DNA of 29,138 nucleotides from Planctomycetota bacterium (GTDB lineage Bacteria; Planctomycetota; DG-23; SLPQ01), in the NCBI GenBank assembly GCA_021160625.1, contig JAGHCE010000066.1, positions 1-29,138 on the forward strand. The letters are read 5' to 3'. Positions 1-29,138 of this stretch are shown here, piece after piece (the stretch's first letter is position 1; every line of letters starts with the position of its first letter). The notes under the pieces were generated by a model, which saw only the letters and a program-made list of their open reading frames with translations, did no database searches and had not been told where the DNA came from. The translations under genes and the position numbers were made by a program.

Positions 1-1
1 A

Positions 2-250
2 TACACCGCCGCCTCCGGCCGCGTTTGTGGCGTCCGTCGTCCTCTCGGTGCCGGTGTACGGGGCTCCTCGGTCTGCGTACCGGCCGGGTGCACCAGCACC
101 GGGAATCCTCCCGGGGCCCTTGGTGGGGCCTGCTGCTGCGGCCGGGAACATCTTCGCTGCCGCCTGCGCCATGCGCTCGATCTGCTGCGTGGTCTCCTCG
201 AGCAGGCGGGCAAGCCGGTCGTAAGTCTCAAAGATATCCGAATCCATCAT
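2..250 (-). CDS. Partial ORF running off the left edge (MMDSDIFETYDRLARLLEETTQQIERMAQAAAKMF...); position suggests a tail-associated protein
   Basis: Translated by hand. ATG at 250, AAGGGG SD-like sequence upstream, no stop before the window edge (so absent from the ORF track). Directly follows the tail tube gene on the same strand. Confidence 0.6.
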   Translation of the reverse strand, partial: MMDSDIFETYDRLARLLEETTQQIERMAQAAAKMFPAAAAGPTKGPGRIPGAGAPGRYADRGAPYTGTERTTDATNAAGGGGV

Positions 251-292
251 CGAAACCCCTTTGGTTCTCGTTTCCGGGTGTTATGTGCGGCG

Positions 293-670
293 CTACGAGC
301 CGTACGTGTACGCTCCCGTGGACTCGAAGTCGAACGTGAAGTTGATCTTGTCCCCCGCCGGCGTCACCCAGGAGAGGCGGGTCACGTTGGCGACGAGATC
401 GTACTTTTCGCCCGACGCCGTGTGGAGCACCAACGCCACCTGGTCGCCCGCCGAGATCGACGGCGAGGACTTGGGCCCCTTGGCGGGGTCGAAGTCGGCG
501 CTTACCGTCCCGCTTATGTATTTCTTGACCAGGATGGACTCCCTGCAACCGCCCGAGCCGGTGCTGGTCGTCTCGGCCCAGTCGGCGCTCTCCCGGGCCT
601 GCCAGCCGGTCACGTCAAGCCTCGTGCTGCCGACTTCAACGTATCCGCCGTTGCCGCTCTGGTATGCCAT
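293..670 (-). CDS. Short phage tail tube (major tail) protein, TP901-1/GTA-like
   Basis: 125 aa with the motif AETTSTGSGGCRESILVKKYISGTV, resembling the E-T-T-x-x-x-S-x-G-W/F-R-E pattern of siphoviral tail tubes. Strong SD GGGAGGTG. Position after the tail terminator. No sheath gene seen. Confidence 0.7.
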   Translation of the reverse strand: MAYQSGNGGYVEVGSTRLDVTGWQARESADWAETTSTGSGGCRESILVKKYISGTVSADFDPAKGPKSSPSISAGDQVALVLHTASGEKYDLVANVTRLSWVTPAGDKINFTFDFESTGAYTYGS

Positions 671-730
671 TTGGAAACACCTCCCACTGGTAGTTTTCCA
701 CGGCCGCTGACGGCGTGGATGCGTTTTCGT

Positions 731-1339
731 TTACGTGGTTGTCGTGGTCGTCGCGGCCGTGGTGGTGGTCGTTGCCGCCGACGCGACCGACTCGCCGATC
801 ACGATTATCCGGTAGGTCGCCTGGTTGGAGGCGTCCTTGTTTTCGAGCCTGAGGACGTCGGCGGTTCCCGATGTCACCGTCCAGCCGACGTCCTGCCCCT
901 GGACCGCCGCCGCAAATCCGCCGGGTGAAACCTCCACGGTGTCGGCCGAGTCCCCGAAGAACCAGTCAAAGGCGTTCGTGCCCGCCCCGTCGCTGCCGCC
1001 TCCGACCTCGATGACCGATTGGCCCGCGCCGGCCTGGGCCGTGGTGTTGGAGATGAGCACCGCATGAACCCTGTCGAAGAGGGCATCGTCTCCCCAGTAG
1101 TCCTTCGGATCATTTGTGCCCGTACCGGCGAGGTCGATTGTCACCGTCGCTCCCGCCGCCAGCGTCCCCTCGTCCTGCCACAAGAGGTCCGAGCTCTTAG
1201 AGGCCGCCGAGGAATCAACGGCGAAGCTGAATACCTTCCCGAGGGACACCGTCCCGTTCGCCAGGTCGAAGCTTTTTGTGGCCGTTACCGATGCCTCGGC
1301 CTTCACGCTTCCGCTCAAAGTCATCTGCGTGCTGCCCAT
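731..1339 (-). CDS. Hypothetical virion structural protein with a C-terminal poly-Thr tail
   Basis: 202 aa, rich in G/A/T/S/D, looks beta-rich. Double SD (CAGGAG...AAGGAG). Ends SAATTTTTAATTTTTT. Lies within the tail genes. Confidence 0.7.
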   Translation of the reverse strand: MGSTQMTLSGSVKAEASVTATKSFDLANGTVSLGKVFSFAVDSSAASKSSDLLWQDEGTLAAGATVTIDLAGTGTNDPKDYWGDDALFDRVHAVLISNTTAQAGAGQSVIEVGGGSDGAGTNAFDWFFGDSADTVEVSPGGFAAAVQGQDVGWTVTSGTADVLRLENKDASNQATYRIIVIGESVASAATTTTTAATTTTTT

Positions 1340-1414
1340 TTGTGCTCTCTCCTTTTCTCCTGCAAATCACGCCTTTGCCGAACGTCGTTTTCGGGCGTAG
1401 GCGCTGCCGTTTTT

Positions 1415-1834
1415 TCAGTCGCCGGGGTCCCTCTGGACCATAAACTCCAGGTCGACGACGCCTCGCCAGACCTCCCGGCCCTCGCCGTTGGTGTCGGAGG
1501 CAAGGCGAAGGCCGTCGGCGGCCTTGGCCACCTGGATCACCGTGCCGCTTTCAAGGACGGGGGCACTCGCCGCGAAGAGGCGCTCGACGGCTCCCAGGGC
1601 CTCGGCCGAGTCTACGGCGCCGGTCGAATACGCCTCGAAGCGCACCGTCACGCGCTCCAGGGCGGCGCCGCCGGTGTCCCGTGAGAGCGTGCGCGCACTG
1701 CGCCGGCTCCACACGATGTAGGGCATCAAGGCGGCCTGCGCCGCGCGCCCGGCGTAGATGCCGCCGGCGGCGCGCGAGCTGACCTGGACGCTTGCGTGAA
1801 GAGAGGTATGTATAGCCTTTAGTAATGCTTTCAT
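1415..1834 (-). CDS. Tail terminator/tail completion protein (SPP1 gp17/DUF3168-like)
   Basis: About 139 aa from ATG 1834 (MKALLKAIH...). Pattern IYAGRA...MPYIVW...VRFEAYS...WRGVVDLEF. Synteny after head closure. The ORF-track start at 1909 overlaps the upstream gene. Confidence 0.65.
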   Translation of the reverse strand: MKALLKAIHTSLHASVQVSSRAAGGIYAGRAAQAALMPYIVWSRRSARTLSRDTGGAALERVTVRFEAYSTGAVDSAEALGAVERLFAASAPVLESGTVIQVAKAADGLRLASDTNGEGREVWRGVVDLEFMVQRDPGD

Positions 1835-1838
1835 ACGC

Positions 1839-2180
1839 CTACTGCTCCCGGCAGTCGGCCCTCCAGAGCCTGTCCAGTTCGCCCGCGTTCGAAACGCCGC
1901 CGACGACAAGAAAGCGCCTGGAGAACCTCAACCTGTCGCCCGGGCAAAGTCCCGGGTCGCTCGCGAAATAAACCGAATGCGTTACGCGCATATTGCGTTT
2001 TCCGTAGGTCTCGATCGTTTCAGCCTTTGCCGGCTGCACCCATGCGGGGACCGCCTGCCGGACGGTATTCCAGGTAGTGCGCCGCCCGCCGGCTGCGTCC
2101 TCGGTCGAGATTGCCCGCTCGACGTCGACGCTGTGGCCGCTTCGGGCCACGAGCGCCGCTATGTTGGTCAATGTACCCAT
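1839..2180 (-). CDS. Head closure/stopper protein (SPP1 gp16-like)
   Basis: 113 aa from ATG 2180, coupled by TGATG to the adaptor stop. Pattern EDAAGGRRTTW...VPAWVQP...THSVYF...PGDRL. The first 230 aa of the 343-aa track ORF are a spurious extension. Confidence 0.75.
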   Translation of the reverse strand: MGTLTNIAALVARSGHSVDVERAISTEDAAGGRRTTWNTVRQAVPAWVQPAKAETIETYGKRNMRVTHSVYFASDPGLCPGDRLRFSRRFLVVGGVSNAGELDRLWRADCREQ

Positions 2181-2758
2181 CACACCCTCACGTTTCGATA
2201 AGGGGCCAGAAGCCGCCTGACGACGGCGGGCAGTTCCATCCGGCCTGTCGGTTCGAAGCTGCGGCTGTAGTTGCCGAGTTTCTCCCCGGTGACGCCGCCT
2301 TCCGGCGATGCGTTTGCCCAGAGCCAGGCGGCCAGCTCGGCGGTGGCCTCCTGGACCGGCTGCGGTATGGCCGCAAAGCCGGCCGTGTAGGCGGCCTTCA
2401 CGTTGTGGAAACCCGCCGGGAAGTGGTGGTAGGCCGTAGCGGCGGCGCTCTTGAAACAAATCTCGCCCGTGGAGGCGTCCACGTCGAACATCTCCCCGGA
2501 GATTTCCACCTCGCCGCCGCCGGTCTCGATGATCCACACGGCCGACAGCGCGGTTACGGGGAAGTTGTCGAGAAACATCCGGTCTTCGCCGCCGCCGTCG
2601 TGGTATTCCGCCGTGTACGCGGTTTCGGCGAACGTGCGCTTGCAGTAGCTCTCGACTGCGGCGCTTGCCGCTGCCACGAGGCTCGCCAGGTACGCTGCGT
2701 CCGCATTCGCCAGCGCCGGTATTTCCCGCGCCCGCTCGGTTGTGATAAGGTCGCTCAC
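2180..2758 (-). CDS. Head-tail adaptor/connector protein (gp6/gp15-like)
   Basis: 192 aa. LVAAASAAVESYCKRTF, YTAGFAAIPQPVQEA and RLLAPYR are typical adaptor motifs. GTG start overlaps the upstream stop (GTGA). Confidence 0.85.
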   Translation of the reverse strand: MSDLITTERAREIPALANADAAYLASLVAAASAAVESYCKRTFAETAYTAEYHDGGGEDRMFLDNFPVTALSAVWIIETGGGEVEISGEMFDVDASTGEICFKSAAATAYHHFPAGFHNVKAAYTAGFAAIPQPVQEATAELAAWLWANASPEGGVTGEKLGNYSRSFEPTGRMELPAVVRRLLAPYRNVRV

Positions 2759-3024
2759 CGCCTCTTCTCCTCCAAATGCCTCTCCACCCGCTCCAGTATG
2801 ACCCTGGTTGCACGGACCTCGGCCTTGATCTCGGCCAGGTCGTCGGACTGCTTACGGACGGCGAGCTCACAGTTGTCGATGCGCTGCGAGCCGGCTCCTA
2901 TCGCGCTGGTGTTGGCCCGCACGTCGCCGACCGTTCCAACCCAGCCCAGGAGGACCGCGCCGAGTACGAGCGTCGAAACCCCGACGCCGATCTTTTGAAG
3001 AGTGGTGCCGTCCGCGTTGTTCAT
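2755..3024 (-). CDS. Small single-pass membrane protein with a C-terminal coiled coil (holin/XhlA-like architecture)
   Basis: 89 aa from ATG 3024 with an AAGGA SD. Hydrophobic stretch IGVGVSTLVLGAVLLGWVGTVG followed by heptad-like LAEIKAEVRATRVILERVE. Function unverified. Confidence 0.6.
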   Translation of the reverse strand: MNNADGTTLQKIGVGVSTLVLGAVLLGWVGTVGDVRANTSAIGAGSQRIDNCELAVRKQSDDLAEIKAEVRATRVILERVERHLEEKRR

Positions 3025-3056
3025 CGTTATCCTTTTCCCTTTCCACACCCCGTGGG

Positions 3057-3095
3057 GGGCGGGGGCGCAGCTGGTGTTTGCGCGCGCCCCCGCCC
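3057..3095 (-). terminator. 12-bp GC stem-loop after the major capsid gene (attenuator or mRNA-stabilising hairpin)
   Basis: GGGCGGGGGCGC (3057-3068) pairs perfectly with GCGCCCCCGCCC (3084-3095). No U-tract, so not a canonical intrinsic terminator. Confidence 0.45.
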
Positions 3096-3142
3096 GTCGT
3101 CCTGCCGCCGCACGAGGTGAAACGGCTTGTACTGCCGGCTTG

Positions 3143-4369
3143 CTATGAGCCCGAGGTGGTCGTGGTAACGGCCGAGCGCGCCCCCAGCGTCACAAAGGGG
3201 CTAAGCGTCGACGTCGAGTACTTGGGCGTCAGCGCCGCCGGCCACCACGGCTGCCCGTCGTAGCGAAGCGTGAAGCGGAAGGCCGTCTGGTCGTAGTCGA
3301 ACCTGAGATGAATCGACTGCGCCACCTGCAGTCCGCGCGCCTTTGTGCCCACGAGGTACTGTGAGAAGTCGGCCAGGATGATGTCGCCCTTGTCGCCGAG
3401 GGTCTGGCACTTTTTCGTCAGGATGAGCGGGCGGCCCATCAGGGTCCCGTAGGGCGCGTCGGCCGCCGCGTGGGCCGGCAGGTAGACCGGAACGCCGGCG
3501 CTGCCGACCGCCTGGGTCATCGTCGCCAGCGGCGGGAAGGTGTCGGGGTTGGCCAGCCACACCGCCTTTGCGGCGCAGCGCGGATGCAGCCTCGACCACA
3601 TCTTCACGATGTTTTCCCAGAGGATCGTCTCATCAGCCTGCTCCGATTCCTTGTCGAGGGTGATGGTGCAGGGGGCGTTTATGATCCCCAGCGGCATACC
3701 CGTACCGGTGCCGTTTACGTAGTCGTCGTCCTCCTGGAAGGAAATCGCCTCTGAGAACATCGCCGTCAGAAGCGGCTCCATCGAGATGGGCGAGTCTTCC
3801 AGGAGCTCGCTCGAGACGTAGACGAGCCCCGTGACCTTGTTGAGCGAGAGCTCCACCTGGCCGAAGGTCGGGTTCGAGGCGCTTATCTGGGAAGCCTCGC
3901 TTGCCCGGTAGATGACGACACCTCCGTAGACGCTGGAAACCTGCGAGGTCTCGTTGACGAAGGGGATCTTCACGGAGTTGGTCGCCATCGGGATGACCGT
4001 GGCGCGCGGGCGGACGATCGCCGCGTCGAGCGAGTTCTTCAGCAGCGTGTTCCTGAACTCCTCCGGTACGAGGAATCCCCCCTGCGAATCGTCGCCCTCC
4101 TGCATATGGCCGGCGGTCTTGGCCGACCACGCGGCCAGCTCCTTCGATGTCCCCGCGCCGGCTACCGACGCCCTTGCAACGTCACGGGCAAAGTGCGCGA
4201 AGCTCTTGAAGCCGCCGCTCTCGTCGTCGTCGCTTCGTTCGGCGACGGACGTCACAGGGGCACCGGTGCCGGAGTCGCCGAGGTTCTTGACCGCAGCCTC
4301 CACGGTTTCGCGCACCGTTTCGCCGAGTGCGGCCTTGACCGCCTGCTGGATATCTTCGGGTACGAACAT
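3143..4369 (-). CDS. Major capsid protein, HK97 fold
   Basis: 408 aa from ATG 4369 with an AAGGAGG SD. Motifs GGFLVPEEF, VSSELLEDS, NGTGTGMPLGI, LMGRP, ADFSQY and FDYDQTAFRFTLRYDG. Ends AVTTTTSGS. Confidence 0.95.
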   Translation of the reverse strand: MFVPEDIQQAVKAALGETVRETVEAAVKNLGDSGTGAPVTSVAERSDDDESGGFKSFAHFARDVARASVAGAGTSKELAAWSAKTAGHMQEGDDSQGGFLVPEEFRNTLLKNSLDAAIVRPRATVIPMATNSVKIPFVNETSQVSSVYGGVVIYRASEASQISASNPTFGQVELSLNKVTGLVYVSSELLEDSPISMEPLLTAMFSEAISFQEDDDYVNGTGTGMPLGIINAPCTITLDKESEQADETILWENIVKMWSRLHPRCAAKAVWLANPDTFPPLATMTQAVGSAGVPVYLPAHAAADAPYGTLMGRPLILTKKCQTLGDKGDIILADFSQYLVGTKARGLQVAQSIHLRFDYDQTAFRFTLRYDGQPWWPAALTPKYSTSTLSPFVTLGARSAVTTTTSGS

Positions 4370-4472
4370 TCTTCCTGCCTCCTTAGTGAGTTTTGTTTTC
4401 AACCATCGCCTCGGCCCTGCCGCCTCCGGATTGCAAACCCGCAGTCCTGGCGTCTCCGGGTCGAGCGTTTTC

Positions 4473-5270
4473 TTAGACTCTCCCGCGCCTGCGGTCGAGT
4501 TCGTCGCTGACCATCTTTGCAATATCCACTGCCGCCGCCGCCTGCCGGATGACCCGGCGCGTGACCGGATCGGTGCGCACCCTTGCCGGGAGCGACGCCT
4601 TCCCCGTGCGGCTAAGCATCGCAGCCGGCATCTCCTTGACCACGACAAGCGCCTCGGGGTTAGACTGCACCGGTGCCACCGCATATTCGAGCGCCAGCCA
4701 CCTGCGAATGACGGCGTGAACCCCCGTCAGGGCCGGGCGCTTTTCGAGCTCGTCGGTCTCGGGCGGTGAAACCTCAAGCGGCAGAAATCCTATGGATTTT
4801 CCCGGCAGGTCGCCGGACTTGACGAAATGCCACACCGCGTCGGGGAACCACTGGCCCTGCCAGTCGCCGGGCCTCTCGGTGTACCTGGTCTTGGCAAGCC
4901 ACCCGTTTACCTCGGCGTCGCGGTAACGCTTCACCCACAGCGCCCGGCCCACGGGCAGTTCGTCGTAGCGGTGTGCGAAGGTGACGATGGGGTTTTTCAA
5001 AAACTGCGACCAGTCGCCGCCGGCCGGCAGCATCACCTCGGAGTCGCGGTCCACGCAGTCGGTCGTGACGAGCGAGACGTCCGCGCGCTCGCCGTCCTTT
5101 ATCTCAAGCGACGCGGCCGCCGCGGCTACCCGTGTGAAGCCCATCTCCCGGCATTCTCTCGGCAGCCCCTTCCATATCCGCTCGACCTCCTTAGCGACGG
5201 CCGACTTCATCGGAAACCCGAACGGCCCCTCGGCGTCGCCGTAGGCCTTCTGGCTGGCGTATTTACCCAT
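4473..5270 (-). CDS. Prohead (capsid maturation) protease, HK97-type
   Basis: 265 aa. VDRDSEVM, NPIVTFAH (His), GKSIGF (Ser) and LEYAVAPVQSNPEA motifs. Lies between portal and capsid. Confidence 0.85.
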   Translation of the reverse strand: MGKYASQKAYGDAEGPFGFPMKSAVAKEVERIWKGLPRECREMGFTRVAAAAASLEIKDGERADVSLVTTDCVDRDSEVMLPAGGDWSQFLKNPIVTFAHRYDELPVGRALWVKRYRDAEVNGWLAKTRYTERPGDWQGQWFPDAVWHFVKSGDLPGKSIGFLPLEVSPPETDELEKRPALTGVHAVIRRWLALEYAVAPVQSNPEALVVVKEMPAAMLSRTGKASLPARVRTDPVTRRVIRQAAAAVDIAKMVSDELDRRRGRV

Positions 5271-6615
5271 TGCGTTTCTCCTTGCCGGTCGCTTCGGCGC
5301 CTGTTTCCGGACGAGTTGCGGCGGACTTGAGCGGTTCGCGGCCGATTTCCCGCCTGGCTTCGTTTATTGTTATGACGCCGGTCTCGAGGTGTATCTGACG
5401 CTGTCTCAAGGCCATCTCTCTGTCCTCGGGCACGGGGTTGTCAAACGCCACGAACAGCCTCTCGTCAAAGAGCGGACACAGCCTCTGCGAGAGGCGCTGC
5501 TCCAGGCGGCGGCACCTCGGCAGGATCGCGTTTCTCGCCAGCTGGTAGTGGCCGGCCTCGGCGTTCGCGCGGTTGACGTCCTTTGCCTGCAGCAGGCTCA
5601 TCGGCACCCCGAAGGCGTTTGCGATGTCCTCCTTGGTAAGTCGATGCAGCAGGGCGTTTTGCATATCCTTCGGTGGGAAGGTGAGAGGTTTCACGTCCAC
5701 CTCGTCGCTTATCACGAGGACCCCGCCCGACGAGCCCCTTCTGAATTTCCTGCGGAACCGGCGTTCGAGCCTTTGCGCCTCGGCTTGGCCCAGCCCCCCG
5801 TACTCTCCCTTGGCCGAGACGATGACGTCCGGCCGCGCACGGTTTTCCAGGATGGCCGCGGCGTTGGCCCTTTCCTTTTCTTCGAGCGCCACCGCCTCGT
5901 AGGCGGCCCTCAGCGGCGACCAGCCTTCGTGGTAGGGGTTCCTCAGGTTCGGCATATGAAAGGGGAGTACCTCGTCGGCCGAAAGACGCATCGTGGCCGC
6001 GCCGGTGTAATACTCCCAGGACTGCAGCATGCCGCCGGCGTTTCGCTTTGCCCGGACGTACTGCGGCTGCAGAACCCATATTGCGCTGACGATGCCCAGC
6101 CGGTTTCTCGGCAGCCACCAGTAGGCCGAGCCGACGATCTCCATATAGAGACAGGTAAGTTCGATGAGCGAAAACCCGTCCAGTTCGTCATTGACCCTCG
6201 TCAAGAGGTCAAGCAGCGGATGGTCTGTGACCTCTTCGACGTCGCCGGCCCTTGCCAGCCGCTTTCCGGCCACGGCCTTCGACTGAAGCCAGGTGCGGTC
6301 GGCGGCCTCAAGCGGCCTCGTTGGGCACTTCGGGCGGGCCTGTGTGTGCCTCGTTTCCACGTAGAGCCTCAGCCCCACGGCGGCCACCCCCTGCGCGCAG
6401 AGATTCGCGCAGGCGTAGGCCGTGCCTCGGTAGGACCGCACGAGATCGTCAGGGGAGGGCCCTCGCCGGCCACCCCACACGTCAAGAGACGCCCAGTCGC
6501 CGCGCTCGCGGCCAAGATTGGTAGACCCTGCGTCCTTGGTCCGGCCCCTTCCGGCGATCCACAGGCCGAGTTTTTCCCGCCAGGGCGCTGGGCCCCGCCA
6601 CGTCTTAGTCCTCAT
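5263..6615 (-). CDS. Phage portal protein, HK97-like
   Basis: 450 aa. AYACANLCA, HPLLDLL, GWSPL, IANAFGVP, NRANAE and GVITINEARREIG motifs. Confidence 0.93.
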   Translation of the reverse strand: MRTKTWRGPAPWREKLGLWIAGRGRTKDAGSTNLGRERGDWASLDVWGGRRGPSPDDLVRSYRGTAYACANLCAQGVAAVGLRLYVETRHTQARPKCPTRPLEAADRTWLQSKAVAGKRLARAGDVEEVTDHPLLDLLTRVNDELDGFSLIELTCLYMEIVGSAYWWLPRNRLGIVSAIWVLQPQYVRAKRNAGGMLQSWEYYTGAATMRLSADEVLPFHMPNLRNPYHEGWSPLRAAYEAVALEEKERANAAAILENRARPDVIVSAKGEYGGLGQAEAQRLERRFRRKFRRGSSGGVLVISDEVDVKPLTFPPKDMQNALLHRLTKEDIANAFGVPMSLLQAKDVNRANAEAGHYQLARNAILPRCRRLEQRLSQRLCPLFDERLFVAFDNPVPEDREMALRQRQIHLETGVITINEARREIGREPLKSAATRPETGAEATGKEKRNG

Positions 6616-6817
6616 CCAGCTCTCCCGCTATCACTGTCCAGATTTCAGGGTTGTCCGCCGCGCACCAGGGCTTTTCGCCCCTGCCGCTTTCCTGCCTCGC
6701 CTCTTCTGGCCGCAGTGGGGCCTCATCAGGCTCCTGCGGCAGGGACGAGGCGTTTGGCGCAGAGCTTTCGGGCGCCTCTTCGAGCGTGTCGTGTTCGAGG
6801 TTCCCCGGCTTGCTCAT
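6605..6817 (-). CDS. Small acidic, probably disordered protein between terminase and portal
   Basis: 70 aa. ATG coupled to the terL stop (ATGA) and 3' end overlapping the portal start. E/P/S-rich with a KPWCAADNPEIW motif. Confidence 0.55.
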   Translation of the reverse strand: MSKPGNLEHDTLEEAPESSAPNASSLPQEPDEAPLRPEEARQESGRGEKPWCAADNPEIWTVIAGELDED

Positions 6818-8001
6818 ACCGCCACCTTTCCCCTGTCGACGCCCATCACGAGGTATCTCAGCGCGTCGCAGGCGTGGTTGAACTCGTCAAGCGGCGTCTC
6901 GGTCGCCTTGTCGTCGGGGTACCTGTAGGCGCCCAGCTCCGCGCAAAGGGCCGTGCAGCGTTTTGAAATGAGGAGGGTGCCCGCATCGAGGCGCGAGTTG
7001 ACCGCGTTTATGCCGGTGATAATGTCGTTGGTCGCAGAGCGTACGTTGTGGCCGGCGCGCCTTAGCTCCGCGATGGAATGCGGCTGGGACGGGTCGGCGA
7101 ACCACACGTGGCCGCCAGGCAGTGCGCGCGAGTGGTCCCTCAGAAGCGTTCTCGTCCTGTAACGCTCGTAGTGGATGTAGAGAACCTCGCGAACGTCCCC
7201 GTCCGCATAGACGTTGCCGCCGAGGGCCGCAAAGGGGTTCGTCCAGCCGAAGTCGATTCCCCCGACAAGCCTGCCCGCCGGCGCCTCGAAGTGATTGACG
7301 AAAAACTTCCCGGCGTCCGGGTACACCAGCCCCTCGGCCGCCGCCCATACCCCTTCGTAAAGCCGCGATCTCCGGTGCCCCGAAAGCTCGGACAGGCGGT
7401 CAAGATATTCGCTCGTGACGGCGGGGTTGTCCTCGTGCCGGCTGGCCAGGCGCGTCATCCGGCCCGCTTTTGCCCGCCGGATGAGCCAGTGGCCCGGATG
7501 CGACGGGTTGCAGTCGGCTATGGCCTGCTGGAAGGCGAGTACGTGGTTGCGAAGGCGCGTCAGGAGCATCTCCCAATCGTTCTCGGAAATCTCGGTTGCC
7601 TCGAAGACGACGATGACGTCATACTCGCTCGACATTATCCGCTCGACGTTGTCGAGGCCGCCGATGATGAGCTGTGAGCCGTTCGGGTAGCGGTACGAGT
7701 GCCTCCCCGATCGCTTCGGTCCGAACTTAAGGCGTGACCCGGCGGGGAGCACCTTTTCCTCGAAGGTCGTCAGCACGCTCTCGGTCATCGAGGTGCGTGT
7801 CTTTCTGACCAGGAGCGCCCGCATACCGGGTACCTCCTGCGCGAGGAGGTGAACCTTTTCGAGGCAGGCCCGCGTCTTGCCGGTTCCCGCCGGGCCGTCG
7901 ATGAGGACCTCGAAGTCACGGCAGTAAAAGAGCGCCTTAGCCGCGCCGTGCGGCTGGTAGGGGCTCGAGTGCGCCGGAATGTCAGGAAACGTCGTCGTCA
8001 T
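6814..8001 (-). CDS. terL: Terminase large subunit
   Basis: 395 aa. Walker A GPAGTGKT, Walker B-like VIVVFEA, and nuclease acidic residues in GIDFG, FADPS and NHACDALRY. Confidence 0.93.
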   Translation of the reverse strand: MTTTFPDIPAHSSPYQPHGAAKALFYCRDFEVLIDGPAGTGKTRACLEKVHLLAQEVPGMRALLVRKTRTSMTESVLTTFEEKVLPAGSRLKFGPKRSGRHSYRYPNGSQLIIGGLDNVERIMSSEYDVIVVFEATEISENDWEMLLTRLRNHVLAFQQAIADCNPSHPGHWLIRRAKAGRMTRLASRHEDNPAVTSEYLDRLSELSGHRRSRLYEGVWAAAEGLVYPDAGKFFVNHFEAPAGRLVGGIDFGWTNPFAALGGNVYADGDVREVLYIHYERYRTRTLLRDHSRALPGGHVWFADPSQPHSIAELRRAGHNVRSATNDIITGINAVNSRLDAGTLLISKRCTALCAELGAYRYPDDKATETPLDEFNHACDALRYLVMGVDRGKVAV

Positions 8002-8401
8002 TGGCTTTGCCTGCCACCTTTTCCACGTTTACATTGACGTATGTTTTCAACCGCTCGTCCGGAGCGTCCGGCTGCTCCCGGCCGCTTTTCGGTTCCCAGC
8101 CCCTGTCGAACCGCTCGATGAGGAGCTTCGCGTAGGCTTGGAATGGCTTCCTTTCCTCGCCGCAGGCCGCCGCGAAGACCCTTCCCCACAGCCGGCCCAT
8201 ACGAATCGCGAAAAAACGTTCCCATTCCTTCTGCCACCAGTTGCGAAAGCCCGCGGTCTCGAACCACTTGTAGTACGTGCGCCTGACGATGCCGATCTCG
8301 CCGGCCATTTTGGTTACCTGGTAGTCCCACGCATGCTCCATGGCGTAGCGCAGTGCTCGGCGTTGCTTTTGCGTGGGCTGCCAGTTCTTGCGTTTTGCCA
8401 A
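7982..8401 (-). CDS. Probable terminase small subunit (N-terminal helix-turn-helix)
   Basis: 139 aa with a TTG start and GGAGG upstream. HTH-like VTKMAGEIGIVRRTYYKW. Overlaps the terL start by 20 nt. Confidence 0.7.
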   Translation of the reverse strand: MAKRKNWQPTQKQRRALRYAMEHAWDYQVTKMAGEIGIVRRTYYKWFETAGFRNWWQKEWERFFAIRMGRLWGRVFAAACGEERKPFQAYAKLLIERFDRGWEPKSGREQPDAPDERLKTYVNVNVEKVAGKANDDDVS

Positions 8402-8729
8402 GTTGCACGCAGCCTCCTGCCTGTAGAGTGAAGCGGGCGCCGGCGGTCCCGGCCTTTGGTGGGTTTTGTTTGCCGCCCATTGCCCGCGCCGCGGCAGGCA
8501 ATCGACCTTGCCGATGTGCGCCCGCAGCCTTCACCCCTTAGGCTGAAGGTAACGTTTCAGCAGACGGCGCAGTGGCGGCGTGTGGCGGCCTGAGCCGAAA
8601 GCGGCGCAGCGCGATCCGGTGCGAAGGGAATGTTGTGGTATGACGCAAGTCGGTAGGACTATTGAGGTTGCACCACGCCCGGCCTGTGTGTGGCCTGGTG
8701 CGGCGGGCGAATTGCGATTTTTTCAAATT

Positions 8730-8750
8730 TGCCGGTTTTTTCTCCCGGCA
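8730..8750 (-). terminator. Possible terminator hairpin after the radical SAM gene
   Basis: TGCCGG-N9-CCGGCA stem about 55 nt after the stop codon. Only a weak U-tract (AAATTT). Confidence 0.3.
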
Positions 8751-8804
8751 GGGTAACCTTCAGCGCACTTGCACTTGAACGATGGAAATAGAATATCCCC
8801 TTTT

Positions 8805-10307
8805 TCAGGGGGCGATGTAGTCCTCGAAGTATTTGCGGAAGTGGTGACCGTAGGCGGCAAAGCCCAGCGCAAGCGAAAGAAGAGCGGGCCGCTTGAAAAG
8901 CGTCCAGAACAGCAGGTTCCAATACTGCCGGCGTTCCTTTCCTATGATTCCGATGCCGATTGAGACCTTTACAAGTGCAATCAGACGTCCGATCGCTCGG
9001 CGAAACCTCCGTTCTCTTTTCCTCTTGTGTCGAACCGGCTTGAACTCTCTTAGAAAGGCTTTCACGCGGTTGTAGAAGGGTTGTGGCGAGTAGATTCCCG
9101 CGAGCACGTTTTTGTAGCCGCTGATGAGGGTCTCATAGCTCATCTTCGGAACAAAGTTCATCGAGAGATCGGTGTTGTTTCCGTTGTGGTACCCCAGCAG
9201 CCGATTTTCCTCTTTGAGTCGCTGGTAGAGCCTCGTGTTGCGCGGTGCGTTCAGCAGTCCGACCATCGCACTGACGATCCCCGATTTCTGAATAAACGTG
9301 GTCAGCCTGTCGAACACCGACGAGCGATCGCTGTCAAAGCCGAGTATGAACCCGGCGGTCACCTGGAGCCCGGTCTGCTGGATTCGCTTGACACACGCCA
9401 GCATATCACGGTTGCGGTTTTGGATCTTGCCGCACTCGCTCAGCGCGTCGTCGTCGGTCGTCTCGATGCCGACAAACACCGAGTCGAACCCGGCGTCGAC
9501 CATCATTTGCATAAGCTCGGCGTCGTCGGACAGGTCTATCGACGCCTCCGTGCCGAGAGCGAATGGATGCCCCCGCTTTTCCATCCACTCGATCATCGCG
9601 GGGAGCGTTTTCTGCTTCAGTTTTTTTCTGTGACCGATGAAGTTGTCGTCAACGAAAAAGACATCTCCCCGCCATCCGTGGGTATACAGATTTTCCAGCT
9701 CGGCAACAATCTGTTTGCTGCTTTTGGTTCGGACCTTTTTTCCGAAGAGTACGGAGATGTCGCAGAATTCGCAATCGTACGGGCAACCCCGCGAATACTG
9801 GATGTTCATACTGGCGTATTTGCGCATATTCAACAGGTCCCACTTGGGGGCAGGGGTGTTTTCTATGCTGATGAACTTGTCTGAAGTATAGAGCCGAGCG
9901 GCCTGCCCCTTTTCAAAATCCGCCAGGAACTGCGGAAGCGTCACCTCGGCTTCATTGAGCACGAGATGGTCCACGTCTGCGAACTCTTCGGGGATGGCGG
10001 TAAAGAGCGGCCCCCCCGCGACTGTTCTGACACCTGCCTCCAGGCACCGAGCGACCACTTCCCTGGCCGATTCCTTCTGGATGGACATTGCGCTTATCAG
10101 GACGAGGTCGGCCCAATTGAGATCCTTTTTTTTCAGACGTTGGACGTTCATATCCACCAGCTTCTTGTTCCAACCTTCCGGCAACATCGCCGCCACCGTC
10201 AACAGCCCCAGTGGCGGCTGGGTAGCCTTTTTCGATATGAACTTGAGCGCGTGCTTGAAGCCCCAGAATGTGTCGGGATATTCCGGATATACCAGTAATA
10301 GGTTCAT
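8805..10307 (-). CDS. Cobalamin-binding radical SAM protein (DUF4070/HpnP-like family)
   Basis: 500 aa. N-terminal B12-binding region (YPEYPDTFW...PPLGLLTVAA, SAMSIQ, GGP), a CPYDCEFC CxxxCxxC motif, FFVDDNF and GFILGFD. Confidence 0.88.
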   Translation of the reverse strand: MNLLLVYPEYPDTFWGFKHALKFISKKATQPPLGLLTVAAMLPEGWNKKLVDMNVQRLKKKDLNWADLVLISAMSIQKESAREVVARCLEAGVRTVAGGPLFTAIPEEFADVDHLVLNEAEVTLPQFLADFEKGQAARLYTSDKFISIENTPAPKWDLLNMRKYASMNIQYSRGCPYDCEFCDISVLFGKKVRTKSSKQIVAELENLYTHGWRGDVFFVDDNFIGHRKKLKQKTLPAMIEWMEKRGHPFALGTEASIDLSDDAELMQMMVDAGFDSVFVGIETTDDDALSECGKIQNRNRDMLACVKRIQQTGLQVTAGFILGFDSDRSSVFDRLTTFIQKSGIVSAMVGLLNAPRNTRLYQRLKEENRLLGYHNGNNTDLSMNFVPKMSYETLISGYKNVLAGIYSPQPFYNRVKAFLREFKPVRHKRKRERRFRRAIGRLIALVKVSIGIGIIGKERRQYWNLLFWTLFKRPALLSLALGFAAYGHHFRKYFEDYIAP

Positions 10308-10541
10308 CTTGTTTTCCCTTAGGTGTAGATCGTTTCGGTCAGGAGGCTCACGAGAGTTTCCGTTGCGATGATTCCCGCCAGGAGGCGGTCCTTGTCGGCG
10401 AAATTGAAATACGCCCTCACTACCACCCTAATTTTCTCGACTGGTCCTGCCCAGTCAAGTGGGTTTTCCGGGAGAAACTCACCGGCGGGGCAACGTCCGG
10501 TGGCCAGGGCGTAACTGTCCCAAGAAATGTGGGGATGTTTT

Positions 10542-10611
10542 GGCAACGCCCGCGAGCCCCATAGCAGGAGGTAGGCAAAGCCCGTTCCGCGCGCGGCAAG
10601 CCGCGCCCTAC
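10542..10611 (-). repeat. REP-like mosaic, cluster 1 (partial module A plus GTAG hairpin)
   Basis: Reverse strand reads GTAGGGCGCGGCTTGCCGCGC (identical to 26667-26687) and CCTCCTGCTATGGGGCTCGCGGGCGTTGCC (variant of module A at 18670). Confidence 0.75.
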
Positions 10612-10634
10612 GCGACTGGCAGTGTGCGGGGAAA

Positions 10635-11171
10635 TCAAGTCTCGTCTTCGGACTCGTAGTCGATAAGTGAGAAAACGTCGTAGGCGGAGAATTTCTTTCT
10701 GCCGTCGAGGAAGGAGAGTTCTATTACGAATCCGCAGCCGACTACTTCGCCGCCGAGTTCCTCCACCATATGCGCGCAGGCCTCCATCGTACCGCCTGTT
10801 GCCAGGAGGTCGTCGATGAGCAGCACCTTCTGGCCGGGTTTGACGGCGTCCCAGTGCATAGTCAGCGTGTCCGTGCCGTACTCCAGCTCGTAGCTGTATT
10901 CGACGGTTTTCGCCGGGAGTTTGCCGGGTTTCCTGACAGGGGCAAAGCCGACGTCGAGTTCGAGCGCCACGGCCGTGCCGAAGATAAAGCCCCTGGCCTC
11001 GGCGCCGACGACGAGTTCGGGCTTTTTATCCCTGAAGTGGTCGGCGATCCGTTTTGATGCTTCCCTGAGTGCCGCGGCGTCGGCCAAAAGCGGCGTGATG
11101 TCCCTGAAAACGATGCCTTCCTTGGGAAAGCCGGGTATGCTGCGGATATAGTCCTTGAGATCGAGTGCCAT
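10635..11171 (-). CDS. apt: Adenine phosphoribosyltransferase
   Basis: IRSIPGFPKEGIVFRDIT, EARGFIFG, RKPGKLP, YELEYG and the PRPP-binding LIDDLLATGGT. ATG 11171 has better spacing to AAAGGAG than ATG 11177. Confidence 0.97.
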   Translation of the reverse strand: MALDLKDYIRSIPGFPKEGIVFRDITPLLADAAALREASKRIADHFRDKKPELVVGAEARGFIFGTAVALELDVGFAPVRKPGKLPAKTVEYSYELEYGTDTLTMHWDAVKPGQKVLLIDDLLATGGTMEACAHMVEELGGEVVGCGFVIELSFLDGRKKFSAYDVFSLIDYESEDET

Positions 11172-11264
11172 CGCCATCTCCTTTGCAATACGTTGGGCCG
11201 GTTACCATCGCTCGGCCCGGGCAGACACGCGGGCCTGTCGCTGCGGCACGCGGCGCGGCGGGCC

Positions 11265-12113
11265 TCAGGGCGAGGGCTCGCCGGTCATCGCCTCGTAGAG
11301 TTTCTTCAGGGATTCGTTTTCAATCTGCCTGATGCGCTCGCGGGTGAGGCCTATCTGGTTACCTATTTCCTTCAAGGTCATAGGGGCATCTTCGCCGAGG
11401 CCGTAGCGCAGGCGCAGGACGAGCTGCTCGCGTTCGCTGATGGCGGACATTCCCTTGTGAAGCATCATTTTTGTCTGCTCGTCGAGGACGTAGGTATCGG
11501 GTTCGACGGAGTGGGGGTCTTCTATGAGGTCGGCGACCGTGTGCTCGGAGCCTTCGCCGACGGGGTGATCCATCGAGGTGAAGGTATTGATGGCCCTTTT
11601 TATCGCGAAGATTTTCTTGGGGGAAAGGCTCATAGCGTCGGCGACTTCCTCGATGGTGGGCTCGCGGCCCAGGCTGTCGCCGAGGGCGGCCGAGGTGTAT
11701 TTGAAATGGGTTATCATCTCGACCATATATGCGGGGACGCGGATGGTTTTCACCTTGGAAACGAGCGCCCGCTTTATTGCCTGGCGTATCCACCAGGAGC
11801 CATACGTGGAAAAGCGGGTCCCGGCATCGGGGTTGAACCCCTCGGATGCGCGAATAAGGCCGAGGTTCCCCTCCGCCACCAGGTCCATCAGGCTCAGGCC
11901 GCGGTTGGTGTAGTTTTTCGCGATATTGACCACTAAGCGAAGGTTCGACTTCACCATATGATCCCTTGCCTGGCGGTCGCCCGCCTGGATGCGCCTGCCG
12001 AGGGCCTTTTCTTCGTCGGGAGTCAGAAGGGGTATCTTTTTTATATCCCTCAGGTAGGTTTGAAGGGTATTCTCGCCAGCGATTGCCGCCTCCTTGGGGA
12101 AACCCTCAAACAA
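11265..12113 (-). CDS. RNA polymerase sigma70-family factor, RpoD-like paralog lacking region 1.1
   Basis: LQTYLRDI (region 1.2), NLRLVV and EGNLGL...RFSTYGSWWIRQAI (region 2), TLKEIG...TRERIRQIE (region 4.2). Start uncertain (TTG 12113, or ATC 12083; see findings). Confidence 0.93.
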   Translation of the reverse strand: MFEGFPKEAAIAGENTLQTYLRDIKKIPLLTPDEEKALGRRIQAGDRQARDHMVKSNLRLVVNIAKNYTNRGLSLMDLVAEGNLGLIRASEGFNPDAGTRFSTYGSWWIRQAIKRALVSKVKTIRVPAYMVEMITHFKYTSAALGDSLGREPTIEEVADAMSLSPKKIFAIKRAINTFTSMDHPVGEGSEHTVADLIEDPHSVEPDTYVLDEQTKMMLHKGMSAISEREQLVLRLRYGLGEDAPMTLKEIGNQIGLTRERIRQIENESLKKLYEAMTGEPSP

Positions 12114-12261
12114 CGACCGCCCGGCCCTGCGCGGCGCCGAAGCCTTCCGGCGCCGTATGCCGGGACTTGCAAAACGGGCTCCTCAGTTTTCCCGAACCGA
12201 TTGGCCATACGAAGCGCCCAGTGACACCAATTAGATGATGTCCTGTAACCCGGTGTGCCAC

Positions 12262-12355
12262 GGGGGGTCTCCGACATCTTTCTGCTACGGAGCCTGCAGA
12301 CGTTGTCTGCGGGAATCAATTGACCCTCCGCGGGCGAGGCATGCCTCGCCCCTAC
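12262..12355. repeat. REP-like mosaic, cluster 2 (module A plus GTAG hairpin)
   Basis: GCAGAC-GTT-GTCTGC hairpin, then AATTGACCCTCCG, then GGGCGAGGCATGCCTCGCCCCTAC. Confidence 0.8.
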
Positions 12356-12387
12356 TTGACAACCGGACTGCTTCCACTTGGAGCCAC

Positions 12388-14433
12388 TTATGCATCCTGC
12401 GGCGCGGGCTGGTCATCTTCGGGTGACTCCTCTGCGGCCTCCTGAGGCTTTTCGGGTTCCACCTGGGTATCGGGCACCGTCGGGGCTTGCGCTTGCGCGG
12501 GCGCCTTGTCAGCCTCGGTCTCGGTGTTTTCCTCGGCGGCAGGTGCCTCAACCGGCGCCTCTGCGGAGGGCTCTTCGCTCTCCGGGGACGCCTGCGGCTG
12601 GCTTGCCTCGGCCTCGGACGGCTGCTCTTGGGCCTGTTCGGCGTCGGCGGCGTCCGGGGCTTCGGTCTCGGAAGGCTGCACTTGGGCCTCGGCTGGGGGC
12701 TCTTCGCCTTCAGTTGCGACCGGGGCCTCCCCTGCGCCTGCGGCAAGTCTCTCGTCGAGGTCGAGCGCCCCTTCTATCTTTGCTCTTTCTTCGAACGTTA
12801 CACGCTTGAGGCTTAAGCCGATTTTGCGCTCATCGGGGTCGACGCGGAGGATTTTGACGGCCAGATGGTCACCTTCTCGGATGACTTCCTCGGGATGAGG
12901 AATCTCCTGTTCGGCGATTTCGGAGACATGCAGGAGCCCTTCAAGGTTGTTCTGAAGCTCGACAAATATCCCGAAATTGGTGAGTTTCGTGACGGTGCCG
13001 GCTACAACGTCGCCGGATTGAAATATCTCCTGGATGGTGCCGTCCCAGGGGTCGTCTTCGAGTTGTTTCATACCGAGTGCGACGCGCTTTCTGTCTTGGT
13101 CAACCGAGAGCACGACGACTTCGACCTCGTCACTTTTCTTGAGGATTTCGGAGGGGTGGCCGACCTTTCGGGTCCAGGACATATCCGAGACGTGGAGCAG
13201 CCCGTCGATGCCTTCCTCTATCTCGACGAAAGCACCGTAGTTCGTGAGGTTGCGCACGCGGCCGCGGATGACGGTGCCGGGAGGGTACTTGGCCTCGACC
13301 TGGGTCCAGGGATTGGCCTCGATTTGCTTCATACCGAGGGAGATTTCCTCTTTGTCCTTGTTGATGCCCAACACGGCCACCTCGATAACGTCGCCGATGG
13401 CCACGACCTCGGTTGGGTGGTTTATCCTGCGCGTCCAGGACATTTCAGAGATGTGGACGAGGCCCTCGATGCCCTCTTCGAGTTTCACGAAGGCGCCGTA
13501 AGGCATTATGTTGACGACGGTGCCGCGCACGCGCGAGCCCACCGGGTACTTTTCTTCGACGTCTTTCCAGGGGGATGCGCTCTTCTGCTTGAGGCCGAGG
13601 GCGATTTTTTCCTCTTCGCGGTTGATGTTCAGGATGACGACTTCGATTTCCTCGTCGATGGCTACAATCTCGGAGGGGTGCGACACCCGTCCCCAGGACA
13701 TATCGGTGATGTGGAGGAGGCCGTCTATGCCGCCGAGGTCGACAAAGGCGCCGAAATCGGTGATGTTCTTGACTTCGCCCTTGCGGATCTGGCCGATTTC
13801 GATCTCGGCCATAAGTTTTTCTTTCTGCTTTTCGCGTTCCTCTTCCAGGAGGCGCCTGCGTGAGACGACGATATTGCGCCTGGACTCGTCGATCTTGAGA
13901 ATCTTGCACTCGATGGTGTCGCCGATGTAGTTGGCGATGTCGGCAGGCCGGCGGATGTCCACCTGGCTTGCCGGAAGAAAGACGGGAACGCCGATGTCCA
14001 CGAGCAGTCCGCCCTTTATCTTACGCATAACGCGGCCGCTCACCACGTCACCCTCGCGATGTTCCCTGACGACCTTTTCCCAGCCGCGTATCCTGTCGGC
14101 CTTTCGCTTCGAGATGACGATAAGACCCGAGTCGTCCTCAACCGCCTCCAGGAGCACCTCGACCGCGTCGCCGGGGTTCACCTCTTCCCCCTTCTCGAAT
14201 TCCGCGAGGGGGATGACCCCTTCGGACTTGTATCCCACGTCGATGAGGACATCGTCGCTCAGGATGTTCAGGACCTTGCCGTTGAGGATTGTGCCCGGCT
14301 GGAAATCCGTGACGGATTCCTCGCAGGTCACCAGGATGTCCTGGTCGCTCTTGTCGCCGAAGATGTCCTGCATCTGTTTGTCGAGTTCCTCGCTCGTGAG
14401 GTCATACTGTTTCACTTTGGGGTTAGTGGCCAT
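12388..14433 (-). CDS. rpsA: 30S ribosomal protein S1 with an acidic C-terminal extension
   Basis: 681 aa with repeated S1 domains (FGAFVDL.GIDGLLHITDMSW, GAFV.LEEGIEGLVHISEMSW and others). Good SD. Last ~125 aa are A/E/P/Q-rich. Confidence 0.97.
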   Translation of the reverse strand: MATNPKVKQYDLTSEELDKQMQDIFGDKSDQDILVTCEESVTDFQPGTILNGKVLNILSDDVLIDVGYKSEGVIPLAEFEKGEEVNPGDAVEVLLEAVEDDSGLIVISKRKADRIRGWEKVVREHREGDVVSGRVMRKIKGGLLVDIGVPVFLPASQVDIRRPADIANYIGDTIECKILKIDESRRNIVVSRRRLLEEEREKQKEKLMAEIEIGQIRKGEVKNITDFGAFVDLGGIDGLLHITDMSWGRVSHPSEIVAIDEEIEVVILNINREEEKIALGLKQKSASPWKDVEEKYPVGSRVRGTVVNIMPYGAFVKLEEGIEGLVHISEMSWTRRINHPTEVVAIGDVIEVAVLGINKDKEEISLGMKQIEANPWTQVEAKYPPGTVIRGRVRNLTNYGAFVEIEEGIDGLLHVSDMSWTRKVGHPSEILKKSDEVEVVVLSVDQDRKRVALGMKQLEDDPWDGTIQEIFQSGDVVAGTVTKLTNFGIFVELQNNLEGLLHVSEIAEQEIPHPEEVIREGDHLAVKILRVDPDERKIGLSLKRVTFEERAKIEGALDLDERLAAGAGEAPVATEGEEPPAEAQVQPSETEAPDAADAEQAQEQPSEAEASQPQASPESEEPSAEAPVEAPAAEENTETEADKAPAQAQAPTVPDTQVEPEKPQEAAEESPEDDQPAPQDA

Positions 14434-14544
14434 AAAAATCCTTTCCTTCCGTCACAACCGGGGCGCTCCCCGGCGAACACCGCCGTTTCGGCTCGGCGGC
14501 CAGGTTGAAACCTCGAAAAGCCGGCTGCCGAATCGCCGGCTCAT

Positions 14545-15393
14545 TTACCCGCCCGAAACCTTTTCCAGGCGCGATACAAACTGCTCGATAATCCACTCGG
14601 GCGTAGATGCACCTGCCGTGACGCCCACGCGCCGCTTGCCATCGAGCCACTTCTCATCCAATTCCCCGGCGGTCTCAATGTGGTACGTGTCCACACCCGT
14701 CGCCTTGCATATTTTGGCAAGGTGGTTAGTGTTGGCGCTGTTGCGGCCGCCGAGAACAAACATTATATCAACGTCGGTTGCAAGTTCAACGGCTGCCTTT
14801 TGACGCTCGACCGTTGCGTGGCAGATGGTGTTGAATATGCGTGCCTCGTCGAAATCATTGCGGGTTATCCTCTCAATCACCCTGCGGAAGTCGGCCGGGT
14901 ACTGGGTGGTCTGCGCGACGAGCCCTATTTTCGACCCGTGCGGCAGCACCGGCACCTCCTCGTCGGCATTCACCACTATCGCCCCCGGAGCATGCCCCAC
15001 GAGACCCTCCACCTCCGGATGGTTCCGCTCGCCGAGGATTACCACGGTGTAACCCTCAAGGGCCAGGAGCTCGGCGCTTTGCTGGGCTTTTTTCACCAGG
15101 GGGCACGTCGCGTCGATGCTTTTCGCTGCCCTCTCGTTGAGCCGGGAGAGAACGTCCGGGCGCACGCCGTGGCTGCGGATTATGACGGTGCCCGACGGAT
15201 CCACCGCTTCGGGAGAGTCGACCGGCTGGAGGCCCGCCTGCCTCAATCGGTCGATGACCTGCGGGTTGTGTATCAGCGGGCCGATGGAGAAAGCTTCTTT
15301 GGTGGAGGCGAGGGTTTTCTCGGCTATTTCGATCGCCCGCCTGACACCGAAGCAAAAACCGCTGTTCGGCGCAACCCTGATTTCAAACCTCAT
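14545..15393 (-). CDS. ispH: 4-hydroxy-3-methylbut-2-enyl diphosphate reductase
   Basis: GFCFGVRRA, IHN, RSHG, DATCPLV, HPEV, AQTT, NTIC and GVTAGASTP motifs. ATG 15393 coupled to the plsC stop (ATGA). Confidence 0.96.
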   Translation of the reverse strand: MRFEIRVAPNSGFCFGVRRAIEIAEKTLASTKEAFSIGPLIHNPQVIDRLRQAGLQPVDSPEAVDPSGTVIIRSHGVRPDVLSRLNERAAKSIDATCPLVKKAQQSAELLALEGYTVVILGERNHPEVEGLVGHAPGAIVVNADEEVPVLPHGSKIGLVAQTTQYPADFRRVIERITRNDFDEARIFNTICHATVERQKAAVELATDVDIMFVLGGRNSANTNHLAKICKATGVDTYHIETAGELDEKWLDGKRRVGVTAGASTPEWIIEQFVSRLEKVSGG

Positions 15394-16013
15394 TCGCCCG
15401 ATCCCTTCAATGTCGCCCGCAGCGTTGCCTGCAGGTTGCAAATCGCCTTGCGGCAGGCCCGGCGCATCTTTTCCGCATCGCCGCCGAACTCGTCGGCCCT
15501 CAGCCGAGCGCCGAAGCGGACTCCCACGGCGCCCGGCCTGGGGAACCGGCTGTCCCTGGGCCAGGCGTCAAACGCCCCTTCGACTGCTACCGGGACCACC
15601 GGCACGCCGCTTCGCACGGCTATCATAAAAATGCCGGGCTTGATATCCCCGATTTCTCCCGTGTGCGTCCGGGTTCCTTCGGGGAAGGCCAAGACCACGT
15701 TGTCGCTCTTTAGCCTTCGCAGCACTTCCCGAACGGCCTTGATATCACCACGGCCGCGTTCTACGGGGAAGGCGTTCAGGCTACTGATAAGGCGCCCGAA
15801 CGGGGCGAAACGCATAAACAGGCTCTTCCTGGCCATATAATGCACAGGACGGTTGAGGCCCGCATCGACAAGCGCCGGGTCCAGGAAGCTCTGGTGATTC
15901 GAAACGAGAATCACGGGCCCCTCAAGCGGCACGTTATTACGGCCGAAAATCCGCAGGCGAAAAAAGACCACCAAAAGAACGCGCGCCCAAAAATGCACAA
16001 AGCGGTACCACAC
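15390..16013 (-). CDS. plsC: 1-acyl-sn-glycerol-3-phosphate acyltransferase
   Basis: SNHQSFLD (HX4D) and FPEGTRT motifs. GTG start at 16013 just after the cmk stop. Confidence 0.9.
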   Translation of the reverse strand: MWYRFVHFWARVLLVVFFRLRIFGRNNVPLEGPVILVSNHQSFLDPALVDAGLNRPVHYMARKSLFMRFAPFGRLISSLNAFPVERGRGDIKAVREVLRRLKSDNVVLAFPEGTRTHTGEIGDIKPGIFMIAVRSGVPVVPVAVEGAFDAWPRDSRFPRPGAVGVRFGARLRADEFGGDAEKMRRACRKAICNLQATLRATLKGSGE

Positions 16014-16017
16014 CGAA

Positions 16018-16674
16018 TCATTCCCCCTGCATCTTCGCGCGCACGATCTCTTCAAGCCAGCACAGCGTCTCATCACTCGTCCAGCCGGTCGAATTGACCT
16101 CCACGGCGTCCTTATGCTTCTTGAGAGGCGCCACTGGGCGGGTTATGTCGGCCCGGTCGCGCCTGCGGAGGTCGGCCAGGACCGTTTCGTAATCCTCGTC
16201 GGCGCCCCTTGCGCAGAGTTCCTCCCAGCGCCTGCGCGCCCGCTCCTCGGGCGAAGCCGTCAGGAAAATCTTCACATCGGCGTTCGGGAAAACGACCGTG
16301 GCCATATCCCGCCCCGCGACCACGATGTTCGCGCCTTCGGCCGTGGCGCGCGCCAAGGTGTTCACAAACTCCCTCACGTCCGGATTGCCGGCAAAGGGTT
16401 TCACGTTTCTCGTGATCTCTGGAAGGGCGATTTCCTCCGTAACGTCCCGCCCGTCGACGAAGGCGCGTTCCGTGTCTATGCGGATGTCCGCCCGCGCCAG
16501 CATCCCGGCGACCCCGCCGCGGTCCGCGGCGTCCACGCCGCTTCGGGCCGCCAGCACAGTCACGGCGCGATATATCATACCGGTGTCAAGGTGGCGGAAG
16601 CCGAGCGCCCTGGCCAGGTTCTTCGCCGCGGTGGACTTGCCGCTGGCAACGGGCCCGTCGATTGCAACTATCAT
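16018..16674 (-). CDS. cmk: Cytidylate kinase
   Basis: AIDGPVASGKST, LDTGMIYRA, GRDMATVVFP, LTASPEERARRR and RRDRAD motifs. Confidence 0.96.
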   Translation of the reverse strand: MIVAIDGPVASGKSTAAKNLARALGFRHLDTGMIYRAVTVLAARSGVDAADRGGVAGMLARADIRIDTERAFVDGRDVTEEIALPEITRNVKPFAGNPDVREFVNTLARATAEGANIVVAGRDMATVVFPNADVKIFLTASPEERARRRWEELCARGADEDYETVLADLRRRDRADITRPVAPLKKHKDAVEVNSTGWTSDETLCWLEEIVRAKMQGE

Positions 16675-16769
16675 TCGTATTCTTCCGTATTTTTCGCCTT
16701 CCGGATGCGGAGTTAACCTGCGGCGAGATTATATCTGTGGGCTTGCCGGCCGTCAACGCGCGGGAGGAG

Positions 16770-17122
16770 GGAGGGCTTCGCCCCCTCTTTGCTATGGGGG
16801 CCACGGACGCTGTCCGAGGCAGCCAACTGACCTTCCGGAGGGCTATGTGGCACTCTAATGTAGGGTGCGGCTTGCCGCACGCGGATGGATGCGGCAATCA
16901 ACTGACCTTCCGCGGGCGAGGTGTGCCTCGCCCCTACGTATGATATGTGTGCCACGGCGGGTCTTGCCCCGCCGTGCGGATTATATTCCGCATGCGGTAA
17001 GCCAATAGGTAGGGCGGACATTCTTGTCTGCCATCATCTATTCCGCGCGCGGCAAGTTTACCCGCCGTAGAGGGCCGCGCTCTACGCATCTGCACGGCCG
17101 GACAAGACCCGCCGTGGCACAC
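16770..17122. repeat. REP-like mosaic, cluster 3
   Basis: Module A, linker K, four GTAG hairpins (16860, 16914, 17009, 17067) and a 31-bp inverted pair at 16947-16977/17092-17122. Confidence 0.88.
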
Positions 17123-17244
17123 ACGCGCGCTCCTGGGCGCTTTTTGTTACCGGGATTTAACGGTCTTGAAACACTCCTGAAACAATAGGGTGTATCATTT
17201 CGCGCTGTTTTCTGATTTGCAATGGCAAGAATGCCGGGGAGGTA

Positions 17245-18600
17245 ATGATGCAGGGATCGACAAGCGGGGACAAGACCAAGAACGCCGAGTATGTCCTCAA
17301 GACGGCAAGCGATATGAACGTGCGCTTCATCAGGCTGTGGTTCACGGACGTCTTGGGGACGCTCAAGAGCTTCGCCATTACGACTGACGAACTGGAAGGG
17401 GCACTGGCGGAGGGGATGGGTTTTGACGGTTCGTCGATAGCCGGGTTCGCGCGGATCGAGGAAAGCGATATGATGGCGCACCCGGACCCCTCGACCTTCC
17501 AGGTTTTGCCGTGGAGGCCGAAGGAACGTGGTGCCGTCGCGCGGATGATCTGCGATATCAAGAAGCCCGACGGCTCACCTTTCGAGGGTGATCCGCGCTA
17601 CGTCCTCAAGCGCAACCTCGAAAAGGCTGCCAAGCTCGGGTACACCTTTTACATCGGCCCGGAACTGGAGTACTTCTACTTCAAGGGCCACAACGGAACT
17701 GAGATTCTCGATGAGGGCGGATACTTCGACCTCACGCAGCTCGACGCCGGCAGTGACCTGCGCAGGGACACCGTGCTGACGCTGGAAGAGATGGGGATTC
17801 CCGTGGAATACTCGCACCACGAAGTCGCACCCAGCCAGCACGAGATCGACCTGCGCTACGCCGACGCCCTCACGATGGCTGACACGGCGATGACCCACAG
17901 GCTGGTGGTAAAAGAGGTCGCGCAGATGCACGGCGTGTACGCGACCTTTATGCCGAAGCCGATCTTCGGCGAAAACGGATCGGGTATGCACATCCACCAG
18001 TCACTCTTTACGGGTGACCGCAACGCCTTCTTCGACCCCCACGACCAGCACAACCTCTCCAAGATCGCCAAGCATTATATCGCCGGGCTGATCACACACG
18101 CCCGCGAGATTATCGCCGTCACGAACCAGTGGGTCAATTCCTACAAGCGGTTGGTCCCCGGCTACGAGGCGCCCGTGTACATCTCGTGGGCGCGCAGGAA
18201 CCGCTCCGCTATGATCCGTGTCCCCGAGTACAAGCCGGGCAAGGAAAAAGCCACGCGCGCTGAGTTCCGCGCGCCCGACCCTGCCTGCAACCCGTACCTG
18301 GCGTTCTCCGTGATGCTGGCCGCCGGCCTAAAGGGTATCGAGCAAGAATATGAGTGCCCCGCACCCGTCGAGGAGAATATCTACGAGATGACCCTCGAAG
18401 ATCGCAGGAAGGTCGGCATCAACACGCTGCCAGGCAACCTCTACGAGGCCATCACCGAAGTGGAAAATTCCGAGCTCGTCAGGGAGGCCCTCGGCGACCA
18501 TATCTTCGAAAAGTTCATCGCCAATAAGAAGATCGAATGGGACAGGTACAGAACGGCCGTGACCGAGTGGGAGCTCGACAGCTACCTGGCCATATTGTAG
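17245..18600 (+). CDS. glnA: Glutamine synthetase type I
   Basis: FDGSSIAGF...ESDM, HHEVAPSQHE, FMPKPIFGENGSGMH, SYKRLVPGYEAP, NRSAMIRVP, EFRAPDPACNPYL. Start is ATG 17245 or 17248. Confidence 0.97.
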   Translation: MMQGSTSGDKTKNAEYVLKTASDMNVRFIRLWFTDVLGTLKSFAITTDELEGALAEGMGFDGSSIAGFARIEESDMMAHPDPSTFQVLPWRPKERGAVARMICDIKKPDGSPFEGDPRYVLKRNLEKAAKLGYTFYIGPELEYFYFKGHNGTEILDEGGYFDLTQLDAGSDLRRDTVLTLEEMGIPVEYSHHEVAPSQHEIDLRYADALTMADTAMTHRLVVKEVAQMHGVYATFMPKPIFGENGSGMHIHQSLFTGDRNAFFDPHDQHNLSKIAKHYIAGLITHAREIIAVTNQWVNSYKRLVPGYEAPVYISWARRNRSAMIRVPEYKPGKEKATRAEFRAPDPACNPYLAFSVMLAAGLKGIEQEYECPAPVEENIYEMTLEDRRKVGINTLPGNLYEAITEVENSELVREALGDHIFEKFIANKKIEWDRYRTAVTEWELDSYLAIL

Positions 18601-18663
18601 GCCGCACCAACGGCGGTACCCGGAGAAACGGGCGCAGTAAAACCGGACGCACGCGCGGGGGGG

Positions 18664-19030
18664 GGAGGTCTTCGCCCCCTTCCTGCTACGGGGGCCACGG
18701 GCGTTGCCCGTGGCAGTCAACTGGCCTTCCGCGCACGCCAGCCAACAAGTAGGGTGGACATTCTTGTCCGCCGGCATTTATTCCGCGTGCGCTACGAGCA
18801 ATATGTGTGCCATGGCGGGGCTTGCCCCGCCGTGCGGATCATAATTCCGCGCACGCCAGCCAACAAGTAGGGTGGACATTCTTGTCCGCCGGCATTTATT
18901 CCGTGTGCGCTACGAGCGCACCCTACACAACGATGTGGGGGGCTTCGCCCCCTTCCTGCTACGGGGGCCACGGGCGTTGCCCGTGGCAGTCAACTGACCT
19001 TCCGCGGGCGAGGCAGCTGCCTCGCCCTTA
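18664..19030. repeat. REP-like mosaic, cluster 4 (order A-B-D-B-A-E)
   Basis: 64-bp copies at 18670-18733 and 18943-19006 (1 mismatch). 73-bp copies at 18727-18799 and 18845-18917 (1 mismatch). Confidence 0.9.
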
Positions 19031-19091
19031 TCCTTCATTCCAGATGTTCACCAGTTGTGTGTGGCACCATCGCATCCCGATGAAACCGCTA

Positions 19092-19120
19092 TTGACCTCA
19101 CCAGGGGCGGGAAATATCAT
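19092..19120 (+). promoter_or_regulatory. Sigma70 promoter for the oxidoreductase gene
   Basis: TTGACC-N17-TATCAT, 44 nt upstream of ATG 19165. Confidence 0.7.
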
Positions 19121-19164
19121 TGGTCGGTGTTTTCAAGCCGGTATGCATTGGAAGGAGAAATCGA

Positions 19165-20280
19165 ATGGAAAAGGTTCGCGTTGCAATCGTGGGAAGCGAA
19201 TTCGCCGCAGGGCTCCACGTACGGGCCCTCAAACGGTGCCCCTATGCCGAGGTAGTCGCCGCCTGCAGCATCGACGCGCCGAGTCTCAAGCGCTTCGTGA
19301 AGGCCAACAACATCCCCAACAAGTACGACGACTACAACAAGATGTTCGCGCGGGACGACGTGGACCTCGTGAGCCTGTGCGTGCCCAATTTCCTTCACAA
19401 GCAGGTGGGCATAGCGGCGTTGGCGGCCGGCAAGCATATCATCTGCGAAAAGCCCCTGGCCACCACCATTGCTGATGCGAAGGCCCTGATACGTGCGGCA
19501 CAGAAGTACGGCCGGAAACTGATGTACGCCGAGGACTGGCTAAATGCCCCCGCAATCCTGCGCGCAAAGGAGATAATCGACCAGGGCGGCATAGGCGACG
19601 TTCTCTACATCAAGGCCAAGGAGACACACAACGGCTCTCACAGCATATACGCGCAGAGAAAGGAATACTGCGGCGGCGGCGCGATGATCCACCTCGGCAT
19701 TCACCCGATGGCCTTCATCCGGTGGCTTGCTGGAAGTGAAATCGTCGAGGTGGCCGGGATGTGCACCGGCGGCGGCCAAAAGAACTTCTTCCACAAGAAG
19801 TACGGCGGCGAGGACTGGTCAGCGGCCTTGGTCACCCTGAAAAACGGCATTCGCGGCTTCGTTGAGGTCAACTATATCACCCACGGCGGTATGGACGACG
19901 TCATGGAGATATGCGGCACCAAGGGGGTTATGAAAATCGATATGACGTTCGGGAGCCCGATGCGCGTGTACAGCCAGCCCGGCTTCGAGTACGCAATCGA
20001 AAAGGCCGAAACAAGCAAAGGCTGGACGAGGCCTGCGGTCGACGAGGAGGCCAACCTCGGCTACGTCAGCGAAATAGCGCATTTCATAGACTGCGTGCGG
20101 TTCGACAGGGAGCCTGGCTTCGGTATGCGCGCCGAGGACGGCGCGGCCGTCCTGCAGGCGACGCTTGCAGTCTATGAGTCCGCCGCGAAGGGGAAAACCA
20201 TCAAGCTCAAACCGCTCTTCGGCAAGACCGCCGGGAAGACCAGGCCGAAGGCTAAAAAAGCCCAGGCCCGCAAGCGCTGA
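19165..20280 (+). CDS. Gfo/Idh/MocA family NAD(P)-dependent oxidoreductase
   Basis: 371 aa from ATG 19165 (SD GAAGGAG). VRVAIVGS, VDLVSLCVPNFLH, GKHIICEKPLA, GGGAMIHLGIH. Substrate unknown. Confidence 0.9.
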   Translation: MEKVRVAIVGSEFAAGLHVRALKRCPYAEVVAACSIDAPSLKRFVKANNIPNKYDDYNKMFARDDVDLVSLCVPNFLHKQVGIAALAAGKHIICEKPLATTIADAKALIRAAQKYGRKLMYAEDWLNAPAILRAKEIIDQGGIGDVLYIKAKETHNGSHSIYAQRKEYCGGGAMIHLGIHPMAFIRWLAGSEIVEVAGMCTGGGQKNFFHKKYGGEDWSAALVTLKNGIRGFVEVNYITHGGMDDVMEICGTKGVMKIDMTFGSPMRVYSQPGFEYAIEKAETSKGWTRPAVDEEANLGYVSEIAHFIDCVRFDREPGFGMRAEDGAAVLQATLAVYESAAKGKTIKLKPLFGKTAGKTRPKAKKAQARKR

Positions 20281-20292
20281 ACATCCAAACCG

Positions 20293-20540
20293 GGAGGGCT
20301 TCGCCCCCCTTTTGCTAAGGAGCCCGGCACGTTGTGCCGGGAATCCACTGACCTTCCGAAAGCTTATGCGGCACTGGTGGCTTTGTAGGGCGCGCCTTGG
20401 CGCGCGCGGAGGGCTTCGCCCCCTTTTTGCTACGGGGGCCACGGGCGTTGCCCGAGGCAATCAACCGGCCTTCCGAAAGCTTATGCGGCATTGGTGGCTT
20501 TGTAGGGCGCGCCTTGGCGCACGGGAGGGCGTCACCCCCC
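20293..20540. repeat. REP-like mosaic, cluster 5: tandem 115/116-bp units
   Basis: Units start at 20293 and 20408, with a partial unit at 20524. Each unit is module A + linker K + GTAGGGCGCGCCTTGGCGC. Confidence 0.9.
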
Positions 20541-20541
20541 C

Positions 20542-23469
20542 TTAGCTTATGTGCAGGGAGATTCCTTCTGCGCCGAATGTCTGGAAGCGATATTCGTCGC
20601 TCCAGCACTTCCGGTCGACGAACGATCCCGGCGAGACCCACGAGAGTTCCGGACCCTCGAAGTGGTGCGGGCCCAGGAGGTTTCGCAGCGTGCTGTAAAG
20701 GCGCAGGACCAGGCTGTTTTTCCCCTTGCGCAGGCCCTTGAGATCAACCTCGTAAGGCGGGTAGAGAAGCTCGCCTTGGAGGCGGCCGTTCACGATGACG
20801 TCGGCGGCACCGGCGCGCAGTTGGTTCAAAGCGAGCTTCGCCGAAGCGGGCTTGCGCGCAAGTACCACCTCCTTTTCAAGCTCCACTACACCGGCGAAAA
20901 ACGGCAGGCTGCCGGCCGTGATGTCTTCGAGGCGAACCTCTTTCGGCGCTGCGCTTATAACGAATCCTTCCCCGCGCCGACTCACGCCGAAGCGGCCCAC
21001 CACGTAGGCGCTTTCGAGCTCGAAATCCCGCCCTATACGGCTGCGAACTTCGAGCACGTTATGCCCCTGGCGGACCAAACCCGTAACGTCCACGCGGCGG
21101 AAGGCCTTGTCGACGAAGTAGGAGACCTCGCCGGATTTGCGCCGAGGGGCGACACTGGCGCCGTTGAAAAGCATCGTCCACGACTCGGCACGTTCGAGCG
21201 CTATGTAGACGGGCCCCTTGGGTACGCGCTCGACCTCGAACTCGTACCTTGCGCGTGCCACGGTGCCGGCGGCTTCGAGGTCATCGCGTGCAAAAAGGAC
21301 GTAGCGAGGCTGTGTCCACCCGTAGGAGGGGCTCGGGATGCGCACGTGGTCGAGGGTAAGGGCGTTCTCGCTAATCTTTTTCACCTTCCACGTGCCGCCC
21401 AAGTTGATGCTTCGCCTGCCGGGGGAGGGGGTCTTTTTCGGTGCGTGGTAGGCTTTCTGTCCGATGACGAAGAGCGCGCTTTCGGCCTCGGCGAGGTCCA
21501 CGGTGAAATTCAACTGCCCCTTTGCCCGCCGTGCGGTAACGGCAGAAATATTGCCGGAGGAAAGGTCGAGCCGCCCTGCGAATTTCGCCTTCCCCACAAG
21601 GCTCACCTCGGCCGTGGCGGCCTTGTCATAATCGGTGTTTGCAACAAAGAGCACTTCCTCGTCGCCGATGTCGCGCAGGTGGTAGAGTACCTTTGAGGCG
21701 TTGCGGCCGGTAATCTCCACCGGCGCCGCAGACACGCTGCGCACGCTCTGCACAAGCCCGGCAAGCTTCACGACGGGCGCTCCGGCAAGGGCCTTCCTCA
21801 GGATCGACGTGCCGCTTCGCGAACCGTCGACAAGGAGGGGCCGCCGGCCGACGACGATTACCTTGCCGCCTGCTGCGGAAAATTCGCCGAGGAGGCGTGC
21901 CGTCTCGTAACGAAGCGTGAGGCACTCCGGTACCACGACCACGCTGTAGCGGGCCTGGCCCACCTTGAAGGCGGACCCGTCAAGGGAGCCGTACTTGGCC
22001 AGGAGCGACTCGTCCCCGAAGTGAAAGTCTATATGCCCGGCAAGCAGCGTATCCACCAGCGCCGCGAAGGGCTTGTCGAGTTTTTCCACTGCCGCCTCGT
22101 CTAGCGGCGTCTTGACACACCAGCCGCTTTCGACCGGGTGCACCGCCAGGACGTCAACGACGCGCTTGCCCCGGCTCAAAAGGTACGAGAGAGTGGCGTT
22201 GCGGTCGCTCAGGGTCTTTGACTTCCTCCAGTGCGGCTGCTGGGAAGAGATGGTCGGCGGGAAGTCGCGCTTTCTCCTGCCCTGCATCGAGTAGAGCCAC
22301 AGGTGCGGGTTCAGGAGGTTGATGCCCAGCGCCAGGTGCCAGTCGGCGATCCACTTGCGGCCCTTGAGGTTGAAGTCCTGCCCGGAGCAGCCGTAGAGCT
22401 CCGAAAGGGCACGCTTCTTGCCGAGCTGGTCAGCCACGGAGGAAACCTGCTTGGCGGTCGTCGGGCTTTCGATGTTGCGGTCGAGATGATCCATCCCCGG
22501 TATCTGCATATACTCGTAGTGCGGCATAGCGGCGCCGATCCAGCGTGTCTGTCCTGAAATCCTGTCCTCGGCCATCATATGCCCGGTAAGCGCCAGAGAG
22601 TTTTCCTCACACCAGTCGTAGAGCTGCTTCATATAGCCCTCTACGAACATCTCCGTGACCGTACGGTAAAAGTCGTATCTCGCTTTGTGGAAATCTCCGC
22701 AGGGCAGGAAAAGCGACAAGACATGGGGGATGATGTCGTAGCCTCGGCGATCTTTGAAAACGCGCGGGAGGCTCGGCGTCCAGGGCAGAGCCGGCCAGGG
22801 ACTGCTGGAAAGCCGCGGCAGCGAGGGCTCGTCGGTAAATATGGCGGGGATCGTCTTGCCGAAGTCCTTACCGACCGCGGCCTTGTACTTCTCGTGCGTC
22901 TGGGCGATGAACTCCCTGGTCACGTCGGGGTCGAGGAGATCCACGTAGGACGAGCCCAGGAACCATTCATCCCCGAGGCCCATCGTGTACTGGTAGAGAT
23001 GGTAGGTGGTACCGGGGCCTTTGCCCGTATCGGCAGCGCAATCCTCCGGCAGACGAACTGCCTTGCCGCCGGAGCTTATGCGGAAAGAGGCAATCGGTTT
23101 GAAGCGGGGCCCCTTTTCGAGCACGTTTTCCGAAAGGATAAGCCACTTGCCGCGATACTTCGCACCTTTTTTTGGCACTGCCCCTCCGGCAAAGCCCGAC
23201 GGCCAGCGGTTCTCGTCGTAGAGGTAGGCGCACATCTTGAGCTTCTTCGCATGCGCGACAGAGGTCCTTACAACCTCCATCCACTTTTTTCCCATATACT
23301 CCGTGACGAGGCCCGGACGCGCATGCATAAAAAAGCCGCCCCAGCCGCCGGCGGCCATCTCGTCAATCTGGCGGCGGGCCTCCGCAGCATCGAGCACGCC
23401 GTTCCACGACCAGAAAGGCGCCTCGCGGTAAAAACTTCCTTTCTCGCGTCCTTTCATTGAAGCGGGCAT
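20542..23469 (-). CDS. Large glycoside hydrolase, GH106 (alpha-L-rhamnosidase)-like
   Basis: 975 aa. PFWSWNG, GGFFMHARPGL, YLYDENRWPSGFAGG, IFTDEP, PGMDHL, SELYG, GINLLNPH, plus a C-terminal beta-sandwich-like region. Specificity not established. Confidence 0.8.
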   Translation of the reverse strand: MPASMKGREKGSFYREAPFWSWNGVLDAAEARRQIDEMAAGGWGGFFMHARPGLVTEYMGKKWMEVVRTSVAHAKKLKMCAYLYDENRWPSGFAGGAVPKKGAKYRGKWLILSENVLEKGPRFKPIASFRISSGGKAVRLPEDCAADTGKGPGTTYHLYQYTMGLGDEWFLGSSYVDLLDPDVTREFIAQTHEKYKAAVGKDFGKTIPAIFTDEPSLPRLSSSPWPALPWTPSLPRVFKDRRGYDIIPHVLSLFLPCGDFHKARYDFYRTVTEMFVEGYMKQLYDWCEENSLALTGHMMAEDRISGQTRWIGAAMPHYEYMQIPGMDHLDRNIESPTTAKQVSSVADQLGKKRALSELYGCSGQDFNLKGRKWIADWHLALGINLLNPHLWLYSMQGRRKRDFPPTISSQQPHWRKSKTLSDRNATLSYLLSRGKRVVDVLAVHPVESGWCVKTPLDEAAVEKLDKPFAALVDTLLAGHIDFHFGDESLLAKYGSLDGSAFKVGQARYSVVVVPECLTLRYETARLLGEFSAAGGKVIVVGRRPLLVDGSRSGTSILRKALAGAPVVKLAGLVQSVRSVSAAPVEITGRNASKVLYHLRDIGDEEVLFVANTDYDKAATAEVSLVGKAKFAGRLDLSSGNISAVTARRAKGQLNFTVDLAEAESALFVIGQKAYHAPKKTPSPGRRSINLGGTWKVKKISENALTLDHVRIPSPSYGWTQPRYVLFARDDLEAAGTVARARYEFEVERVPKGPVYIALERAESWTMLFNGASVAPRRKSGEVSYFVDKAFRRVDVTGLVRQGHNVLEVRSRIGRDFELESAYVVGRFGVSRRGEGFVISAAPKEVRLEDITAGSLPFFAGVVELEKEVVLARKPASAKLALNQLRAGAADVIVNGRLQGELLYPPYEVDLKGLRKGKNSLVLRLYSTLRNLLGPHHFEGPELSWVSPGSFVDRKCWSDEYRFQTFGAEGISLHIS

Positions 23470-23570
23470 ACAATTTCCCTCCAGTGTTCATACCTCGTCG
23501 GGGGCAAAAAAACACTTGCGGCAGCCGCCCGGCCGCTTTGCGTCTTCAATACATATTCTTACCCTTGGAC

Positions 23571-23599
23571 AGGCTAAACAGCCCCAGTGCCCCTGTCAA
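23571..23599 (-). promoter_or_regulatory. Sigma70 promoter for the glycoside hydrolase gene
   Basis: Minus strand TTGACA-N17-TAGCCT, about 100 nt upstream of ATG 23469. Confidence 0.6.
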
Positions 23600-23654
23600 G
23601 TCTCTAAGTAACTCCAAGTGTAAGCAATCTGGTTGCCCGGTAGGATCGAGGCGT

Positions 23655-23781
23655 GTTTACCCGCCGTGGAGGCACGCCGCGCCCGCACAAGGCCAGACAA
23701 TATGGCGTGGGGGCGCTGGTTCATTTGCGCCTACAAGCAAGGCGCATAAAAAATATCGGGCGCGATAAATCGCGCCCCTAC
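23655..23781. repeat. REP-like mosaic, cluster 6
   Basis: GTTTACCCGCCGTGGAGG (compare 17056 and 26611). GTAG hairpins on the minus strand at 23712-23734 and 23758-23781 (GTAGGGGCGCGATTTATCGCGCCC). Confidence 0.75.
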
Positions 23782-23839
23782 AGAGCCGCCTGCATATGAA
23801 AACGGATGAAACTACAGCAACCAAGGAATAAAAAAAGAG

Positions 23840-23912
23840 AGCCCACGGTGGGATTCGAACCCACAACCTGCGCATTACGAATGCGCCGCTCTACCGACTG
23901 AGCTACATGGGC
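23840..23912 (-). tRNA. tRNA-Thr(CGT), CCA not encoded
   Basis: Acceptor stem GCCCATG/CGTGGGC, D-arm TAGCTCAGTCGGTAGAGC, anticodon arm GCGCA-TTCGTAA-TGCGC, T-loop GGTTCGAATCC. Followed by a T-run. Confidence 0.96.
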
Positions 23913-23998
23913 TTGGTTGCCGTTCTTGCAATATGGGCCAAACTGCCCGTGCAGCCAGAATACTACCCACGGCCCCGGCCAAAGTCAAGAACACGGGG

Positions 23999-24088
23999 GG
24001 AGGGCTTCGCCCCCTTTTTGCTAAGGGGGCCGCAGACGTTGTCTGCGGCAAGCATCTGACCTTCCGCGGGCGAGACATTACCTCGCTA
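23999..24088. repeat. REP-like mosaic, cluster 7 (module A plus degenerate hairpin)
   Basis: GGAGGGCTTCGCCCCC...CCGCAGAC-GTT-GTCTGCGG...CTGACCTTCCGCGGGCGAG...CTCGCTAC. Confidence 0.82.
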
Positions 24089-24123
24089 CAACTGATGTGC
24101 CGTGCCGCGGCGCGTATTCCGCA

Positions 24124-24151
24124 TTGTCTGCGGGGCGTAAGACTGTATAAT
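24124..24151 (+). promoter_or_regulatory. Sigma70 promoter for trpBA
   Basis: TTGTCT-N16-TATAAT (perfect -10), 43 nt upstream of the trpB ATG. Confidence 0.65.
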
Positions 24152-24194
24152 ACGTGTTTCGGCCTGGGACTTGTGTTAAGAAAGGCGGCAGCGA

Positions 24195-25400
<1,206 letters not shown>

Positions 25401-25410
25401 GAAACGAGAA

Positions 25411-26214
25411 ATGAGCCGAATCGAAGACACCTTCGCAAAACTCGCCGACAGCGGCCAAAAGGCCTTTATGCCCTTCATCACCGCCTGTGACCCGTCAGTC
25501 GAGACTACGGTGGAGATAGTGGTCGCGCTGGAAGCGGCAGGGGCCGACATCGTGGAACTGGGCGTGGCCTACAGCGATCCGCTGGCCGACGGTCCGGTGA
25601 TACAGGATTCCTACCACCGGGTTCTTTCCGCCGGGGGAACGGTTGCGGATTTCTTTCGGACGGTGCGCGAGATCCGCAAGCGCTCGCAAATCCCCATCGC
25701 CGCGATGGTGACGTACACGATTGTCTGGAAGGTCTCCCCGGAAGAATTCGTCGAAAAGGCATCCCAGGCGGGTGTCGACGCGCTTATAGTTCCCGACCTG
25801 CCGCCGGAAGAGGCACAGCGGCTTGTTGAAGCGGCAGGGGAAAAGGGCCTCGGCGTCATCTTCCTGGCGGCGCCTACCACGACTCCCGAGCGCATCAAGA
25901 AGATAGTCGCCGTTTCGGCGCCGTTTATCTACTACGTCAGCGTCGTCGGCACGACCGGCGCGCGCGACGCGCTCCCTCGCGAGCTTGCCGGCGGCGTCGC
26001 CGCGGCCAAGGCCCTTACCGACAAGCCGGTAGTCGTGGGTTTCGGGGTTTCAAGCCCTGAGACCGCCGCCGCAGTGGCGAAAATCGCCGACGGCGTCATA
26101 GTAGGCAGCGCCATCGTGCGCGTAATCACCGAGAACGCCTCGAAATCCCCCAAGGAAATCGCCGCCGCCGTTGCCGACTTCGCCCGCCCCATCGCCGAGG
26201 CAGTCAAGGCATAG
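25411..26214 (+). CDS. trpA: Tryptophan synthase alpha chain
   Basis: ATG 25411 ten nt after the trpB stop. ELGVAYSDPLADGPVIQ, PDLPPEE, YYVSVVGTTG, VGFGVS and DGVIVGSA motifs. Confidence 0.97.
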   Translation: MSRIEDTFAKLADSGQKAFMPFITACDPSVETTVEIVVALEAAGADIVELGVAYSDPLADGPVIQDSYHRVLSAGGTVADFFRTVREIRKRSQIPIAAMVTYTIVWKVSPEEFVEKASQAGVDALIVPDLPPEEAQRLVEAAGEKGLGVIFLAAPTTTPERIKKIVAVSAPFIYYVSVVGTTGARDALPRELAGGVAAAKALTDKPVVVGFGVSSPETAAAVAKIADGVIVGSAIVRVITENASKSPKEIAAAVADFARPIAEAVKA

Positions 26215-26243
26215 GCTTGCCAAAGAGCGTCAACAACAGGGGC

Positions 26244-26763
26244 GACAGGCAGGAATGCCTGTTCTACTTGTGGATGCGGCACCGTAGGCGACAGGCAGGA
26301 ATGCCTGTCCTACCCGGCAAAAAGGGGACAGTATTGCTCTGTTGAAAACAGTGTGCCACTCGTGGCTAATCCACCAGTAGGGGGGTTTCGCCCCCTTCCT
26401 GCTGCTACGGCCACTGGCGTTGCCCGTGGCAGTCCGCTGACTTTCCGCGGGCGCGATGAATCGCGTCCCTACAGAGGCTATGTGGCACTGGTGACTTTGT
26501 AGGATGGGCTTTAGCCCACGAGGTGAATTCTCGCTGTTCATTCCGCGTGCACCAGCCAACAGGTAGGGCGGACATTCTTGTCTGCCGTCGTTATTCCGCG
26601 GGCGCGGCAAGTTGACCCGCCTTGGAGGGCGGCGTCCCTACGATGCTATGTGGCACTGGCGACGCGGTAGGGCGCGGCTTGCCGCGCGCGGGATAAACAA
26701 GGGGCGCGCTTTATCGCACGAGCAAGCGAGGGAATGTTGCTGGGCGCAACGCATTGCGCCCCT
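26244..26763. repeat. REP-like mosaic, cluster 8 (largest and most diverse)
   Basis: GTAG-type hairpins at 26244, 26290, 26449, 26499, 26563, 26624, 26667 and 26742, joined by modules A, B, J and linker K. Confidence 0.9.
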
Positions 26764-26771
26764 GCGCGAGG

Positions 26772-27101
26772 TCAGAGAGCCTGGAACTCATAGACAAAGA
26801 GGGAAACGGTCACGCCTACTATTAGCACGCTGTAGGCGACCGAGCCGGCGACGAGGACGATGCGAGCGGTCTTGGGGTGGGTGATATGCACGTACTGGCA
26901 GATAAGCAGCACGAAGGTTACGAGGGCGAACTTGTAGATGACCATTCCGGTGAGGCCGAAGCGCACAATTACCCAGTTTGCGAGGATGTTGACTTCCCTT
27001 GCGCCGACGCTGAACGCCAAGCCCGTGAGCACAAGATCGGCGAAGTTCACAAGTATGAAAAGCGACGATTCCTCTTCGAGCGCCAGTTTGCGTTTGAACA
27101 C
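26772..27101 (-). CDS. DUF5658-like small membrane protein
   Basis: 109 aa, hydrophobic. N.ADLVLT...GAREVN.LANWV..RFG..G...YK pattern resembles DUF5658 proteins. GTG start with an AAGGA SD. Confidence 0.7.
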   Translation of the reverse strand: MFKRKLALEEESSLFILVNFADLVLTGLAFSVGAREVNILANWVIVRFGLTGMVIYKFALVTFVLLICQYVHITHPKTARIVLVAGSVAYSVLIVGVTVSLFVYEFQAL

Positions 27102-27146
27102 GTAGCCGGCTTCCTTACGATATGTTCAGAGTCGGAAACAAACAAG

Positions 27147-27175
27147 AGTATTGGGTGCAGTCTTCTCCAAGTCAA
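27147..27175 (-). promoter_or_regulatory. Possible sigma70 promoter for the DUF5658-like gene
   Basis: Minus strand TTGACT-N17-AATACT. Confidence 0.35.
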
Positions 27176-27229
27176 GAGTTTTATCCTTTCGGGCAGCCGC
27201 TGGTGCCTCGTGAATGCGGGAGCAAACGA

Positions 27230-27964
27230 ATGCCGCCGCGCACGTCACTTATTTCGGTTGTGATCCCCGCCTGGAACGAAGAGCGCCGCATTCGCCGAAC
27301 CCTTGAGGCCCTTTTTCTGTGCGTGCGTCGCCTGAAGGCGGCCGGCGGCCGTGCCGAAGTCATCGTCGTCGACAACCACAGCAGCGACCGAACGGTTGAG
27401 GAGGCGCGCCGGTTCGACGTGAGGATAGTGAGCGAAGAGCGCCGCCTGATTGCGGCTGTTCGCAACCGTGGCGCACGGGCCGCGCACGGCGACTACCTTG
27501 TTTTTCTCGACGCCGACAGCCGCCCGTCGGCAAACGCGCTCGTGCGCATTTACCGTACGCTCGAGGGGGGAGGCTTCGTGGGAGGCGGCGTCAGGATACG
27601 CCCTCGGCGGTGGTCGGCGCTGTTTTTGGCGGTGTACGCGGCGGTGCCGCTGGCGCGCGTGGTCTGGGGGGTAAGCGCCGGGATGATTTTCGCCACGAGG
27701 GAGGCGTTCCGGGCCCTCGGCGGCTTCGACGAGCGCCTGTTTGCGGCCGAAGACCTCGAATTCGCGAAGGCGCTCAAGGCCTGCGGCCGCGCGCAGGGGC
27801 TTTTCTTTGCCAACCTGCACGACGTTTTCATCACCACGTCCGTCAGGAAGTTCGAAAAAGCGACTTTGAGGGATTTCCTCATCTTCCCGAGGTATCTTCT
27901 CGATAAGGAAAGCGTCACTAATCCGGAAAACTGCCGGTTCTGGTACGCGGCTCGAAACAGGTAG
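27230..27964 (+). CDS. Glycosyltransferase family 2 protein
   Basis: 244 aa from ATG 27230. ISVVIPAWNEE, EVIVVDNHSSDRT, RNRGA, FLDADS (DxD), GGFDE and EDLEF motifs. Confidence 0.9.
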   Translation: MPPRTSLISVVIPAWNEERRIRRTLEALFLCVRRLKAAGGRAEVIVVDNHSSDRTVEEARRFDVRIVSEERRLIAAVRNRGARAAHGDYLVFLDADSRPSANALVRIYRTLEGGGFVGGGVRIRPRRWSALFLAVYAAVPLARVVWGVSAGMIFATREAFRALGGFDERLFAAEDLEFAKALKACGRAQGLFFANLHDVFITTSVRKFEKATLRDFLIFPRYLLDKESVTNPENCRFWYAARNR

Positions 27965-27974
27965 GAGTTGGAAT

Positions 27975-28805
27975 TTGTCCCAGCAGCCCATCGGCATATT
28001 CGACAGCGGGGTAGGGGGGCTTACCGTCGTCAAGGCGCTCACTGCGGCCCTGCCGAGGGAAAGAATCGTCTATTTCGGCGACACCGCCCGCGTCCCCTAC
28101 GGGATAAAGAGCGGCAACACGATCCGCCGATATGCGCTGGAGAACGTGCGTTTCCTCGAGCGCTTTGACCCGAAAATGATCGTTGTCGCCTGCAACACGG
28201 CCTCCGCGGCCGCGATGGACTACATCGCCGACAAGGTCGAAGTGCCCGTCGTCGGCGTCATCGAACCCGGCGCGGCGGCGGCGGTACAGGCCTCCCGCAC
28301 AGGGGTAATCGGCATCGTGGCTACTGAGACCACTATCGCAAGCCGCGCCTACGAGCGGGCCGTCACGGCGCTGGCGCCCAAGGCCCGCATCGTCCAGAAG
28401 GCCTGCCCGCTTTTCGTGCCGATGGTGGAAGAGGGGCGCGTTGAGGGGCAGATCGTTCGGCTGGTTGCGCGCGAATACCTCGGCGGCCTTTGTGAACTCG
28501 GCGTCGACACGCTGGTGCTGGGCTGCACGCATTACCCGGCCCTCAAAGAGGTCATCCGCTCGGTGGTGGGCGCCGAAGTGAAGATCGTCGACTCGGCCCA
28601 GGAGACCGCCCGGACGGTCCGCGCCATACTCGACGAGCGCGACATCGCCGCCGAGGCCGGCGCCGGCGGCACCCAGTTTTACGCAAGCGACAACCCGGAG
28701 CGCTTCCGCCGCTTAGCCACACTCTTCCTCGGCGCCACCCCAGTAAGCGTCACCCTCGTAGAGCCGGAGGACTTCTTCTCCGGCGCCGGCGCAATATCAG
28801 ATTAG
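27975..28805 (+). CDS. murI: Glutamate racemase
   Basis: PIGIFDSGVGGLTV, YFGDTARVPYG, both catalytic cysteines (VACNTAS, LGCTHYP) and VDSA. TTG start with an AGGAG SD. Confidence 0.97.
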   Translation: MSQQPIGIFDSGVGGLTVVKALTAALPRERIVYFGDTARVPYGIKSGNTIRRYALENVRFLERFDPKMIVVACNTASAAAMDYIADKVEVPVVGVIEPGAAAAVQASRTGVIGIVATETTIASRAYERAVTALAPKARIVQKACPLFVPMVEEGRVEGQIVRLVAREYLGGLCELGVDTLVLGCTHYPALKEVIRSVVGAEVKIVDSAQETARTVRAILDERDIAAEAGAGGTQFYASDNPERFRRLATLFLGATPVSVTLVEPEDFFSGAGAISD

Positions 28806-29011
28806 GGACCATAGTTACACGTTTTTGCCACGTCTCGTCGGGGAGCCAAATAAATTTCGCGTGACTTTCGGGTGCGTTTGGATTAGCATAAAAACGGGTA
28901 GACGAGAGTCGCCCGGCTTTTTCCGTAACCCGTTAAGGGCAAAGAGTTAGGGGGGATTTCCATGCACCCCGGGCTTTTCTTTGTTCCGAAAGAGAGCGTT
29001 TGGGGTACGAA

Positions 29012-29030
29012 AGCAACCATGATGGTTGCT
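29012..29030. promoter_or_regulatory. Perfect 19-bp palindrome, possible operator
   Basis: AGCAACCAT-G-ATGGTTGCT in the AT-richer intergenic region after murI. The gene it may control is outside the window. Confidence 0.4.
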
Positions 29031-29138
29031 CCTGCACCTCAAAATTTCGGAGAAAAACTCTCAAACTCTCCGTTTAACACCCCCGTCAAAGCTAACAACC
29101 GCGTAACACCCGCACCCCAATCCGTCATTTCGAATTCC

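What the first reader, a model, noticed from the sequence alone, without database searches (positions are those of the whole stretch)
2..8401. Intact packaging-head-tail cluster with no phage control modules: candidate GTA-like element in a probable planctomycete
Seen: the order terS, terL, x, portal, protease, capsid, x, adaptor, stopper, tail terminator, x, short tail tube. Genes are translationally coupled, catalytic motifs are intact and there are no visible frameshifts or internal stops. Only about 400 bp of non-coding DNA separate terS from a host metabolic gene, and GC by eye is similar to the host genes. Known: in lambdoid and HK97-type prophages the integrase, immunity, replication and lysis modules lie upstream of terS, whereas the Rhodobacter RcGTA structural cluster starts at terS in essentially this order and is controlled in trans. 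Inference: this is a host-domesticated particle-producing locus. GTAs are characterised mainly in Alphaproteobacteria and a few other lineages, so a planctomycete one would be notable. Counter-evidence: the block has none of the REP mosaics seen in the host DNA, the left end is not visible, and a chimeric assembly cannot be excluded.
Basis: partly seen in the sequence, partly recalled or inferred. Interest (0 to 1): 0.82.

Follow-up and report, generated by a model that had tools for sequence, protein, structure and literature searches.

The report
Host-kept phage particle genes, stub tail
A vent-dwelling planctomycete carries about 13 kb of phage head and tail genes with none of the genes a phage needs to integrate, replicate or lie dormant; related bacteria keep the set intact, so it is probably a host-owned, gene-transfer-agent-like particle maker, though nobody has seen the particle.

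Summary
Window 2-8401 (minus strand) holds terS, terL, a 70-aa gene, portal, prohead-protease-like gene, HK97 capsid, adaptor, head closure, tail terminator, a 202-aa gene and a tail tube, all intact and mostly overlapping.

The left edge is only a contig end. Two outside contigs bridge it to contig C80 of the same MAG. There the cluster continues: a small 115-122-aa protein, a 260-aa protein, three fibre-like proteins, a glycosyltransferase and a membrane protein. Host genes follow. The total is about 12.9 kb.

No integrase, att repeat, lysogeny, replication or endolysin gene was found inside it. The tail chaperones and the roughly 590-aa tape measure of its phage relatives are replaced by the small protein.

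The same layout lies beside host genes in:
- a sister species (91% nt, same junction; dN/dS 0.15-0.19; dS like the host genes);
- another genus of the family (TerL 73% against ribosomal S1 79%);
- two further metagenome lineages, though L054 shows the tail layout only, without flanks.

Their TerL proteins form one clade next to real phages.

Against a classical GTA, TerS keeps its DNA-binding HTH, and packaging and transfer are untested. The verdict is a domesticated GTA-like locus, a new variant of a known kind. This scan has noted other planctomycete candidates on unrelated DNA.

The parts
8402..8765 (-). Conserved non-coding leader upstream of terS, with two GTTAC boxes (near 8757 and 8553). 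It marks the boundary of the element on the host radical-SAM side.
   Evidence: About 95% identical to the sister species over roughly 250 nt, more than synonymous sites of nearby genes (dS 0.2-0.3). Two same-strand GTTAC boxes also lie upstream of terS in G001 and L080. No Rfam match.
7982..8401 (-). Small terminase (139 aa) with an N-terminal helix-turn-helix.
   Evidence: phrog_24579 E 1.6e-8; PF13022, 29.5 bits against a cut-off of 27.9. dN/dS 0.19 against L045.
6814..8001 (-). Large terminase (395 aa), with ATPase Walker A and an RNaseH-like nuclease part.
   Evidence: PF04466 E 1e-13; phrog_2 E 1e-31. Walker A at residue 36. dN/dS 0.15. One clade with the other host-flanked copies.
6605..6817 (-). 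Conserved 70-aa ORF between terL and portal, function unknown.
   Evidence: A 70-aa ORF at the same place in L045, L080 and L082, 42-48% identical in L080 and L082.
5263..6615 (-). Portal protein (450 aa).
   Evidence: PF04860 E 3e-51. dN/dS 0.17.
4473..5270 (-). Prohead protease/scaffold-like protein (265 aa).
   Evidence: It sits between portal and capsid. Weak PHROG hits. Invariant His100 and a GKSIGF serine in five homologues. No Pfam, NCBIfam or PDB sequence hit, and the AF2 model was unusable.
3143..4369 (-). HK97-fold major capsid protein (408 aa) with a Thr-rich C-terminal end.
   Evidence: PF05065 E 2e-50. 76-82% identical in the related elements and 53% in the phage-like L050.
2755..3048 (-). 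Conserved 97-aa ORF, function unknown.
   Evidence: Homologues at the same place in L080, L082 and L054. No family hit.
2180..2758 (-). Head-tail adaptor (192 aa).
   Evidence: phrog_442 E 5e-31. PF24163 on homologues.
1839..2183 (-). Head closure / head completion protein (114 aa).
   Evidence: PF05521 at its cut-off, E 3e-5.
1415..1834 (-). Tail terminator / tail completion protein (about 139 aa; the longer 164-aa reading overlaps the previous gene by 71 nt).
   Evidence: PF11367 E 8e-9; phrog_176. Gene calls of 138-139 aa in relatives.
731..1339 (-). 202-aa virion protein of unknown role, with a poly-Thr C-terminal tail.
   Evidence: phrog_22694 E 7e-22. Viral neighbours in the Atlas. 46-76% identical in relatives.
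293..670 (-). Tail tube protein (125 aa).
   Evidence: phrog_1407 E 9e-5. Atlas neighbours score 0.97, the named ones carrying Phage_tail_2. Always 125-126 aa in relatives.
2..250 (-). First 83 codons of the small coiled-coil protein (122 aa in L046, 115 aa in L049) that stands where relatives have tail chaperones and a tape measure. The contig ends inside it.
   Evidence: 100% identical to L046 over 69 aa. Family alignments A1 and A6. Position compared with L048, L050 and L082.

Best explanation
This is the head-and-neck two thirds of a chromosomally fixed, non-autonomous, phage-derived particle locus of about 12.9 kb. It descends from a siphovirus of planctomycetes.

Shown:
- One co-directional, tightly packed late operon runs terS, terL, portal, protease-like, HK97 capsid, connector proteins, tube, small protein, a 260-aa protein in the distal-tail position, three Thr/Cys-rich fibre-like proteins, glycosyltransferase and a two-TM membrane protein.
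- Host genes lie on both sides.
- No integrase, att repeat, repressor, replication or endolysin gene was found inside.
- It has been inherited with the chromosome and kept intact by purifying selection in at least two genera of one planctomycete family.

Inferred:
- A signal acting on the conserved leader upstream of terS switches the operon on in a fraction of cells.
- Proheads assemble and mature. TerS/TerL fill them by the headful from chromosomal DNA that was never excised or amplified.
- The connector, a few tube rings and the fibre complex form a stub tail whose length is set by the 80-120-aa protein left in place of the tape measure (about 12-18 nm at 1.5 A per residue).
- Released particles deliver host DNA to kin, which makes the system GTA-like.
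- Because TerS keeps its HTH, packaging may start at a preferred site and not at random.
For: Anatomy:
- Genes are identified.
- The left end is bridged to contig C80 by L046 (97.9% identical to window 2-939) and by L049 (100% identical to C80 1-380).
- Host GH4 and S9 peptidase genes follow on C80.
- No tape-measure family and no second portal were found in the MAG. The three integrase-family hits lie on other contigs.
- There are no att-like repeats beyond chance.

The whole layout is seen uninterrupted in host context on 43-kb and 37-kb JGI contigs.

Inheritance:
- The sister species has the same radical-SAM/terS junction at about 91% nt identity.
- Runs from two other studies carry a 91-94% identical variant across the junction at equal depth.
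- In another genus (G001) terS follows a ZIP transporter.
- The tail-side neighbour, an S9 peptidase, is shared with that lineage.
- TerL is 73% and the capsid 78% identical, against 79% for ribosomal S1.
- The TerL of host-flanked copies is monophyletic, support 98/92.

Selection: dN/dS is 0.15-0.19 with dS 0.19-0.30, against 0.17-0.42 in flanking host genes.

Reduction:
- Phage-like relatives L050 and L048 have chaperones and a 580-595-aa tape measure at the spot where this family has 78-122 aa.
- L082 keeps the chaperones but has the small protein.
- There is no spare DNA for gene remnants there: the gaps are 42 and 8 nt.
Against: - No particle, packaged DNA or transcript has been observed.
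- TerS retains an HTH domain, whereas known GTA small terminases are reported to lack a DNA-binding domain (PMC11841831).
- The terS-side flank differs between the three lineages seen, so movement cannot be excluded.
- The element was found in only 1 other genome of 400 sampled in the phylum and in 2 of 3 genera of its family. The third genome is incomplete and even lacks rpsA.
- In this MAG the locus is split over two contigs that may come from slightly different strains.
- No endolysin was found.
- Homology of the small protein to tape measures is weak: hhalign E 0.028, and a library-wide profile search hit no long tape measure.
- TerL is 63% identical to that of a real phage.
Confidence: 0.6

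Rival explanations
1. Pac-specific in-situ packaging element, a 'lateral transduction without excision' platform. TerS binds a site in or near the conserved leader or terS. Headfuls then run in one direction through the element into the neighbouring chromosome, so the particle moves a particular chromosomal region, and the element itself, and not random DNA.
For: - TerS keeps its HTH above the Pfam cut-off.
- The 250-nt leader is more conserved than synonymous sites.
- GTTAC boxes recur in the leaders of two genera.
- There is no excision machinery.
Against: - No pac site has been identified.
- The capsid capacity is unknown.
- The conserved leader may simply be a promoter or operator.
- Nothing shows the direction of packaging.
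Confidence: 0.18
2. Defective prophage remnant with no present function. On this reading the structural half of an old prophage has not yet decayed.
For: - It lacks essential phage functions: integrase, replication, lysogeny, endolysin, tape measure and chaperones.
- Gene content varies between lineages: a 162-aa gene, the chaperones and the fibre genes come and go.
- Its distribution is narrow.
Against: - About 20 ORFs are intact in every lineage seen, across host divergence down to 79% identity of ribosomal S1.
- dN/dS is 0.15-0.19, as in neighbouring housekeeping genes.
- Losses are clean, with no pseudogene debris and with overlapping start and stop codons kept.
- The upstream leader is conserved.
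Confidence: 0.1
3. Mobile helper-dependent element (satellite-like), or a phage whose integration and replication genes lie elsewhere. It would make its own heads and borrow missing tail or life-cycle functions from a co-resident phage.
For: - There are three different terS-side flanks in related lineages.
- Tail-length machinery is missing, which a helper could supply.
- Close TerL relatives are real phages in similar habitats.
- Contigs break inside the element in several assemblies, as happens with variable or multi-copy DNA.
Against: - There is no integrase, excisionase, primase or repressor within 10 kb on the terS side or about 5 kb on the tail side, and no att repeats.
- Depth equals that of host DNA.
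- The divergence of its genes tracks that of host genes.
- It has its own tube, distal-tail-position and fibre genes, unlike capsid-forming islands.
- No other portal or tape measure is present in the MAG.
Confidence: 0.1
4. Assembly or binning artefact: a phage contig wrongly joined to host DNA.
For: - The MAG is fragmented: 273 contigs, 79.5% complete.
- GC is 3-4 points above the host's.
Against: - The terS/host junction is crossed by contigs of four runs from three studies, at equal depth on both sides in the related-strain contigs of two of them.
- It is also crossed by an independent NCBI MAG contig of 42.9 kb.
- The equivalent junction in another genus is on 18-kb, 37-kb and 43-kb contigs.
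Confidence: 0.02

Closest known systems
RcGTA-type gene transfer agents of Alphaproteobacteria (Rhodobacter capsulatus RcGTA, Caulobacter CcGTA)
   Same: - A head-tail cluster of about 13-15 kb that starts at terS, in HK97-type order.
- No integrase, replication or lysogeny genes.
- Inherited with the host and under purifying selection.
- GC above the host's, here with GC2 0.50 against 0.42. PMC7360931 reports raised GC at first and second codon positions in RcGTA regions.
   Different: - No sign of common descent. The nearest TerL and capsid relatives are uncultured planctomycete-associated phages and, among isolates, actinobacterial phages at 34-44% identity.
- None of the RcGTA-specific distal-tail Pfam families was hit.
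- RcGTA keeps a tape measure and chaperones, by my own knowledge; this element does not.
- TerS here keeps an HTH, while GTA TerS proteins are reported to lack one (PMC11841831).
- Function is unproven here.
L050-type uncultured siphophages (Logan contig of 37.6 kb), with L048 and L047
   Same: Same gene order and homologous proteins from protease to glycosyltransferase: capsid 53%, tube 61%, 260-aa protein 49%, GT2 50%.
   Different: - The phage has tail chaperones (152 + 55 aa) and a 595-aa tape measure.
- Its fibre base is larger (372 aa).
- It has a methyltransferase and a long run of small early-type genes.
- The element has none of these and is flanked by host genes.
Capsid-forming phage-inducible chromosomal islands (cf-PICIs)
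   Same: A small chromosomal element that encodes its own terminase, portal, protease, HK97 capsid and connector proteins.
   Different: By my own knowledge, cf-PICIs carry an integrase, regulators and a replication module, and have no tail genes. Here none of the first three was found, while tube, distal-tail-position and fibre genes are present.
PBSX-type defective prophages of Bacillus
   Same: A chromosomally fixed, non-infectious phage-derived particle locus that packages DNA. Relatives of the TerL are labelled 'PBSX family' by JGI.
   Different: By my own knowledge, PBSX is about 28 kb, is myovirus-like with a contractile tail, and keeps its repressor and lysis genes. The TerL label is only a family name. 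None of these features is seen here.
Other planctomycete GTA-like candidates noted by this scan (for example e1-5080486 in Pirellulales and e1-984694 in Phycisphaerae)
   Same: The same class of claim: integrase-less virion gene clusters inherited with the chromosome, some with stub tails.
   Different: The capsid shares no look-alike stretch with any other window of the scan, so this is a separate family by sequence. It is confined to a small family and not spread over hundreds of species. Those notes were not checked here.

Membership tests
Gene transfer agent (functional class) | Virion structural and packaging genes in the chromosome, without integrase, excision, replication or lysogeny genes | tested here: met
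   Both borders were reached. Host genes lie right of terS and after the last tail-side gene on C80. The same is seen on contiguous 37-43-kb contigs of the sister lineage and on L051. There are no att repeats. The integrase-family hits lie on other contigs.
Gene transfer agent (functional class) | Vertical inheritance with the host: the same locus in related species, with phylogeny tracking the host's | tested here: inconclusive
   - Met for the sister species: same junction, about 91% nt, dS like the host genes.
- Met for the strains in two other studies.
- In another genus the tail-side neighbour (S9 peptidase) is shared but the terS-side neighbour is not.
- TerL of the host-flanked copies is monophyletic.
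- Only three genomes of the family are held.
Gene transfer agent (functional class) | Purifying selection on the structural genes | tested here: met
   dN/dS is 0.19 for terS, 0.15 for terL and 0.17 for portal, against 0.05-0.22 for six flanking host genes. Only three element genes could be tested at unsaturated divergence.
Gene transfer agent (functional class) | Particles package host DNA without preference for their own genes, and capacity is below the size of the locus | not testable with these tools
   This needs VLP DNA sequencing or electron microscopy. Capsid length (408 aa) is like that of phage relatives and says nothing on the T number.
Gene transfer agent (functional class) | Small terminase without a DNA-binding domain (reported for all known GTAs in PMC11841831) | tested here: not met
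   PF13022 HTH_Tnp_1_2 matches residues 2-72 with 29.5 bits against a cut-off of 27.9. The G001 homologue scores 25.8 bits.
Gene transfer agent (functional class) | Expression under host control, with lysis functions for release | tested here: inconclusive
   - The upstream leader is conserved, with repeated GTTAC boxes, but no regulator has been identified.
- The last gene (140 aa) has a lipobox-like N-terminus and two hydrophobic segments, and could be holin-like.
- No endolysin was found in the locus.
RcGTA-like GTAs (Rhodogtaviriformidae) | Homologues of the RcGTA-specific tail genes (g10 to g15 families), and descent shared with alphaproteobacterial GTAs | tested here: not met
   Pfam scans of all proteins of the locus gave no RcGTA-specific family. 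The only trace is a non-significant Phage_TAC_11 hit (E 0.42) on the L082 chaperone. The nearest relatives are planctomycete-associated phages. No direct alignment to RcGTA proteins was made.
Intact temperate HK97-type siphophage (prophage) | Tape measure with its chaperones, plus integrase, lysogeny, replication and lysis modules | tested here: not met
   - A protein of 78-122 aa stands where relatives have about 590 aa.
- PF10145 is not found in the MAG.
- No life-cycle genes lie between the host flanks.
Capsid-forming PICI / phage satellite | Integrase, a regulator and a replication module; no tail genes; att sites | tested here: not met
   No such genes or repeats were found. Tube and fibre genes are present.

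The most novel reading that the evidence does not exclude
A previously undescribed, independently domesticated particle system of Planctomycetota. Its siphovirus tail has been cut down to a stub by reducing the tape measure to about 100 residues, with the chaperones then lost in some lineages. Its HTH-bearing TerS starts packaging in situ at a conserved chromosomal site, so that it ferries a defined chromosomal neighbourhood between cells. That would be a mode intermediate between a GTA and lateral transduction.
Probability: 0.2. Interest if true: 0.85.

Novelty: new variant of a known kind. Interest (0 to 1): 0.68.

Why it matters
Gene transfer agents are proven in only a handful of lineages, and none has been described in Planctomycetota. 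The literature search found none, though this scan has noted other candidates.

This locus adds an independent case with clear signs of host ownership: both borders are mapped, it diverges together with host genes, and it is under purifying selection.

It also shows a stepwise reduction series, from a phage with a 595-aa tape measure, to an element with chaperones plus a 119-aa remnant, to an element with the remnant alone. That makes the evolution of tail length and of domestication directly testable.

The retained DNA-binding TerS and the conserved leader give a concrete handle on whether such particles package at random or from a fixed site.

Tried and rejected
- K-mer overlap of the window's left end with other contigs of the MAG: none.
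- C144, C38 and C122 as possible continuations: host-like or unrelated.
- Exact look-up of the window's tube protein: not on record.
- Viral-contig scan with the 202-aa protein: nothing.
- L045 as a genome handle: not held.
- AlphaFold model of the 260-aa protein: pLDDT 61, and Foldseek against the PDB gave no match below E 0.3, so its assignment as a distal tail protein rests on position only.
- AlphaFold model of the protease-like protein: pLDDT 38, unusable and not searched. PDB sequence searches with the protein and with its profile gave nothing.
- PDB sequence search with the tube protein: nothing.
- NCBIfam on ten proteins of the locus: nothing.
- Rfam on the leader: nothing, and no sigma-70-type promoter match.
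- Homology of the small protein to tape measures: BLASTP nothing. hhalign gave E 0.49 against L050 and 0.028 against the last 36 residues of L048. A profile search of 1.84 billion proteins found only six small family members and two weak hits, and no long tape measure. 'Vestigial tape measure' therefore stays an inference from position and a shared C-terminal ...[IV]G[QD] ending.
- Synteny of the terS-side flank between lineages: none found.
- att-like direct or inverted repeats at the borders: none beyond chance.

Full report
**1. What the window is**

The window is the whole of contig C133, the longest contig of a 2.30-Mb MAG with 273 contigs, 79.5% complete. The runs that hold it are hydrothermal-vent metagenomes. 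Named relatives of its ribosomal protein S1 are Planctomycetota MAGs. Right of position 8805 lie ordinary core genes: a B12-binding radical SAM enzyme, a phosphoribosyltransferase, a sigma-70 factor, rpsA, ispH, an acyltransferase, cmk and glnA.

**2.

On the minus strand of 2-8401 lie, in order:
- terS
- terL
- a 70-aa ORF
- portal
- a protease-like gene
- an HK97-type capsid gene
- a 97-aa ORF
- adaptor
- head closure
- tail terminator
- a 202-aa ORF
- a 125-aa tube gene

Six of the gene junctions overlap by 4-20 nt. TerL has its Walker A motif. No ORF is broken, and each has the length of its homologues elsewhere.

- GC is higher than the host's: 64.9% against 61.5% for the genome, with second-codon-position GC of 0.50 against 0.42. 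Tetranucleotide usage is only mildly atypical, z = 1.4.
- The 'protease' has no family match. It is supported by its position, weak PHROG hits and an invariant His plus a GKSIGF serine motif.

**3. The left end**

The window stops inside a gene because the contig stops there. A Logan contig from another study (L046, 97.9% identical to window 2-939) and an ENA contig (L049) run on through the following genes:
- the rest of that gene, a small protein of 122 or 115 aa;
- a 260-aa gene;
- the start of a further gene.

The last 380 nt of L049 are 100% identical to the start of contig C80 of the same MAG. L049 is only 87% identical to the window at its other end, so the bin mixes close strains. A 9-codon length difference in the small gene coincides with the contig break.

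On C80 the operon continues with these genes:
- a fibre-like protein of about 216 aa with a long Thr-rich linker and a Cys-rich end;
- two proteins of about 155 aa;
- a family-2 glycosyltransferase of 490 aa;
- a 140-aa protein with a lipobox-like N-terminus and two hydrophobic segments.

After the operon comes a low-GC islet (49-54%) with two genes on the other strand, one DUF3800 and one with a PHROG 'replication protein' hit. Then come host GH4 and S9-peptidase genes. From the terS start to the last operon gene is 8401 + 969 + 3555 = about 12.9 kb.

**4. What is missing**

- Nothing between the two host flanks resembles an integrase, repressor, replication protein or endolysin.
- The MAG has no tape-measure family match and no second portal. 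Its three integrase-family matches are on other contigs.
- The borders share no repeat longer than chance gives.

The most unusual gap is in the tail. In phage-like relatives, the tube gene is followed by two chaperone genes and a 580-595-aa tape measure, and then by the homologue of the 260-aa gene (L048 and L050). Here, and in every close relative, the tube gene is followed after 42 nt by one small coiled-coil protein of 78-122 aa, and 8 nt later by the 260-aa gene.

The small proteins form one family with a conserved C-terminal third. That third aligns weakly with the very end of the L048 tape measure (E 0.028). The small proteins and the L050 tape measure share a terminal ...[IV]G[QD]. A profile search of 1.84 billion proteins found no long tape measure. 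'Vestigial tape measure' is therefore an inference from position, not a demonstrated homology.

One relative, L082, still has both chaperone genes (43% identical to those of L050, E 3e-43) but already has a 119-aa small protein. This looks like an intermediate step in the reduction.

**5. Relatives and inheritance**

- *Sister species.* An NCBI MAG contig of 42.9 kb (L045) is 88-91% identical in nucleotides. It has the same radical-SAM/terS junction and again breaks off inside the portal gene.
- *Related strains.* Contigs of two runs from other studies carry a 91-94% identical variant across the same junction. Depth is the same on the element side and the host side, 13.3 against 12.7 and 8.25 against 7.6. 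This rules out a chimera and argues against an amplified or induced phage.
- *Another genus of the same family (G001).* TerL is 73% identical, and terS directly follows a ZIP transporter and other host genes.
- *Contiguous view of that lineage.* JGI contigs of 43 and 37 kb show the whole layout in one piece, from host genes through terS to the glycosyltransferase.
- *Tail side of that lineage.* An ENA contig (L051) shows the tail-side end followed by host genes. These include an S9 peptidase 53-70% identical to, and oriented like, the one on C80.
- *Further lineages.* L054 and L082 have the same layout.

The terS-side neighbours differ between the three lineages.

In a sample of 400 genomes of the phylum, only G001 had a close homologue of the 260-aa protein. 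The third genome of the family lacks the element but is incomplete and also lacks rpsA.

**6. Selection and descent**

Between the window and L045:

| Genes | dN/dS | dS |
|---|---|---|
| terS, terL, portal | 0.19, 0.15, 0.17 | 0.19-0.30 |
| Six flanking host genes | 0.05-0.22 | 0.17-0.42 |

The element has therefore diverged as much as its neighbours, under similar constraint. Between the two genera, ribosomal S1 is 79% identical, TerL 73%, capsid 78%, portal 65% and tube 59%.

In a TerL tree of 49 proteins, all copies known to be host-flanked fall in one clade, together with three metagenomic proteins of unknown context (support 98/92). Neighbouring clades contain real phages:
- L083 (63% identical) has some thirty small co-directional genes upstream of terL.
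- L084 has a 1053-aa portal.

The nearest cultured phages are distant: Streptomyces phage Dagobah (capsid 44%) and Thermobifida phage P1312 (TerL 36.5%).

**7. Reading**

About twenty intact, tightly packed virion genes are flanked by host genes, diverge in step with them and are kept under purifying selection across genera. Tail genes have been removed cleanly. This is what a host-maintained (domesticated) element looks like, not a decaying prophage or a live one.

The mechanism is inferred from the families involved. TerS and TerL fill HK97-type proheads through the portal. Adaptor, head-closure and terminator proteins join a very short tube. The small protein, at about 1.5 A per residue as for lambda-type tape measures (established knowledge), would allow only about 12-18 nm. 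The 260-aa protein and the Thr/Cys-rich proteins form the tip and fibres, perhaps glycosylated by the conserved glycosyltransferase.

The roughly 360-nt leader is about 95% conserved between the sister species over 250 nt, more than synonymous sites. It carries two GTTAC boxes that recur upstream of terS in the other genus. It is the likely control region, a pac region, or both.

**8. Limits**

GTA function is not shown. TerS retains an HTH domain above the Pfam cut-off, whereas a review states that known GTA small terminases lack a DNA-binding domain (PMC11841831). For that reason I keep in-situ, site-started packaging as a serious variant.

The differing terS-side flanks, the narrow distribution, the fragmentary MAGs and the absence of an endolysin also temper the claim.

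I place 0.6 on a host-kept GTA-like particle locus, 0.18 on the site-specific packaging variant, 0.1 on a functionless remnant, 0.1 on a helper-dependent mobile element and 0.02 on an artefact.

**9. Novelty**

I found no paper describing a GTA in Planctomycetota. Earlier notes of this scan list about twenty planctomycete candidates on other genomes. The capsid here matches none of the scan's windows.

The kind of system is therefore known. This is an independent family with an unusual, stepwise-reduced tail and a DNA-binding TerS: a new variant of a known kind.

Noticed in passing
window 8402-8765 (minus strand); also L045:9209-9600, L067:14691-14921, L080:9325-9606: The non-coding leader before terS is about 95% identical between sister species over roughly 250 nt, against dS 0.2-0.3 in nearby genes. 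It holds exactly two same-strand GTTAC boxes. These are 204 and 194 nt apart in G000 and L045, and about 135 nt apart in G001 and L080. This is a candidate operator, promoter or pac region. There is no Rfam hit.
   Followed up: partly
window 3143-3180 and 731-790; C80 (L055) 250-420 and 1230-1260; L047:1270-1800: Thr-rich tracts end the capsid and the 202-aa protein and form long linkers in the fibre-like proteins. A family-2 glycosyltransferase is conserved in the same operon, also in the phage-like L050. This may mean O-glycosylated virion proteins.
   Followed up: no
C80 (L055) 3600-5000: A low-GC islet (49-54%) between the element and host genes has two minus-strand genes: 173 aa (phrog_16230 'replication protein', E 3e-23) and 235 aa (DUF3800, phrog_3732). 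It is not present at the equivalent place in L051, so it is probably a separate small insertion.
   Followed up: partly
window 2-250; L046:693-1061; L049:150-497: The small protein differs between co-occurring strains by a 9-codon length change and is 82% identical. The contig break at the window's left end falls exactly there. Contigs of L045 and G001 also break inside the element, in the portal gene.
   Followed up: partly
L045:5134-7709 against window 10320-10488: The sister species has extra genes (Metallophos/AP_endonuc_2 and TetR) between the phosphoribosyltransferase and the radical-SAM gene. Its radical-SAM gene is called as two ORFs (253 + 235 aa). A contig of run X3 has 713 other letters at the same spot. 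This intergenic spot is variable.
   Followed up: no
L045:6776-6956 and many contigs of the MAG; window 16770, 18664, 18937, 20290-20500, 23978: A repeat unit of about 69 nt (REP-like) matches well over a hundred contigs of the MAG at 80-94% identity, and also lies in the sister species' intergenic DNA. None lies inside the phage-derived block.
   Followed up: no
L082:499-1860: The flank of the L082 copy carries a reverse-transcriptase gene (RVT_1, 290 aa) next to an ankyrin-repeat gene, and an ECF-type sigma plus a zinc-ribbon pair a few genes before terS.
   Followed up: no
window 23839-23912: The only tRNA gene of the window is tRNA-Thr(CGT), 15 kb from the element. It is not at either border.
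   Followed up: yes
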